From Candidatus Bathyarchaeia archaeon (GTDB lineage: Archaea > Thermoproteota > Bathyarchaeia > Bathyarchaeales > Bathycorpusculaceae), in the NCBI GenBank assembly GCA_038727135.1, contig JAVYWL010000001.1, positions 672,001 through 736,000 of the forward strand: a DNA stretch of 64,000 bases, given 5' to 3'. The position numbers and the translations under genes are program-made. The notes beneath the pieces were generated by a model. The model was given only the letters and a program-made list of their open reading frames with translations, ran no database searches and was not told the DNA's origin. Numbering within the stretch: position 1 is the first letter of the stretch; each line of letters opens with the position of its first letter. Below are positions 1 to 64,000 of this stretch, one piece after another.

Positions 1-703
1 TCATCCCAATAACAGGAACATCCTTGGCAAGACTCGCAGTGCTCCTAAACTTCTTCTCAAAGACAAGCTGATCATAAATTTCATCAGATATTACTGGAAT
101 GCCATGCTCAGCAGCTAAATCCAAAATTTGCCTCAAAATCTTCTCATCGTAGAGGGCACCACATGGATTGTTAGGGTTAATGATAACAATTGCGCGAGTC
201 TTGCTGGAAATTTTTCTCCTCAAATCGTCAACGTTCGGTTGCCAGCCCCGCTCCTCGACAGTCTCATATGTGACGGGCTTTCCCCCAAAAAACTTTGCAT
301 ACGAAATGTATGGTGGATATGTTGGACCAGGAAGAAGAACCTCATCCCCAGCATCAACAAGAGCAGCCATAACCATCTGAATGCCCTCAGAAATCCCAGA
401 CGTGACGATAACATCATCAGCTGAAATATCCACACCATTCAAACGCTTTTCCTTTTCACTAATGGCTTCTCTAAGCTCAGGCAAACCTTCAGAAGCAGAA
501 TAAGCATTCGTTCCACTCTTAACAGCATCAAACAAAGCTTGTTTAATGTGCTCCGGGGTGTCAAAATCAAAAGCCACAGGGTCCCCGATGTTCAAGTAAA
601 AAATTTTCTTACCGGTCTTCGCAAGTGCTCTGGCATACACGATCACATCACGGATGGCATATTCGATGGTACGGGCTCTATCAGTAACCCTCACATTAAC
701 CAA
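1..703 (-). CDS. PLP-dependent class I/II aminotransferase (alanine aminotransferase-like), runs off window start
   Basis: Not in ORF track. Manual translation from TTG at 703 gives RVTDRARTIEYAIRDV..LNIGDP..YSASEG..INPNNPCG..ISDEIY. GAGGTGGAGG SD at 711-720. Confidence 0.9.
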   Translation of the reverse strand, partial: MVNVRVTDRARTIEYAIRDVIVYARALAKTGKKIFYLNIGDPVAFDFDTPEHIKQALFDAVKSGTNAYSASEGLPELREAISEKEKRLNGVDISADDVIVTSGISEGIQMVMAALVDAGDEVLLPGPTYPPYISYAKFFGGKPVTYETVEERGWQPNVDDLRRKISSKTRAIVIINPNNPCGALYDEKILRQILDLAAEHGIPVISDEIYDQLVFEKKFRSTASLAKDVPVIGM

Positions 704-770
704 ACCCTTACCTCCACCTCTAGAGAAACAAGGCTTTGACTTTCAAAAGATAAAAGGCTTATGGGATGCT

Positions 771-2501
771 TTATGGGATATGATAAACCGATGATGTCCC
801 CACAGACTCATCTGTAAGAACGGTTATAACTATATCTTCGTTTGAGTATTTCTGCCAATCAAACGGACATAGAAGGGTAATTTCTTCACCAACATTGACT
901 GTTACCTGGTTTTTAGGAAGCACATACTCCAGCGTATTTGTCGCATTCCCGACTTTTATAACAATTTTTGACAATGTGAGGTTCCATAAAGAATAATCCA
1001 TATTTTTAATAGTCACGTTTAAATATTTCACCCCCGCGTCTTCAACGCAACCCACAGATGTAATGTTGAGTTCTGCCACTGGAAGAACGAAAGTAAAATC
1101 AAATGTATACTCTTTTAGCGACGTACTTGTCACAATATGCACCGTTAATGTTAAGTTCCTGTCGGTGGTGCTCACAAAACTTGCCCAATTAAAGTCGCAT
1201 GTAAATGTTATATGATCGCCAGGTGCAATTGGCCCGTATGGAAGCGATGGATCTACCTTTGTGCCGTTCAATATCACTCCTTTTGCAACAATTTTTGTCA
1301 CATTGATAGCTTCAAGCGATGAAACATGATTCTGAATCGTTATGTTAAGGTGTCCCCTATCCTTTAGATTAAAAACACTTGCTTTATTCAAAACCTCAAC
1401 AATTATTGGAGGCGGTGTGGTTGCATTAAATGACATCTCAAACCCCTGGAGAAAATAAGCTATAACCATAATTGTTCTATTTCTATACTCTTTCCATTCC
1501 CAATTAAAAATGAAAGTCCTTGTCATGTTTAGCATGATACCAGCTGAGCCGCACTCAAATGGGTCAAGATATGTTCCATTGTCTAGTCTACATCTTATTT
1601 TTGTAACGTTTACGTAGCTTGCAGATGCATCGGAGTTAAAAATTGTTACATTAAAGTGGCTTGTGTCTTCTTTGCTAAAATCCACACTTTTAATAAAGAC
1701 GCTAAACCCTTTGAGTTCAAATTCCTTTCTAAAGATATATCCCTGCTTTGTCTTGACTATAAGCGGAATTGTTGCTGAAACTCCTGACCAGGTGATGTTG
1801 ACCCTGAATTCTTGCGATCCGTTTTTTGGAATCGTGATGGGCTGTTCTTCAACATTTGGGCTTATTTCGGCGTCGATCACTCCCCAGATATCTATTCTCG
1901 TTACTGTTACGTTAACCTCTGATTGCGGGTCGCTTGTTAATGTAATATTGCATTTCTTAACAGATATCCTTGGGTCAAAGTTTAAATTTATATTTAGCTG
2001 AACAAAGGGAAGTTTTGTTCTTATATTTGCAGCTGTTGAGTCTAGAGAAAAAATGTGCACAATTATGCTTTTGCCAGCGAAACCAAATCTACCAATGAGT
2101 TCTCCAAGCGTAGCGTTTGTATTATCCTTCTTAATTTTTACGCACGTTATGTTTTTGGACTCGCCTATAGGAATCACTATTCCATTTTCCAGAGGTGGTC
2201 GTGTTTCAACGACGTCGTAAAGTTGTGTTTCTCCTTCGAGGCTTATTGCTATTTTGGATATTGTTGCGTCTGTCGGTGAATATGAAGGGTTTAGCACGTT
2301 GATGGTGAACTGATCAACGTTTTCTTTGTCTATGTAAACATCAGTTATTGTGAGGGCAGTCCCTTGTGGTTTTTTAGCGTAGTAGGCAATGGTGAAGGCG
2401 TATGAAACTATTCCGCCAACTATTGCTGAAATTATCATGAGAATTATAATCAAAAGGGTTGAAACTGCTTTAACATTTGTTCGCCATTTCATAATCCTCA
2501 C
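771..2501 (-). CDS. Large archaeal pilin-like surface protein with about 5 repeated beta-rich domains
   Basis: N-terminal KA/VSTLLIIILMIISAIVGG resembles a class III signal peptide; repeated N-x-T-I-x-N...(V/I)(T/S)KI units; many N-x-S/T sequons. Confidence 0.7.
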   Translation of the reverse strand: MRIMKWRTNVKAVSTLLIIILMIISAIVGGIVSYAFTIAYYAKKPQGTALTITDVYIDKENVDQFTINVLNPSYSPTDATISKIAISLEGETQLYDVVETRPPLENGIVIPIGESKNITCVKIKKDNTNATLGELIGRFGFAGKSIIVHIFSLDSTAANIRTKLPFVQLNINLNFDPRISVKKCNITLTSDPQSEVNVTVTRIDIWGVIDAEISPNVEEQPITIPKNGSQEFRVNITWSGVSATIPLIVKTKQGYIFRKEFELKGFSVFIKSVDFSKEDTSHFNVTIFNSDASASYVNVTKIRCRLDNGTYLDPFECGSAGIMLNMTRTFIFNWEWKEYRNRTIMVIAYFLQGFEMSFNATTPPPIIVEVLNKASVFNLKDRGHLNITIQNHVSSLEAINVTKIVAKGVILNGTKVDPSLPYGPIAPGDHITFTCDFNWASFVSTTDRNLTLTVHIVTSTSLKEYTFDFTFVLPVAELNITSVGCVEDAGVKYLNVTIKNMDYSLWNLTLSKIVIKVGNATNTLEYVLPKNQVTVNVGEEITLLCPFDWQKYSNEDIVITVLTDESVGTSSVYHIP

Positions 2502-2630
2502 GTTCCCAAGCTTTCTAGACTCATATTCCTTTGAAATAGATAAACATTCCTTTTAGGCGATTTCCAAAGGCAAATTTATAATACATGTTTTGACCGTTCT
2601 TAAAATTCTGCACGTCCCTGAGGGAGTCTT

Positions 2631-3917
2631 GTGGCCGAATACGACGCGGTTATAGTTGGGGCAGGCGTTATCGGCTTATCAACTGCTTATCATATTAAGA
2701 GGCAAAATCCAGGTTTGAGAATTTTAGTTGTTGATAAGTTTAGTGCGGCGGGGCAGGGAAGCACTGCAAAGAGCATGTCCGCATTCCGCTGTTTGTTCTC
2801 TTCTCCAATAAATTATGTTCTTTCCGACTCTTCTGTTGACTTTTATAATTATGTGCAAACGGGACTTGGCGTTGACTTAAAATTGTTTTTTGTGGGATAT
2901 TTGTGGCTTTTAGGGGAAGATGATTTTGCGGAGATGGCTCCAATTTTGAAAGAGTTAGCAGCCAAAGGCCTAAAATATAGAGAGTATGAAGCTGAAGAAC
3001 TCGTCAAGCCGCTTGGCTTGAATATATGTCTGTGTGGCGATGAAGAAGCCGAGCTTATGGGACTGAAGGATGTTTATAAGGGAATTTTTATTCCGAAGGC
3101 GGGGATTATTGATGCTGACTGCATTGTTAAATTTTATGAGGAAGAATTTTTGCGACTTGGCGGAGAGATTCGCTATAGCGTTAAGGTCCAAGATTTGATA
3201 GTTGAGGCGTGCAAACCCCTTGGGATAGCTGGAGAACCATTTTTCTGGCAAGAGTCGAGAGTGGCGGGTGTAAAAACAGATTCAGGAGTGATCAAAGCGA
3301 GGAAAACAATTTTAGCGGCAGGTGCTTGGCTTTCTCAACTTTTAGATGGTGTTGGAATTGAGTGTTTTATAAAGCCTAAAAAAAGGCAGGTTTTTGCTGT
3401 GGAAGCCAAAAATCCCCTTTTAAGGCGCTTGCTTTTCGCAGAAGGTTTTAATCCCGTCGGCTGCTTGCCCTTTACCATTTTGCCTAAACCTAGAGTTTTA
3501 ATAAGGCCATTTCCTACGGAGAGGGTTTTTTGGCTTAGTTATGCTGATGATTTTCCAAGGGCTTTTAAGCTTGAGGATGACCCTCAGCCTGAGAAAAACT
3601 TCTATCAGTATGGGATATATCAAGTTCTTGTGAAGTATTTTCCCCAGTTTAGGGATTGCCGTCCATATTCTGCTTTTGCTGGGCTTTATGAGATTAACAC
3701 CTTGGATGGGCATCCGGTGATTTTTGAGGAGAAGGATTTAATTGTCGTTGGCGGTGCCAGTGGAAGTGGTATTATGAAGGCGGATGCTATTGGTAGAATA
3801 GCTGCAGCCCTTTATAATGGCGAGGAGTATGCGCTTCTTTTTGGTGATAGAAAATTTAAAGTCAGTGATTTAAGCATAAAGGGAAGATGTGTTGAGCCTG
3901 AAAGGCTGCAAATTTAG
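2631..3917 (+). CDS. FAD-dependent oxidoreductase, DAO/sarcosine oxidase/proline dehydrogenase beta family
   Basis: VIVGAGVIG Rossmann motif, ILAAGAW, C-terminal GASGSGIMKADAIG. Confidence 0.85.
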   Translation: MAEYDAVIVGAGVIGLSTAYHIKRQNPGLRILVVDKFSAAGQGSTAKSMSAFRCLFSSPINYVLSDSSVDFYNYVQTGLGVDLKLFFVGYLWLLGEDDFAEMAPILKELAAKGLKYREYEAEELVKPLGLNICLCGDEEAELMGLKDVYKGIFIPKAGIIDADCIVKFYEEEFLRLGGEIRYSVKVQDLIVEACKPLGIAGEPFFWQESRVAGVKTDSGVIKARKTILAAGAWLSQLLDGVGIECFIKPKKRQVFAVEAKNPLLRRLLFAEGFNPVGCLPFTILPKPRVLIRPFPTERVFWLSYADDFPRAFKLEDDPQPEKNFYQYGIYQVLVKYFPQFRDCRPYSAFAGLYEINTLDGHPVIFEEKDLIVVGGASGSGIMKADAIGRIAAALYNGEEYALLFGDRKFKVSDLSIKGRCVEPERLQI

Positions 3918-3990
3918 TGGTTTCGAACAGTGAATTTTATTAACAGTGAGATGTGATACGGTATGCTGTCTGTGTTAAAGATGATGCGTT

Positions 3991-5823
3991 ATGTATGGTT
4001 GGAATGGTAAATTCTTAAGGATTAACTTAACTAAACAGAAGGCTGTTATTAAAGAGTATGATTCTGTGTTTGCGAGGAATTTTCTTGGAGGCAGAGGGTT
4101 TGCCGCCAAAATTTTGTGGGATGAATTAAAACCCGGTGTAGATCCTTTTTCGCCGGAGAATAGGCTGATATTTGCAGCGGGACCTTTAACTGGTTTTGCT
4201 TTACCAAGCAGTGGAAAAATGGTTGTTGCAGCTAAAAGCCCACTAACAAGCGGCTATGGCGATGGAAATATTGGAACTTACGCCGCTGTTCAACTGCGCA
4301 AAGCGGGTTATGATGCAGTAATCATTGAAGGGAAGGCTGAAGGACCAACCGTTCTACTCATTGAAGACAATATGATAGAGTTTTTGGACGCAGAGGAACT
4401 TTGGGGTCTAAATGCTTTCGAAACCGAAGACAGATTGCGAGGCACTTATGGAACGACCGCTGGAATCCTTGTAATCGGGCAAGGCGGCGAAAACCTTGTG
4501 CGGTTTGCTAACATTGTCTCTCAGAAGGGGCGGGGCGGCGGGAGATCCGGAATGGGTGCTGTTATGGGTTCTAAGAACCTTAAAGCCGTTGTTATAGTTG
4601 GCAGTGGTGAATTACAAGCTGCTTATCCTAAGGATTTGAAGGAGCTCGGTGCAGAAGCGTATAGGGAGGTTTTGACGAAGCCGAATTATGCCTTCTGGAA
4701 ACGTCAAGGTACTATGATGGTGATTGAGTGGAGCCAGGAAAACAGCGTACTACCCACATACAATTTTAGTGAGGGGGTTTTTGAGGATGGGGAGGCTATA
4801 GGCGGCTTTTTTATGGAGAAGATTAAGTCTTCCCAAAAGGGGTGTCCCAACTGTAACATGACATGCGGCAACGTTGTTAAGGACGCTGACCGCAAAGAGT
4901 CTGAACTTGACTATGAGAATGTCGCCATGCTGGGTTCCAACATTGGCGTCGGCGATTTGAAAAAGGTTGCAGTTCTTAATAGGTTGGCTGATGAATTCGG
5001 CTTGGATACGATTTCGCTTGGCAATGCTATTGGCTTCGCTATGGAGGCTTCTGAAAATGGGTTGATTAGCGAAAAGATTCCATGGGGAAATTATAAGGCT
5101 GCTAGGGCTTTGATTGAGGATATTGCCTATAAGCGTGGTATTGGTGCAACTCTTGCGGAAGGTGTACGTTTTGCAGCTGAAAAAATTGGAGGGAATTCAA
5201 GCCGCTGGGCTATGCATGTTAAAGGATTAGAGATTTCAGCTTATGACTGCCATGCTGCGCCGGCGATGGCTCTTTCATATGCCACCAGCCCCATCGGGGC
5301 TCATCATAAAGATGCGTGGATAATATCTTGGGAAGTTAAAGTTGGTAGAGGGCGATACAGTGAAGAAAAAGTTGACAAAGTTATCGAGTTACAACGCATT
5401 CGAGGAGGCTTTTTCGAGTGTGCCACTGTTTGCAGGTTTCCATGGGTTGAGCTTGGCTTTGAGCTTGAATGGTACCCAAAGTTTTTGCACGCTGTAACAG
5501 GCTTTGAGATTAGCTGGGACGAGCTAAACCTAATAGCTGACAGAGTTTACAACTTGATTCGAGCGTTTTGGATACGGGAGTACGGCAGGAACTGGAGTCG
5601 GGAAATGGACTTTCCGCCAGCTAGATGGTTTGAGGAACCGCTAACAAAGGGAAATTTGAAAGGTGCAAAGCTTGACAGGGCGAAGTATGAGGTTATGCTC
5701 AATATGTACTATCGAAAAAGAGGATGGGATGAAAGGGGGATTCCAACAAAAACTACCCTTGAGAAGCTTGGTTTAAAGGATGTTGCTAAACAACTTAAGA
5801 AACGTGTTAAACTGTGGGAGTGA
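3991..5823 (+). CDS. aor: Tungsten-containing aldehyde:ferredoxin oxidoreductase family protein
   Basis: KSPLT, GRSGMGAVMGSKNLKAV, CxxCxxxC, DEFGLDTIS, YYRKRGWDERGIP. Confidence 0.92.
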   Translation: MYGWNGKFLRINLTKQKAVIKEYDSVFARNFLGGRGFAAKILWDELKPGVDPFSPENRLIFAAGPLTGFALPSSGKMVVAAKSPLTSGYGDGNIGTYAAVQLRKAGYDAVIIEGKAEGPTVLLIEDNMIEFLDAEELWGLNAFETEDRLRGTYGTTAGILVIGQGGENLVRFANIVSQKGRGGGRSGMGAVMGSKNLKAVVIVGSGELQAAYPKDLKELGAEAYREVLTKPNYAFWKRQGTMMVIEWSQENSVLPTYNFSEGVFEDGEAIGGFFMEKIKSSQKGCPNCNMTCGNVVKDADRKESELDYENVAMLGSNIGVGDLKKVAVLNRLADEFGLDTISLGNAIGFAMEASENGLISEKIPWGNYKAARALIEDIAYKRGIGATLAEGVRFAAEKIGGNSSRWAMHVKGLEISAYDCHAAPAMALSYATSPIGAHHKDAWIISWEVKVGRGRYSEEKVDKVIELQRIRGGFFECATVCRFPWVELGFELEWYPKFLHAVTGFEISWDELNLIADRVYNLIRAFWIREYGRNWSREMDFPPARWFEEPLTKGNLKGAKLDRAKYEVMLNMYYRKRGWDERGIPTKTTLEKLGLKDVAKQLKKRVKLWE

Positions 5824-5848
5824 AAAACGACAAACGGTCGACTTAACG

Positions 5849-7291
5849 CTAGTATGATTTGGCAAAGTAAACGACTTCTTTCGCCTCTTTACTGCAATAG
5901 ATGCAGTTGGAGAACGGCTCTTCCCTTTCAAACGGGATAAGCCTAATGGTCGCGGTTGTCTCCTCCTTTATTTTTTCCTCGCATTCTCGGCTGCCGCACC
6001 AACAAGCCTTTATGAACCCACCCTTCCCTTTTAAGACCTGCTTGAATTCCTCGTAATTTTTTACCGGTGTTATCATTTCTTCCAAGAACTTTTTGGCTTT
6101 GTTAAATAGGTTGCTTTGAATAGCCTCTAAAAGTTGCTGCACCGTTTCAATAAGTTTTTCCTCCTTTACGACTTGTTTTTCGAAGGTGTCTCTTCTGGCA
6201 ATCGTTACTTGTCCCTGTTTCACATCTCTTGGTCCTATCTCGATTCGCAGTGGCACGCCTTTTAGTTCCCAATCGTTAAATTTCCATCCGGGAGTGTACT
6301 CTTTCCTATCATCTAGGATTGTGGAAATTCCCGCTTTTTGCAGTTTTTCGTGGGCTTCCCTCGCTTTTGTCAGTATTGTGCTTGTGTCCGCATCTTTATA
6401 TGGTATAGGGATTATAACAGCTTGTATTGGAGCTATTTTTGGCGGTAGGACCAGTCCCTTGTCGTCTCCGTGGACCATTACCAGTGCGCCTATAACTCGT
6501 GTTGATATGCCCCATGAAGTTTGCCAAACGTAATGCTCCTTTTCGTCTTCGCCTATGAATTTAATGTTGAAAACTTTTGAGAAGTTTTGCCCAAGATTAT
6601 GCGATGTGCCCATTTGTAGTGCTCTGCCGTCGGGCATTATTGCCTCCAAAGTTGTTGTGTAAAGGGCTCCGGCAAACTTCTCGCTTTCAGTCTTTCTGCC
6701 AATAAGCACGGGGATGGCTAAATAATTCTCCATCAGGTCTTTGTATTCGTTGAGGATTTCCATGACTTCTTTATCTGCCTCCTCCTTTGTCGCGTGGGCT
6801 GTGTGTCCCTCCTGCCACAAGAACTCCCTAGTTCTGAGGAAAAGTTTGGTGGCTTTTGTTTCCCACCTTACGACACTGCACCACTGGTTCAGCTTGATTG
6901 GTAGATCTCTCCAGCTTCTAATCCATTTTGCGTATGTTGCATAAATTATGGTTTCAGATGTTGGTCTTATGGCGAGCTTTTCTTCTAGTGGTGTGTCGCC
7001 ACCTATAGTAACCCACGCGACTTCTGGCACAAATCCTGCAAAGTGTTCTGCCTCTTTCCTTAGGAAGCTTTCGGGTATGAAGAGGGGGAAGTACACGTTT
7101 TTGTGTCCTGTTTTTTTTATTTTTGCATTGAAGATTTCTTGGATTTTTTCCCATATGGCGTATGAGAGCTCTCTGAAAATCATGCATCCCTTTATTGGCG
7201 CGTAGTCTGCAAGACCGGATTTCAACACGACTTGGGTGTACCATTCGGAAAAGTCTTCAGACTTTTTGACAGTTATTCCTAGATCTGACAT
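5849..7291 (-). CDS. proS: Proline--tRNA ligase, archaeal/eukaryotic type
   Basis: FSEWY, RPTSET, FLRTREFLWQEGHT, QTSWG, PGWKF, C-terminal Cys cluster and FAKSY. Confidence 0.97.
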   Translation of the reverse strand: MSDLGITVKKSEDFSEWYTQVVLKSGLADYAPIKGCMIFRELSYAIWEKIQEIFNAKIKKTGHKNVYFPLFIPESFLRKEAEHFAGFVPEVAWVTIGGDTPLEEKLAIRPTSETIIYATYAKWIRSWRDLPIKLNQWCSVVRWETKATKLFLRTREFLWQEGHTAHATKEEADKEVMEILNEYKDLMENYLAIPVLIGRKTESEKFAGALYTTTLEAIMPDGRALQMGTSHNLGQNFSKVFNIKFIGEDEKEHYVWQTSWGISTRVIGALVMVHGDDKGLVLPPKIAPIQAVIIPIPYKDADTSTILTKAREAHEKLQKAGISTILDDRKEYTPGWKFNDWELKGVPLRIEIGPRDVKQGQVTIARRDTFEKQVVKEEKLIETVQQLLEAIQSNLFNKAKKFLEEMITPVKNYEEFKQVLKGKGGFIKACWCGSRECEEKIKEETTATIRLIPFEREEPFSNCIYCSKEAKEVVYFAKSY

Positions 7292-7336
7292 TTCATCCTC
7301 TCCTTTGCTTTTGGTTGTTTGTTGAATATAATTCTA

Positions 7337-7421
7337 ATGCGGGGGCTGGTCTCTATGCTAGGCGTTTTCTGAAGAAGTTTAGCAAAGTGGAACGTGATCG
7401 CCCATTTCCAACCACTCGCAT
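7337..7421 (-). promoter_or_regulatory. Candidate structured 5' leader of proS (three-way junction; overlaps a 22-codon uORF)
   Basis: AUGCG-AGU-GGUUGG pairs with CCAGCC-CC-CGCAU and encloses two hairpins; TTTAAATA TATA box at 7441-7448. Confidence 0.35.
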
Positions 7422-7532
7422 CCTAAAAATGCAATCAAATTATTTAAAGTTTCTTTCGATAAGCAGAAACCAACAATAAGCGTTTTAACCAATAACGGAC
7501 AACATTAAAGACCAAGAGTGTATTGAAGGCTG

Positions 7533-8777
7533 GTGAGGTTGAAAGTTCTCCTCCTGATCGGAGATGGAATGGCTGACAGACCATTAAAAGAGCTAGGCTG
7601 GAAAACCCCGCTGGAGGCTGCCCGCAAACCCTCAATGAATCACATGGCGAGTGTTGGAATCTGCGGAATAATGGATCCAATAGCACCTGGAATTCCGCCG
7701 GGAAGCGACACTGCTACGCTTGCACTTTTGGGTTACGACGCTTTTGAAGTTTATTCAGGTAGGGGTGCCTTTGAAGCGTTAGGTTCTGGAATAGATGTCA
7801 TGGAGGGAGACGTGTGTTTTAGGTGCAACTTTGCAACAGTGAATGAGGACTTTGTGGTTTTAGATAGAAGAGCTGGTAGAATAGCCAACTCTGACGCTTC
7901 TAAACTTGCTGAAAGCCTCAAAAAGGTCAAACTTTTAGATTCTTCTGTCAAATTTCTGTTCACTAATACCATTCAGCATCGTGCGGTTCTTGTTTTACGC
8001 GGTTCAAAACTTTCGCGAGCCGTTAGCGACTCCGACCCTGGTGTTACTAGAGAAAAAGTTTTGGAAGTTAAACCGTTAGACGATAGTTCTGAGGCAAAGT
8101 ATACAGCTGAAATCCTCAATGAGCTTATGGAGAAATTCCACGAGGTTCTAAAAGAGCATCCAATAAATAAGGAAAGAGTTGCACATGGACTACCGCCGGC
8201 AAACATTATTCTAATCAGAGGGGCTGGTACCCTGCCGAAAATTAGACCGCTCGGTGAGATTTATGGTGTTAAGGCTGCGTGTGTAGCTGTAACCTCGCTG
8301 ATTCGTGGTGTATGTAGGGCTGCTGGCATGCAGCTAATAACTGTTGAGGGTGCCACTGGAACGCCGCAGACAGATTACATTGCCAAGGCGAAGACTGCTG
8401 TTCAAGCATTAAAAGAAAATGATCTGGTTTTGTTACATGTAAAGGCTCCGGATGTTACCAGCCATGATAGGAATGTTAGGCAGAAGGTTGAGGTTATCGA
8501 GAAAATTGACCGAATGCTTTCTTACATACTTAACAAGGTTGATTTAGGCGAAACTTATGTGGCTTTGACCGCTGACCACACAACATCATGTGTAACAGGT
8601 AATCATGAAGGCGACCCGGTTCCAGTGGTCATAATGGGTCCGTACGTGCGTAGCGACGACGTTGAAGAATTTAGTGAGAGAGCATGCGCAAAGGGCAGTT
8701 TGGGAAGGATTAGAGGAAAAGACTTGATGCCAATCTTGATGAATTTCATCGGGAAGGTTAAAAAGTTCGGCGCCTAA
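7533..8777 (+). CDS. apgM: 2,3-bisphosphoglycerate-independent phosphoglycerate mutase
   Basis: IGDGMADRP, TPLEAA, PGSD, GRGAFEA, DRRAGRI, TADHTT. Confidence 0.95.
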   Translation: MRLKVLLLIGDGMADRPLKELGWKTPLEAARKPSMNHMASVGICGIMDPIAPGIPPGSDTATLALLGYDAFEVYSGRGAFEALGSGIDVMEGDVCFRCNFATVNEDFVVLDRRAGRIANSDASKLAESLKKVKLLDSSVKFLFTNTIQHRAVLVLRGSKLSRAVSDSDPGVTREKVLEVKPLDDSSEAKYTAEILNELMEKFHEVLKEHPINKERVAHGLPPANIILIRGAGTLPKIRPLGEIYGVKAACVAVTSLIRGVCRAAGMQLITVEGATGTPQTDYIAKAKTAVQALKENDLVLLHVKAPDVTSHDRNVRQKVEVIEKIDRMLSYILNKVDLGETYVALTADHTTSCVTGNHEGDPVPVVIMGPYVRSDDVEEFSERACAKGSLGRIRGKDLMPILMNFIGKVKKFGA

Positions 8778-8778
8778 A

Positions 8779-9915
8779 CTATTGCACTGGCATGAGGCGC
8801 CATTCTCGATAGTCCGTAATCACTTTGATATATCCTCTAAGCATGTTGTCTGTTTCAACGTCTCCGGTGTCAACCCTTAAAATTCCGCCTTCTATATCGC
8901 GGAGCTTACTCTTTGTTGCCGCGACGATTATCTTGTTTTTTCCAACACGTTTTATGATTTCTGGGCTTATTTGCTGGTTTCCTCTGCCTAAAAGGATGCC
9001 TTGTCTCCCTATTGGCGACAAAATTATCCAAGTGTTCTGCCAGTCTTCCACGTTTTCTAAAATCTTCTTCTCGTCTACGTCCAATATGACTTTGCCATTT
9101 TTGTAAATGTCAACACCCAGCACTGTTTTTGGGACTTTAAGCAGTTTGGCTACACATTTCACGGTTGTTCCTGGTCCAAGGATGTAGGTGGCGTTGGGCT
9201 GCATTTCCTCAACTATTGATTTGGCTATTGCCATCTGATTCTCTTTTTCGTCAACTGTTTCTGGGCTAACCTGTTTGCTTCCTTGAATCCTTAAGGGAAG
9301 GAAAGGTCCTTTCAAAAAACCATAAAGCCTAACCGCGAAAGTGTCGCTTCTAATAGCAGTTTCATCGGCATCCATAACCTCAAACTCAGTTGTTTCCGCC
9401 TCGCCCCTAGCATAGGCTAAGACAACTTCAACGGCGTCTGAAAGGTTAACGGCAAAAACGCCACTGTACATTTTCACGCCTGAAGGAATTCCTAAAACCG
9501 GCAATTCAACACCCTTCGTTTTCATTGCATCTAGAATATCCTTCGCCGTACCATCTCCACCAACAAATACTATCAAGTCTACTTTTTTGTCTGCCAAAAG
9601 CTCCACAGCCCTTTTTGTATCTTCTGCCGTTGTCTTTGCTTCGATTTCCATGGGCAAAATTTCCACAGGAACGCTAGCTTCTTTTGCTTCCTCCTCGCCC
9701 ATAACCCCGGGACATGTTATTATCTTAATGAAGTTTCCATGAGTGTTTTCCTTAAGTTCTTGGAGGAACTCAACAGCCCTTTTTGGAGATACCGGTTTAG
9801 CCCCTCTTGCAATAGCCTCCTCTAAAACACCATCAGTTCCCTTAAGCCCAACTCTCCCGCCCATGCCAGCAATCGGATTAACAATAAAGCCCATCTTCAT
9901 AATTATCGAATACAA
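8779..9915 (-). CDS. ATP-NAD kinase family protein
   Basis: VNPIAGMGG, GGDGTA, GIPSGVKMYSGVFA, GRGNQQ. Confidence 0.85.
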   Translation of the reverse strand: MYSIIMKMGFIVNPIAGMGGRVGLKGTDGVLEEAIARGAKPVSPKRAVEFLQELKENTHGNFIKIITCPGVMGEEEAKEASVPVEILPMEIEAKTTAEDTKRAVELLADKKVDLIVFVGGDGTAKDILDAMKTKGVELPVLGIPSGVKMYSGVFAVNLSDAVEVVLAYARGEAETTEFEVMDADETAIRSDTFAVRLYGFLKGPFLPLRIQGSKQVSPETVDEKENQMAIAKSIVEEMQPNATYILGPGTTVKCVAKLLKVPKTVLGVDIYKNGKVILDVDEKKILENVEDWQNTWIILSPIGRQGILLGRGNQQISPEIIKRVGKNKIIVAATKSKLRDIEGGILRVDTGDVETDNMLRGYIKVITDYREWRLMPVQ

Positions 9916-9991
9916 AGTTTTCGATGGCTACCTATAAACCATTTTCCGCAAATGACTTAAGCATTAAACACCAAGAGGTTTAACGAGAATA

Positions 9992-11281
9992 ATGAGGGTT
10001 ATAGCCGACCTCCACATCCATGGGCGGTACAGCCGTGCCACAAGCCAGAAAATGAGCATCGAGGAAATTGCCCATTTCGCAAAAATTAAAGGCTTAAATC
10101 TCGTCGGCACCGGAGATTTCACTCATCCCAAATGGCTTAAGGAACTACAAGAAACATTAGTAGAAGAGGCTGGAACTGGATTATACAAGGTTGCCAAGAA
10201 CCCTGACTTTCCAGTTTATTTTATGGTAACTACAGAAGTCAGCACAATATTCACTTTCGAAGATGACGTGAAAAAGATTCATCATGTTATACTAACGCCG
10301 AGTATAGAAACTGCAGTTCAAATAAACGAGCGCCTCGCCAAATATGGCGACTTATCGGTTGATGGGAGACCAACCCTTGACATGTCTGCTCCCCAACTTG
10401 TAGAGGAGGTTATGGAAGTTTCGAAGGATAACATGGTTTTTCCAGCCCACGCTTGGACACCTTGGTTCAGCATATTTGGAGCCTTCAGCGGCTTCAATAG
10501 CGTTGAGGAGTGCTACCAGGACATGGCAAAACATATTTACGCTCTCGAAACTGGCTTGTCATCAGACCCGCCCATGAACTGGCGCCTGAGCAAACTCGAC
10601 AAGTTCACATTAGTTTCGAACAGCGACAGCCACAGCTTCTGGCCGTGGCGCATGGGGAGAGAGGCCAATGTTTTTGAGTTGAAAAGCCCAAGTTACTGGG
10701 AAGTTGTAGAAGCCATAAAAAACAAGGACAAGGCGAGGTTTAAATTCACGGTTGAAACTGATCCCGCCTATGGAAAGTATCATTGGACTGGACACAGAAA
10801 CTGCAACATCTCACTTTCACCAAAAGAAGCCATTAAACTTAGTAATATTTGTCCCGTCTGCCGCAAAAAACTAACTAAAGGCGTTGAACAAAGAGTTGAG
10901 GAACTCGCGGATCGCCCAGCCGGCTTTAAGCCTGAAAATGCCATAGGATATTTGCATCTGCTGCCTCTTTCCGAAATTATTGCGACTGTTTTAAACGTTG
11001 ATTCACCATCAACACAGCAGGTTTGGAGCATCTACAATAGGCTGGTGGAAAAGTTCGGGGATGAATATTCCGTACTTATCGACGCGCCGAGAGAAGCTTT
11101 AGAATCGGTTGTGGATGGAAAGATTGCCGAGGCCATAATTAGAGTTAGAGAAGACAGAATCAAGGTTGTGCCTGGATACGACGGAGTTTATGGTCGTCCG
11201 ATAATTTTTGGGGATGAGGCTTCAGCCGCGAAGAGCGTTTCGGAAAAAGTTCAACAGTTGAATCTTACAGATTTCATGTAA
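9992..11281 (+). CDS. endoQ: Endonuclease Q (PHP domain plus Zn finger)
   Basis: DLHIHGRYSRATS, GTGDFTHP, HAWTPW, ETGLSSD, SNSDSHS, GKYH, CPVC, PGYDGVYG; C-terminal PIP-like QLNLTDF. Confidence 0.92.
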   Translation: MRVIADLHIHGRYSRATSQKMSIEEIAHFAKIKGLNLVGTGDFTHPKWLKELQETLVEEAGTGLYKVAKNPDFPVYFMVTTEVSTIFTFEDDVKKIHHVILTPSIETAVQINERLAKYGDLSVDGRPTLDMSAPQLVEEVMEVSKDNMVFPAHAWTPWFSIFGAFSGFNSVEECYQDMAKHIYALETGLSSDPPMNWRLSKLDKFTLVSNSDSHSFWPWRMGREANVFELKSPSYWEVVEAIKNKDKARFKFTVETDPAYGKYHWTGHRNCNISLSPKEAIKLSNICPVCRKKLTKGVEQRVEELADRPAGFKPENAIGYLHLLPLSEIIATVLNVDSPSTQQVWSIYNRLVEKFGDEYSVLIDAPREALESVVDGKIAEAIIRVREDRIKVVPGYDGVYGRPIIFGDEASAAKSVSEKVQQLNLTDFM

Positions 11282-11366
11282 TAGTGTCTTCTGTACGTTT
11301 TTGTTGTGTATGTGTGTTGGACGTGTACACGGCAAAGCTTATTAAGTCGCAATACACACGATACTT

Positions 11367-11717
11367 TTGATTTCCATGAACATCGCAACAACAAATCAGC
11401 AAACGCGCAGAGAAAATGAGAAAGTCTGCAAAATAATTGACCGTGTCATGAGGCAGGTTTTTGGAGACGAGGCTACCCGCCTAATTTATCGTTATTTGGA
11501 GAGCAATTACTCTGTTCGGCGGGATGAAATTGCAGATAAAATTGATTTGTTTGCGAAGGGACTTGAAGATTTTTTGAAGTCTGGGGCTTATGTCATTGAG
11601 CGGAAAATTTTGGAGGACATATACTCAAGTTATGGTTTGCTCCGAAGAATCGAGTTGGAGAAGCTTCGAGAAAGCGACTTTGCCAGTCAAGTGAAGCTTC
11701 TTATGCGGAAAGCGTAA
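11367..11717 (+). CDS. Small hypothetical protein, DUF3227/NitrOD5-like
   Basis: VFGDEATRLIYRYLE..EI..F.KGLE.FL..GA.VIE..IL pattern; own TATA (CTTATTAA near 11338). Confidence 0.6.
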   Translation: MISMNIATTNQQTRRENEKVCKIIDRVMRQVFGDEATRLIYRYLESNYSVRRDEIADKIDLFAKGLEDFLKSGAYVIERKILEDIYSSYGLLRRIELEKLRESDFASQVKLLMRKA

Positions 11718-11802
11718 GATTTCCATTTTCAACATTCTGGGCAATTTTTATTAACACCATTTTCGTGATTACATCCCTCTAAAGGCTATACTAGGAAGGG
11801 GG

Positions 11803-13191
11803 ATGTTGAAAGACACCTTAGTCGAGGTTGTTAATACTGCTGTCAACAAGTTTGGCGCCGAACATGTGGAGGTGCGCGCGCAGAAACTTTTCAAGACCAT
11901 GCTTACCATTAAAGAGGAGAAAGTTGAAGCGGCGAAAGAGGGCATTGAGAATGGTGCCGCTATAAGAGTACTTGTCAACGGCGCGTGGGGTTTCGCCTCT
12001 TCATGCTCACTTGACACAAAAACTTTGGTTAGTGCCGCCTCAGAGGCTTGCAGGATGGCGAAAGTTGCCGGTCAAAAACTTAAGAATCCAATAAAACTTG
12101 CTGAAAACAAAGCCTTTGAGGATGATGTTTCTGCTAAGCCCAAAAGAGACCCTTCAAAAATCTCTATAGAAGATAAAATAAAAATAACTTCTACTATTGC
12201 AGAAACGGTTTTGGGATATGACCAGCGCGTTAAAAGTTGCACAATAGACTATTTGGACTTGGTTGGAACAAGCTATTTCCTGAATAGTGAAGGCTCGTAT
12301 ATCAAACAGGATAAACTCTATGTTTGGTCAAGAATTCTTGTTACCGCAAGAGAAGGAGATGTTTTCACGTTTAGTCGTGAAGAGGTGGGCTCAACCAGCG
12401 GCTTTGAAGTCTTTGATGTTGAAACCCCAGAGATTATAGGCGAAAGAGTGGTGAAAAGGGCTGTTGAACAATTAAAGGCCAAGCCTCCAAAGGGCGGAAC
12501 TTTCCCCGTGGTTTTGGGTCCAAACGTTGTTGGAGTTTTTATTCATGAGGCTTTTGGTCATTTGGCTGAAGCAGATTTAACTTTGTCGGGTTCTGTTCTC
12601 ATGAATAAGCTTGGCAAGAAGGTGGCTTCCGATGTTGCCACCATTTATGATGATGGAACAATCGAAGGAGCTTTCGGCTCTTTCAAATACGATGACGAGG
12701 GCGTCCCATCCCAAAAAACGCTATTGGTCAAGGATGGCGTGGTTGTTGGACTTATGCATAACCGTGAAACAGCACAGAAATTTAATGCCAAACCAACCGG
12801 CAATGCGAGGGCCGAAGACTTCCGTGTAGAACCAATAATAAGGATGCGAAACACTTTCCTCGCGCCAAAAGACCATTCTTTTGAAGAGCTTATTGAAAGC
12901 ATAAAATTCGGATATTACTTCAAAAGCTTCAGAGGAGGGCAAGCAAACTTGGACGGCACGTTCCAGGTTGGGATTCAAGAGGGCTATGAAATAGTTAAGG
13001 GTGAAATTGGCGAACCGGTGCGAAATGCATCAATAAGTGGCAATACGCTTGAAACATTGCATAAAGTGGATGCTGTTGGGAAAGACTTTGAACTCTGGCC
13101 TGGAAGGTGCGGAAAGGGCCAAACGGCGTTCGTTTGTGATGGTGGCCCCCATATAAGGGTTAAAGAGGTGCTTGTTGGTGGCAGCGCTTAA
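11803..13191 (+). CDS. tldD: TldD family metalloprotease
   Basis: HEAFGH zinc motif, DDEG, TGNARA, RMRNT, GRCGKGQ. Confidence 0.93.
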
Positions 13192-14542
13192 GGAAGAGGA
13201 AACTGTCAGCTTGGCTGAGGCTGCTGTGAAATTCGCGCTTAAAAACGGAGCTGACGAGGCTGAAGCCTTCGCATACCAAGGCTTCACAACGGCGGTGGCC
13301 ATTGAAAGGGGACAAATTACAAAAAGTTCAAAGATTATTGACCAAGGAATCGGGGTTAGAACAGTTGTTGATAAGGCGGTTGGCTTTTCATACACAAATA
13401 TTGTTGGAAGCAAAGAGGCAATTGAGGAGGTAGTTTTGAAATCTTTGAAATCTGCAAGGGCTAGTAAGCCGGACAAGGATTGGCAAGGCTTCCCGCATAA
13501 GAAAACCTACGCCCATGTAAGGGGCACGTTTGACAGTGCCATTTGCGAATTATCCCCGGAAGATTTAGTCAAACTTTCTTCTCTAATGTTGGAGGCTGCT
13601 GAAAAGACTGATGAGCGTGTTTTTCCAATAGAGGGAGGTATTGGAGCTTCTTACCTTTCACGTGCTGTTGTAAACTCAAACGGTGTGGTGGGCTTAGATT
13701 ACGGCACAGTTATCGAATGTAGTTTGGCAACAATAGCTCATGAGGGTGGCGAAGTAACACCCGTGTGTTTCGAGTTTAACGCCGAAAGAATTTTCAAAAT
13801 AGACCCCGAATGGGTGGGCAGAGAGGCTGCGCGTCTGGCAGCTTTGGCGTTAAGAGCCAAACGAGTGGAAACAAAAAACATGGACGTTATTTTCGCCCAT
13901 TTTGCCTTGCAGCAGCTTCTCCATTACACTTTGATGGACGCTGTTAAGGCGGATTATGTGCAGCGAAACCAGTCAGCTCTTAAAGGCAAGATTGGTCAAA
14001 AAGTCACCTCCGAAGTTGTGACAGTATATGATGACGGCTTGCTTGAAGGTGGGCTCCGGACGTGGAGGTTTGATGGTGAAGGAGTTCCACAACAGAAAAC
14101 CCTCATAATCGAGAATGGCGTTCTGTGCAATTTTATTTATGACAATTACACTGCTAAAAAGGAGGGGAGGGAAAGTACTGGGAACGCTTTTAGGGCTGGC
14201 TATTTGTCAACGCCGAATGTTGAAGCAACAAATTTCCACTTTGAAGCTGGTGAAAAATCCCCAGAGGAGCTGATAGGCGAAGTTGACGAGGGGCTTCTCG
14301 TATACTCATTACAAGGAGCGCATAGCAGTAATCCGGCAAGCGGGGAGTTCTCTGTTGTGGCAACTCCAGCATGGAAGATTGAGAGAGGCAGAATAGTTCA
14401 CCCAGTTAAGGGCGCCATGCTGGCTGGCAACGTTTTCGATGCCCTAAAGAACGTTTCGGATTTGGCAAATAATGAAAGAAAGATAGGCTCGCTTGTTGCG
14501 CCTTGGGTTCTTGTGGAAAACGTTAAAGTTATCGGAAAGTAA
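13172..14542 (+). CDS. pmbA: PmbA/TldE family protein
   Basis: GADEAE, FDGEG, STGNA, SGEFS; lacks HExxxH; overlaps tldD end. Confidence 0.92.
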
Positions 14543-14573
14543 ATAACCTAAACCTTAAACTATCTCATTCAAA

Positions 14574-15524
14574 ATGGGGGCTGAAATGTTGAAGACAAGC
14601 ATTCGACAACGCTTATTCAAATTTAATACGTTTCGCAGAGCTGTTCAGTTTATATCCTTCCTGCTTTTCAGTGCAATGGTCTTTAATTTAGGCTCGCTGC
14701 CCATAGTGCTCCCGGTCATGTGGACTTGGGGTTACCAGCCGAACACCGTTGGGGATGCTTTAACGACACTGCAGTTAATGTTCAGCGGATGGCAGTCACC
14801 TGTTGTTTTTCCATGGCTTGCAGTAGCATCCTTCCTATTAGTAGGCGTTCTAATTGGCAAATCCCTCTGCGGTTGGGTTTGCCCCTTTGGCTTTATTCAA
14901 GACTTAGTTGGCTTTGTTAAAGTGAAGAAAACAGAGGTTTCTCTAAAAACTCATAGGAACATGGCGCTAGTGAAGTATTTTATTTTAGGCATTGTGCTTT
15001 TTATTAGCTTAACCTTTTCAGCGGCTAAAGTTACAGGAGCCTATAAAGACTATGAAAGGGCGTTAGGCATATTCGCCTATGCCCCATTCACTGCCATAAG
15101 CCCAGCTGAAACCTTGTTTTCCACGCTGCCAAGAGGCATTCAAAGCTTTTCAATTGAGATTATGAAGAAGCCGGTAGTAGATGTTTTATCTGGGATTTTG
15201 GATTTGCCTCCTCTTTTCTGGGTTCAATTGTTTATCCTTATAGGTGTTATTGTTTTGGCAGCCTATGTTCCGCGAGGATGGTGTAGGTATTTATGTCCCC
15301 ATGGCGCGATAATGGCTTTTCTAAACAGGTTCAGCTTTCTCGGTTTGCGGAGGGACCCTGTAAGGTGTGTTAAAGGCGAATGTAGAGAATGTGTTAAGGC
15401 TTGTCCCATGATGGTTCCAATTTTAGAACTGCCATGGGAAAAGTTCAGCCATCCAGAATGTATTTATTGCATGAAGTGCTCTGATGCATGTCCACATAAG
15501 GCGATCAGGCTTAAGTACCCATAA
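14574..15524 (+). CDS. Membrane polyferredoxin, NapH/MauN-like 4Fe-4S binding protein
   Basis: CGWVCPFG, CRYLCPHG, two ferredoxin-type Cys clusters, several TM helices. Confidence 0.85.
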   Translation: MGAEMLKTSIRQRLFKFNTFRRAVQFISFLLFSAMVFNLGSLPIVLPVMWTWGYQPNTVGDALTTLQLMFSGWQSPVVFPWLAVASFLLVGVLIGKSLCGWVCPFGFIQDLVGFVKVKKTEVSLKTHRNMALVKYFILGIVLFISLTFSAAKVTGAYKDYERALGIFAYAPFTAISPAETLFSTLPRGIQSFSIEIMKKPVVDVLSGILDLPPLFWVQLFILIGVIVLAAYVPRGWCRYLCPHGAIMAFLNRFSFLGLRRDPVRCVKGECRECVKACPMMVPILELPWEKFSHPECIYCMKCSDACPHKAIRLKYP

Positions 15525-15530
15525 TTACTG

Positions 15531-16736
15531 CTAAGCCCAAAAAGTCTTCGAGTACTCGTTTAAAACACTCTCATACACTTTTCTCGTTTGCTGGCTTATC
15601 TTCTTCCAGTTATAATTTTCAACAACCTTTCGGTAAGCGTTTTCCCTCAACCTATTCGCCAAATTTTCGTCAAGCAAAACTCTCGTGATTCCCCACGCCA
15701 GCGAGTCCGGGTTATTAGGATAAACCTTAACGCCAGTCACTTCATGCTCAACTATTTCTGACAAGCCTCCAGTGTCTGAAACCACAACTGGGCTTTTAGC
15801 CGCCATTGCCTCAAGCGCCACAATTCCAAAGGGTTCAAAAAGGGATGGGACAACTGAAACGTCGGCACATTTTTGAAGATTCCGCAATGTTCTATCATCT
15901 ACAAAGCCTGTAAACATGACTTTATGCGCTAATCCCGTGCTTCTAATGTATTCTGATAAGGATTGTTGCATGTACCCGTTTCCAACGATGACAATTTTTG
16001 CATTCACCTTTTCCAAAACCTTTGGCACTGCGTTGATGAGGACATGTATGCCCTTCTCATAGACAAGTCGCCCAACAAACAATACAATTTTCTCTTCTGG
16101 CAAGGCGAACCGTCGCCTAAACTGGTTTAGATCAACATCGCCGCTTTTTTCATATTCCTTTGCGTCTACGCCATTTGGAATCATTATCAGTTTGTCTTGT
16201 GGGAGTCCGAAAACCCATTTTACATGGGAAACCATATAATTGCTGCAGCATATGACCCTCCAAGCCTCATAGGTAAGCCAAGCCTCTGTTTCATGAATCA
16301 TCCTCTCATAGTCGGAGTGAATGCTGTTCCGCCTTCCATATTCCGTTGAGTGAATCGTAGCCAGAAGAGGTCTCCTAAAAACATGTTTTAAGCCTATCCC
16401 GGCGTTTGCCACAAGCCAGTCGTGGGCGTGGAAAATGTCAACTCCGCCTAACTCCCTAACAATGGAGGCTGCCTCCTTCTGCATATTCATATTCATCAAA
16501 TAAACCCAACTTGCAAAATCCGGTGAGGGGCTCTTGTAAGAATCAATTCTATAGACTTCAACTCCATCCAGTGTCTCATGTTGAGGGGCTCCCGGGAAAT
16601 CGCATGTAACGATGTAGACTTTTACGCCATTTTTTGCAAGGCTTCTTGACAAGTAGTATACGTGGGGTGAGATTCCACCGATAATTCTTGGCGGGAACTC
16701 CCATGTAAGCATCATAACCCTTAATTCGTCAAGCAT
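15531..16736 (-). CDS. GT4 glycosyltransferase (glycogen synthase-like)
   Basis: WEFPPRIIGG, HAHDW, HSTE, PSLFEPFGIVALEAMA. Confidence 0.92.
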   Translation of the reverse strand: MLDELRVMMLTWEFPPRIIGGISPHVYYLSRSLAKNGVKVYIVTCDFPGAPQHETLDGVEVYRIDSYKSPSPDFASWVYLMNMNMQKEAASIVRELGGVDIFHAHDWLVANAGIGLKHVFRRPLLATIHSTEYGRRNSIHSDYERMIHETEAWLTYEAWRVICCSNYMVSHVKWVFGLPQDKLIMIPNGVDAKEYEKSGDVDLNQFRRRFALPEEKIVLFVGRLVYEKGIHVLINAVPKVLEKVNAKIVIVGNGYMQQSLSEYIRSTGLAHKVMFTGFVDDRTLRNLQKCADVSVVPSLFEPFGIVALEAMAAKSPVVVSDTGGLSEIVEHEVTGVKVYPNNPDSLAWGITRVLLDENLANRLRENAYRKVVENYNWKKISQQTRKVYESVLNEYSKTFWA

Positions 16737-17352
16737 TTTTGTAGCCCTCCTTAAGGCTTTTGTAGGCTTCTAAAATTGTTTTAAGCCAGCGCTCAGAGCC
16801 GGGCTTAACAACTTTTATTTTTGCTTCTGGCACCTTGTAGATTCTGATGGCTTCGCTTGCCATCCATTCGGATTTCACAATAACCATGCTCGCCTCATAC
16901 ATGCCCAGCCACTCAATGCTCTTAATAGCCATATTAAACGGCGAGTTCGAACTGTGAGAGCGGTGGTCCTCTAAACTCTCAACAGAATACACAAAGGGAA
17001 CGTTAAATGCCTTTTTTAAGGTGACCGCCGCTGGAATAAAATGCCAGTCTTGCACGTCTATGAGGTCTACGTGTCCACCAGCCTTGTAATAAATGTTGGC
17101 AGCGACTCGCTCCACCTCTTGGTTTAAGGTCAAAACCCATGTGAGGACGCTTATGTGGGTTTTAACGGGGTTTGTCACCCTACAAGTTTTGACGCCATTT
17201 TCTTCAAGTTCCCCGGTCATATAATCATGATAGGTGACCACATATGTTTCAACCTTGTTTTTGGCGAGTTGCACCGCCAACTCCTTCACATAATCGGCAA
17301 GTTTTCCAACAACTCTTGGCGGGTACTCCCATGAGAAAATTATTACTCGCAT
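16729..17352 (-). CDS. GT4 N-terminal-domain-only protein
   Basis: WEYPPRVVG and DVQDW match the neighbour's N-domain; no nucleotide-sugar-binding C-domain. Confidence 0.75.
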   Translation of the reverse strand: MRVIIFSWEYPPRVVGKLADYVKELAVQLAKNKVETYVVTYHDYMTGELEENGVKTCRVTNPVKTHISVLTWVLTLNQEVERVAANIYYKAGGHVDLIDVQDWHFIPAAVTLKKAFNVPFVYSVESLEDHRSHSSNSPFNMAIKSIEWLGMYEASMVIVKSEWMASEAIRIYKVPEAKIKVVKPGSERWLKTILEAYKSLKEGYKNA

Positions 17353-17365
17353 TTGCTACCGCCGG

Positions 17366-17620
17366 TTAAGTGAAAAGTGCACAGACCTTGATTATTCCTC
17401 TTCCAGTAAGATAGTACCATTTTTTCCCTTGGCTGTCGGCGAAGCTCTCCACATAACCCTCACATCCATAACTGTCTAGGATTCTTTCAACTTCTGTTAT
17501 ATCCAGCTGTAAGACTTGGGCAAGTTCCTCGCTTTTCCTCGCTAAATCTGGGGCTGTAGCGCATAGGTTATGGAGCGTTTGCAGAATTTTTTCAGAAATT
17601 GGAAGTTCCTCCCTCAACAT
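17366..17620 (-). CDS. Small winged-helix protein
   Basis: HTH-like ELAQVLQL..EVERIL followed by wing WYYLTGRG. Confidence 0.65.
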   Translation of the reverse strand: MLREELPISEKILQTLHNLCATAPDLARKSEELAQVLQLDITEVERILDSYGCEGYVESFADSQGKKWYYLTGRGIIKVCALFT

Positions 17621-17677
17621 TTCTCACCTTTAAGCCAAAACATGCCTAATGCGTTTCCTATTAAGGCTTGCATATGC

Positions 17678-19225
17678 TTAAAAGTATTCTGTCAAAGCTC
17701 TTAGTTGTCGTGACGAATCATCAAATCTTTCCTTTGCAGCCAAAATCAAGGCTTTTCGTAAAGCTTGCCCCTTAAGCTTTGAAAGCCTAATTTCCATGAG
17801 TTTTTCAGCCAAAACTTTGTCGTGAAGTGAATGTTCAGCCCACCTTTCAAAGTCGCCGCGGCTGTTGTGGAACTCTATGGACTTTATTTCTGCTTTCTGT
17901 AGGGCTTTTATGAACCCTTTAAGGCTCCAGGCCATCACTCCAGTAAAATTTTCCTCTCCCACGCCCTTATAGAAAAGGAATGGCTCGTTGGCCGTTATTG
18001 TCGCCAGACGGAGGCGGTTCTCAAAGTCAAGAACTGCCGCTTGAGCCGTTACGTAAGCGTCTGCTGGAGTGTTGAAAGGACTGAAGTAAGAATGGACTTC
18101 GCCTGGGGCTCCGCCGGCTGTGAACATGTAGTAGAGGTGGTCGCTTGTTTGAAAGTAGCGCCATATCCTTAGAAAATCTTTGTCTTCTGACTCCTTGACG
18201 AGGGGTTCGAGCCTTCTAACGGACGTGTAGTAAGCCCATTGGAAGGTGTTTCCAAGCCAGCAGCTTGCATCCCTTTCCAAATCAGCCCATGAAACTGTTC
18301 CGCCAAGCTCTGGCACGTCAATTTCCCCGACAGCCTCATATTTTTCAATGACCTCTGATGGTGTTGCCATGCGAAGGTGCCACCACTTCAAAATCTCCCT
18401 TGGCATATGCCTCAAAAACTCGTGGATGCCGGTTTCTGGCCAGTGGTGTTCGCCGAAGGTTTCATAGTCTGGAAATATGTTTATACAGTTTCCAGGTGTG
18501 GCTGCCAACCAGCTTGCGTATTTGTCGGCTGTTAGGGGCCACTCGCTCCACCATCTTGCTGAAAACCTAAAGCCTATGTCGTCTGTTAGTTTATAGTTTC
18601 TGAGGAGCACCTTGATTTTCTTGCACCCTTTTGGCTTGTAAAGATAGTTAGGTGACTTTTCATGGAGAATCTTTTCTGTCCCCTCCGTGAATATTCCAGC
18701 AAAGCCCAATTCTTCAGCTGTTTTTGCTATGGCATTGTTGTAGATTAATTCCGTGTTTTCGAAGACTCGTGGCGTGTAGCCCAGCAAGTCTCTTATTGCT
18801 TGCCTATGCATTTTTATTTGTTCAATAAATTCTTCTTTTTCCGGGTAGAGACTCGCCAGCGAATGGTGATATGTCTGATTCAGAAATTCCACACAACCTG
18901 TTTCTGCAAGTTGTTTGAAAGACTCTAAAAGGTCTTTGTTAAACATTTCGCATTGTTCGAGGAAGGTCCCGGAAATGCTGAAGGAAACTTTTACTTGTTT
19001 TTTCTCCCGCTTATGCTTGTCTATTAGGTCTAATAGTATTTGGTTTGATGGAAAGTAGCATTTTTTGCATGCGCGTTCAAAGATTTCTCTGTCAAGTTCA
19101 TTGTTGAAATAGTAGTTGAATAGTTCAGCCTTTTTTAGGCGTTTAAAGAGCTTGTTTTCCCAGAAATAATTCTTCCTTAGTCTGTGGGGCTGGTGCACTT
19201 CGAAGACGAAAACTATGTCCGTCAA
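17678..19225 (-). CDS. GH57 alpha-amylase/amylopullulanase with C-terminal DUF5752-like domain
   Basis: FEVHQP, ENTELIY, DYETFGEH, SWADLERD, TSDH; tail PFLF..SL..F..SIEFH..RGDFERW. Confidence 0.9.
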   Translation of the reverse strand: MTDIVFVFEVHQPHRLRKNYFWENKLFKRLKKAELFNYYFNNELDREIFERACKKCYFPSNQILLDLIDKHKREKKQVKVSFSISGTFLEQCEMFNKDLLESFKQLAETGCVEFLNQTYHHSLASLYPEKEEFIEQIKMHRQAIRDLLGYTPRVFENTELIYNNAIAKTAEELGFAGIFTEGTEKILHEKSPNYLYKPKGCKKIKVLLRNYKLTDDIGFRFSARWWSEWPLTADKYASWLAATPGNCINIFPDYETFGEHHWPETGIHEFLRHMPREILKWWHLRMATPSEVIEKYEAVGEIDVPELGGTVSWADLERDASCWLGNTFQWAYYTSVRRLEPLVKESEDKDFLRIWRYFQTSDHLYYMFTAGGAPGEVHSYFSPFNTPADAYVTAQAAVLDFENRLRLATITANEPFLFYKGVGEENFTGVMAWSLKGFIKALQKAEIKSIEFHNSRGDFERWAEHSLHDKVLAEKLMEIRLSKLKGQALRKALILAAKERFDDSSRQLRALTEYF

Positions 19226-19368
19226 CCTTTTAGCCTCTTTTCTTGTTTGTTATTGTTTTGCTTATGCCTTATTTCTGGTTTGCTAAGTTTAGATTGGATT
19301 CGGATTTTGAATTCATAACTTATTTATCCCTTACAAGGTTTCATTCTCTAAAACAAAGGTGAAATAGT

Positions 19369-20073
19369 GTGTCGATTGAAAAAATTAGCATTGAGAGTCG
19401 CCAAGAATTGGAGCAGATGATAATCAATGGAATAAACCTTGTTGAGAAGGGCTTAACCGTGATTTGCAGCAACGTTCCTATAAATGATAAAACCACTTTG
19501 GATATCTTGTGCCATGACAGCAATGGGCAGCTTGTTATTCTTCAGTTGAACGTTGAGGAAGATGACGCCATGCTTCTTCAAGGGCTTCAAAGCTTTGACT
19601 ACGTTGACAAGTTCAAATCTTTCCTGAAGGCTACATATAACAAGCATAAAATTGACGATAAGGAAAAGCCGAGGCTCATACTGATTGCGCCGAGTTTTTC
19701 AGACGCTGTTAGAAGGGCTGTTGAAAGCATGAAGGGCATACGCATAGATCTCTACGAATGGGAGTACCTAAAACTTGGAGATCATAAGGGTCTCCGCCTT
19801 CAACCCATTTTTACGTGGAAACCCGTAGAAAAGCCGAGAGAAGAGAAGCCTTCGGAGAAAAAGCGTGAACCGAAACCGATGAAGAAGAAGGAGCCAGAGG
19901 AGCAGCCGCCACAGCCGCAAGTACCGGAGAAGAAAGAGGAGCCAAAACCTGAACCTAAGCCTGAGCTTCCCAAACCCGAGCCCGTAAAGGAGATGTCGCC
20001 ACCGCCGCCTCCGAAGATGCCAGAAAAGCCAAAGGAAGAAGAGCCGCCAAAAAGAAAGCTGAAGCTCTTCTAA
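19369..20073 (+). CDS. NucS/DUF91-like PD-(D/E)XK-fold protein, probably inactive, with Pro/Glu/Lys-rich tail
   Basis: LDILCHD..GQLVILQLN (ExK replaced by QxN), PRLILIAPSFS, about 80 aa low-complexity tail. Confidence 0.65.
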   Translation: MSIEKISIESRQELEQMIINGINLVEKGLTVICSNVPINDKTTLDILCHDSNGQLVILQLNVEEDDAMLLQGLQSFDYVDKFKSFLKATYNKHKIDDKEKPRLILIAPSFSDAVRRAVESMKGIRIDLYEWEYLKLGDHKGLRLQPIFTWKPVEKPREEKPSEKKREPKPMKKKEPEEQPPQPQVPEKKEEPKPEPKPELPKPEPVKEMSPPPPPKMPEKPKEEEPPKRKLKLF

Positions 20074-20134
20074 AGCCGCCACTTATTCTTTGTCGTTTGG
20101 AAGTTGTAGGTTAAATGCTGTTGGATGGTTTTAG

Positions 20135-21433
20135 TTGAGGATAGGCTTTTTTGTCTGGGAGTATCCGCCAGCCCTTGTAGGCGGCTTAGGTACATACGCC
20201 GAATACATTACCCGTGAATTTGTAGCCATGGGCAACGATGTGACGGTTTTCACGTTGAATCCTGGTAACCTAAAGACCAGGGAGATTATAAAGGGTGTTG
20301 AGGTTCATAGGCCGTTGATTGCGGATGCGAGCAACGTCTTTCCAATGTTTGTTATAGACGACTTGAAAAAGTGGGGTACAAACATACGCTTGTTCAATGA
20401 CATTTTCATTTACAATGTTTTGAGCGCCACCAAATTCATTAACAGCATGCTGAAAAAAGAAGGATGTGTTTATGATGTTGTTTGCGTTCATGACTGGCTG
20501 AGTAGCATAGCAGGAATCATAATAAAAAATGAGACAAAAGTTCCGGTTGTCTTTCACGTTCACAGCACGGAGTGGGGAAGAAGTGGAGGGCAAGGCTCAG
20601 AGGTTGTCTCCTATCTTGAGTCAGCTATGGCACAGAGGGCTGACAGAATAATAACTGTTAGCCACGCAATGCAGGAAGATTTAGTCCGCCACGGCTGGCC
20701 TAAAGCTAAAATTAGTGTTGTTTGGAACGGTGTCGACCCTGAGCGTTATAATCCTAAAAAGTGTAAGCCAGAAGATGTTGAGGCGGTTCGAAGCCGGTAT
20801 GGCATTAAATCCGATGAAAAGATGGTCCTTTTTCTTGGAAGGCTGACTTGGGTTAAAGGCGTAATAAACCTTGTTCAAGCTATGCCCATGGTTCTGGCGG
20901 AATATCCAAAAACTAAGCTTGTTATTTTAGGCAAGGGAGAACAGCAAAACGACATTGTTGAGGCTGCCGCTAGGCTTGGAATAGGCGACAAGCTGATTTG
21001 CAGATTTGACTTCGTGCCGGAAAAAGAGCGCATATTACATTATGCAGCGGCTGATGTCTGTGTTTTTCCATCCACCTACGAGCCCTTTGGCATAGTTAGC
21101 CTAGAGGCTATGGCTATGGAAAAGCCGATTGTTGTTGGCGCCCAAGGCGTTGTAGGCTTCAGAGAGCAAGTCGTACCCTTTGGGCCGGACCAAAATGGTG
21201 TTCATGTGAATGGTGGAAATCCAGCTGACATAGCTTGGGGGATAAAGGAGGTTTTATGCGACCCTGAAAGAGCCAAGAGGTGGGGAGAAAACGGCAGAAA
21301 AAGAGTGTTACAGTATTTCACTTGGAGGAAGGCTGCCGAACAAACCCTACAGATTTACGAGATGCTCCAGCATAAGCCGGAACACGAAGAAGCAAGAGTT
21401 GTTGACTTGCTGGAGAAGATAACTCAAAAATAA
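20135..21433 (+). CDS. GT4 glycosyltransferase (glycogen synthase-like)
   Basis: WEYPPALVGGLG, HDW, HSTE, PSTYEPFGIVSLEAMA. Confidence 0.92.
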   Translation: MRIGFFVWEYPPALVGGLGTYAEYITREFVAMGNDVTVFTLNPGNLKTREIIKGVEVHRPLIADASNVFPMFVIDDLKKWGTNIRLFNDIFIYNVLSATKFINSMLKKEGCVYDVVCVHDWLSSIAGIIIKNETKVPVVFHVHSTEWGRSGGQGSEVVSYLESAMAQRADRIITVSHAMQEDLVRHGWPKAKISVVWNGVDPERYNPKKCKPEDVEAVRSRYGIKSDEKMVLFLGRLTWVKGVINLVQAMPMVLAEYPKTKLVILGKGEQQNDIVEAAARLGIGDKLICRFDFVPEKERILHYAAADVCVFPSTYEPFGIVSLEAMAMEKPIVVGAQGVVGFREQVVPFGPDQNGVHVNGGNPADIAWGIKEVLCDPERAKRWGENGRKRVLQYFTWRKAAEQTLQIYEMLQHKPEHEEARVVDLLEKITQK

Positions 21434-21455
21434 ATGGAAAGTGGCGGGTTCAAAG

Positions 21456-22685
21456 TTAGGACTTGCGAGCCGCAGCCTTTTCTAGGGCTACTACGCCAGG
21501 GAGTTTCTTGCCCATTAGAAATTCTATTAGGGCTCCGCCTGCTGTGCTCACATAGGATATTTTGTTGGATAGGCCCAACTCTTGTAGGGCTGCTATTGTG
21601 TGGCCTCCACCAGCTAGGGAGAAGGCCTTCGAGTTTGCGATTTCTTCAAAGATTTTTCTTGTTCCGTAGATGAATTCGCTGTTTTCGAAGACTCCCATTG
21701 GTCCACTTACCACTATGGATTTGGCGTTGCGTATTATTTTTGCATAGTTTTCAACGGTTTTTGCTCCGATGTCGAATATTGGGTAGTCTGTGGGCAGTTT
21801 TTCCACGGGGATTTCCTTTCGCTTTTTCTCCACTTCCACTGCCACGTCTGCTGGAACCTTAATTTTGTCTGGATACTTTTTCATCAGTTCTTTTATTCCA
21901 GGAACTAAGCCCATCAGTTTTTTCTCTTCTAGGAATTTCATGTTGGGCTTGCCTAGGTCGTATCCCTTTGCCACTAGGAAGACGTGGCCGACAACGCCGC
22001 CGGTTAGCACGTAGTCTGCTATTCCGTTGTCCAAAACGTATTTTGAGATTTCAAGGGAGTCGTCTGCCTTGGCGCCGCCAAGCACGTATACGCATGGTTT
22101 TTCCGGGTTTTCCAGCACTCTGCTTAGGGATTTTAGCTCCCTCTCCATTATTCTTCCGGCGACGCTTGGCAGAACAGCCGTAAAGCCGACCATTGAGACG
22201 TGGGCTCTGTGGGCTGCAGCGAAGGCGTCGTTTACGAATATGTCTGCCAGTGGTGCCAGTGTCTTTACAAGCTCTGTTTTGGCGTGTTCTTCTGGTGTGC
22301 CCTCCTTTGTTTCTCCGGCAAAGTTTCTAACGTTGTCCAGAACTAGGATTTCGCCGCTTTTCAGCTCCTTAATCGCTTTTTGGGCTTTCTCTCCGAAGAC
22401 GTCGTCCACAAATTTTACTGGTTTGCCCAAGACTTTGCCTAGGATTTCAGCATGCTCTTTTAATGGTATGAAGTCTGGGTCGCCTTTTCTCCCTTGGTGG
22501 GCGATTACTACGACCTTTGCCCCTTTTTGGGCTAGCTCTTTTATGGTGGTTTCGCCATGCGCCCTAATCCTTGTGTCATCTAGAACTTTCTTTGTTTCTG
22601 GGTCTACTGGAGAGTTGAAATCAACTCTTACGAGAACAACTTTGTTTTTCACGTCAACGTCGTCTAGGGTTAAATATTTAGCCAT
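21456..22685 (-). CDS. pgk: Phosphoglycerate kinase, archaeal type
   Basis: RVDFNSP, AHQGR, NDAFAAAHR, GGAK, GPMGVFE, STAGGA. Confidence 0.97.
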   Translation of the reverse strand: MAKYLTLDDVDVKNKVVLVRVDFNSPVDPETKKVLDDTRIRAHGETTIKELAQKGAKVVVIAHQGRKGDPDFIPLKEHAEILGKVLGKPVKFVDDVFGEKAQKAIKELKSGEILVLDNVRNFAGETKEGTPEEHAKTELVKTLAPLADIFVNDAFAAAHRAHVSMVGFTAVLPSVAGRIMERELKSLSRVLENPEKPCVYVLGGAKADDSLEISKYVLDNGIADYVLTGGVVGHVFLVAKGYDLGKPNMKFLEEKKLMGLVPGIKELMKKYPDKIKVPADVAVEVEKKRKEIPVEKLPTDYPIFDIGAKTVENYAKIIRNAKSIVVSGPMGVFENSEFIYGTRKIFEEIANSKAFSLAGGGHTIAALQELGLSNKISYVSTAGGALIEFLMGKKLPGVVALEKAAARKS

Positions 22686-22755
22686 ATGTGTCCCTCTTCG
22701 TTTTAGAGCAGAAAAATAGAGGGGTTGTTCGCTTTTAAGTTTTATATTCGCCTTG

Positions 22756-23769
<1,014 letters not shown>

Positions 23770-23861
23770 TTAAATCACCATTCTACGCTAAATTTCGGAT
23801 ATTAATGGAACCAGTTCTCTTAATTAATTTTCCGACAGAAATAAAAAGAAAGGAATGGGTT

Positions 23862-25208
23862 TTATCGGAGTTTCATGAGAACCATTTCAGCAGCCAAAAC
23901 AAGGGGCTCCCATGTTTCGCAAAGGGGCGGCGCATAGGCTGTGTCGGCTTTGGCTAGCTCCCGCACAGTCATCTGTTTTTGTATGGCGAATGAAACGGCG
24001 TTTATGCGTTGGGTTACCTCTTCTCCGCCTATGATTTGGGCTCCAATAATGCGTTGTGACTCTTTTTCGACGACAAGCTTAACTTTTATTGGTAGGGCGC
24101 CCGGGTAATAATCCGCCTTGGTCTTGGACGATATTGTTCCGGTGACGGTTTCTATTCTTGCTCTTTGGGCTGCCGCCTCTGTTAAGCCTGTAACGCCCAC
24201 TTGCGTGTCGTAGAGCTGGGTTACAGCGGAGCCTAAAACGCCAGTGAATAGTGCATAGCCACCAGCGGCGTTTATCCCCGCCACTTTTCCCTGTCTCACA
24301 GCAACTGTTCCGAGTTGTTGCAGTGCGGGTCTCTGTGTGACAATGTGAGTGGATTCCGCGCAGTCACCTACCGCGTAAACATCTTTAACGCTGGTTTCCA
24401 TTCTGGCGTTTGTTTTGATGGCTCTTGTCTCGCCTAGGGCTATTCCAGCGTCCACGGCGAGTTGCGTGTTTGCCCTAACACCAAAGGCGCTGACGAAAAG
24501 ATCTGCGTTTATTTGTTCTCCTCCAGCCACTATGCCCGTCACCTTGTCTGTTCCGAGAAATTCTTCAACTGGCTTGTTGGTTAGAATCCGTATGCCTTTT
24601 TGCTCCAGCATTTCTTGAACCATTTTTGCTATGTCTGCGTCAAGCATGGCTGGCAAAACTTGGGGAAGCATTTCCACAACCGTCACCTTTAAGCCTCTTT
24701 CTTGTAGCGCTACTGCGGTTTCTAAGCCTATGAGTCCAGCACCCATGACAACAGCTGTTTTTGCGCCTTCACGGATTGCTTGGTCTATTCGCTGTCCATC
24801 CTCAATAGTCCTTAAGGGGATTATTCCCTGTTTTTCTCTTCCCTTTATTGGTGGTGTGAAAGCGCTTGCTCCCGCGGCTATTATTAGGCTGTCGTAGGGG
24901 ATTTCCTCGGTGTTTCCAGCCTTGTCCACTGTTAGCACAGTCTTTTTGCCCGTATCAATTTTTGTCGCTTTGGTTTCTGTTTTTAGGTTTAGTTTCATCA
25001 TTTGGAAGTAGCTCGGCGGGAAAACTATGAGGTTGCTGAAGCTTGGTATGTGTCCGCCTATGACGAAGGGTAAACCGCAACGGGAGTATCCTGCATACTT
25101 CTCATCAGTTATTAGGGTGATTTCGGCTGTGCGGTCTGTCTTTCTGGCGGCTGAGGCTGCATCTACACCGGCAGCGTGCGCCCCAATTATGACTATGCGT
25201 CTTGGCAA
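23862..25208 (-). CDS. NADH oxidase/CoA-disulfide reductase family flavoprotein
   Basis: YSRCGLP single redox Cys, GAGLIGLE, YAVGDC, YYPG, YAPP. Confidence 0.88.
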   Translation of the reverse strand: MPRRIVIIGAHAAGVDAASAARKTDRTAEITLITDEKYAGYSRCGLPFVIGGHIPSFSNLIVFPPSYFQMMKLNLKTETKATKIDTGKKTVLTVDKAGNTEEIPYDSLIIAAGASAFTPPIKGREKQGIIPLRTIEDGQRIDQAIREGAKTAVVMGAGLIGLETAVALQERGLKVTVVEMLPQVLPAMLDADIAKMVQEMLEQKGIRILTNKPVEEFLGTDKVTGIVAGGEQINADLFVSAFGVRANTQLAVDAGIALGETRAIKTNARMETSVKDVYAVGDCAESTHIVTQRPALQQLGTVAVRQGKVAGINAAGGYALFTGVLGSAVTQLYDTQVGVTGLTEAAAQRARIETVTGTISSKTKADYYPGALPIKVKLVVEKESQRIIGAQIIGGEEVTQRINAVSFAIQKQMTVRELAKADTAYAPPLCETWEPLVLAAEMVLMKLR

Positions 25209-25211
25209 GGG

Positions 25212-25631
25212 CTATTTCCCTTCTTTAATTAGGCTTTTGTGCCACTCAACAGCTGCGTTGAAGTCCATTAGGTTTTTTAGCTCCGCCTCTAGGTTTGAGG
25301 GCTTTATGACGAGAAGCCAACCCTTCCCATAGGGGTCTTCGTTTAAAAGTTCTGGTTTCGATTGAACTTCTGTGTTGACTTCCTCTATTGTTCCGCTTAC
25401 CGGCGCCACAAGGTCTGAAACTGCTTTTACAGATTCAACGGTACCATATGGCTCGTTTTGTTTTGTGGTGGCTCCGGGGCTTGGCAACTCTGCGTAAACA
25501 ATTTCTCTTAGCTGTTTTTGGGCGTAGTCTGTTATGCCGACGCGAACTTTGTCGCCTTCAATTTTGAGCCATTCAAAATCCTTTGAGTAATATAGTCCTT
25601 CTGGAACTTCATATCCGTCAACTTTAACCAC
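25212..25631 (-). CDS. gcvH: Glycine cleavage system H protein
   Basis: VGITDYAQ, VESVKAVSD lipoyl-lysine motif, NEDPYGKGWL. Confidence 0.96.
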   Translation of the reverse strand: MVKVDGYEVPEGLYYSKDFEWLKIEGDKVRVGITDYAQKQLREIVYAELPSPGATTKQNEPYGTVESVKAVSDLVAPVSGTIEEVNTEVQSKPELLNEDPYGKGWLLVIKPSNLEAELKNLMDFNAAVEWHKSLIKEGK

Positions 25632-25860
25632 GACATTCCACCTCGCGTGTAGTTGTTAATCTTCTATTTTTAAGCCTTTAAAATTAACTGTTTAATCGTT
25701 TGGGAGGTCATATTTGTGGTTGGAAATTAAGCGGCAAATACGATACCCATTCTAGATTTTCTAACAATTTAGGTTGTGGTGAAAGCCTAAATTGGCTACT
25801 CTATATTTTTCAGTTCATATGGGTCTGCACAAAAGTTGTGGGATTTAGAAAAATTTAAAA

Positions 25861-27576
25861 ATGAAAATCTCACACCCGTATCCGGTGACCTTTGTGTTTA
25901 AGAGGAAAACCATTCTAGTGGCGTTTGTGGTTTCGCTGCTTTGCATGGCTTTTATCGCTTCACTCTCGTATGCTTACTTGAAAACAGATGTCAAGACGAG
26001 TTTTCTGAGGGATGCGAATAGGAACAAAATTTTCGACGATTTGGAGCATGTTATGGCTGGCTGTAGGGAAGACAGTCTTGTGGATGTGATTGTTTTATTT
26101 AAGAAGATGCCTTCAGAACCATTTTTGAGGAATCTTCAAAGCAAAATAGGCTCGTTTAGAATAAAGTCTCAATGGACTATTGTTCCGGGCATTGCGGCTT
26201 CGCTTACGCCTGGTCAGGTTAGGGCTCTCTCGCTTATTGATGACGTTGTGCAAATAGAGCATGATGCGCCAGTTTATGCATGTTTGAACACGGCGACTTA
26301 TTGGTATGGCATTCAAAAAGCCAGGGCGGATTTTGGTTTGGACGGAGATAGGGATGGTTCACCGGCAACTTACACCAAAGATGATATTGTCGTAGCTATA
26401 ATTGATACCGGAATAGATCCAAACCATGTGGACTTGGACGGCGGGAAAATAATTGGATGGAAGGATTTTATAAATGGGCGAACAACACCTTACGATGACA
26501 ATGGACACGGGACTCATTGTGCATCAATAGCGGCTGGGACAGGTGAAGGAAATCCAAGCTATAAAGGTGTGGCGCCAGGGGCTGCGCTCGTCGGTGTCAA
26601 AGTGCTTGACTCAGCAGGTTCAGGAACGTTAAGTGGGGTGACTGATGGCATAAACTGGGCTGTAGCTAACAAAGACGTGTATGAAATAGAAATCTTGTCC
26701 TTAAGCTTAGGTACTTCAGGCAGCTCTGACGGCACCGACGCTGTTTCAGTTGCGTGCAATAACGCTGTTGACCAAGGTTTAGTAGTTGTAGTTGCGGCTG
26801 GAAACAGTGGACCAAAAACTTACACTATAGGCTCTCCGGGCGCAGCTGAAAAAGTCATAACAGTAGGCTCCATTGCTGATGTTGGACAGAAAGGCTTCTT
26901 TTTAAATTCCTGGTCAAGTAGAGGGCCTACAGCGGATGGCAGGATCAAGCCAGATGTATGTGCACCAGGATATTTAATAATGGCCGCTAAAGCGGGAACA
27001 ACAAACGGCTATGTTGAATACAGCGGCACAAGCATGGCAACGCCTTTCGTGGCAGGCACTGTTGCGTTGATGCTGGACGCTAACCCCTCGTTAACTCCAT
27101 TGCAGATTAAAAGTATAATTTCAACAACATCCATAGATTTTGGTCCTTCTGGAAAGGACATAGATTATGGCTGGGGAAGACTTGATGGTTATGAAGCCGT
27201 TAAAGCGGCTGGGGGCTACATTGGGACGGGCATAGCAGTGCCAAATCATTTCGCGTTCACTGAAACACTTGCCAGGACGGGGGCCTATGATCTTTGGAAG
27301 ATAACAGTGACAACGACGAGTTATCCGATTGCCATAACATTAATAATGCCGTCGTGGAGCAGCGCGACAAGACCTAACTTTAACATATACCTCTACAATC
27401 CTTCCGGAAGCCTTATCGCCTCATCCACCGGGACCACGCGACAAGAGATTATCGCTACAACCATAACGGCGACTGGCACCTACACCTTGCGGGTTTACTC
27501 TTCATCTAGTTCTGGAACGTACTATCTCGACATCAGCGCCGGCGCTTCCAATGTTTACATATCTTACAACGGCTAA
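25861..27576 (+). CDS. Secreted S8 subtilisin-like serine protease with C-terminal PPC-like domain
   Basis: Signal/TM segment, IDTGID, HGTH, AAGNSG, SGTSMATP. Confidence 0.95.
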   Translation: MKISHPYPVTFVFKRKTILVAFVVSLLCMAFIASLSYAYLKTDVKTSFLRDANRNKIFDDLEHVMAGCREDSLVDVIVLFKKMPSEPFLRNLQSKIGSFRIKSQWTIVPGIAASLTPGQVRALSLIDDVVQIEHDAPVYACLNTATYWYGIQKARADFGLDGDRDGSPATYTKDDIVVAIIDTGIDPNHVDLDGGKIIGWKDFINGRTTPYDDNGHGTHCASIAAGTGEGNPSYKGVAPGAALVGVKVLDSAGSGTLSGVTDGINWAVANKDVYEIEILSLSLGTSGSSDGTDAVSVACNNAVDQGLVVVVAAGNSGPKTYTIGSPGAAEKVITVGSIADVGQKGFFLNSWSSRGPTADGRIKPDVCAPGYLIMAAKAGTTNGYVEYSGTSMATPFVAGTVALMLDANPSLTPLQIKSIISTTSIDFGPSGKDIDYGWGRLDGYEAVKAAGGYIGTGIAVPNHFAFTETLARTGAYDLWKITVTTTSYPIAITLIMPSWSSATRPNFNIYLYNPSGSLIASSTGTTRQEIIATTITATGTYTLRVYSSSSSGTYYLDISAGASNVYISYNG

Positions 27577-27764
27577 ACTTAAAACCTCGCCCACTTTTCT
27601 TTTATCTTATGTCAATTTTGTTGTTGACGGCAAACTGCAAAATTGATAGCCCCCTCTAGATTTTCCCTTTTAAAGAGGCTTTACCTCATGTTCGCAGCTG
27701 TTTTGCTTTAGAAAATGTTTAATTAACTGGTTTGATGTAAAGCTGTGCAGATGGAAGGATAAAT

Positions 27765-28136
27765 TTGAGCGAAGAGTTGGCTAAACTTCCTCCACAGGTT
27801 CAGGAGCGCCTCTTAAGGCTTCAGCAGTTGCAGCAGACGTTGCAGTCTGTTTTGGCTCAGAAGCAGCAGGTGGAATTGGAGCTAACAGAGATTGAGCAGG
27901 CTTTAAGTGAGCTGCAAAAGGTTGCAGACGAGGCTGTTATTTATAAGGCGATAGGCTCGCTTTTGGTTAAAACTGACAAGGCGAAGGTGACAGCCGACCT
28001 AAACGAGCGCAAAGAACTGCTTAACATGCGAGCCTCAGTTTTGGGCAAGCAGGAAGAACGTCTCCGAAGCCAAATGAAGGAATTGCAAGCAAAGCTTCAG
28101 CAGGATTTAGCCCCTGTTTCGAGCACACAGCCATAG
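27765..28136 (+). CDS. pfdB: Prefoldin subunit beta
   Basis: LPPQVQ, two coiled coils around YKAIGSLLV hairpin. Confidence 0.93.
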   Translation: MSEELAKLPPQVQERLLRLQQLQQTLQSVLAQKQQVELELTEIEQALSELQKVADEAVIYKAIGSLLVKTDKAKVTADLNERKELLNMRASVLGKQEERLRSQMKELQAKLQQDLAPVSSTQP

Positions 28137-28165
28137 GCAAAGAGCATTAAGAGGCTTGGTGAAGC

Positions 28166-28468
28166 TTGGAAGATATAGGCTTGCCAGAGTTAACTCCAGA
28201 ACAGATAGAGGAGTTATGTTCAAAAGCCGAGGAGGCTGCAAGAGAGTATGTGCTATCTAAAGTTCCGCCCAAACAAGTTGAAACATTAAACATAAGTGTT
28301 GAAACAGACGGCGAGAAACCCTTAACATTGACTGTTGATGTTGAGATAGTCTTGTCGCCGCTGATGCAGGAATATGATGTTCAAAGGCTTGCGGATGAAG
28401 CCGTAAAAGAGGCGTTCAGGTCGGCTGAGAAATACTTGAGGGAACTTAAGTGTCGTTTGCAGAAGTAA
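28166..28468 (+). CDS. DUF3194-like small acidic protein
   Basis: GLPELT..AEEAAREY..LADEAV; typical position after pfdB. Confidence 0.7.
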   Translation: MEDIGLPELTPEQIEELCSKAEEAAREYVLSKVPPKQVETLNISVETDGEKPLTLTVDVEIVLSPLMQEYDVQRLADEAVKEAFRSAEKYLRELKCRLQK

Positions 28469-29460
28469 CCCGCGTATTAGATGTGACAAATGCCCAGCAT
28501 ATAATCTTGTTGTGCCATCATAATGCGGATCCGGACGCCATATGCTCGGCTTTTGCTCTGGCAAGTCTGCTTAAAAAGTGTAGACCACAAGTCAATGTTG
28601 AAATTGGAGCGGCGCAAGGGATAAGCCGCCTTTCAAAACACATTTTAAAATATTTGCCGATAAACGTGGAAACCCAGCCCAACGTGGAAGGTGCAGATTT
28701 GCTAATTCTCTTGGATACAAACACTATTCAACAGTTGAACAACCTTGCGGAGAAGGTGAAGGCTTCAAAGGCGCCTTTAATTGTCATTGATCATCATGCG
28801 ACTCATCCAGAAACCGAGAAGATGGCAAGGCTTTGCATCACAGATGAAAATGTTTCTTCAACATGTGAAATAATCTACAGCTTTTACAAGCAGTCAGGCG
28901 TTAAAATCGAGGAGAACGAAGCTAAAGCGCTTTTCTTGGGCATAGCCTTCGACACCCGCCACTTTGTTTTGGCAAACTCCTCAACACTGAAAACAATTGC
29001 AGAGTTGATAGACGCTGGAGTAAACGTCCAAGAGGCACTGGCAATTTTATCCTTGCCAATGGATTTTTCAGAAAGGGTTGCGAGGCTTAAGGCTTGTAAG
29101 AGGGCTAAGCTCTTCAAAATAGGCGAGTGGATAATCGCCTTGTCGCATGTTAGTGCCTTTCAAGCTTCAGCAGCCCGTGCCATAATAGACCTCGGAGCGC
29201 ATGTGGCGGTTGTTGCTGGACAGAAAAATGAAAGTCTGGAGATAAGCCTCCGCTGCACCAAGGAATTTCATGAAAAGACGGGAATTCACCTTGGAAGGGA
29301 CATAGCCAAGCCTTTAGGTGAATACCTTAACGGCATGGGCGGGGGGCACGCGACAGCAGCTGGTGTCAACGGTTTTGGAGAACTTGAAGCTGGGCTTAAG
29401 CGTTGTTTGAGGCTTTTGAAGGAAAAGATAGTGGCAACACAGCAGAAAACTCAAAATTAA
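28450..29460 (+). CDS. DHH family phosphoesterase (NrnA-like)
   Basis: HHNADPDA, IDHH, SSTCE, GGGH. Confidence 0.92.
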   Translation: MSFAEVTRVLDVTNAQHIILLCHHNADPDAICSAFALASLLKKCRPQVNVEIGAAQGISRLSKHILKYLPINVETQPNVEGADLLILLDTNTIQQLNNLAEKVKASKAPLIVIDHHATHPETEKMARLCITDENVSSTCEIIYSFYKQSGVKIEENEAKALFLGIAFDTRHFVLANSSTLKTIAELIDAGVNVQEALAILSLPMDFSERVARLKACKRAKLFKIGEWIIALSHVSAFQASAARAIIDLGAHVAVVAGQKNESLEISLRCTKEFHEKTGIHLGRDIAKPLGEYLNGMGGGHATAAGVNGFGELEAGLKRCLRLLKEKIVATQQKTQN

Positions 29461-29497
29461 GTAGTTACTCTTAAATGGCAAAGTTTTTGGTTAGGAT

Positions 29498-30367
29498 GTG
29501 GTGGAAAAACCAAGCATGCCAATAATCGAGACAAAAAACCTAACATACACGTATCCGGGCGCCACAAAACCATCAATTAGAGATGTTTCCATAAAAATTG
29601 AGAAGGGCGAATTCGTTCTGATAACCGGACCAAGCGGCTGCGGAAAAACAACCTTATGCAGATGCTTTAACGGTTTGATTCCCCATTTTTACCAAGGCGA
29701 ATTGAAAGGCGAAATAACCGTCGCTGGTTTAAAGGTTCCGGAACATCAAATATACGAGTTGGCAACTCACGTGGGGATGGTCTTCCAAAACCCGGAAAAC
29801 CAGCTTTTCGCCTTATCAGTTGAAAAAGATGTAGCCTTCGGACTTGAAAACCTTGGATTTCCAAGGGAAGAGATCCGCAAAAGGGTGGACTGGGCGCTTA
29901 GGCTTACTGGAATATACGAACTGCGGGAACGCACACCAACGGAGCTTTCCGGCGGGCAGCAGCAGCGGGTTGCCATAGCTTCTGTTTTAGCTATGCAGCC
30001 AGAAGTCATAGTCCTCGACGAGCCAACTTCCTTTCTTGACCCGCTGGGCGCCAAGAGAATTTTTGAGGTTATCTATGAGCTTAACAGGAAGCTTGGAGTA
30101 ACCATAGTTCTTGTCGAGCATAGGCTTGATTTGACAGCAAAATACGCAGACCACATCATAATAATGGATGACGGCAAAGTTGTTTTGGACGGGGAGCCCC
30201 ATGAAATCCTAAGCTCTGAGGAAGCCCGCCTAATTGGTGTTGGGATTCCAAAGGCGACGCGCCTCTACCAAATACTGAAAAGCGATGGGATAAAGCTGGG
30301 CGGAAAAGTGCCATTGTCTTCCGATGAGATGGCTGAAATGGTTAGGGAGGCGCTTAAACGCTTATGA
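29498..30367 (+). CDS. ecfA1: ECF transporter ATPase A
   Basis: GPSGCGKT, FQNPENQ, LSGGQQQR, LDEPT. Confidence 0.93.
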   Translation: MVEKPSMPIIETKNLTYTYPGATKPSIRDVSIKIEKGEFVLITGPSGCGKTTLCRCFNGLIPHFYQGELKGEITVAGLKVPEHQIYELATHVGMVFQNPENQLFALSVEKDVAFGLENLGFPREEIRKRVDWALRLTGIYELRERTPTELSGGQQQRVAIASVLAMQPEVIVLDEPTSFLDPLGAKRIFEVIYELNRKLGVTIVLVEHRLDLTAKYADHIIIMDDGKVVLDGEPHEILSSEEARLIGVGIPKATRLYQILKSDGIKLGGKVPLSSDEMAEMVREALKRL

Positions 30368-31188
30368 TTGAGGTTCAAGACGTCTACTTTAAATATCCGA
30401 GCGGGGTGGAAGCGCTAAAGGGGGTTTCCCTAACAATTCGAGACGGCGAATTTGTAGCTATAATGGGCGAAAATGGGGCTGGGAAAACAACCCTTGTAAA
30501 ACACTTTAATGGACTGTTAAAGCCAACAGCCGGTAAAGTGCTTGTGGACGGCGTGGAAACAACAAAGGTGAGCGTTGCAACCCTAGCCAGAAAGGTTGGC
30601 TTCGTCTTCCAAAACCCAGACCATCAACTTTTCAGCGAAACCGTTGAGGAGGAAATAGCCTTTGCCCTAAAAAACTTCGGCTTCAGCCAAGACGTAATAG
30701 AAAAGCGGGTGACATGGGCGCTTAACCTTCTAGGCTTGACACAGTACCGGAAAACTTCACCCTTCATGCTCAGCGGAGGCGAAAGAAAACGGGTGGCACT
30801 GGCTTCAGTGCTTGCATGGGACCCTAAAATCTTGATTTTAGACGAACCCACCATCGGGCAAGATTACCAACAGAAGGAGAAACTCCGCCAATTCATTCTA
30901 CAATTGAAGGCTCAAGGAAAAACTGTTGTTATTGTGACGCATGACGTGGAGTTTGTGGCTGAATGCAACCCGAGAGTTGTGCTCATGCGGAGCGGAAAAA
31001 TTGTTGCGGATGGCGAAGCAAGAAAAATCCTAACAGACCCAGAAATACTTGAACAAGCCTCCATAGTGCCGCCCCAAATAGCTCAAATCTTCATAAACTT
31101 GGCGGATTTAGGCTTTCCAAAAGATGTCATAGACGTTTACGAAGCAAGAGAAATCCTTCTAAAAGCCTTCCGGAGGCACCAAGCATGA
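30364..31188 (+). CDS. ecfA2: ECF transporter ATPase A'
   Basis: GENGAGKT, FQNPDHQ, SPFMLSGGERKR. Confidence 0.93.
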   Translation: MIEVQDVYFKYPSGVEALKGVSLTIRDGEFVAIMGENGAGKTTLVKHFNGLLKPTAGKVLVDGVETTKVSVATLARKVGFVFQNPDHQLFSETVEEEIAFALKNFGFSQDVIEKRVTWALNLLGLTQYRKTSPFMLSGGERKRVALASVLAWDPKILILDEPTIGQDYQQKEKLRQFILQLKAQGKTVVIVTHDVEFVAECNPRVVLMRSGKIVADGEARKILTDPEILEQASIVPPQIAQIFINLADLGFPKDVIDVYEAREILLKAFRRHQA

Positions 31189-31979
31189 GCTTTTTTGACG
31201 GACTACGCTTCAGAAGGGTCAGCTCTCCCATTCACAATCTAGACCCAAGAATAAAGTTTGTTTATGCATGTGTGATTTTTATTGTCGCCATACTTTTCTG
31301 GGAGCTACTGCCACTAATTGTGCTTTTTCTAATGCAGATTCCCTTCGTTATAGTTGCTCGTGTCAAGCGGGAGTGGGCACGCTCCATGAGGGGCGCCGCC
31401 TTCTTGGCGTCCATAATATTTTTCGTCAACTTCATATTCTCCTTCATAAGCTCCGGCTATGTGGTTACACTGTCAGCTTTAGAACACGCTCTGTCCATGA
31501 CGCTGCGTTTCTTGGTTCTCGTAGAATCCTTCTCCATATTCTTCTTAACAACGTCGCCGGACCATCTTGGCTTAGCCCTGGAGCAATCTCATGTGCCATA
31601 CGAGTTCTGCTTCGCCTTCACAACAGCTGTGCGCTTCGTACCAGTCCTAGCCGAGGAAGCCCAAACCATCATGGACGCCCAAAAGGCAAGAGGCCTAGAG
31701 CTTGAAAAGGGCAACTTCCTAAAGCGTATTAGAAACTACATTCCGATTCTCATACCGCTTATTGTTAGTGCAATCCGCAGAAGCCTCGAACTGGCTGAAG
31801 CCATGGAGTCCCGCGCTTGGGGAGCGGTGAAAAAACGTACAAACCTATACGTTTTGAAACTGCGGAGAAGCGACTACATCTTCATATTTCTAACCATCGG
31901 CATTTTAGCCGCCGCAATCCTAGTCCGCCTATACCTCCGAATTCCACGTTTAGAAGAAATCTTAACAGGCTTGGCTTAA
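31185..31979 (+). CDS. ecfT: ECF transporter transmembrane component T
   Basis: LDPRIK, AQKARG, AMESRA motifs. Confidence 0.93.
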   Translation: MSFFDGLRFRRVSSPIHNLDPRIKFVYACVIFIVAILFWELLPLIVLFLMQIPFVIVARVKREWARSMRGAAFLASIIFFVNFIFSFISSGYVVTLSALEHALSMTLRFLVLVESFSIFFLTTSPDHLGLALEQSHVPYEFCFAFTTAVRFVPVLAEEAQTIMDAQKARGLELEKGNFLKRIRNYIPILIPLIVSAIRRSLELAEAMESRAWGAVKKRTNLYVLKLRRSDYIFIFLTIGILAAAILVRLYLRIPRLEEILTGLA

Positions 31980-32034
31980 CCGCAAGACTTTTAACATAGA
32001 CTCTCGTGTAAAGGGTTTCTCGGAGCTTGAAAAC

Positions 32035-32634
32035 TTGGAATGGTTGAAAGCCGCAGCCGAGGAAATCATTTCAGGGATTAAAAGCTCCATTGAAGAGCTT
32101 AACCCAAAAGAGGTTGAACGCTTCATAGAGCTACTTCTGGGCGCAAAAAACAAGAAAATATTCGTTGTAGGCATGGGAAGAAGCGGCTTCGTGGGAAGAG
32201 CCTTCGCCCTTCGCTTGATGAACTTGGGCTTCAACGTCTACTTCTTGGGCGAAACAATAACACCTGCAGCGGAGAAAGGAGACCTCCTAATAGCCATTTC
32301 AGGAACTGGCGCAACAAAAATGGTTTTAACAGCGAGCACGGCAGCAAAAGAAATCGGAGCAACAGTGGTAGCCATAACATCTTTTCCAGAGTCTCCTTTG
32401 GGGCGTATAGCCGACCTTGTTGTTACGATTAAGGGTAGGACTAAGGCTGGTTGGCCTAAAGAGGAGGATTATTTGGCTAGGCAGCTTATGGGTGAGAGGG
32501 AGCCCCTAACTCCTCTTGGAAGCATTTTCGAGAACAACTGTATGGTTTTCCTGGACGGTTTAATTGTGGAGCTTATGCATCGCATGGGGACAACTGAAGA
32601 AGATTTAAGGCGTAGGCACGCCACAATAGAATAG
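32035..32634 (+). CDS. hxlB: 6-phospho-3-hexuloisomerase (SIS domain)
   Basis: GMGRSG, FALRLM, GETITP, ISGTG, PLGSIFE, HATIE. Confidence 0.93.
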   Translation: MEWLKAAAEEIISGIKSSIEELNPKEVERFIELLLGAKNKKIFVVGMGRSGFVGRAFALRLMNLGFNVYFLGETITPAAEKGDLLIAISGTGATKMVLTASTAAKEIGATVVAITSFPESPLGRIADLVVTIKGRTKAGWPKEEDYLARQLMGEREPLTPLGSIFENNCMVFLDGLIVELMHRMGTTEEDLRRRHATIE

Positions 32635-32670
32635 GCTTTGCGCGGTTATGCATTATGGGGAGTGCCGGAA

Positions 32671-32748
32671 ATCCGAGCTAAATGGAAAAAGAAGCGAATG
32701 AGGCGGCAGAAGAAGAAGAGGCAGAAGCGGAGAGCCCGGTACAAGTAG
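32671..32748 (+). CDS. rpl41e: Ribosomal protein eL41 (eS32); start ATC at 32671 or GTG at 32662
   Basis: Not in ORF track. Translates (I/M)RAKWKKKRMRRQKKKRQKRRARYK*, matching eukaryotic MRAKWRKKRMRRLKRKRR as recalled. Confidence 0.9.
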   Translation: MRAKWKKKRMRRQKKKRQKRRARYK

Positions 32749-32878
32749 TGCGCTTTTAACGATTTTGTGTTTTTAAGCTTGTTAAGGATTAGACGTGCAT
32801 ATAGCTTATTAAGACTTGCGATATTATATTAGTTGGAAAACCAGCCACCACCCTAAACCATCAACAAAAGGGAAGCAG

Positions 32879-34429
32879 ATGCCCAAAACTCAAAAAACCG
32901 AAGAAAAAACACAGTTAGGCATAATAATCGAAGGGAAAGCCAAAAAACCAGCCGTCTTCAGAGAAGTCTACCCGATACAAGAGCCATACGTATACGCAGC
33001 CATAGTGAAAGACCCGGAAACCCAAAAAACCCAATACGAAGTTATAGAGCCAACACTGCAAAAAGAAGACGAAAACCTCCTAAAAGAAATTAAAAACCTC
33101 CTAATGGAAGAGATAGACGTAAACCTAAAAGAAATCGAAACCAAGGAAAAAGCAGAAAAATACCTAAGGGAAAAAATCACCCAAATAATCAAGAAATACC
33201 ACATCAAGGTTCCGCCGGAATCCATTGACAAGCTCCTCTACTACATTATAAGAGATTTTATTGGATATGGCAAGATAGACCCTCTGATGAAAGACCACTT
33301 TATTGAGGATATATCGGCTGACGGGGTGAACATACCCATCTACGTTTGGCACCGCATGTATGAGTCGCTGCCAACAAACATAATCTTCAAGGATGAAGCG
33401 GAGCTAAACTCCTTCATAATCCGATTGGCATACTTGGCTGGAAAGAATATTTCGATTGCTTCCCCAATTTTGGATGCCTCGCTTCCAGATGGGAGCCGCA
33501 TACAATTAACTTATGGGAATGAAATCACCCGTAGAGGTTCAACGTTCACCATCCGCCGCTTCCGTGTTGACCCCCTAACTATTTCCGACTTAATCGCCTT
33601 CAACACCCTTTCATCAGATATGGCGGCATACCTATGGTACATTATTGAGAACAGGGCTTCGGTGCTTGTCGCCGGGGGTATAGCGGCTGGAAAAACAACA
33701 ATGCTGAACTGCCTATCCATGTTCATAAAGCCTGAAATGAAGATAGTAAGCGTTGAAGACACCCAGGAGCTAAACCTACCCCACGAAAACTGGATTCCAT
33801 CTGTTGTTCGACTTGGTTTTGGGCATGAGGATAGGGGAAGCGGAAGTATAACATTGTTCGACCTTCTGAAGGCTGCTGTACGCCAAAGACCAGACTACAT
33901 AATTGTAGGCGAAATCCGCGGGGAAGAAGCATACACGCTTTTCCAAGCCATGGCAACTGGTCACTTGGGCATGTGCACAATCCACGCCGAATCCGTTGAA
34001 GCCGTAATAAACCGCCTTGAATCAGAACCGATGAATATTCCAAAGCCCCTCATAGCCATGATTGACGTGATAATGGTAATGGCAAGAACTGAAATCGAGG
34101 GCAAGCCGGCGAGAAGAACTCTCACAGCAACGGAGGTTGTCGGTTTAGACACTAAAACAAAGGAGTTGATGACAGAGGAAGTCTTCCGATGGAAGGCTAG
34201 CGAGGACAAATTCGAGTTTTTGGGGCATAGCTCCCTCCTTGAAGAACACATGAGGAAGGTGGACGTCAGCGAGGAAGATGTTAGGCGGGAGCTTCAACGA
34301 AGAAAAACAGTTTTGGAATGGATGGTTAAGAGGGGCATCCGCAGATACACGGAAGTTGCTAACGTAATCCGCGAATACTATGCTAACCCGTCGCGTGTTT
34401 ATCAGAGGGCAAGGATGGGACTGAAATGA
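32879..34429 (+). CDS. Type IV pilus assembly ATPase (PilB/ArlI family)
   Basis: IEDISADG, LPDGSR, TIRRF, GIAAGKTT, RQRPDYIIVGEIRG; ATG 32879 preferred over TTG 32816. Confidence 0.93.
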   Translation: MPKTQKTEEKTQLGIIIEGKAKKPAVFREVYPIQEPYVYAAIVKDPETQKTQYEVIEPTLQKEDENLLKEIKNLLMEEIDVNLKEIETKEKAEKYLREKITQIIKKYHIKVPPESIDKLLYYIIRDFIGYGKIDPLMKDHFIEDISADGVNIPIYVWHRMYESLPTNIIFKDEAELNSFIIRLAYLAGKNISIASPILDASLPDGSRIQLTYGNEITRRGSTFTIRRFRVDPLTISDLIAFNTLSSDMAAYLWYIIENRASVLVAGGIAAGKTTMLNCLSMFIKPEMKIVSVEDTQELNLPHENWIPSVVRLGFGHEDRGSGSITLFDLLKAAVRQRPDYIIVGEIRGEEAYTLFQAMATGHLGMCTIHAESVEAVINRLESEPMNIPKPLIAMIDVIMVMARTEIEGKPARRTLTATEVVGLDTKTKELMTEEVFRWKASEDKFEFLGHSSLLEEHMRKVDVSEEDVRRELQRRKTVLEWMVKRGIRRYTEVANVIREYYANPSRVYQRARMGLK

Positions 34430-35397
34430 AAAGCCCAAAAATTACTGAAGCCTTCAAAAAGTTTCTTTCAAAAATTCGCTCCACAAAAGCCTCAAGAGAG
34501 GAAGGAAGCAAGAAATTTAAGACTGGAAGTCTCCAATCCGTTGCTTATAGGTTGGTGGGCGGCAAAATCAGCCGCATATTGCCCCTTTTTGAAGATTTAA
34601 GTTTACACTTGCAGAGGGCTGGGCTTAAGACTGGTTTTAGGGTTTACATAAGCCTAACAGTCTTTTCCACGCTTATAATTGCGCTTGCCACCTTTGTGGT
34701 GGTTCCGTGCCTGTTAGTTTTCATGTTCAACGTACCCCTTTATCCAGCTTTCCTATTCGGTTTGGGCGGAAGCCTTTTCGCAGTTGCCTTTTCAATTATC
34801 GGGTTTTACATCTATCCAGTTTATCGGGCTGACAAATTTAAGAGAGAACTTGAAGACGAGTTGGCTTTTACGACTGGTTATATGTCAATTTTGGCTAGTG
34901 CCGGTGTTCCACCGGAGAAAATTTTCTATTCACTTTCAAATCTCCCCATTCCGTTGGCGGTTTCTGCGGAGGCAAAGAACGTTATCAGGGATGTGAACCT
35001 CTTCGGCTTAGACATAATCTCGGCTTTGGAGCAGGCTTCAAAGCGAACGCCTTCTGAAAAGTTTCGTGAAATGATTGAAGGTTTCATATCAACAATTCAT
35101 TCTGGGAGCAACCTTGCCGCCTATTTGAGGGAGAAGTCAAAGCAGCACATGAAGTTGAAGAGGATAAGCCTCCGCAAATTCTCAGACACTTTGTCCATGC
35201 TTTCAGAGTTTTATGTGGCTATACTTGTCACTGGGCCTCTACTTCTCATAATTATGCTGGCTGTGATGGCTATGATGGACGGGGGCCTTGGACTTTTGGG
35301 CCCAGACCTTTTGCTAAACATATTAACCTACATTGGAATTCCCGTAGGCTCAATAATGTTTCTCCTAATATTGGATGCTGTTTCGCCAAAGTGGTAG
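34426..35397 (+). CDS. Type II secretion F/TadC-like pilus platform protein
   Basis: TM helices, LASAGVP, G.DI..AL..RTPS; ATGA overlap with ATPase. Confidence 0.88.
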   Translation: MKSPKITEAFKKFLSKIRSTKASREEGSKKFKTGSLQSVAYRLVGGKISRILPLFEDLSLHLQRAGLKTGFRVYISLTVFSTLIIALATFVVVPCLLVFMFNVPLYPAFLFGLGGSLFAVAFSIIGFYIYPVYRADKFKRELEDELAFTTGYMSILASAGVPPEKIFYSLSNLPIPLAVSAEAKNVIRDVNLFGLDIISALEQASKRTPSEKFREMIEGFISTIHSGSNLAAYLREKSKQHMKLKRISLRKFSDTLSMLSEFYVAILVTGPLLLIIMLAVMAMMDGGLGLLGPDLLLNILTYIGIPVGSIMFLLILDAVSPKW

Positions 35398-36220
35398 AGC
35401 GCAAATGCCAAAAGTGGAGAAAACAGTCAAGAAAATCGTTTGGGTTTCGTCAGTCGTCATAGCTCTATCCATAATAGTTTACGGATTCTTCGCTGCTTGG
35501 GGTACAACGATATTTGACGAGCTTGTGTTTTTCGCCGTTATTGCGGCTTTCACTCCGCCAACAATCATAAATTACGTGGATTATAGGTGGAAGAGAGCCA
35601 TAGATGAGCACTTGCCAGACCTTTTTAGAAGCATTGTGCAAGCGCAAGAAACTGGCATGACGCTGCCTAAAGCCTTAGAGGAGGCTGCGAAGAGGGATTT
35701 CGGTCCGTTGACAGCTGAGCTGCGGAAGATGAATGCCCAGATTTCTTGGGGTATGACTTTGGAGGAAGCCCTAATCGCATTTGCTAGGCGGGTTAACACT
35801 TTTCTTGTTCAGAGAACTATACCGCTCATAATCGAGGCTAATCGTTCAGGCGGACATGTAGAAAAGGTTTTCGACCCGATGGGCAAGTTTGTCCAGTCAA
35901 CCCTTATACTTCATAAGGAGCGGCGAAACCGTACAAGACCATACATTGCCATAATCTATGTGGCTTTCTTCGTCTTTCTATTCACTATTATACTGCTTTT
36001 CAAATCCTTCTTCGTTGACATACAAGGCTTACCTATGCTCGGAGCAGCCGTCATGGCTCCTGCGGAAATAAAACGCTTGTTCTTGCATATGACCGCCATT
36101 CAAGGCTTTTTCGGCGGTTTGGTGGCTGGAAAAATGGGCGAAGGCACAATAAGCGCCGGGCTGAAGCACAGCCTAGTAATGATGCTGTGTGGCTACATAG
36201 CCCTAAAACTCTTCCTATGA
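35375..36220 (+). CDS. Second TadC-like pilus platform protein (start probably 35405)
   Basis: LPDLFR..GMTL..AL, ISWG, GLVAGKMGEG..AGLKH. Confidence 0.88.
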   Translation: MLFRQSGRAQMPKVEKTVKKIVWVSSVVIALSIIVYGFFAAWGTTIFDELVFFAVIAAFTPPTIINYVDYRWKRAIDEHLPDLFRSIVQAQETGMTLPKALEEAAKRDFGPLTAELRKMNAQISWGMTLEEALIAFARRVNTFLVQRTIPLIIEANRSGGHVEKVFDPMGKFVQSTLILHKERRNRTRPYIAIIYVAFFVFLFTIILLFKSFFVDIQGLPMLGAAVMAPAEIKRLFLHMTAIQGFFGGLVAGKMGEGTISAGLKHSLVMMLCGYIALKLFL

Positions 36221-36232
36221 GGTGACTGCGCA

Positions 36233-36658
36233 GTGAACACTCATAGGCTTTTGAGGTTTTTCATGGACAAGCGGGCTATAACCCCAGTGCTGAGCAACCT
36301 GTTGCTTATGGTTGTCGCTGTTGCCGCCATGTCAATAGCCGCCGCCACCACGTACATCATAACAACAAACCTCCGCGAAACCATGGGAGAACGCCTAATC
36401 ATAGAAGACGTCTGGTTTAACGACGCGGCTGGAGCACGCCAAATAAGCATTTACCTCCGCAATGTTGGAAAAGTGTCAATCCGCATATCTACAGTCTACA
36501 TAAACCATACGCGCTATCCATCGCCAACACTAGAGCTAGAATTGGGCGATCACGACTGGCTCAACATCACCTACAGTTGGGCGCCGGGGAGTCTATACCA
36601 TTTAGACGTTGTAACAATGAGGGGAACCCATGTTGGAGGCTATTATAAAGCGCCTTAA
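36233..36658 (+). CDS. Archaeal type IV pilin
   Basis: KRA/ITPVLSNLLLMVVAV class III signal; ERLIIEDVWF, RNVGK, VTMRG. Confidence 0.88.
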   Translation: MNTHRLLRFFMDKRAITPVLSNLLLMVVAVAAMSIAAATTYIITTNLRETMGERLIIEDVWFNDAAGARQISIYLRNVGKVSIRISTVYINHTRYPSPTLELELGDHDWLNITYSWAPGSLYHLDVVTMRGTHVGGYYKAP

Positions 36659-38462
36659 AAAGCTAAAAAGCGAAAAGCGCGGCATAAGCAACGTCCTAGT
36701 CGTAATGCTAAGCCTAATCCTAATAACAGTCATAGTCGCCAACGTGGTGCTATGGAACTATCAAATAAACCAGTTGGACATTGAAAGGATGCATGAATCA
36801 ATAAGCATAATAAACGCCAGCCGCCTAACACGCTCACAATGGTTTACAGCCCAAAACGAATTCTCAATAACAACGGGAACCAGAATAGGCGGCTCCTATA
36901 CAGACACAAAAGCCGTGGATGGTTTTTACGAGTCTTTTAGGGAGGAGCTTCCCTCAGTCCATTATAATCCGTCCGACTACGCGTTAGGCAACTCAACAAG
37001 GCTTATCTCTGGCGAGATAGCCGACCTTAAAACAGATAATGGCGTTTACATGCAATTCCAAAGCTATCCAGCAGCGTTTTCAAGCACCACTGAAACCTTT
37101 GGAAACAATGCTTTCGGGGCATCAACCCGCAATGCTGAAAATTATATTGTCGGTTCAGTTTTCACCCCTACAGAAGATGGTGAGGCGCAAAGTATTACGA
37201 TATATGTAGGTGTAACCTCAAGTTCAAAAAATATGAGATGCGCCATCTATCTACACAGCACCCTAAGCTTAATAGCCCAGACAGAAGAAAAAACAATCCC
37301 TGCTCCCACCACTGGATGGGTAACGTTTAATTTTGCAGCGCCAAAACCAGTACTCAGAGCCGATACCGAATACTTGCTTGTTGCTTGGGCCCAGTCCGGC
37401 AGCGGCTTCGCATATTTGTACTATAGATCTGGGCAGCAAAATCAAGGCCACTACTTAAGCAGAACTTACACTGGAAGTTTTCCGAACCCGTTGCCGAATC
37501 CTAATCATGAGAATAGGGAGTATTGTATTTATTGCACTTTTAAACCCGCCACTGAAGAAAAAGTTGAAGTTGAATTCAGTGGGGCGTCAGACCAGAATTT
37601 TTGGATGAACCTAACATGGGCCATCAACACCTATTGCACTGTGGACGATGTAGCGGCAACCTTCCAGCTTTTCAATTACCAGACCAGCGAATATCCAATA
37701 AGCGGGGAAGGATATGAAAACCACATAATTGGAACAGAAGAGGTCAACATAACCCAATTAATATCCATTAACCCCATGGCCTTTAAAGATGCTGAAGGCA
37801 GCTGGAAAATCAAAATAACCGGAACAAAAGAAGCAGAAGCGCCGTTCACTCTTAAAGTCGACTGGATAGAGCTTAAGGCAACCTTGTCAAACATTTACCG
37901 CCTCGAAGTAACTAACCATTTCACAATAGATTTGTCAGCTTACCCATTGAACTACGTTTATGGCGTCGAAATAATGGTGAGATACAACGTTTCAGAGACT
38001 GGTGAACGATGGTTTATGAAAGCGTATGATTGGGCTTTTGGAAGCTTCAGCGACTTGGGCTTTAACAACACCGAGGGGGACCAGCCCACGGCTAACGAGT
38101 GGAACGATTATGCTATAAGCATAAACGAGAATTGGACGCGTTATATAAAAGACGATGGCACCATCCAAATAATGTTCTGCGATGAGGGCGCAAGCGAAAA
38201 CCAAACGTTCGTCCACATCGATTTCATAGGCGTCCGCGTCATCCTCAATGGCTTAATTTTGGAGATAAAAAACAGCGGTGCCACAACAGCCCACATAGTC
38301 TCCATATGGGTTATCAACGTGACCCATCACATGCGTTATGATGCAGACTTCTTCATAAACTCCGGAGAAAGCGCAACCTACATAAGGGTGGACATACCCT
38401 CCCCGGCCGGCGACTTCACTGTTAAAATCGTCACCGAGCGAGGTAACATAGACACTTTTTAG
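36630..38462 (+). CDS. Large minor pilin/adhesin with inserted domains
   Basis: KRG/ISNVLVVMLSLIL class III signal; C-terminal pilin end KNSG..HIVSIWV..VTERGN. Confidence 0.82.
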   Translation: MLEAIIKRLKKLKSEKRGISNVLVVMLSLILITVIVANVVLWNYQINQLDIERMHESISIINASRLTRSQWFTAQNEFSITTGTRIGGSYTDTKAVDGFYESFREELPSVHYNPSDYALGNSTRLISGEIADLKTDNGVYMQFQSYPAAFSSTTETFGNNAFGASTRNAENYIVGSVFTPTEDGEAQSITIYVGVTSSSKNMRCAIYLHSTLSLIAQTEEKTIPAPTTGWVTFNFAAPKPVLRADTEYLLVAWAQSGSGFAYLYYRSGQQNQGHYLSRTYTGSFPNPLPNPNHENREYCIYCTFKPATEEKVEVEFSGASDQNFWMNLTWAINTYCTVDDVAATFQLFNYQTSEYPISGEGYENHIIGTEEVNITQLISINPMAFKDAEGSWKIKITGTKEAEAPFTLKVDWIELKATLSNIYRLEVTNHFTIDLSAYPLNYVYGVEIMVRYNVSETGERWFMKAYDWAFGSFSDLGFNNTEGDQPTANEWNDYAISINENWTRYIKDDGTIQIMFCDEGASENQTFVHIDFIGVRVILNGLILEIKNSGATTAHIVSIWVINVTHHMRYDADFFINSGESATYIRVDIPSPAGDFTVKIVTERGNIDTF

Positions 38463-38468
38463 GCTAGC

Positions 38469-39452
38469 CTATTTCTTGCCCAGCTTATCCTTAAGAGCCT
38501 TCATAACCTCTTTTGAATCCCTAGCTTCGATAACCTTAATGTTGTATAGTTCAGCCATTTTCTTCGCGTTGTCATTTAACTTTGGAATAGCTATTAGGAA
38601 GGCAGCGTCCGGCGCCACATCATATATTTTCGCGAAGAGGGCTATTACCGGCTGTTCTGAAACCATGTCTTCTGTTGCTGCTGCCACATCCATTACCGTC
38701 ACCTTTTTGGTTATTTCCTTTCTGTAGGCGGCTATGTCAAACATGTGGTTCGCGCCAGACTTCCCCTTCAGAAAGGCTGGAGCCTCAACTTCGAATCCAC
38801 TTTCGACGAGAAACTCCTTTATCGGCGCGACAAAAATCCATCCAGCTGTTATTTCGCTTCTAACCTCTTCATTCAACGTGTAGGCGTAGACATCTCGAAT
38901 TTCTACATCCTCAAAAGTGAAATCGGCTTGGCATTCCCGGCAAAAATGCCTTGTAATGGGTATATCAAAGCTTTTGCCGCAGTCCTTGCACGTGCACCAT
39001 ATTCCAGCCTTCCTATAATCTACTTCAGGCTTCTTCAGTTCTTCACGGCATTTTGGACAGACCAGTTTCCCGCCTTTTCTGAAGTTCTCCTCAACATCCA
39101 TATAACCACATTTAACATGCTCAACCAGGGAGCCCTTCTGTATGTTGAAGGATTTGCAGTATGGACAACAATAATGGGTTGAAACGTTCTGCGAACCACA
39201 GCTGGGGCAGTACAATATTTTGTCATAAAGCTTCCGCTCTATGACTTTCGCTTCATAAAGCCTATCCAAGAAATCCTCAACTTTTGAAGAGTCCCCCAAG
39301 ATTGCCTCAATTTCAACATATTTGTAGCCAAACTTCGGGTCGAAGGTGGGTTTAAGCTCGCTTATTTCACCACTTAAAAATTTACTTAAGAAGACTTGGA
39401 CGTTTGGGTCTTTATACAGCCTCATCCTTTCAAGTTTTTCAGTTTGCATCAA
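38469..39452 (-). CDS. TackOD1-like multi-zinc-ribbon protein with C-terminal restriction-endonuclease-like domain
   Basis: wHTH-like N-part, CPSC/CPYC/HVKC/CPKC/CKDC/CREC, then GKSGANHMFDI. Confidence 0.75.
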   Translation of the reverse strand: MMQTEKLERMRLYKDPNVQVFLSKFLSGEISELKPTFDPKFGYKYVEIEAILGDSSKVEDFLDRLYEAKVIERKLYDKILYCPSCGSQNVSTHYCCPYCKSFNIQKGSLVEHVKCGYMDVEENFRKGGKLVCPKCREELKKPEVDYRKAGIWCTCKDCGKSFDIPITRHFCRECQADFTFEDVEIRDVYAYTLNEEVRSEITAGWIFVAPIKEFLVESGFEVEAPAFLKGKSGANHMFDIAAYRKEITKKVTVMDVAAATEDMVSEQPVIALFAKIYDVAPDAAFLIAIPKLNDNAKKMAELYNIKVIEARDSKEVMKALKDKLGKK

Positions 39453-39604
39453 TTTCCCATGCCGACAATCATGAAGCTAGCATTTTAAGGCTCAAACCCT
39501 AATTATATAAGGTTTGTTGCTGTTAAAACTTTCCATAAGGCGCGTTTTCCTCGAAAGGTTTTAAAGGTTTGCAGTGCTTGTCGTTTTGTAAGGTGTGCTA
39601 AAAT

Positions 39605-39763
39605 TTGGGCTTAAAAGCTAAAAAGCTTGTAAACTGCCCCAAGTGCGGCTTCACATTTGACATATCCTATGGGCGAGCGTTTGCATGTTCAGGATGCCCA
39701 TCAACAGTTCAATGTAGTTATGCAAAATGCCCAAAATGCGGACATGAATTTCCGTTACAGTAG
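39605..39763 (+). CDS. 52-aa Cys-rich zinc-finger microprotein
   Basis: Not in ORF track. MGLKAKKLVNCPKCGFTFDISYGRAFACSGCPSTVQCSYAKCPKCGHEFPLQ*; AGGTG SD upstream; TTTTAAA TATA near 39559. Confidence 0.8.
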   Translation: MGLKAKKLVNCPKCGFTFDISYGRAFACSGCPSTVQCSYAKCPKCGHEFPLQ

Positions 39764-39871
39764 GCTGAGACTTCACGGGCGAAACAAGGTTTTAACAGTC
39801 ACGTTTTTTAACCGGAATTTCCATATTCCCTAAAGCAAAATTTACAATAAGCAAAGCATAGTGGTGGTTGA

Positions 39872-40756
39872 TTGTCTAAGCGTCTGATACTTCGGTGGGC
39901 ATCCCTTAAGGGTTTAGCGGCAATAATCCTATTCCTAATAATATCCGCCCTAATCGAATATGCTGTTGTTGTTTATGCCGTTTCCCTCGGAGTGAGAGAT
40001 GAAAACCCCCTGCAAGGAAGTTTTCAGTTTCCATGGACAAACTGGATAATAACGATTACTGTGAGTCCGCTTTTTCATCTTGTCCCGTTGTCAGTTATTA
40101 TCACACTTGTTTTCAGTTGGATTTGTATGACAAAATATGCGGCTATGCAGCCTCAAAAACCGCCCGAAGGAAAACCCAAACCTAAGCCACAAAAGAAGGG
40201 TCAAATCCAAAAAGCGGAGAGAAAATTCACGTCTAGAATAGCCAACGCCGTAAAGAATTTTTTCGGAAGAATAAAGGCTGGACTTTTAAGGATTAAGGGG
40301 GTGTCCTACATTTGGAGCAAGGTAAGCTTTGCAAGGGCAACAATAAAAAGCGCCATAATAACAATTCTGGTTTTTTCAGCTCTAATTCTGCTGTTTTCAG
40401 TTGTTGCCTATCCCGGGCTGATATACGGAACTTTTTCAAATATGTATCGTGGAAACCCCTCGCTTCTCGAGTTTGTAAAGTCTGTTAACAATGCTTTGAA
40501 GGGGTTTGTTGAAGCTCTCGGTCCCATCGGTTGGCTTTGCTCAGCAGTAAATAATGCCATAATTTCTGCAGCTCCAGCTTTGAGGGGTTTTGTTTCAGCC
40601 CTTGGAGGACTGGTTAAACCTCTTGTAGATTTGCCTCCAGTCGGTAAATACATTGTTTTTCAGAATGTTGCTGCTTGGGTTTCAGCCTTGACGGTGTTCT
40701 CCTACGGGTTTTTAACGCGAAAAGGTTATCGCTTTAGGAAGGCAAAGAGAAGTTAG
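39872..40756 (+). CDS. Hypothetical membrane protein
   Basis: About 4 hydrophobic segments and a Lys/Pro-rich loop; long ORF in an operon-like position. Confidence 0.7.
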   Translation: MSKRLILRWASLKGLAAIILFLIISALIEYAVVVYAVSLGVRDENPLQGSFQFPWTNWIITITVSPLFHLVPLSVIITLVFSWICMTKYAAMQPQKPPEGKPKPKPQKKGQIQKAERKFTSRIANAVKNFFGRIKAGLLRIKGVSYIWSKVSFARATIKSAIITILVFSALILLFSVVAYPGLIYGTFSNMYRGNPSLLEFVKSVNNALKGFVEALGPIGWLCSAVNNAIISAAPALRGFVSALGGLVKPLVDLPPVGKYIVFQNVAAWVSALTVFSYGFLTRKGYRFRKAKRS

Positions 40757-40767
40757 AGGCTTCAGAA

Positions 40768-41631
40768 ATGGCTGACCGTCCAAGATTTGGTCCAGCAGGG
40801 GTTCCGCCAAGTTTTAGAGCTATGAAAGCCTCCTTGACGGATGTTCCGAGACTTTTACGGGAAGAGGGATTAGACGCTTTTGAGTATCAAGCTGTACGTT
40901 GGGGTGGAAAGCCCCAAATTCGAAGGGAGGATGCCGAAAGCCTTGGATTAAGAGCCAAAGAGAACGACGTCCTCTTAAGCCTTCACGGCTCCTACTTCAT
41001 AAACTTGTGCGGTGAGAAAGAAACCGTCGAAGCTAGCAAAGACCGTCTTGTTGCGTGCGCCACTGCATCCCAGTGGATGGGCTCCCAAATTGTTGTTTTT
41101 CATCCTGGTTTTTACGGAAGAAAGTCTCCAAGGGAGGTTTTTAAAGCATGCCTCGAAGCCCTAAAAGATGTTGTTGAGAGGCTTAAGGCTCTTGGCATTA
41201 AGGATGTGCGGCTTGGTCCGGAAACCATGGGAAAGCCGACCCAGTTTGGCAGTTTAGAAGAGGTTTTAACTTTGTGCGAGCAAGTTGAGCAAACTCAGCC
41301 CGTAATAGACTGGGCGCACCTTCATGCGAGAGACCGTGGGCGCTTCAAGACTGTTGATGACTTCCGTAGGATTGTTGAGGAAATTGAGAGGCGTTTGGGA
41401 ACTGAAGCCGTCAAAAACATGCATTGCCACTTCACAAAGGTCGAGTTCACTGACAAGGGAGAGAGATGCCATCACACGATGGACGAGGCTGGTTATGGAC
41501 CAGATTTTGAGATGCTTGCGAAGGTTATAGCCGATTTTAGATTGAATCCAGTCATAATTAGCGAGAGCCCAGTGTTAGACGTGGACGCCATAAAAATGCG
41601 GGACTCTCTCAGAAAAGTGCTGAAAATATAA
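40768..41631 (+). CDS. nfo: Endonuclease IV family AP endonuclease (TIM barrel)
   Basis: FGPAG, HGSYFINL, VFHPG, ETMGK..QFG, DWAHLHAR, HCHF, ISESP. Confidence 0.9.
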   Translation: MADRPRFGPAGVPPSFRAMKASLTDVPRLLREEGLDAFEYQAVRWGGKPQIRREDAESLGLRAKENDVLLSLHGSYFINLCGEKETVEASKDRLVACATASQWMGSQIVVFHPGFYGRKSPREVFKACLEALKDVVERLKALGIKDVRLGPETMGKPTQFGSLEEVLTLCEQVEQTQPVIDWAHLHARDRGRFKTVDDFRRIVEEIERRLGTEAVKNMHCHFTKVEFTDKGERCHHTMDEAGYGPDFEMLAKVIADFRLNPVIISESPVLDVDAIKMRDSLRKVLKI

Positions 41632-41676
41632 GCTGGCTGCGATGGGCTTGATGCGATACCTTTTTCTATAAAGTTT

Positions 41677-42954
41677 GTGTGCTGTTTATGGGTGCCTTCG
41701 GTTTTGGTTAGGCTAAGGGGCTTCCAAAAACTTGCAACAATTGAAGAAGCGGAAAAACTATTTTTCAACAGCCTAAAACTTGAACGGCGTAAAACCGAAA
41801 TGATTCCAGTTTGGGAAGCGCTTAACCGCGTTTTGGCAGAAGATATCATAGCAGATGAAAACCTTCCAAGATTTGACCGTTCCGCAGTTGACGGTTATGC
41901 TGTTAAAGCCGAAGATACCTTTGGGGCTTCCCAGTTTAAGCCCAAAACCCTAAAACTGACAAATGCAAGCGAGGTGAAAAAGGGCGAAGCAAGACAAGTT
42001 TGGACCGGAAACCCTCTTCCAAGAGGAGCAGACGCCGTCTTGATGCTGGAGAATGTTAGGCTTGTTGGTGACAGCCAAATAGAGGTTTGGACAGCTGTTA
42101 CGCCGGGCGAGAATGTTTCGAAGCGGGGAGAAGACGTGGCAAAAGGCGAGGTCGCAGTAAAGGCTGAAACACGCCTTAAACCACACCATTTAGCCCTAAT
42201 ATCGGCGCTTGGCAAAAGCAAAATAAAAGTCTTTGAAAAGCCTAAGGTGGCGATTTTGGCAACTGGAAACGAGCTTGTCCAAGCTGGACAAAAACCACGC
42301 GAAGACCAAATCTATGAAACGAATAGAGTTATGCTTGCATCCATGTGCCATGAACTGGGCGCCGAGCCCATAGATTTGGGAATTGCAAAAGACGATGTTG
42401 AGGAAATTTCAGAAAAGCTCAAACAAGGGCTGGAGAAGGCGGACATTATAATAACCACCGGCGGTACAAGTGTTGGAGAATCGGACTTAGTTCCAACAGC
42501 CATAAACAAGCTTGGTAAGCCCGGCGTTATTGTTCACGGAGTTGCCATGCGCCCAGCCATGCCAACAGCCCTAGCCGTTGTAAATGGTAAGCCAATAATA
42601 GTGCTTTCAGGCAATCCGGTGGCAGCTTTCTTCGGCTTTGAGGTTTTCGCAAGACCTTTAATCCTCAAAATGCTAGGCATAAAAAACGAGTCCAGACCCG
42701 TTGTGATGGCAAGACTGACAAGGCGGACATCGGCGGCTCTTGGAAGAAAAACCTTTGTTCGCGTCCGTGTCTTCCAGAGGGATGGAGAGTTTTATGCTGA
42801 GCCCATAAGTGCTAGGGGTTCTGGCATAATCTCAACATTAACAAGGGCTGATGGCTATGTTGTCGTGCCCGAAAACCGCGAGGGACTAGAAGAGGGCGAA
42901 ACTGTTCAAGTTCGCCTCTTTGACACGTTGGGGGTTTTTAGCGAGAATGTTTAG
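41677..42954 (+). CDS. moeA: Molybdopterin molybdenum/tungsten transferase MoeA (start probably 41704)
   Basis: PRFDRSAVDGYA, TGNEL, TTGGTSVG, GNPV. Confidence 0.94.
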   Translation: MCCLWVPSVLVRLRGFQKLATIEEAEKLFFNSLKLERRKTEMIPVWEALNRVLAEDIIADENLPRFDRSAVDGYAVKAEDTFGASQFKPKTLKLTNASEVKKGEARQVWTGNPLPRGADAVLMLENVRLVGDSQIEVWTAVTPGENVSKRGEDVAKGEVAVKAETRLKPHHLALISALGKSKIKVFEKPKVAILATGNELVQAGQKPREDQIYETNRVMLASMCHELGAEPIDLGIAKDDVEEISEKLKQGLEKADIIITTGGTSVGESDLVPTAINKLGKPGVIVHGVAMRPAMPTALAVVNGKPIIVLSGNPVAAFFGFEVFARPLILKMLGIKNESRPVVMARLTRRTSAALGRKTFVRVRVFQRDGEFYAEPISARGSGIISTLTRADGYVVVPENREGLEEGETVQVRLFDTLGVFSENV

Positions 42955-44182
42955 AAAACTCTTCACCCTCGAAGAGGCAAAGAAGGCTATTGAAAAACAT
43001 TTTGAGGCTAAACCAATAGGCGTCGAAGAAGTCCCGCTTTTGGAGGCTTACAACCGCGTTTTAGCAGAAGACGTAACCGCCCCGCTGGATATTCCACCCT
43101 TCAACCGCTCAACAGTGGACGGTTATGCCGTTAAAGCCGAAGACACTTTTGGTGCGGACGAAAATAGACCAGTAAAGCTGAAGCTTTGCGGAACAGTAAA
43201 CGTTGGGGAAATGCCAAAAATTAAAGTGGAATATGGAACAGCAGCAGAAATAATGACTGGCGCGCCAATTCCCGAAGGCGCGGACGCTGTTGTTATGGCT
43301 GAAAACACCGAGCTAAGGAACGGTGAAGTCTACGTTTATGCTGCAGTGGCAAAAGATGAAAACATAATGAGGGCTGGAGCAGACATAAAAAGGGGCGAAA
43401 CCGTTGCAAAGCAAGGACAACTTTTAGGCGCAAGGGAAATCGGCGCCATAGCAGCAGTTGGACTTTCAAAAGTAAAGGTTTACAAAATCCCCCGAGTGGC
43501 TGTTTTATCCACAGGCGCAGAAATAACCGAACCAGGCGAGCCACTAGCTCCAGGAAAAATTTATGATATTAACGCCTACAGCCTAAGCACAGCTGTTATG
43601 GAAAGCGGCGGAAAACCAGTCTATCTGGGGGTTTTTCCGGACGACCCAGATGAAATTGAAAAAGCATTGAAAAAAGCGTTATCGTCAGCGGACGTTGTTG
43701 TGACTTCAGGAGGAGTTTCAGTCGGACCAAAAGATGTCATTCCAAAAACACTTAGTCTCCTTGGAAAGCCCGGCGTGGTTGTTTGCGGGATGGCTACAAA
43801 ACCGGGAAAGCCAACAACCGTCGCTGTTGTAGACGGCAAGCCCGTTTTCGCCCTTCCCGGACACCCAACCTCAGCACTATTGATCTTTCACCTGCTTGTG
43901 CGCCCAATAATAGAATGTATGGCCGGAAGAAAAGCTTCGGAGGCTGCTGTTGTTAGGGCTCTGGCTTTGACGCGGATGTTTCCAGCAAGGGGTAGACGCA
44001 CCTTCATCATGGTGAAACTCAAAAGAGACGAGAAACAACGGCTCGTAGCAGAACCCGTTCCAGTTGGGCTTTCAGGAGCCATAACAACCCTATTAAGGGC
44101 TGACGGATTCATAGAAATCCCAGAAAACCAGCAGTTTGTAGATGCAGGGGAAGAGGTCACAGTTCACCTTTTAAAAACTTAG
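42947..44182 (+). CDS. moeA: Second MoeA paralog
   Basis: PPFNRSTVDGYA, TGAPIP.GAD, SGGVSVG, KPGKP, LPGHP; ATG 42947 overlaps upstream gene end. Confidence 0.94.
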   Translation: MFRKLFTLEEAKKAIEKHFEAKPIGVEEVPLLEAYNRVLAEDVTAPLDIPPFNRSTVDGYAVKAEDTFGADENRPVKLKLCGTVNVGEMPKIKVEYGTAAEIMTGAPIPEGADAVVMAENTELRNGEVYVYAAVAKDENIMRAGADIKRGETVAKQGQLLGAREIGAIAAVGLSKVKVYKIPRVAVLSTGAEITEPGEPLAPGKIYDINAYSLSTAVMESGGKPVYLGVFPDDPDEIEKALKKALSSADVVVTSGGVSVGPKDVIPKTLSLLGKPGVVVCGMATKPGKPTTVAVVDGKPVFALPGHPTSALLIFHLLVRPIIECMAGRKASEAAVVRALALTRMFPARGRRTFIMVKLKRDEKQRLVAEPVPVGLSGAITTLLRADGFIEIPENQQFVDAGEEVTVHLLKT

Positions 44183-44195
44183 GGAACATAGATGT

Positions 44196-44555
44196 TTAAA
44201 ATTCGAGTTTCTTTCTTCTAGCAGCCAGATAAATTGTGGCAACCCATGTTAAGATCAAGTACAGAATCATGGCTGTGTCAATAATGATGTCGCTACCCAA
44301 AGTGTAGTAAAGCATTGAAGCAGTAAAGGTTGTGTTTGTGAAGAAGAGGACAAAAACGCTCCAGAGAGCCCAACGCCTCCGCCTAATCAAACCGTAGGCT
44401 GTTGCTAGGTTTATTATGCCAATCAAGCCTATGTGGATCAGCTCATAATCCACTGTGGCCAATACGATAATGCAGACGATGCCAGAGGCGGTATAGAAGA
44501 TCGAGGCTAGAAGCAAACCTATGTTTTCGATTTTAAGCCGTGACTTGAATCCCAT
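44196..44555 (-). CDS. Small 4-TM hypothetical membrane protein
   Basis: Four hydrophobic helices, basic C-terminus. Confidence 0.65.
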   Translation of the reverse strand: MGFKSRLKIENIGLLLASIFYTASGIVCIIVLATVDYELIHIGLIGIINLATAYGLIRRRRWALWSVFVLFFTNTTFTASMLYYTLGSDIIIDTAMILYLILTWVATIYLAARRKKLEF

Positions 44556-44725
44556 GGCGGTTGCCTTCTGGAATTAATGCATTAAATTGAAACGCATATG
44601 GTTAATAAATCATATGCTTTGAACAGCCACTTTTACTTCCAAGCCTATCATAAGCCCATGGATATTTCCATTTCGAAACAACCCTTTTTATAGGAAAGCG
44701 GCAATGCTTTATTGGAGAAAGGAGA

Positions 44726-46423
44726 ATGCGAAAGAGAAAAGTGACTATGCTCATATTTCTAACCATTTTAGCCCTAACGCTAAGCCTCACCCAAACTTTT
44801 ACTGCAGAAGCGTGCCACCGCGGGGACCGAAAGCCTCCAAAGATTCATTATGTTTGCCAATATCCGACAAAACCCGAATACGAGGACATTGTGCTGGTTT
44901 TAGCATACATAACAGATTCTAAAAGCGGGGTGGCTAACGCAACTCTTTGCTACAGAGTTAACGGCCAAGAAGTTGTTAGGCTAAAAATGAATAGGACTGG
45001 CAATTTGTTTTTTGCAGAGATTCCGCCAAAACGTTATAACTCCACAGTCGCCTATGTGGTCTGCGCCTGTGACAGGGCTGGAAACAAGGCATGCTCAAAA
45101 GAGTACACATATACGGTTGGCGACTTTCATCCACCAGTCATAACATACGTTGAGCGGGTTCCAGCCCAACCAAACTACAACGAAACCACTTTGATAATTG
45201 CGAATGCGATGGAGCCGCCTCTTGCAAGCGGCGTAAAAGAGCTTTTGCTATCTTATAACAATGGAACAGGTTGGAATGTTATAGGAATGATTTTCAATGG
45301 CACACTATATATTGCAGAAATACCAGCACTCCCGTACGGAACAATGGTGAATTATCGTGTTTTTGCGGTGGACAATGCTGGAAACACCGCAACCCTAGAC
45401 GTCTACTCATATGTGGTTGTCGACCGTTTCCCGCCGATAGCTACCATATTAACACCGAATGAGGGGAGCTATGTCGCCGGAAACATAAACGTCACAGTTC
45501 ACGTGGGAGACGACAATTTATTAAGCGCAAAACTCATGGTTGATGAAACCCTTTTAGCTGAATGGAATGTGACGGGACAATACGCCTTACAATTGGACAC
45601 GACAACACTGGATGACGGGCTTCACATTTTGACACTTGAAGCCCTTGATATGGCTGAAAACATAGCAAAACACGAAGTTACTGTAACTGTTGACAATACA
45701 TTACCAAGGGCGGAAATCCTTTCGCCGTCTAATGGAAGTTTTCTGCGCGGCATAGTGCTTGTTATGCTTCACGCCGAAGACGCAAACTTTGAAAGGATGA
45801 AGCTGGAAATAGGCGAAGAAATTCATGTTTGGGAGATAAAGGACCAAACCTACATTTGGGATACAAGCGGCTATAGCGACGGCATCTACAACATCACCTT
45901 AACGGTGTTTGACAATGCTGGAAACAAGGATGAAACCAGTATAACCGTAATCGTTGACAACACAGCCCCAATGCTGACAAGCTTCTCGTGGACGCCCACA
46001 GAGCCAAAAGAAAACGAGTCAGTCAAAGTCTCAGCCAGATTCGTGGACGATGGAAGCGGAATTAAAAACGCCACCTTATGGTTTAGGCTCCTAGGCGGAG
46101 AATGGCAAAAACTGCCAATGAATTTGGAGGATGGAAACTGGACTGGCACAATTCCGGAATATCCAAAAGATGCCATAATAACGTTTTATGTGGAATGCGT
46201 TGACAATGCTGGAAACATCGCAAAAACAATGGAAGGTTACTATATTGTCAAGGCTGTAGCAGGCGAGGGTGGCGTCACCCCCGGCGCTGAGGGGTTCCCA
46301 TTGTATTGGCTAATACTGGTAATTCTAGCGATATTCGCGGTTCTGGCTTCAACAGCCTATTACGTCAGAAAAAGAAAGCGCGGCGCCGCCACCACTAACT
46401 ATTTCGCCATAACAAGCCTCTAG
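44726..46423 (+). CDS. Membrane-anchored surface protein with about 5 Ig-like repeats
   Basis: Signal peptide, repeated D(N/R/M)A(G/E)N and VDNT.P motifs, C-terminal TM plus RKRKR. Confidence 0.82.
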   Translation: MRKRKVTMLIFLTILALTLSLTQTFTAEACHRGDRKPPKIHYVCQYPTKPEYEDIVLVLAYITDSKSGVANATLCYRVNGQEVVRLKMNRTGNLFFAEIPPKRYNSTVAYVVCACDRAGNKACSKEYTYTVGDFHPPVITYVERVPAQPNYNETTLIIANAMEPPLASGVKELLLSYNNGTGWNVIGMIFNGTLYIAEIPALPYGTMVNYRVFAVDNAGNTATLDVYSYVVVDRFPPIATILTPNEGSYVAGNINVTVHVGDDNLLSAKLMVDETLLAEWNVTGQYALQLDTTTLDDGLHILTLEALDMAENIAKHEVTVTVDNTLPRAEILSPSNGSFLRGIVLVMLHAEDANFERMKLEIGEEIHVWEIKDQTYIWDTSGYSDGIYNITLTVFDNAGNKDETSITVIVDNTAPMLTSFSWTPTEPKENESVKVSARFVDDGSGIKNATLWFRLLGGEWQKLPMNLEDGNWTGTIPEYPKDAIITFYVECVDNAGNIAKTMEGYYIVKAVAGEGGVTPGAEGFPLYWLILVILAIFAVLASTAYYVRKRKRGAATTNYFAITSL

Positions 46424-46525
46424 CCATCACGTCCGACAGCGTCAAAGCGTCTTCAATTTTCATTATGAAGCGAAAGAGTTTAGAACTTAATAGGCTAAAC
46501 AGTTTAGCCGTTCAGCTTCAAGAGG

Positions 46526-47434
46526 ATGCAAAAGATGGGCTACCGCGACTTGTATGTTTCGCACCCCACAGTTTTTAGCGGTTTTCAGAAGACTTTTGAG
46601 GAAGCTGACTACGTGGTTTTGGGCGTGCCTTTTGATGTTACAAGCACCTATCGAACAGGGGCTAGGTTTGGACCCAACGCAATAAGGGAGGCATCCCTAA
46701 ACATTGAAACCTACAGCATCCGCAGCGGTGTGGACGTTGAAGAACTGCGAATTCATGACTTAGGCGACTTGCATGTTTCCACAGACACCGAGCAAACCCT
46801 TGAAAGACTTGCAAGAGTTATCAAAGAAATATTGGAGGCTGGAAAAACGCCCATCACCATTGGTGGGGAGCACACAGTTACACTTGGCGTTTTGAAAGGT
46901 TTTGGCAACAAAGCTTCAGAGATGGCTGTTTTAAGTTTTGACGCCCATCTCGATTTGCGGGACGAGTTTATGGGTTTAAGGCTTTCTCACGCGACTTTTA
47001 TGCGAAGACTAAATGAGCAGTTAAAGCCAGCAAAAATCTTGGAAATTGGTGTAAGAGCCGTTTGCAGAGAGGAGCTTGAATATGCGGATAAAGCCGGAGT
47101 AGAATTCGTGACAGCCCAGCAGATTAGAAAGAACGGGGTAGAGCAGACACTGAAGCTTTTGAGGCTAAAGCTCGCCAAGGTGAAAAGTGTTTATGTTTCC
47201 GTGGATATGGATGTTCTTGATCCAGCCTATGCCCCGGCTGTGCAAAATCCAGAACCTGACGGCCTCGAAAGCCACAAATTGCTGGACATTTTATGCGGTA
47301 TTTGTGATAAGCGTGTTGTGGGACTGGATGTTGTGGAAGTTGCCCCAAACTATGATTTTGGGGTTACGGCGGTTCAAGCAGCAAAGATAATTTTTGAGCT
47401 TCTGTCAAGTATGGAAAAATTGCGGGTACACTGA
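46526..47434 (+). CDS. speB: Agmatinase
   Basis: GARFGP, GGEH, DAHLD, DMDVLDP, VEVAP. Confidence 0.94.
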   Translation: MQKMGYRDLYVSHPTVFSGFQKTFEEADYVVLGVPFDVTSTYRTGARFGPNAIREASLNIETYSIRSGVDVEELRIHDLGDLHVSTDTEQTLERLARVIKEILEAGKTPITIGGEHTVTLGVLKGFGNKASEMAVLSFDAHLDLRDEFMGLRLSHATFMRRLNEQLKPAKILEIGVRAVCREELEYADKAGVEFVTAQQIRKNGVEQTLKLLRLKLAKVKSVYVSVDMDVLDPAYAPAVQNPEPDGLESHKLLDILCGICDKRVVGLDVVEVAPNYDFGVTAVQAAKIIFELLSSMEKLRVH

Positions 47435-47551
47435 GCGATAATCTTTTATGTGGATTATTTTGAAATGCTCTTTCATCTGCTGTTACAAGGATGGCTCTTG
47501 GCGTCTGCGTTAAACCATGATGATGGAGTACCTTTAGATTCTCAAATTGCG

Positions 47552-48904
47552 TCATGTTTTGCCCCTTGACAATTTTGCTATGAAGAAGCCGTTGCACTCG
47601 TGGATGTGTGGGTAAAGCCTCTGGCATTTTTCCATTCCTCTCATTCCTGGAAGCCCGATTTTTGGTGTTATTTCAGCCAGTGAGAACTCCGGATGCCACT
47701 TTAAGAATCTTTCAATAAGCATTTCGTTTTCTTCAACTGTTATGCTGCAAGTGGAATAGATTAGTGTACCGCCTGGCTTGACTTTTTCAGCGCAGTTTTC
47801 CAGCATCTGCCACTGGATTACAGACATCTTCTCAACGGAGCGCTGTGTAAGCCTCCATTTGGCTGATGGAATCTTTGCGAAGGCTCCTGTGCTTGTGCAT
47901 GGCGGATCTAAAACTACCATGTCCGCCTCTATGGAGACTGGCAGCGGATTACATGCGTCAGCAATTATTGGCTCGGCGATATCCACACCCATTCTTGCTA
48001 TCTCGCTTTTCCAAACATTCATCCTTCGTCTTGAAAAGTCTATTGAATATATTGTGCCTCGGTTCTGCATGAGCTGAGCCAGATAGGTGGTTTTGGCACC
48101 AGGAGCCGCACATACATCCAAAAGCACGGCTCCTGGCTGTGGGTTTGCCACTTCGGCTGCATAGCAGCTAGCCTTATCTTGAATGTAAAATAAGCCTTCG
48201 CTGAAGCTTTTGGTTCTTGTGAGCGGGGTTTTTGTGCCTAACACCTTGTAGGCATAGCGTAACCCATCAACTTTTTTAACTCTTACTTTTTCCTCGACTA
48301 GTCTCGCCAAAATTTCATTTTCGCTACCTTTTAGTGTGTTAAGTCTAATGTATGTTGGGGGCACCTTCAAGTTTGCCTCCAAAATGTTTATGGCTTCTTT
48401 TCTGCCGAAAAGTTTGAAGCAGTACCGCACAAACCATGTTGGATGGAAAGTTAGAAGTCCAACCCTTTCCTCGTCGCCCATGCCTTTTGGAATGATGTTT
48501 GGGCTTTCTGTTAAAAGCAAGCCTAGAAATGGCTCAACGCTTTGGAGGGTTCTCCATCCCAAAATTGAACGGGCAAGCTTCACAATGTTTTTTGCCTCTT
48601 CAATGTCTAGTTTCCCCCAGTTTTTGGCAACCCTTGTCTGGTAAACGTAAAGCCTCAAAAAGGACTGGACGCCCAAGGTGAACTCGCTTATAGATTTGGG
48701 CTTCAAAACTTCGTTTATAAAACGGTCTATAAGGTTGTGGCGCCGGACGGTTTCACAGACAAGACCGTGAGCATAGCGCAAGGCGTCAATATCGCTTATT
48801 TCAAGCTGTTTTGCTGTTCTGGCTATGGCTAGACGCTCGCTTATTTGCGCTTTCTCCATCCAGCTTAAGGCTTCAATAGCCAGAGACCAAGCCTCTCTAA
48901 GCAT
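47552..48904 (-). CDS. RsmB/NOP family RNA m5C methyltransferase
   Basis: IQDKAS, DVCAAPGAKT, DPPCTSTG, YSTCS, GFFIA. Confidence 0.93.
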   Translation of the reverse strand: MLREAWSLAIEALSWMEKAQISERLAIARTAKQLEISDIDALRYAHGLVCETVRRHNLIDRFINEVLKPKSISEFTLGVQSFLRLYVYQTRVAKNWGKLDIEEAKNIVKLARSILGWRTLQSVEPFLGLLLTESPNIIPKGMGDEERVGLLTFHPTWFVRYCFKLFGRKEAINILEANLKVPPTYIRLNTLKGSENEILARLVEEKVRVKKVDGLRYAYKVLGTKTPLTRTKSFSEGLFYIQDKASCYAAEVANPQPGAVLLDVCAAPGAKTTYLAQLMQNRGTIYSIDFSRRRMNVWKSEIARMGVDIAEPIIADACNPLPVSIEADMVVLDPPCTSTGAFAKIPSAKWRLTQRSVEKMSVIQWQMLENCAEKVKPGGTLIYSTCSITVEENEMLIERFLKWHPEFSLAEITPKIGLPGMRGMEKCQRLYPHIHECNGFFIAKLSRGKT

Positions 48905-49061
48905 TCCCTTTTCACTCGGCTAAACAGCAATACAGAGGCGCTTAAAAGATTAAAAGTTTCCATAAAGGGCGGTATGCGATATGCCCTTGAAAGTTTCAAG
49001 GTTTCGTTTAGTAAGGTTTTTAGTCTGTTGCTGGTGATATTTAGTTAGGTTAAGAGCGGTT

Positions 49062-51740
49062 ATGGCTCAAAGGCGCTTAGACGAGTTTTCAATGTCAGTG
49101 GCTAAACCTCAAGAAGTCAAAGGGGAAGCCTTACCCTTCACAGAATCCTTAAAAAAGGAACGTGGACAGCGGGTTTTCCCGCCAACGGCACCGGAAAACC
49201 TTCCTCCTTCATATTTTGTTTCAGCCACTTATGATGGCAAAGCTGGAAAAGCCTTCATCAAGCTTTACGAGCCGGTTTCTGGGCGAATCTACTTCTGGTA
49301 TGATAACACCGGGCATAAGCCTTACTGTTATACAAACCTCTCGCCCTTCGAGCTTGAAAAAATTGACCGTTTAATGAAGCATCCGGGCTTCGACCACTTC
49401 GAAATTGAGGAGAAGTTTGACCCCCTATTGGATAAGCCTGTCAAAGTGACAAAGATCGTTGCAAAAGACCCGCTGGCTATTGGGGGACGCCCAAGGGGAT
49501 GCATAAGAGACATTATCCCAGAAGACTTTCCAAAAGTTGCAGATGTCCCGGTTTCCGCGGAATCCATTAAGGTTTGGGAGTCCAAGATAAAGTATTACCA
49601 ATCCTACATTTATGATCGTGGACTTTTGCCTGGCATGGTTTATGAGGTTAGGGATGGCAATCTTGTGCCAAAACGCCTAGAAGAAGCAGAAAAAATGGTT
49701 CAGCAAATCGTTGGCACTTTCAAGGAGGCTGACGCCGAAGAACTCCAGTATATTGAGCAGTGGGCCAGGCTCCTTGAATACCCAGCTCCAAAGTTCCGCT
49801 ACGTCGCCATGGACATCGAGGTTTACTCGCCCATACCAACCCGGATGCCAGACCCCCGTGAGGCGGCGTACCCAATAGTCTGCGTCTCCCTATACAGTTC
49901 AGACGGACAAAAACGGGTTCTCCTCTTAAAAAGGGATGGAGTTCGCGAAGGCACAGAACGTTTACCAGCAGACGTTCAAATAGAATATTTTGACTCTGAA
50001 GAGAAGTTAATAATGGCTGTTTTTGAGGTTTTATGGAACTACCCCTTTGTAATAACCTTTAACGGTGACGATTTCGACTTGCGGTATTTGGCACACAGAG
50101 CGGAAAACCACGGCTTTAAGAGAGATGAAATTCCAATAGAAATTGGCAAGCGGGTTTGCCTCCTAAAATATGGCGTCCACATAGACCTCTACAAGTTCTT
50201 CTTTAACCGCTCCATACAAATTTACGCCTTTAACAACCGCTACCGAGACGTAACCCTAGGCGATGTTGGCAAGGCGCTTGTAGGCTTAGACAAGATAACG
50301 CTGGAGAAGGGTATAGGCGAATTAACATACACGGAACTCGCAAAATACTGCTTCAGGGACGCTGAAATCACCTATAAACTCACAAGCTTCGAAGATGAAC
50401 TGGTCTTGAAGCTGATCCTCGTTTTGGCTAGAATAAGTAGCATGCCGATGGAGGATGTAAGCCGACAAGGCGTTTCCCGTTGGATAAGGAATTTTATGCA
50501 TCGCGAACACCGCAGAAAGAACATGCTTATTCCAAACGCTGAAGATATACTAGCCCTAAAGGGAAAGACAGCCACAAAAGCCATAATAAAGGGCAAAAAG
50601 TACAAGGGCGCCATAGTTGTTGAACCGGTGCCGGGTGTCCACTTCAATGTCGCGGTAATGGACTTCCCAAGCCTATACCCCTCAATAATAAAAGTTTGGA
50701 ACTTGGGCTACCAGTCCATATTGTGCGGGCATCCAGAGTGCCAAGCAAACCTCGTTCCAGACACACCCCACTGGGTCTGCCGCAAAAAACGCGCCCTAGA
50801 AAGCCTACTTATAGGTTCGCTTAGAGACTTGCGAGTCCAATGGTATAAGCCAAAATCAAAGGATAAGGCTCTGCCACCAGAAGTTAGAAGCTGGTACAAC
50901 ATCATTCAAGGCGCATTGAAAGTCATTTTAAACGCCAGCTACGGAGTTTTCGGAGCAGAAACTTTCGACCTTTACTGCCCACCAGTAGCCGAAGCAACAG
51001 CAGCCATAGGAAGACACGCCATAACACAAATAATTAAGAGGGCTGAAGAGCTAGGCATCCAAGTGCTTTACGGCGACACAGACAGCGTCTTCCTAAAAAA
51101 CCCATCAAAAGAACAGATACACGAACTTGAAGAGTGGACTGAACGCGAGCTAAAAATGGGCTTAGACGTGGACAAGGTTTACCGCTACGCGGTCTTCAGC
51201 TCTCGCAAAAAGAACTACTTGGGCGTTTTAGAAGATGGAAGCGTAGACGTTAAAGGCTTGACCGGCAAGAAACGCCACATCCCCCTATTCATCAAAAAGG
51301 CTTTCGACAAAATGAAAGAACGCCTAGCCATGGTCAAAACGCCGGCAGACTTCGAAGCCGCCAAAAAGGACATTATTCAAACAATCCGCGACTGCTACAT
51401 ACGCCTAAAAAGACGCGAATGGGAAAGCCTAAACGAGCTAGCCTTCAACGTGGTACTAGGTGAAGAACCAGAACGCTACACAAAAACAACACCACAGCAC
51501 GTGAAAGCCGCAAAAATCCTAAAAGAAAGCGGAATGGAACTCAAAGCCGGAGACCTAATAAGCTTTGTAAAAGTGGTAAACGAACCCCACGTAAAACCAG
51601 TGGAACTAGCAACAAAAAACGAGATAGACGTAGACAAGTACGTAGCTTATTTGCACTCCACCTTTGACCAAGTTTTAGATGCATTAGGCTTAGACTTCGA
51701 CGAGATAATAGGCTTAACAAAACTGGAACGCTTCATGTAA
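49062..51740 (+). CDS. polB1: Family B DNA polymerase, PolB1 type
   Basis: DIE exonuclease motif, FNGDDFD, DFPSLYPSII, K..LNASYG, YGDTDS, KKNY; N-terminal D.TGHKPY; no intein. Confidence 0.95.
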   Translation: MAQRRLDEFSMSVAKPQEVKGEALPFTESLKKERGQRVFPPTAPENLPPSYFVSATYDGKAGKAFIKLYEPVSGRIYFWYDNTGHKPYCYTNLSPFELEKIDRLMKHPGFDHFEIEEKFDPLLDKPVKVTKIVAKDPLAIGGRPRGCIRDIIPEDFPKVADVPVSAESIKVWESKIKYYQSYIYDRGLLPGMVYEVRDGNLVPKRLEEAEKMVQQIVGTFKEADAEELQYIEQWARLLEYPAPKFRYVAMDIEVYSPIPTRMPDPREAAYPIVCVSLYSSDGQKRVLLLKRDGVREGTERLPADVQIEYFDSEEKLIMAVFEVLWNYPFVITFNGDDFDLRYLAHRAENHGFKRDEIPIEIGKRVCLLKYGVHIDLYKFFFNRSIQIYAFNNRYRDVTLGDVGKALVGLDKITLEKGIGELTYTELAKYCFRDAEITYKLTSFEDELVLKLILVLARISSMPMEDVSRQGVSRWIRNFMHREHRRKNMLIPNAEDILALKGKTATKAIIKGKKYKGAIVVEPVPGVHFNVAVMDFPSLYPSIIKVWNLGYQSILCGHPECQANLVPDTPHWVCRKKRALESLLIGSLRDLRVQWYKPKSKDKALPPEVRSWYNIIQGALKVILNASYGVFGAETFDLYCPPVAEATAAIGRHAITQIIKRAEELGIQVLYGDTDSVFLKNPSKEQIHELEEWTERELKMGLDVDKVYRYAVFSSRKKNYLGVLEDGSVDVKGLTGKKRHIPLFIKKAFDKMKERLAMVKTPADFEAAKKDIIQTIRDCYIRLKRREWESLNELAFNVVLGEEPERYTKTTPQHVKAAKILKESGMELKAGDLISFVKVVNEPHVKPVELATKNEIDVDKYVAYLHSTFDQVLDALGLDFDEIIGLTKLERFM

Positions 51741-51743
51741 TCT

Positions 51744-52247
51744 TTAGTTTTCCACTTTTCTTGCATATCTTTTATCTATGCCACCTCGGTGTAAAGCCTC
51801 CAGAATAGCAAATCCAATGATGTTAATCGCCACAACAGAGCCTAGGAAAATACCGAATAATCCAATCTCCACCGGAACATTAAATATGAGCGCTAGGTAA
51901 CCTCCAACGATTATTGTTATCGTGGCGTTTTCCACAAAACATGCCATAAGCCTACGGGCAACACTCTTTCCACCGACAAGCCAAGCCAAGACACATGCAA
52001 CAAAATTTGCAGCGGTGCCGCCAACAATATCAATTATGCCCAAGCCACCATAAACGTTGGCAACCAAACACCCCAAACTAGTTCCAAGAGCAACAGGCAC
52101 GCCGAAAACCACTGACAGAGGCAAAAGCGCGTCGGCAACCCTCACTTGGTATATCCCAAAGCTTATAGGCGCCAGAAAAATCACGCCAGCAGCATACAAC
52201 GCCGCAAAAACCACTGTTAAAGCCAAATCCTTACTACCAAATTTCAA
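51744..52247 (-). CDS. queT: QueT family 7-deazaguanine precursor transporter (ECF S-component)
   Basis: FAALY..LAPISFG.YQVRVADAL..L, GCLVAN, DIVGG. Confidence 0.88.
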   Translation of the reverse strand: MKFGSKDLALTVVFAALYAAGVIFLAPISFGIYQVRVADALLPLSVVFGVPVALGTSLGCLVANVYGGLGIIDIVGGTAANFVACVLAWLVGGKSVARRLMACFVENATITIIVGGYLALIFNVPVEIGLFGIFLGSVVAINIIGFAILEALHRGGIDKRYARKVEN

Positions 52248-52313
52248 TTTTCCACCTCCCTACGCCGGGGTTTGTATGGCGGAACGGGTGGGAGGTCCCA
52301 CTCACCCGCCAAC
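52248..52313 (-). ncRNA. Candidate translational riboswitch/pseudoknot leader of queT
   Basis: Stem GGCGGGUG/CACCCGUU, loop anti-SD ACCUCC(C), hairpin CGCC/GGCG, SD GGGAGGU. Confidence 0.55.
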
Positions 52314-52338
52314 AAAACAGCAATAACCACAAGGCAAC

Positions 52339-52346
52339 TATAAAAA
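52339..52346 (-). promoter_or_regulatory. TATA box of queT transcript
   Basis: TTTTTATA preceded by purine-rich CAAAAGAATG (BRE-like), about 28 nt before the structured leader. Confidence 0.6.
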
Positions 52347-52357
52347 CATTCTTTTGT

Positions 52358-52804
52358 TCAGTCCTCTCTTTTCGCTTCTCCAGCAGCTTCGCCCTCAACC
52401 TTCATAGCCGCTTCAGGCTCAATAGAGACGCCCTCAGCTGGTACTTCTTCCCTTCTGAAAAGGAGAAGGTCTATTGGCGGCGGAGGCGTGTTCAAAATCG
52501 TCGAGAGCAAGTACATAGCCGTAAAGGTATGCTGATAAACTTTCTGGAAAACATAGGGCACCTTTGTTTCGGGGTCAACCTCCAACATCTTATTTATCTC
52601 CGCATCTTTTCCCGTAAGTGTTGCGGTGCCCTCCACCTCAAATTTGACAATGCCCGGCTTCGTTGTCAGTTGGAGGTTAAAACCGACAACCACTGTTTGG
52701 CTTCTTCTTTCCTTCTCTTCAAGCCTAGCCTTAACATCAAAATTGACGGTTCCAGCCCCGCCCTTAACGTCCAGCTTAACCCCTACAATACTTGTAACAT
52801 CCAC
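52358..52804 (-). CDS. Hypothetical protein, possible SecB-like fold
   Basis: Beta strands, then helices ending LNTPPPP; acidic tail; frame open about 50 nt further upstream. Confidence 0.65.
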   Translation of the reverse strand: MDVTSIVGVKLDVKGGAGTVNFDVKARLEEKERRSQTVVVGFNLQLTTKPGIVKFEVEGTATLTGKDAEINKMLEVDPETKVPYVFQKVYQHTFTAMYLLSTILNTPPPPIDLLLFRREEVPAEGVSIEPEAAMKVEGEAAGEAKRED

Positions 52805-52966
52805 CTTAACCGAAACGTTTGGAACATGAAGTGTGGGGCAAATAGCTGATTCCTCACATCAAGCCTATACGCCGAATTCGGCTTTTCCTTAACAACCTCC
52901 GCGATTTAAGGCTCGGCTCTAACCAATTTTTGCCTTTTGTGTGTAGCATTCTATTACACACAGTCT

Positions 52967-53833
52967 CTAAAACAGGAAGAGCTGAGCAGCAACAGCGACA
53001 GAAGTTGAAAAAGCAACAAAAAAGGCTATGGTGACAACTACCTGCCGCTCAGTCATAGGCCGCCTATAAGTAATAAGTGTTATTAGGCTTCTCCTATGAT
53101 CTGAGTAAAGTCTCTTCCCGTCAAAAGAGACATTCGCCTTGGTCCGGAAGAAGAAGTAGTTCAACAAAATCATGGAAGAATTAATTATGTATGGTATAAG
53201 CGAGATCAACAAACACCACTTTACATCGGAAATTATGGCAAAAGCTGCCAAAGTAACCCCAATGGCAAAAGAGCCAGTATTTCCAACAAAAATTTTCCCC
53301 TGAAAATTGAAAAAGGCAAGCACAAGCCAAACAGCCAAAGGAAGTGTTAACAAAACTGCATTTCTTCCAGAAGCAACCATGAGCCCAACTAAAACAATGG
53401 TGGGGCAAACAGTTTCTAAGCCGTTCAATCCGCCCAGCTGATTAACAGTGTTGGTGACTATCATCACAATCAGCGGAATCAAAACAAAGAAATAGTATAC
53501 GCCAAAATCGATTGTCCCTAACAATGGAAGCGTTATAGATGTTCGAGCGACACCCATCCTATAAGCCAAAGTCATCAAAGGAACAGCCACCACCAACGGA
53601 AGGAAAGCCTTGTAACGCCAACGCAAATCCATCCAGTCGTCCAGCAAGCCCATAAAACCTCCAAACAATATGCAAACAGCCAAAGTTAAAGCTGGAGAAA
53701 CATCGCCCACGTCAAACCCGAAGGCATGGAGAAAGAAGAGATAAGCTGCACTTACAACAACGTATACAACGCCTAAACCCGTTGGAACTAAGGGCTTGCC
53801 GGGCTTATGCTGGTCCGGAACCTTTGGAAACAA
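52967..53833 (-). CDS. aglH: UDP-GlcNAc:dolichol-phosphate GlcNAc-1-P transferase (AglH/Alg7, MraY family)
   Basis: D.HKP..P.VP, GLLDD, NTVN..GGLNGLE, IFVGNTG; directly downstream of aglB. Confidence 0.82.
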   Translation of the reverse strand: MFPKVPDQHKPGKPLVPTGLGVVYVVVSAAYLFFLHAFGFDVGDVSPALTLAVCILFGGFMGLLDDWMDLRWRYKAFLPLVVAVPLMTLAYRMGVARTSITLPLLGTIDFGVYYFFVLIPLIVMIVTNTVNQLGGLNGLETVCPTIVLVGLMVASGRNAVLLTLPLAVWLVLAFFNFQGKIFVGNTGSFAIGVTLAAFAIISDVKWCLLISLIPYIINSSMILLNYFFFRTKANVSFDGKRLYSDHRRSLITLITYRRPMTERQVVVTIAFFVAFSTSVAVAAQLFLF

Positions 53834-53844
53834 ACTTTTCTCCC

Positions 53845-56139
53845 TTACCCGCTCGGATGTTCACTGTAATATTTTTCCCAGTTAATTTTGTAGAGACAAA
53901 CAAGCGGAACAACGCCGCCATATTTGCTTCCATCATTATCCAGTCCAGCAATGTATTCTGGCGTAAAGTAGAGCAACTCAATTGTTGAACCTCCTTTGCC
54001 ATGCTTTTGCTTCCAGCTTTCGACAGCGTACCGCATTAACTTGTAAATCGTCGTGTTCTGTCCTTTGGTGTTCGGTTCGAGTTCACCGCTGTCCACTTGG
54101 CCATTTTTATTAGTATCTATCCAGTTTGTTCCAAGGGTGTAGTTTCCAAACAAGCGTCTCACATCGTCAAGTTTCTCGTTCCACATTTCATCTGCTGTAA
54201 TGAAACCATTTCTTATGAAGCGTTCACGTGCCTTCCCCGATATGGCCGCCATCCAAACCCATTTACCCTCATCACCGCCAGCGTTTACCCATTCACCCGT
54301 GTCGGCGCGAATGGTTGTGAAAACAAGAACATATGATGCGTTGTACAGTTTTAGCATTCTCATCGCTTGTGTTTCATTTGCCATGAAGATAAATCCAATG
54401 TTTTCTATCTGGGTTGAATTTATTGTCGCGTTGTCCGCAAGCGAGGTAACGTTACCTAATACTGTCATCCAATATCCATAATCCCACCAGCTACACACAA
54501 CGATGTCTGGTCTTAATGTGGTCCGCATATAATGCAACATGTTGATCCACTCCTCTACTGGCGTGCTTAAGTACTGGGGTGACACTGAAAGGCTTCCCCC
54601 GGATATTGTGGTCGGTGTATAAGCCTGCATGTAAACCCTAGGCATTGGGAAGGCCAAGTTCACCATTAATACTATGAATATTAGGAACACTGCTATGCCG
54701 CTGAACTCCCTTCCAACACGCTCCAGTCCAAACTTTCTCTTAACACTTATTCTCGGCGGCTCTTTCAACAACGTCATAAAGGGTCTCAGAAGTCCGCTAA
54801 TTCCAACTGCGGCTAGGAGGCTGAAGGCTGGAGCCATAAGCACAAAAAGCCGCACCATTGAGCATGCAAAATAGAGAGATGTTAAACCGAAAACGAGGAG
54901 GAATAAGTTTCTACTGTTCAAGTTTCCTAAAATAAAGAATAACCCAATTATGAAGAAAATTATCATGATGCCAAATTCGTAGTATATGGAGCCCCATGCA
55001 GATATCCTATGTTCAGCCACAGACTCAACAAGTGGGGAAGCTTCACGAGTGAACGGATTTAGAACAGAAATAAACTTTCCGGCTATGCCTTGCATGTAGC
55101 CAGTATACCAGAGTGCTATGACGCCGCCGAGAATGAGGGCTAGGAAAACTATGACGGATATAACTTTCCATTTAGCTGTTTTCATGTTTGTAATAACTTC
55201 AGCCAGGCAGAGCAGTCCAAAAACGGCGGCGACCGGCAAGATAGCGCTTGTAAGCAGGTAGTTTGGTGAAAGCTTTGGGACATTTATGGCGATGAATAAA
55301 CCAAACCCGAAGGTTATACTGTAGGCAAGAAAAAGTTTCCGCGTATACCTCCTCATAATCAGCAAAACTAGCGTGAATAGGGTTATGACCCCTATCGGGT
55401 AATAGGCTGCACCCCATCCGGCGCAGAAGTAGCCTAAAACTGCTCCGGAGGCGAGGGCGTATTTTACAGTTGAGCTGATATGCCTATCTTCCTCAATGGC
55501 CCTTAGGAACAGAAAGGCGAAAAGTATGAGGGAGAGTATGCCAATGGTTTCATCGTCAAAGAAGCCTACTGATGTCCGTTGGATGTAGGATGGTTCTAAA
55601 GCAAGGAAAAGCGCAGCCAGTAAGCCTACTGGTTTGCCGCCGAAATCTTTTCCAAGGAAGTACATGGCAAGGCATGCCAATGTCCCCATGATGGCTGGGA
55701 ATAGAGCGCAGAAGCTCATTAGGTCTATGCCTACTCCAAGCATTGAAACTATTTTATAGAGAAAGGCTGCTGTCATTGGGAGCCCTGGGAAAGCGGCTTT
55801 GGCAACGTTTATTCCATCAGGGTACCATCTTTGGCGGTCAATCCACCCTTTTCCATTATTTTCTATGGCCCATGAAATGAAGCCGTCTTTAACTATTTTT
55901 TCTGTGAAACGGTATTGGAAGTATGGGTCAAACTCTGATAAGAGAAGGTTTGTTTTGCCTGTTGTTGGGTCTATTTCCCATCGCATTGGAAACAGCCGTA
56001 TCACGAAGGCTATAAAAAGTATAAGCGTTAAAGCCGCGATGGTCATTATTGACGTGTGGCTTAATTTTGGGCGGAGTTTTCCGAGGCTTTTGATGGCGTT
56101 GATTATTCGCTCTTTTTTGGAGAGGCTTCTTGTTTCCAT
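53845..56139 (-). CDS. aglB: Oligosaccharyltransferase catalytic subunit AglB/STT3
   Basis: EFDPYF, GFFDDE, ESVAEH, WWDYG, DNAT. Confidence 0.96.
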   Translation of the reverse strand: METRSLSKKERIINAIKSLGKLRPKLSHTSIMTIAALTLILFIAFVIRLFPMRWEIDPTTGKTNLLLSEFDPYFQYRFTEKIVKDGFISWAIENNGKGWIDRQRWYPDGINVAKAAFPGLPMTAAFLYKIVSMLGVGIDLMSFCALFPAIMGTLACLAMYFLGKDFGGKPVGLLAALFLALEPSYIQRTSVGFFDDETIGILSLILFAFLFLRAIEEDRHISSTVKYALASGAVLGYFCAGWGAAYYPIGVITLFTLVLLIMRRYTRKLFLAYSITFGFGLFIAINVPKLSPNYLLTSAILPVAAVFGLLCLAEVITNMKTAKWKVISVIVFLALILGGVIALWYTGYMQGIAGKFISVLNPFTREASPLVESVAEHRISAWGSIYYEFGIMIIFFIIGLFFILGNLNSRNLFLLVFGLTSLYFACSMVRLFVLMAPAFSLLAAVGISGLLRPFMTLLKEPPRISVKRKFGLERVGREFSGIAVFLIFIVLMVNLAFPMPRVYMQAYTPTTISGGSLSVSPQYLSTPVEEWINMLHYMRTTLRPDIVVCSWWDYGYWMTVLGNVTSLADNATINSTQIENIGFIFMANETQAMRMLKLYNASYVLVFTTIRADTGEWVNAGGDEGKWVWMAAISGKARERFIRNGFITADEMWNEKLDDVRRLFGNYTLGTNWIDTNKNGQVDSGELEPNTKGQNTTIYKLMRYAVESWKQKHGKGGSTIELLYFTPEYIAGLDNDGSKYGGVVPLVCLYKINWEKYYSEHPSG

Positions 56140-56206
56140 TTGTGGCTCCAGCTCTTCAATAAGGGTTATGAAGGTGTTTATTTTCCTTACGGTTGGTTAA
56201 ATAGTT

Positions 56207-57340
56207 TTATGCGGATGTCTTCCTTTTATATCCATATTTCTCAGCATCGAAGAATGGGAACGGCACAATTTTTGCTTTAGCCATTTTTCCGCGAATTTCA
56301 ATGTTTACAACGTTTCCTTCTTGGGCATATTGTGTTTGGATGTAGGCCATTGCTATGCCACATTTTAGCAGTGGCGAGAAGGTTCCGCTGGTCACTTGTC
56401 CTATGTTCTCGCTTTTTTCGTTGTATACTTTGAAGCCTTGTCTTGGTATGCCTTGCTCAATCATTTGCAGTCCAACCCGCCTTCTTTTGACTCCTTCCTC
56501 CTTTTGCTTTAGTAGGGCGTTTTTTCCTATGAAGCTGTCTTTTTGAAATTTTACTACGAAGCCTAGTCTTGCCTCTAATGGTGTTGTGTTTTCGTCTATG
56601 TCGTTTCCATATAGGCAAAGTCCAACCTCAAGCCTTAATGTGTCTCTGGCGCCTAAGCCGCAAGGTTCTATTCCATAAGGTTTACCAGCCTCAAGGATGG
56701 CGTTCCACACTTTTATGGCGTTGTCTGGCTTATCTAGAGGCGCGTTCCACACGTAAACTTCAAAACCGTCCTCCCCTGTATACCCAGTCCTAGATAGGAA
56801 TACGTCTACTTCTGCCAATTTGGCTGGTGCACATTTGAATCTTTCAATTTTGCTTAAGTCTGCCGTGCAAATTTTCTGTAAAGTTTTTTCAGCGTTTGGT
56901 CCTTGAACGGCGAACATCGCCGCCTTGTCTGAAACGTCCTCAATTTTGACGTTGAAGCCTTCAGCCTTTTTAACCAGCCAGTTGAAGTCTTTTTCTCTAT
57001 TTGTGGCGTTTGGGACCAGCAGAAACTTTTCCTCTTCGAGGCGGCTTACAACGAAGTCGTCGATTATTCCTCCGTTCTCGTTGCACATAACCGAGTATAG
57101 GGCGCTGTTGGGCGTTAATGCTGTCACGTCATTGGTTATAACATAATTTAGGAAGCTTGCGGCATCCTTTCCCGTGATGATTACTCTCCCCATGTGGGAG
57201 ACGTCGAAAATGCCTACACTGTTTCGAACCGCTAAATGCTCTTCTGTTATCCCCTTATACCATAGGGGCATCTCGAATCCGGCGAACTCCGTCATTTTCG
57301 CCGTCTTCTTGTGTATTTCGTAAAGCTGGGTTTTCCGCAC
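56207..57340 (-). CDS. gcvT: Glycine cleavage system aminomethyltransferase T
   Basis: FAGFEMP, FDVSHMG, SRTGYTGEDGFE, GLGARDTLRLE, VTSG. Confidence 0.96.
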   Translation of the reverse strand: MRKTQLYEIHKKTAKMTEFAGFEMPLWYKGITEEHLAVRNSVGIFDVSHMGRVIITGKDAASFLNYVITNDVTALTPNSALYSVMCNENGGIIDDFVVSRLEEEKFLLVPNATNREKDFNWLVKKAEGFNVKIEDVSDKAAMFAVQGPNAEKTLQKICTADLSKIERFKCAPAKLAEVDVFLSRTGYTGEDGFEVYVWNAPLDKPDNAIKVWNAILEAGKPYGIEPCGLGARDTLRLEVGLCLYGNDIDENTTPLEARLGFVVKFQKDSFIGKNALLKQKEEGVKRRRVGLQMIEQGIPRQGFKVYNEKSENIGQVTSGTFSPLLKCGIAMAYIQTQYAQEGNVVNIEIRGKMAKAKIVPFPFFDAEKYGYKRKTSA

Positions 57341-57365
57341 TTATGTACCTCCTAAAACGAGCACG

Positions 57366-57530
57366 CTATTTTATGGGTTTTACTTCAACGTTTAATGGTA
57401 TGAGGGCCAGTTTTCTGCCGCATTGGGGGCATTTACCGTTGTGTTTGTGTAAAATTTCGTCTGGGGGTTTAAGTTCGCTTCCTTCATATAAGACGTAGCC
57501 ACACTGGTGGCATACAACCCTTTGAGGCAA
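57366..57530 (-). CDS. 54-aa zinc-ribbon microprotein
   Basis: Not in ORF track. MPQRVVCHQCGYVLYEGSELKPPDEILHKHNGKCPQCGRKLALIPLNVEVKPIK*; GAGGAG SD upstream. Confidence 0.82.
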   Translation of the reverse strand: MPQRVVCHQCGYVLYEGSELKPPDEILHKHNGKCPQCGRKLALIPLNVEVKPIK

Positions 57531-57675
57531 GTCCTCATCTCCTCAACAAAATGGGTGTAATGCCTACGCCATATTTATCGGTTGCTGAAACTTAACACGG
57601 CGGACTAGCACCGGATGATAGAAACTTTTAATTTTGACTGAAGGTTTATTTCTGAAACATTCAACATCCTAAGGC

Positions 57676-59787
57676 ATGGTCTGTGCCGGCATGGGGAAAT
57701 ACACGTTCATTATTACGGAGAAGCCGGATGCTGCTCAAAGGATAGCTTCAGCTCTTGACTTGAAGGGTAAAGCCAAAAAAATGGAAGAAAACGGCGTCCC
57801 CTACTACATAGCGGAAAGAGATAGGCAGATAATCGTTGTTCCGGCTATCGGACACTTGTACACGGTTGCCGAGGAGAAAAGTGGGAGAAATTATTATCCA
57901 GTTTTCAGTTTTCGTTGGGTTCCCCGTTATGTGGCGGAGAGGGGCGCAAAGCAAATTCGTGTCTGGCTTGAAACAATCTCAAAGCTTGCCAGAGATGCCG
58001 ACACATACATTGATGCGTGCGACTACGACATTGAGGGAAGCATAATCGGCTACTGCATTCTAAAGTATGCGTGCGGCAACAAGGAAGGCGTCGCCAAAAG
58101 AATGAAGTATTCCACGTTAACCAAGGAGGAGCTGGAAAAATCCTATGCGGAACTGCTGCCAAAACTTGACTTCGCCCTCATAGAGGCCGGAAAAACAAGA
58201 CATGAAATTGACTGGCTTTACGGCGTCAACCTCTCCAGGGCATTAACAATAGCCGCGAAGGACTGGAGTGGAAAATATGCCACATTAAGCACTGGCAGAG
58301 TGCAAGGTCCAACCCTGAGATTCCTTGTTGCCAGAGAAAAGGCGATAAGGTGTTTTGTGCCAACGCCTTACTGGCAGATTAGGGCTGAAATCGAAATCGA
58401 CGGGCAAGTTTTCGAGGCTGAATATGAGAAGGACGTAATTGAAACTAAAAAAGAGGCCAACGCGGTAGTGGACGCTTGTAAGGGAAAAGACGGTGTGGTT
58501 GAAAACATTGAAGTTAAACAGTTCCAGCAGATGCCGCCAACACCCTTCGACATTGGCGCATTGCAAAGCGAAGCCTACAGCCTCTTTGGCTATACGCCCC
58601 GACGAACTCTAGACATTGCCCAGCGCCTGTACCTGGATGCCTTAATCTCATATCCCAGAACAAGTAGCCAAAAACTCCCACCAGCAATAAATTATGAGGC
58701 AATATTGAAAAGCCTAAGCGGAGTCTCTGAATACGGAAAGCTCGCAGCGGAACTCCTAGCCAAAAAAGAGCTTAAACCAAACGAGGGGAAAAAGGAAGAT
58801 CCAGCGCACCCAGCCATATACCCAACTGGAAACCTTCCTGAAAGGGTGCTTGAAGAGCCTGAAAGACGAATATGGGACCTTGTTGTTAGACGGTTTATGG
58901 CCGTTTTCGGAGAGCCAGCCATAAGACAAAGCCTAAAAGTTTGCATAAACGTTGACGGACAAAGATTCTTCTTACGGGGTAGACAAACATTAAAGGAAGG
59001 TTGGCTACGCTTCTACGAGCCATACGTAAGATCAGAGGAGGTTCTTCTGCCACCACTAGAAGAAGGACAAAGACTTAGGGTTAGAAGGGTTATCTTAGAA
59101 GACAAGTTCACAAAGCCGCCTCCAAGGTATAATCCGGGCAGTTTGCTCAAGAAGATGGAGGAGGTTGGCATAGGGACTAAGGCAACCCGCGCAGATATCA
59201 TACAAACATTATATGACCGCAAATATGTCCGAGACGAGAGAATGGTTGTAACAGATTTAGGTTTCGAAGTTCTCGAAGTTCTAAAGCGGCACTGTCCCCC
59301 AATTGTTTCAATAGGGCTGACAAGAAAACTTGAAGAGAGAATGGATAAGATTCAATCCAACCAAGAAAAGCGCGAAAACGTCCTGTTAGACGCCATTGAA
59401 ATCCTAAAGCCTGTTGTTGAAGGACTCAAAGCAAAAGAGAAAACCATAGGCGAACAGCTAAGCAACGCAATAAAAAGGGCAAGGCTTGAGGAAAGGATTG
59501 TGGGACAATGTCCCCTCTGCGGCACTGGCATGCTAATGATACTCTATTCGAGAAAGACTGGGAAGCGCTTTATCGGATGCACAAACTTCTTCAAAAAGCA
59601 GTGTAATGCCGCCTTTCCGCTCCCTCAAAGGGGAATAGCCCGCCCTCTTGGGAGAAATTGTCGTGGATGTGGTTGGCCAACTGTTCAGGTTCGTATTAAG
59701 GGTAGGCGCCCTTGGAACTTGTGTTTTAATCTTAAATGCCCGTTAAAAATGGAGCGAAGAAACGTTGAAATGCGCAATATGCAGTAG
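57676..59787 (+). CDS. topA: DNA topoisomerase type IA with C-terminal zinc ribbons
   Basis: TEKP, GHL, DYDIEG, GRVQ, ISYPRT catalytic Tyr, AHPAI, GIGTKATR. Confidence 0.95.
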   Translation: MVCAGMGKYTFIITEKPDAAQRIASALDLKGKAKKMEENGVPYYIAERDRQIIVVPAIGHLYTVAEEKSGRNYYPVFSFRWVPRYVAERGAKQIRVWLETISKLARDADTYIDACDYDIEGSIIGYCILKYACGNKEGVAKRMKYSTLTKEELEKSYAELLPKLDFALIEAGKTRHEIDWLYGVNLSRALTIAAKDWSGKYATLSTGRVQGPTLRFLVAREKAIRCFVPTPYWQIRAEIEIDGQVFEAEYEKDVIETKKEANAVVDACKGKDGVVENIEVKQFQQMPPTPFDIGALQSEAYSLFGYTPRRTLDIAQRLYLDALISYPRTSSQKLPPAINYEAILKSLSGVSEYGKLAAELLAKKELKPNEGKKEDPAHPAIYPTGNLPERVLEEPERRIWDLVVRRFMAVFGEPAIRQSLKVCINVDGQRFFLRGRQTLKEGWLRFYEPYVRSEEVLLPPLEEGQRLRVRRVILEDKFTKPPPRYNPGSLLKKMEEVGIGTKATRADIIQTLYDRKYVRDERMVVTDLGFEVLEVLKRHCPPIVSIGLTRKLEERMDKIQSNQEKRENVLLDAIEILKPVVEGLKAKEKTIGEQLSNAIKRARLEERIVGQCPLCGTGMLMILYSRKTGKRFIGCTNFFKKQCNAAFPLPQRGIARPLGRNCRGCGWPTVQVRIKGRRPWNLCFNLKCPLKMERRNVEMRNMQ

Positions 59788-59992
59788 GGACGCCGTCGAA
59801 AACGGATATTGCGAGCTACACGCCAGAGCCTATCAGAGTATTCTGAAGAAGTACGAGGTTTGGAAGAAAGCCTTGGAGATTTCTTGGAAAGAGTATTTAA
59901 GTGAGATTGTTAAGAATCCTTTTACCGGTGAATGGGCTAAAGAGGTGGCAGAGCACCTAATAAAAATTGGGGATGAAAAGGGTGGCACGTAA
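59765..59992 (+). CDS. Small C3H zinc-binding hypothetical protein
   Basis: CAIC..YCELH motif; overlaps both neighbours in an operon. Confidence 0.7.
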   Translation: MKCAICSRDAVENGYCELHARAYQSILKKYEVWKKALEISWKEYLSEIVKNPFTGEWAKEVAEHLIKIGDEKGGT

Positions 59993-60407
59993 AGTCAAAA
60001 AAACAGCAGTTTCACTTTCCTATTCCTTACAGAAGCTGTATACAAAAATATCAACAGCTAAGCCCTCAACATTAGCCCTCGCCGTAATCGCCATGGCTAT
60101 TGCCATTTTCCTATATGGAGGCGGACTACATTTAATCATTGTGAAACCTCTTCCGGCTGTCTATTATGGTGGACGTTTCCTCTTCGTTTATCCACAGTTG
60201 TCTGAGCAGTGGGTTTCAGACAGCCTCGTCGCCATGATCCTATTTGCCATGGGCGCTGCCGGCACCATGTTCATTTATCAAAGCACCAAATACGCCTACA
60301 AGCCTAGACAAGCATACTTAACGTTGATGATAGGCGCCATCCTCTTTCTTATTGCGTTTATTGGTTTAGAGGCTATACTAAACTGGAAGCTACGTGGAAC
60401 GGTGTAG
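59967..60407 (+). CDS. OSTC/DC2 (OST3/OST6 family)-like 3-TM protein
   Basis: FLYGGGL..IIVKP..F...LSEQWVSDSL..ILFAMGAAG...L.IG..L...LNWKL parallels the eukaryotic DC2 layout as recalled. Confidence 0.7.
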   Translation: MGMKRVARKVKKTAVSLSYSLQKLYTKISTAKPSTLALAVIAMAIAIFLYGGGLHLIIVKPLPAVYYGGRFLFVYPQLSEQWVSDSLVAMILFAMGAAGTMFIYQSTKYAYKPRQAYLTLMIGAILFLIAFIGLEAILNWKLRGTV

Positions 60408-60414
60408 CCTTTCC

Positions 60415-60921
60415 TTACCATGGACTACTTTTCAATCCAAGCTTGTAAGCCACAAAATTTGTTGCCATATGCAGTGGAGGCGTTAAAATAAGCACAGCCA
60501 ACGCAAGCTCAAGATATAAGATGTTGAGCGGAATGGAGAATATCAAGGCTCCAACAACAAAGTCCACCTGGTCCACGATGGGCAAAAGCCCGCCTGGCGG
60601 TATCCCCAGCCTCCTTTTTAAGAAGGCTCCAGCCAAATCGCCAATTAAAGCGCCTAGAGATAATAGGAAGCCAAAATAGCCTATGCTCTGGTATTCTTGG
60701 AAAACTGTGGCTTCTGCGAAGCCAGCTATTGTTCCAATGGCCAGTCCGGAGAAAAAGCCTCTAAAGGTTTTGTTTTTCCCAAAGATTGGTTTTCCATCGA
60801 AGAATTTTCTTCCAAGGTCTAGGGGTAGACCTCCGCCGGTGAGCACGGGTATGGCGTTGGCGCAGTAGGCTGGAAATATGAATTTTATGGCTTCGGCAAT
60901 AAGTTTCACTATTGTGTTCAT
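60415..60921 (-). CDS. carS: CDP-archaeol synthase
   Basis: PAYCANA.P, PLD.G, G.NKT.RG, GDL..FLKRR, DQVDF, K..PW. Confidence 0.94.
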   Translation of the reverse strand: MNTIVKLIAEAIKFIFPAYCANAIPVLTGGGLPLDLGRKFFDGKPIFGKNKTFRGFFSGLAIGTIAGFAEATVFQEYQSIGYFGFLLSLGALIGDLAGAFLKRRLGIPPGGLLPIVDQVDFVVGALIFSIPLNILYLELALAVLILTPPLHMATNFVAYKLGLKSSPW

Positions 60922-60924
60922 CTT

Positions 60925-61647
60925 TTAACCTTCATGCTGTTGTGGGTGTTCGCATAGTCCTTTTTCGCCTATTTCTGCGTAACATGTGAATGGCTCAGCC
61001 ATTTTTCCCTTTTTCTCCACAATTACCCTAACAACTTTTGGATTTTCCGTTGGTTTCATTGCAACTATTGTGTTTGCCCAAAACTTCAACACCCTCGTGG
61101 CTACCGGTTCAATATCCAAATAAGCCTCGTCAAAGACGCTTCTAACTTGGCTTAGGACGAGAACTGCCAATTTCTGTGTTTTTGCAGTTTGCGCCAGCAA
61201 AGCCATCTGCCTGTTCAGTTCGCGGTTTAGCTCAAAGGTTTTGTCTGGTCTTTCTGCCACTTCCATGCGGTACAAGGAGGTTGCGGTGTCTACTACGACG
61301 AGTCCGAAGTTTTTGGTTATGTAGTTGGCTAGCTGGTCTATGACAAGGGCTTGTTCCTTGAAGCTTTTCGGTCTCGCAAGTATTATGAGCTCCGCCACCT
61401 TTTCAGCATCCTCGGAGGCAATCTGCGAAAGTCTTCTGGCGGAGAACGTGCCATCACAGTCTACAAAAAATGTTTTGAACCCTTGCTTTGCACAGCTGAC
61501 TGCACATTGTATTGCCAGGGTTGTTTTGGCTGTTTCCGCCTCTCCATATATTAGGCTGACTTCGCCTATGGTGAAGCCTCCTTCGAGGGCTTTGTCAAGC
61601 ATTTTGATGCTTGTTGGTATTTTCTGTAGCAATGGCACGCACATCAA
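60925..61647 (-). CDS. radB: DNA repair protein RadB
   Basis: LD.AL.GG, degenerate Walker A GEAETAKT, VVVD, LYR.E, SQV. Confidence 0.85.
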   Translation of the reverse strand: MMCVPLLQKIPTSIKMLDKALEGGFTIGEVSLIYGEAETAKTTLAIQCAVSCAKQGFKTFFVDCDGTFSARRLSQIASEDAEKVAELIILARPKSFKEQALVIDQLANYITKNFGLVVVDTATSLYRMEVAERPDKTFELNRELNRQMALLAQTAKTQKLAVLVLSQVRSVFDEAYLDIEPVATRVLKFWANTIVAMKPTENPKVVRVIVEKKGKMAEPFTCYAEIGEKGLCEHPQQHEG

Positions 61648-61704
61648 TAGATATAAGGTTCGAGATAATAATTTGTTGTTGAAAAGCGTTACTAGGAAGG
61701 TTGT

Positions 61705-63639
61705 ATGAGAGAGAAAGTGGCGGTGGCAACTGTTTCAGGGAAAGCCTATTACCTAATAGTTAATGAGTTGAAGAAAGCCAACGTGCCCTTCATAAGCCTA
61801 ACACCCTACGAGCCCATACCCTTAGAGATAAAAGTCGTGATAACCACTGAAAAGGAGCGCCCCCACATAAACCATGAAAACGTCCTAATTTTTAAAGATG
61901 GAATGGACCTGCAAGCTTTAGTGAACCAGACACTGCAATTTATTGAGGGGAAAGAATCCTACGAGCAAATAGTTATAGGTGTTGATCCCGGCGAAGTTTT
62001 GGGCTTGGCTGTTCTGGCTGACGGGAAAGTTATTAGGACTGGAAACTGTTTTGGCATAAATGAAACGCTAAACGAGATAGAGAACATTATAAACAGCTTT
62101 AAGGATATTAGGGCGTCCATGATCGCCGTTAAGGTTGGTGATGGCATACCTGAATACAAAGAAAGGCTTTTACAAGCTCTTGATAAGAGGCTGCCCTCCA
62201 ACATAGTTTTGGAAAGCGTCAGCGAAGCTGGAACAGACCGATATATAAGCGACTCAAAGCATAGGAGAGGTTTAAGAGACATAGTTTCAGCCATAAAAAT
62301 TGCCAGAAGAAACGGGCAAGTTTACGCTAGGAGAGAAATAATGGACATAAACGTTGCATATGGAAAAACCCTACTAGTCGATGGACCAGCATCCGTTACG
62401 CTGGTTTCCGGCAAGGCTGAGGTTTTCGGCTATACGTTGCGGAACATGGAAAAGGTCGTAATAAGGGACGGGAAAAGAATGCCCTTCTTCGTAAAAGAAC
62501 CAGCAACCTTCAATGTAGCACTTGGCGAAAACGCAAACGTTGAGGAGGTTGATGGGAACACAATTCCCCCCTCATGGGATGAAGCCTACAGAGAGCTTTC
62601 AACGGTTCAGAAAAAACCCGCCATCGCCCTAGTGCTGGGAACAGTGGATTCTGGCAAGACGAGTTTCTGCACTTACTTAGTGAATAGGCTTTTAAATGAA
62701 AAGCACAAAGTAGCCATTCTGGACGGCGATTTAGGACAGTCAGATATTGGTCCTCCATGCACTTTGGCTTATACCCTCGTGTCACGGCATGTTACAGACC
62801 TCTTCAACCTAGAAGCCAAAAACGCCTTCTTCGTCGGCTTAACATCGCCAAGCAAGGCTGTGGAAAAAGTAATTCATGGACTGACGTTGCTGAAAAGCGA
62901 AATCTTGGATAATAACCCGGACTTTATTATTGTAAACACTGATGGCTGGGTAGAAGGAGAAGATGCGGTACGCTATAAGGTTCAGCTTATAGAAAAGATC
63001 GAACCAGACATAATCTATTGCATACAGCAAAATGAAAAGCTGAAACCCCTATTAGAGGCTGTTAAGGACTTCCGAACAGTGATTATTGATTCACCTCAAA
63101 CCATAAAACAACGGAGCAGAGACAAGCGCCGAAGCCTCAGAGAGCTGGGCTACATAAAATATCTAAAAAATTCAAAGGTTCAGTCCATACCGATGAGCTG
63201 GCTTAAAATTGAAAGCGAAGAAATTTTGGTTCCAGGCAAGAACTTTTTTGACAAGAGACGGGAAAGGGAAATTTACGACTTGCTGGGGATGAAACCCTTA
63301 TTCATGGTTGAGCTTAAGGACAGAGTCTATGTGGTCATTGGCAGAAACCGATGGATAAACCCTGAAAACATCAGAAGAACCGAAGAAGTCCTCGGCAAAA
63401 AGGTTGTGGTTACATTTAAGGGTGATGAGAGGGGCTTGCTTTTAGCCCTATACAACGACGAGAAAAAGTTTCTCGGCATAGGCGTTTTAAGGGAAATCGA
63501 CTACAGAAGAAAAGTCGTAAAAATTTTCACGCCAGTTTCCAGCGGCATATCAACGGTCGTCTTTGGAAAGGTGAAGTTGGACGAAAATCTGAAAGAGGTT
63601 CCGCCTCCAATAATTGAGGAGAGCGTCAAACCTCCCTAG
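61705..63639 (+). CDS. RNase H-fold (YqgF/RuvC-like) domain fused in frame to Clp1/Grc3 polynucleotide 5'-OH kinase
   Basis: N-part IGVDPG..GLAV, KVGDG, SEAGT, RDIVSA; C-part GTVDSGKT, DGDLGQSDIGPP, NTDGW, RRSLRE. Confidence 0.85.
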   Translation: MREKVAVATVSGKAYYLIVNELKKANVPFISLTPYEPIPLEIKVVITTEKERPHINHENVLIFKDGMDLQALVNQTLQFIEGKESYEQIVIGVDPGEVLGLAVLADGKVIRTGNCFGINETLNEIENIINSFKDIRASMIAVKVGDGIPEYKERLLQALDKRLPSNIVLESVSEAGTDRYISDSKHRRGLRDIVSAIKIARRNGQVYARREIMDINVAYGKTLLVDGPASVTLVSGKAEVFGYTLRNMEKVVIRDGKRMPFFVKEPATFNVALGENANVEEVDGNTIPPSWDEAYRELSTVQKKPAIALVLGTVDSGKTSFCTYLVNRLLNEKHKVAILDGDLGQSDIGPPCTLAYTLVSRHVTDLFNLEAKNAFFVGLTSPSKAVEKVIHGLTLLKSEILDNNPDFIIVNTDGWVEGEDAVRYKVQLIEKIEPDIIYCIQQNEKLKPLLEAVKDFRTVIIDSPQTIKQRSRDKRRSLRELGYIKYLKNSKVQSIPMSWLKIESEEILVPGKNFFDKRREREIYDLLGMKPLFMVELKDRVYVVIGRNRWINPENIRRTEEVLGKKVVVTFKGDERGLLLALYNDEKKFLGIGVLREIDYRRKVVKIFTPVSSGISTVVFGKVKLDENLKEVPPPIIEESVKPP

Positions 63640-64000
63640 CTATTCAATTTTGGACGGGCATAATCTTTTAAGTGGGCATGGCTTACAGAGGGGTTTTATG
63701 GCTTTGCAGTATTTCCTCCCCAGCAAAATCAAGAGTATGTGAACCTCAAGATAGTCTTCGGGCTTGTACAATTTTTGGAGGGATTCGCGGACACATTCAT
63801 AATCCCCATCAGCGGGTGCAAGTCCAAGCCTCTTTGAAACGCGGTTCACATGCGTGTCCACAGGGATTGTTGGCTTATTCGCCGAGAAAAGCAGTAAAAC
63901 GTCAGCGGTTTTTGGACCAACACCCGGCAACGTCATAAGGGTTTCTCTTGCCTTTTCAAAGGGCAAAGCTAAAATCGTCTCGAGTTTTCCGCCAAATTTT
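63640..64000 (-). CDS. nth: Endonuclease III (5' part outside window)
   Basis: HhH LPGVGPKTAD, VDTHV.R, C-x6-C-x2-C-x5-C; frame open to window edge. Confidence 0.93.
   Translation of the reverse strand, partial: KFGGKLETILALPFEKARETLMTLPGVGPKTADVLLLFSANKPTIPVDTHVNRVSKRLGLAPADGDYECVRESLQKLYKPEDYLEVHILLILLGRKYCKAIKPLCKPCPLKRLCPSKIE

Follow-up and report, generated by a model that had tools for sequence, protein, structure and literature searches.

PreQ1-I riboswitches, which measure about 34 nt, and the preQ1-II and preQ1-III classes are the closest described counterparts of the RNA element considered here. In the excerpted part of PMC11625349, preQ1-II is a purely translational regulator residing in the queT 5′ UTR, with a pseudoknot helix between an anti-Shine-Dalgarno (anti-SD) sequence and the Shine-Dalgarno (SD) sequence stacking on a lower stem; preQ1-III is described there as about 100 nt long, with five helices and a pocket far from the SD helix. 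The classes reported in archaea, according to the excerpted part of PMC5473149, are the fluoride and TPP riboswitches. Our own search of the literature outside subscription journals found no description of an archaeal queT, preQ0 or archaeosine riboswitch.

Here we describe a 57-nt RNA element in a window of 64,000 nt (the whole stretch of DNA analysed) from Candidatus Bathyarchaeia archaeon. The element occupies positions 52310-52254 of the minus strand, between a TATA box and the TTG start codon of queT. Judged from comparison of sequences, this archaeal queT leader looks like an undescribed archaeal riboswitch for preQ0, the precursor of archaeosine. No Rfam 15 family, including preQ1-I, II and III, matched the element when window positions 51900-52700 and 52230-52330 were searched at E ≤10 and 19 diverse copies at E ≤1, in agreement with the original prediction that it might fall outside the known preQ1 classes.

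The queT leader and its distribution in archaea

The leader quoted in the original prediction agrees letter for letter with the minus strand up to the TTG codon, and the gene was correctly named: the ORF matches PF06177 (E 2.3e-24, 86.8 bits against a cut-off of 33.7), and its product is a predicted 7-deazaguanine precursor transporter of the S component type. The TATA box, too, is found where it had been placed, and its placement recurs: 52 of the 124 orthologous upstream regions examined contain a TATA-like octamer with 7 or more of its 8 positions matching, and in 42 of these 52 strong-match loci it starts 31-36 nt ahead of P1. Given the usual archaeal TATA-to-start spacing, transcription would begin at about 52313-52316, a few nucleotides 5′ of P1, so that the element would be placed at the 5′ end of the mRNA. 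On the other side, an in-frame start codon follows the purine core by 3-12 nt (mode 7 nt) in at least 108 of 132 orthologous loci, a lower bound because the script missed starts at 24 of the 132, partly for technical reasons; half of the spaced starts (54/108) are TTG. A crude count in the window (16 of 46 ORFs with an SD close to one of their candidate starts, up to six per ORF; background 6% per try) did not reveal SD enrichment, so that the argument for SD-dependent initiation in this host comes from the conserved spacing. The upstream ORF (52358-52804) has no family match and differs between loci, and no conserved neighbouring regulator gene was seen at the loci carrying the element. Three raw metatranscriptome runs, sampled to about 3-5%, gave 0, 0 and 1 read on the locus, the single read lying inside the coding region; in one contig set, pieces from relatives piled onto the conserved motif. 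The run records with related sequence carry the label hot springs metagenome.

Features of the queT leader in window coordinates; nucleotides of the element are numbered n = 52311 - coordinate
Feature	Position	Strand	Basis or remark
TATA box TTTTTATA	52346-52339	-	sequence
P1 5′ strand, n1-6 GGCGGG	52310-52305	-	covariation
U7, hinge between P1 and P2; first nt of L1 in the pseudoknot state	52304	-	100% U in 125 sequences
P2 5′ strand, n8-14 GAGUGGG	52303-52297	-	covariation; freed as part of L1 in the pseudoknot
Switching strand, n15-26 ACCUCCCACCCG	52296-52285	-	apical loop, P2 3′ strand and G26; holds the anti-SD
U27, 1-nt loop L2 at the P1/pseudoknot junction	52284	-	94% U
P1 3′ strand, n28-33 UCCGCC	52283-52278	-	covariation
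Loop L3, n34-43 AUACAAACCC, A-rich then CC	52277-52268	-	per-position conservation
Pseudoknot 3′ strand, n44-57 CGGCGUAGGGAGGU	52267-52254	-	covariation
Shine-Dalgarno GGGAGG, within the pseudoknot 3′ strand	52260-52255	-	
queT TTG start codon	52247-52245	-	7 nt past the SD core
queT CDS, 167 aa	ORF 51744-52247	-	PF06177

The same element is found directly upstream in 27 of 30 QueT loci of relatives, and these leaders are near-identical even where the QueT proteins share only 34-41% identity: conservation is far stronger in the RNA than in the protein. With a covariance model built from the 27 loci and used for genome scans, the element was detected in 94 of 151 genomes of the window's class (about 60% of the sampled genomes). 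The genome of the window itself contains exactly one strong copy (96.9 bits; next match 16.4 bits). Altogether, 139 distinct copies were gathered: they belong to the window's class, to other classes in the same phylum and to a second phylum, that of a record titled Promethearchaeota, taken here to be Asgard archaea. The named relatives within the class are titled Bathyarchaeia, and the element also occurs in other Thermoproteota lineages. A scan of genome contigs with an IUPAC pattern yielded, among the 80 matches listed, 19 confirmed by the model, all of them archaeal; among the matches listed none of the remaining 61, mostly bacterial, was real, and the pattern is too loose for a census or for a statement of absence from bacteria. 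An alternative leader of the type seen at locus L010 recurred in one more genome only, among 11.

Gene context was counted for the 136 of 139 copies with at least 300 nt of downstream DNA. A QueT homologue lies downstream of 132, within about 180 nt in 131 cases. One copy precedes a QueE-like radical-SAM gene, the best NCBIfam matches of which are four QueE models (E ~1e-25, under their cut-offs), and three precede a membrane protein of 232-234 aa that resembles an ECF S component and has no family. At one locus (L085) QueC (TIGR00364, 196 bits, cut-off 150) comes after a fragment of QueT, and at another (L016) the order is motif, QueT, QueC (PF06508, 209 bits), QueT. The presence of QueT, QueC and QueE-like genes downstream is in line with the link to 7-deazaguanine metabolism proposed originally. 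At three loci (L100, L240 and L241) the QueT domain begins far downstream of the element, and SD occlusion may therefore not explain everything. In the window's genome, which is 94.7% complete, we found a TGT gene but neither a genuine QueC nor QueD/PTPS, and nothing that is clearly QueE. With this gene content, the organism is likely to rely on preQ0 import, a dependence that feedback control of the importer would fit.

Three conserved helices, two of them mutually exclusive

The conservation and covariation in orthologous leaders on which the original prediction had made itself depend are present in a structure-blind MAFFT alignment of 125 distinct sequences of the set. P1 is paired in 99.3%, its outer pair being found as GC 88, AU 22, GU 5, CG 3 and UA 3 and its fifth pair as GC 114 and CG 11, with none unpaired. 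P2 is 90.3% paired, and both-sided changes occur in all six counted pairs; U11:A22, for example, is seen as UA 93, GC 15 and CG 4. The third helix is a pseudoknot of 12 pairs, 88.2% paired and with both-sided changes in 9 of the 12, which joins the loop and 3′ strand of P2 to the linker and SD region. For P1 and the pseudoknot together the covariation score is 0.245 against 0.118 +/- 0.006 for shuffles, none of 500 reaching it, although these controls treat the sequences as unrelated, so that the counts overstate significance; with the partner slid along, the score is at most 0.085. Covariation cannot judge the junction-proximal pseudoknot pairs C24:G46, C25:G45 and G26:C44 or the central part of P1, where no variation occurs. 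By eye, the anti-SD and SD are seen to pair as CCUCCC/GGGAGG, CCUCC/GGAGG, CCUCCU/AGGAGG, CCUUCC/GGAAGG and CCCUCU/AGAGGG, and further as CCCUCC/GGAGGG, UCCGAC/GUCGGA, CACCUC/GAGGUG and CCUCGCA/UGCGAGG.

P2 and the pseudoknot both use n19-25 and both covary; because one strand is common to the two, they are mutually exclusive. The nucleotide at position 22 varies in step with its two partners, giving U-A-U in 81 sequences and G-C-G in 15. A shared strand that covaries with either partner is the pattern expected for a switch. The two-state logic put forward originally thus holds, and so do two of its pairings. Compensatory changes are numerous for the pairing of the loop with the SD as a pseudoknot; this anti-SD/SD helix stands, and its extent is greater than drawn, as ACCCG in the 3′ strand of the hairpin also pairs with CGG and GU of the linker. 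The fold described as alternative, GGCGG/CCGCC enclosing GUGGG..CCCAC, corresponds to P1 plus P2, is the minimum free energy fold and covaries. All the pairings originally drawn are possible in this one sequence (an 8-bp stem with a 12-nt loop, ACCUCCC/GGGAGGU and CGCC/GGCG). Across the alignment, however, the 8-bp stem GGCGGGUG/CACCCGUU shows covariation not above shuffles and is broken in 12 sequences carrying GGCGCG, 11 of which keep P1 via a C:G pair. Pairing in the small hairpin CGCC/GGCG reaches only 72%; 80 of the 125 sequences leave its G:N pair open, and the hairpin is a competitor of P1. P1 had been assigned to only one of the folds; here this is revised, with P1 staying formed in both.

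Among the nucleotides of L3, A38 is 99% conserved and A39, A40, C42 and C43 are invariant in the 125 sequences. No Watson-Crick partner was found for its AAA-N-CC, and H-type pseudoknot geometry makes L3 a candidate minor-groove and ligand-pocket strand. P2 has an A.C mismatch that is conserved, and its internal loop is asymmetric. By folding energy alone, the single leader sequence does not stand out from chance (z = -0.78; 36 of 200 shuffles were as stable or more so), whereas the signal from comparison of the loci lies far outside it. In rough terms, about -10.6 kcal/mol come from P2 and -17.7 kcal/mol from the pseudoknot duplex before the knot penalty; at this rough level the two states would be energetically close. 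The reach of the 8-nt L1 across the 12-bp helix was judged by a rule of thumb. Two further pairings were considered and rejected. A 3′ hairpin, ACCCC/GG.GGU, proposed by RNAalifold from the first 27 sequences, reaches 66.5% pairing, and its covariation does not exceed that of shuffles. A GGG/CCC helix (n12-14/n41-43) within the pseudoknot state shows no covariation by eye and was also dropped on reasoning, because G14 and A15 would sit at opposite ends of the stacked helices.

A proposed translational switch and its alternatives

Features generally looked for in a riboswitch are found here: a covarying structured element in the predicted 5′ UTR, exclusive pairings that reach the SD, and downstream genes concerned with one ligand. 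With a probability of roughly 0.7, we take the queT mRNA to carry at its 5′ end, in this element, a cis-acting riboswitch that most likely senses preQ0 (or a preQ1-like relative) and turns translation off. In the mechanism that we propose, P1 (n1-6/n28-33) would always be formed. Without ligand, n15-26 would fold back on n8-14 as P2, hiding the anti-SD and leaving the SD and the TTG codon free. With ligand, the same strand would pair with n44-57 (CGG, GU and the SD GGGAGGU) in an H-type pseudoknot stacked on P1, with loops L1 (n7-14), L2 (U27) and L3 (n34-43). The invariant or nearly invariant unpaired nucleotides U7, U27, A38-A40, C42 and C43 would then lie at the P1/pseudoknot junction as a candidate ligand pocket, and by stabilising the pseudoknot the ligand would occlude the ribosome-binding site.

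The same two-state leader might instead answer a macromolecule, either an RNA-binding protein, whose binding site the conserved loops could be, or unmodified tRNA, and the small number of known riboswitch classes reported in archaea (in the excerpted part of PMC5473149) speaks in favour of this. Nevertheless, we regard it as unlikely: the element has only 57 nt, its invariant junction nucleotides are the same throughout the class, in additional families of that phylum and in another phylum, no conserved regulator gene was seen in the neighbourhood of the element, and a tight tie to genes for transport and synthesis of a single small metabolite is what riboswitches classically show. The roughly equal energies of the two states would also suit a ligand-free attenuator or an RNA thermometer, in which the balance of hairpin and pseudoknot sets a low, perhaps temperature-dependent, level of QueT; the frequency of TTG starts (54/108) fits low expression, and related sequence occurs in runs labelled hot springs metagenome. 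A thermometer, however, would need neither invariant unpaired nucleotides, whereas U7, A39, A40, C42 and C43 are invariant in 125 sequences, nor gene specificity, whereas nearly all copies precede genes of one pathway. Given also the single copy in the organism's own genome, we hold a device of this kind to be very unlikely. Highly improbable, in our judgement, is an ON switch, in which the ligand would bind the P1-P2 hairpin state and free the SD: the A.C mismatch of P2 and its asymmetric internal loop (U7 / G26-U27) could form a pocket, but a product inducing its own import and synthesis (QueC, QueE-like) would make no regulatory sense, and the invariant A and C residues of L3 would be without a role in the hairpin state, as they would come to a helical junction only in the pseudoknot state.

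A highly diverged form of a bacterial preQ1 riboswitch (class I, II or III) is suggested by the A-rich strand after P1, as in class I, by the association with queT, shared with classes II and III, and by the burial of the SD in a pseudoknot helix, as described for class II in the excerpts of PMC11625349. Set against this, no preQ1 model matched either the window element at E ≤10 or the 19 diverse copies at E ≤1, a P4-like hairpin is absent, and the length of 57 nt compares with about 100 nt and five helices in class III; the same excerpts of PMC11625349 assign class II to Bacillota and class III to Ruminococcaceae or metagenomic sequences. We therefore consider membership in a known class quite unlikely and retain the reading of a preQ0-responsive OFF switch.

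Implications and relation to described riboswitches

If the element is the archaea-specific preQ0 class proposed below, archaeal gene control would include a native and widespread metabolite-sensing RNA layer. A compact, archaea-only element would provide a native riboswitch class that can be tested in vitro with RNAs of 60-80 nt and commercial bases, and would supply a natural translational switch for archaeal genetic tools. As a probable preQ0 sensor, it would reveal how salvage of the archaeosine precursor is balanced against its synthesis in archaea. The element could also serve as a genomic marker for new transporters of 7-deazaguanine bases, for example the membrane protein of 232-234 aa. 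We give about even odds to the stronger proposal that it represents a fourth structurally independent class for 7-deazaguanine precursors and the first archaea-specific one, with preQ0 rather than preQ1 as ligand and with strand exchange between a hairpin and an SD-burying pseudoknot. A fourth independent RNA solution to 7-deazaguanine recognition would aid comparison of how RNA folds evolve.

PreQ1-II (RF01054; the COG4708/queT motif of Bacillota) was the original point of comparison, and it resembles the archaeal element in being a queT leader in which a hairpin-loop anti-SD pairs with the SD in a pseudoknot. This part of the proposed likeness stands, whereas the likeness in the extra hairpin fails, since CGCC/GGCG is unsupported. 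Moreover, the archaeal linker is without P4, being 10 nt long, single-stranded and A-rich, so that the knot would be of the plain H-type and not HLout. L1 is G-rich in the archaeal element, its 12-bp pseudoknot helix competes with the internal hairpin P2, it is unmatched by the RF01054 model, and, among the matches listed, it is found in archaea and not in Bacillota. With preQ1-I (RF00522) the element shares an H-type knot, a short P1 with an A-rich strand after it and a 3′ helix overlapping the ribosome-binding site. It is, however, about twice the size, is organised differently in its loops, has an extra competing hairpin and is unmatched by RF00522. PreQ1-III (RF02680), in the description excerpted from PMC11625349, likewise lies upstream of queT and docks a hairpin-loop anti-SD with an SD in the 3′ tail; by contrast, the 57-nt archaeal element has support for three helices only (P1, P2 and that of the pseudoknot), RF02680 does not match it, and its SD helix abuts the conserved junction. 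Finally, fluoride and TPP riboswitches are bacterial classes shared with archaea, whereas the queT element, among the matches listed, occurs in archaeal records only.

The queT leader and its distribution

The leader on which the original prediction was built lies on the minus strand between TTTTTATA and GGGAGG, and the gene behind it, then taken for queT, is queT: its 167-aa product matches PF06177 (E 2.3e-24, 86.8 bits against a cut-off of 33.7). Element positions are numbered as n = 52311 minus the window coordinate, n1 being the first G of GGCGGG.

Features of the queT locus in the window and supported helices of the element
Feature	Position	Strand	Remark
Upstream ORF, 148 aa	52358-52804	(-)	No Pfam family; stop at 52358
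TATA box	52346-52339	(-)	Sequence
GGGAGG (Shine-Dalgarno, SD)	52260-52255	(-)	Sequence
TTG start codon	52247-52245	(-)	Opens 167-aa ORF ending at 51744
P1	n1-6 with n28-33		6 pairs; 99.3% paired
P2	n8, 10-14 with n19-23, 25		6 pairs around A9.C24 mismatch; 90.3% paired; double changes 6/6
Pseudoknot	n15-26 with n44-57		12 pairs; 88.2% paired; double changes 9/12

The single-sequence fold (minimum free energy -28.2 kcal/mol) has z = -0.78, with 36 of 200 shuffles equal or better, so that folding energy by itself is not beyond chance; comparison with relatives is. A protein search found QueT homologues in 51 of 61 related genomes, and a leader of ~75 nt stands directly upstream of QueT in 27 of the 30 returned loci, almost unchanged where QueT identity is only 34-41%. 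A covariance model built from these 27 leaders (R1) gives a single strong match in the genome of the window (96.9 bits, E 9e-28); the runner-up sense-strand match (16.4 bits, E 0.065, G000:C1:218338-218425(-)) is probably due to chance. Within Bathyarchaeia, copies occur in 94 of 151 sampled genomes; among high-quality genomes the count is 73 of 95, and among genera 54 of 80. The sample across Thermoproteota gave copies in 29 of 151 genomes; beyond the class, matches fall in four families (10/15, 3/3 and 2/2 genomes, plus one more genome), and families with 19, 13 and 13 genomes sampled gave none. The phylum of the Promethearchaeota-titled record has a match in 16 of 121 genomes, one of which (L266; 24% G+C, without QueT) was discounted. 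When named species genomes were scanned with a loose pattern, R1 confirmed 19 among the 80 matches listed, each carrying an archaeal title (15 Bathyarchaeia/Bathyarchaeota, 2 Promethearchaeota, 1 Methanomethylicota and 1 'archaeon'), and none of the other 61 listed, which are mostly bacterial. It is near certain that the element is a real, widespread, structured cis-regulatory RNA.

Of 124 upstream regions examined, 52 contain a strongly matching TATA-like octamer, which in 42 of them starts 31-36 nt before P1; from this spacing we infer that transcription begins a few nucleotides 5' of P1. An in-frame start codon follows the purine core by 3-12 nt in at least 108 of 132 loci (mode 7 nt). The 108 assigned starts comprise 54 TTG, the window's own codon, 32 ATG and 22 GTG; such frequent use of TTG, the commonest start, is out of the ordinary and may hold basal expression down. 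In three loci (L097, L239, L242) the 3' partner is not SD-like, yet here too the paired region reaches right up to the start codon. Six loci (L239-L242, L254, L256) have a start-site arrangement unlike the main type, with an in-frame extension of 40-60 codons before the QueT domain, or the domain well downstream of the motif. A crude test did not reveal a general enrichment of SD motifs before genes in this window.

The 3' end of the upstream 148-aa ORF is conserved beside the leader within the genus. Compared with window 51744-52400, four loci of the same genus (L023, L026, L027, L028) share an almost unchanged leader and the same end of the upstream gene, yet their QueT has just 36-38% identity to the window's protein and is longer by ~20 aa, which suggests that the transporter gene was swapped behind a conserved switch. 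Two other loci (L010:1372-1500(+) in G054, and L268 in G456) encode a QueT 57% identical to the window's behind a different leader of ~125 nt. This leader, a possible variant or second element, is unmatched by the model yet still starts GGCGGGU..CCGCC, then ..ACCCC; of the 11 genomes of that genus only 2 have it.

Helices supported by covariation

We aligned 125 distinct copies with MAFFT, no structure being given, and then counted pairs. Covariation of P1 with P2 (0.192) exceeds that of shuffles (0.090 +/- 0.006; 0/500 reach it) and of slid partners (at most 0.102), and that of P1 with the pseudoknot (0.245) likewise exceeds shuffles (0.118 +/- 0.006; 0/500) and slid partners (at most 0.085), significance being overstated here since the shuffle controls ignore kinship among sequences. 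The outer pair of P1 is GC in 88 sequences, AU in 22, GU in 5, CG in 3 and UA in 3; the fifth is GC in 114 and CG in 11, and never unpaired. The 8-bp stem originally proposed does not fare as well: though 93.5% paired, it covaries to the same degree as shuffles, and its fifth pair is broken in 12 sequences, 11 of which have C at that position and keep P1 through a C:G pair. The proposed CGCC/GGCG hairpin had to be given up as well (72% paired, one pair being unpaired in 80 of 125 sequences), as did a local hairpin over the SD suggested by RNAalifold (66.5% paired, covariation at or below shuffles).

By contrast with these two helices of the original prediction, its loop-SD pairing covaries and reaches further than first seen. 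A duplex search of the hairpin interior against the 3' tail in every copy pairs A15-C21 with G51-U57, A22 with U49, C23 with G48, C24 with G46, C25 with G45 and G26 with C44, leaving N47 and A50 bulged. The couples seen include CCUCCU/AGGAGG, CCUUCC/GGAAGG, CCCUCU/AGAGGG, CCCUCC/GGAGGG, UCCGAC/GUCGGA and CACCUC/GAGGUG, and copies from the phylum of the Promethearchaeota-titled record have CCUCGCA/UGCGAGG. Such diversity between lineages is a stronger argument than the shuffle statistics. Strand n19-25 is common to P2 and the pseudoknot, and position 22 covaries with both partners (U-A-U in 81 sequences, G-C-G in 15). The junction-proximal pseudoknot pairs and the P1 core show no variation among the 125 sequences, and are therefore beyond test by covariation.

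A proposed switch and its probable ligand

We propose that the RNA alternates between two forms around a constant P1. State A would consist of P1 and P2, with the anti-SD hidden and the SD free. State B would be an H-type pseudoknot with P1 as S1 and the pairing of n15-26 with n44-57 as S2, joined by L1 (n7-14), L2 (U27) and L3 (n34-43). By ViennaRNA, P1 with P2 comes to -19.7 kcal/mol and P1 alone to -9.1; the pseudoknot duplex comes to -17.7 if no knot penalty is charged. On this rough estimate the states could plausibly have similar energies. Seven nucleotides, U7, U27, A38-A40, C42 and C43, are invariant or nearly so and lack a Watson-Crick partner in either state; in an H-type knot they would lie at the P1/S2 junction and in the P1 minor groove. 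That the middle of P1 never varies and that the L3 adenines are invariant suggests that State B is the evolved aptamer with its ligand at this junction. The ligand would stabilise State B and so occlude the SD and the stretch as far as the start codon, and translation would fall.

The genes behind the element bear on the ligand. The pool comprised 139 distinct motif sequences, 136 with at least 300 nt downstream, and was searched with a QueT profile built from phmmer-positive downstream ORFs. A same-strand QueT homologue follows 132 of the 136 copies, within ~180 nt in 131. One exception (L182) precedes a radical-SAM protein whose best NCBIfam matches are four QueE models (E about 1e-25, below cut-offs). 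In the other three (L063, 1371-2072(+); L065; L170, 5327-6022(-)) QueT is replaced by a multi-pass membrane protein of 232-234 aa with no Pfam or NCBIfam family; its neighbours in a protein atlas are clusters auto-named ECF transporter S component (score 0.94), making it a candidate new 7-deazaguanine transporter, as a lead only. Two of the QueT-positive loci carry queC in addition. At L085 a 101-aa QueT fragment is followed by QueC (TIGR00364, 196 bits, cut-off 150). An operon-like array on a single strand (L016:272-2590, genome G052) runs from the motif through QueT (160 aa), QueC (223 aa; PF06508, 209 bits; overlapping the first QueT by 19 nt) and a second QueT (176 aa) to an HD-domain protein; the array is also present at L017 (G060). 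With QueT, QueC and a QueE-like gene downstream, the element therefore heads genes for both import and synthesis of preQ0.

It is established that preQ0 is the precursor of archaeosine in archaeal tRNA. The window's own genome (7 contigs, 94.7% complete) has a strong TGT gene (281 bits, C3:70802-71770). Searches of it found no PTPS/QueD, no real QueC (weak PP-loop matches of at most 31 bits within ORFs of ~280-520 aa) and no clear QueE (radical-SAM core matches of 19-24 bits). Judged from this gene content, the organism probably lives on imported preQ0 for tRNA modification.

Because QueT, QueC and the QueE-like gene end at preQ0, this compound is our best guess for the ligand, with preQ1 or another 7-deazaguanine as a possible alternative. 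PMC5372724 describes preQ0 as inserted into archaeal tRNA as archaeosine precursor. Negative feedback would be a sensible logic, since the regulated genes import or make preQ0. We read the element as a 7-deazaguanine-responsive translational OFF riboswitch, with a probability of about 0.7.

Comparison with known riboswitch classes

The original suspicion that the element lies outside the known preQ1 classes is borne out: Rfam 15, those classes included, gave no match to the window's element at E <= 10 or to 19 diverse copies at E <= 1. By these comparisons it is a member of no known family, and among the records examined it occurs only in archaeal ones. No description of it was found in the openly available full-text literature, and within the limits of that search the odds are even to slightly in favour of a class not yet described. 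A 2024 review (PMC11625349) distinguishes three preQ1 classes. In its account, class III precedes queT, chiefly in Ruminococcaceae or metagenomic sequences, and has ~100 nt and five helices; class II is found ahead of queT in Bacillota and forms an HLout knot comprising P1-P4, with the SD located in P3. As in class II so described, a hairpin-loop anti-SD of the archaeal element would bury the SD in a pseudoknot helix stacked on a lower stem; unlike class II, the archaeal element lacks P4 and has a competing hairpin.
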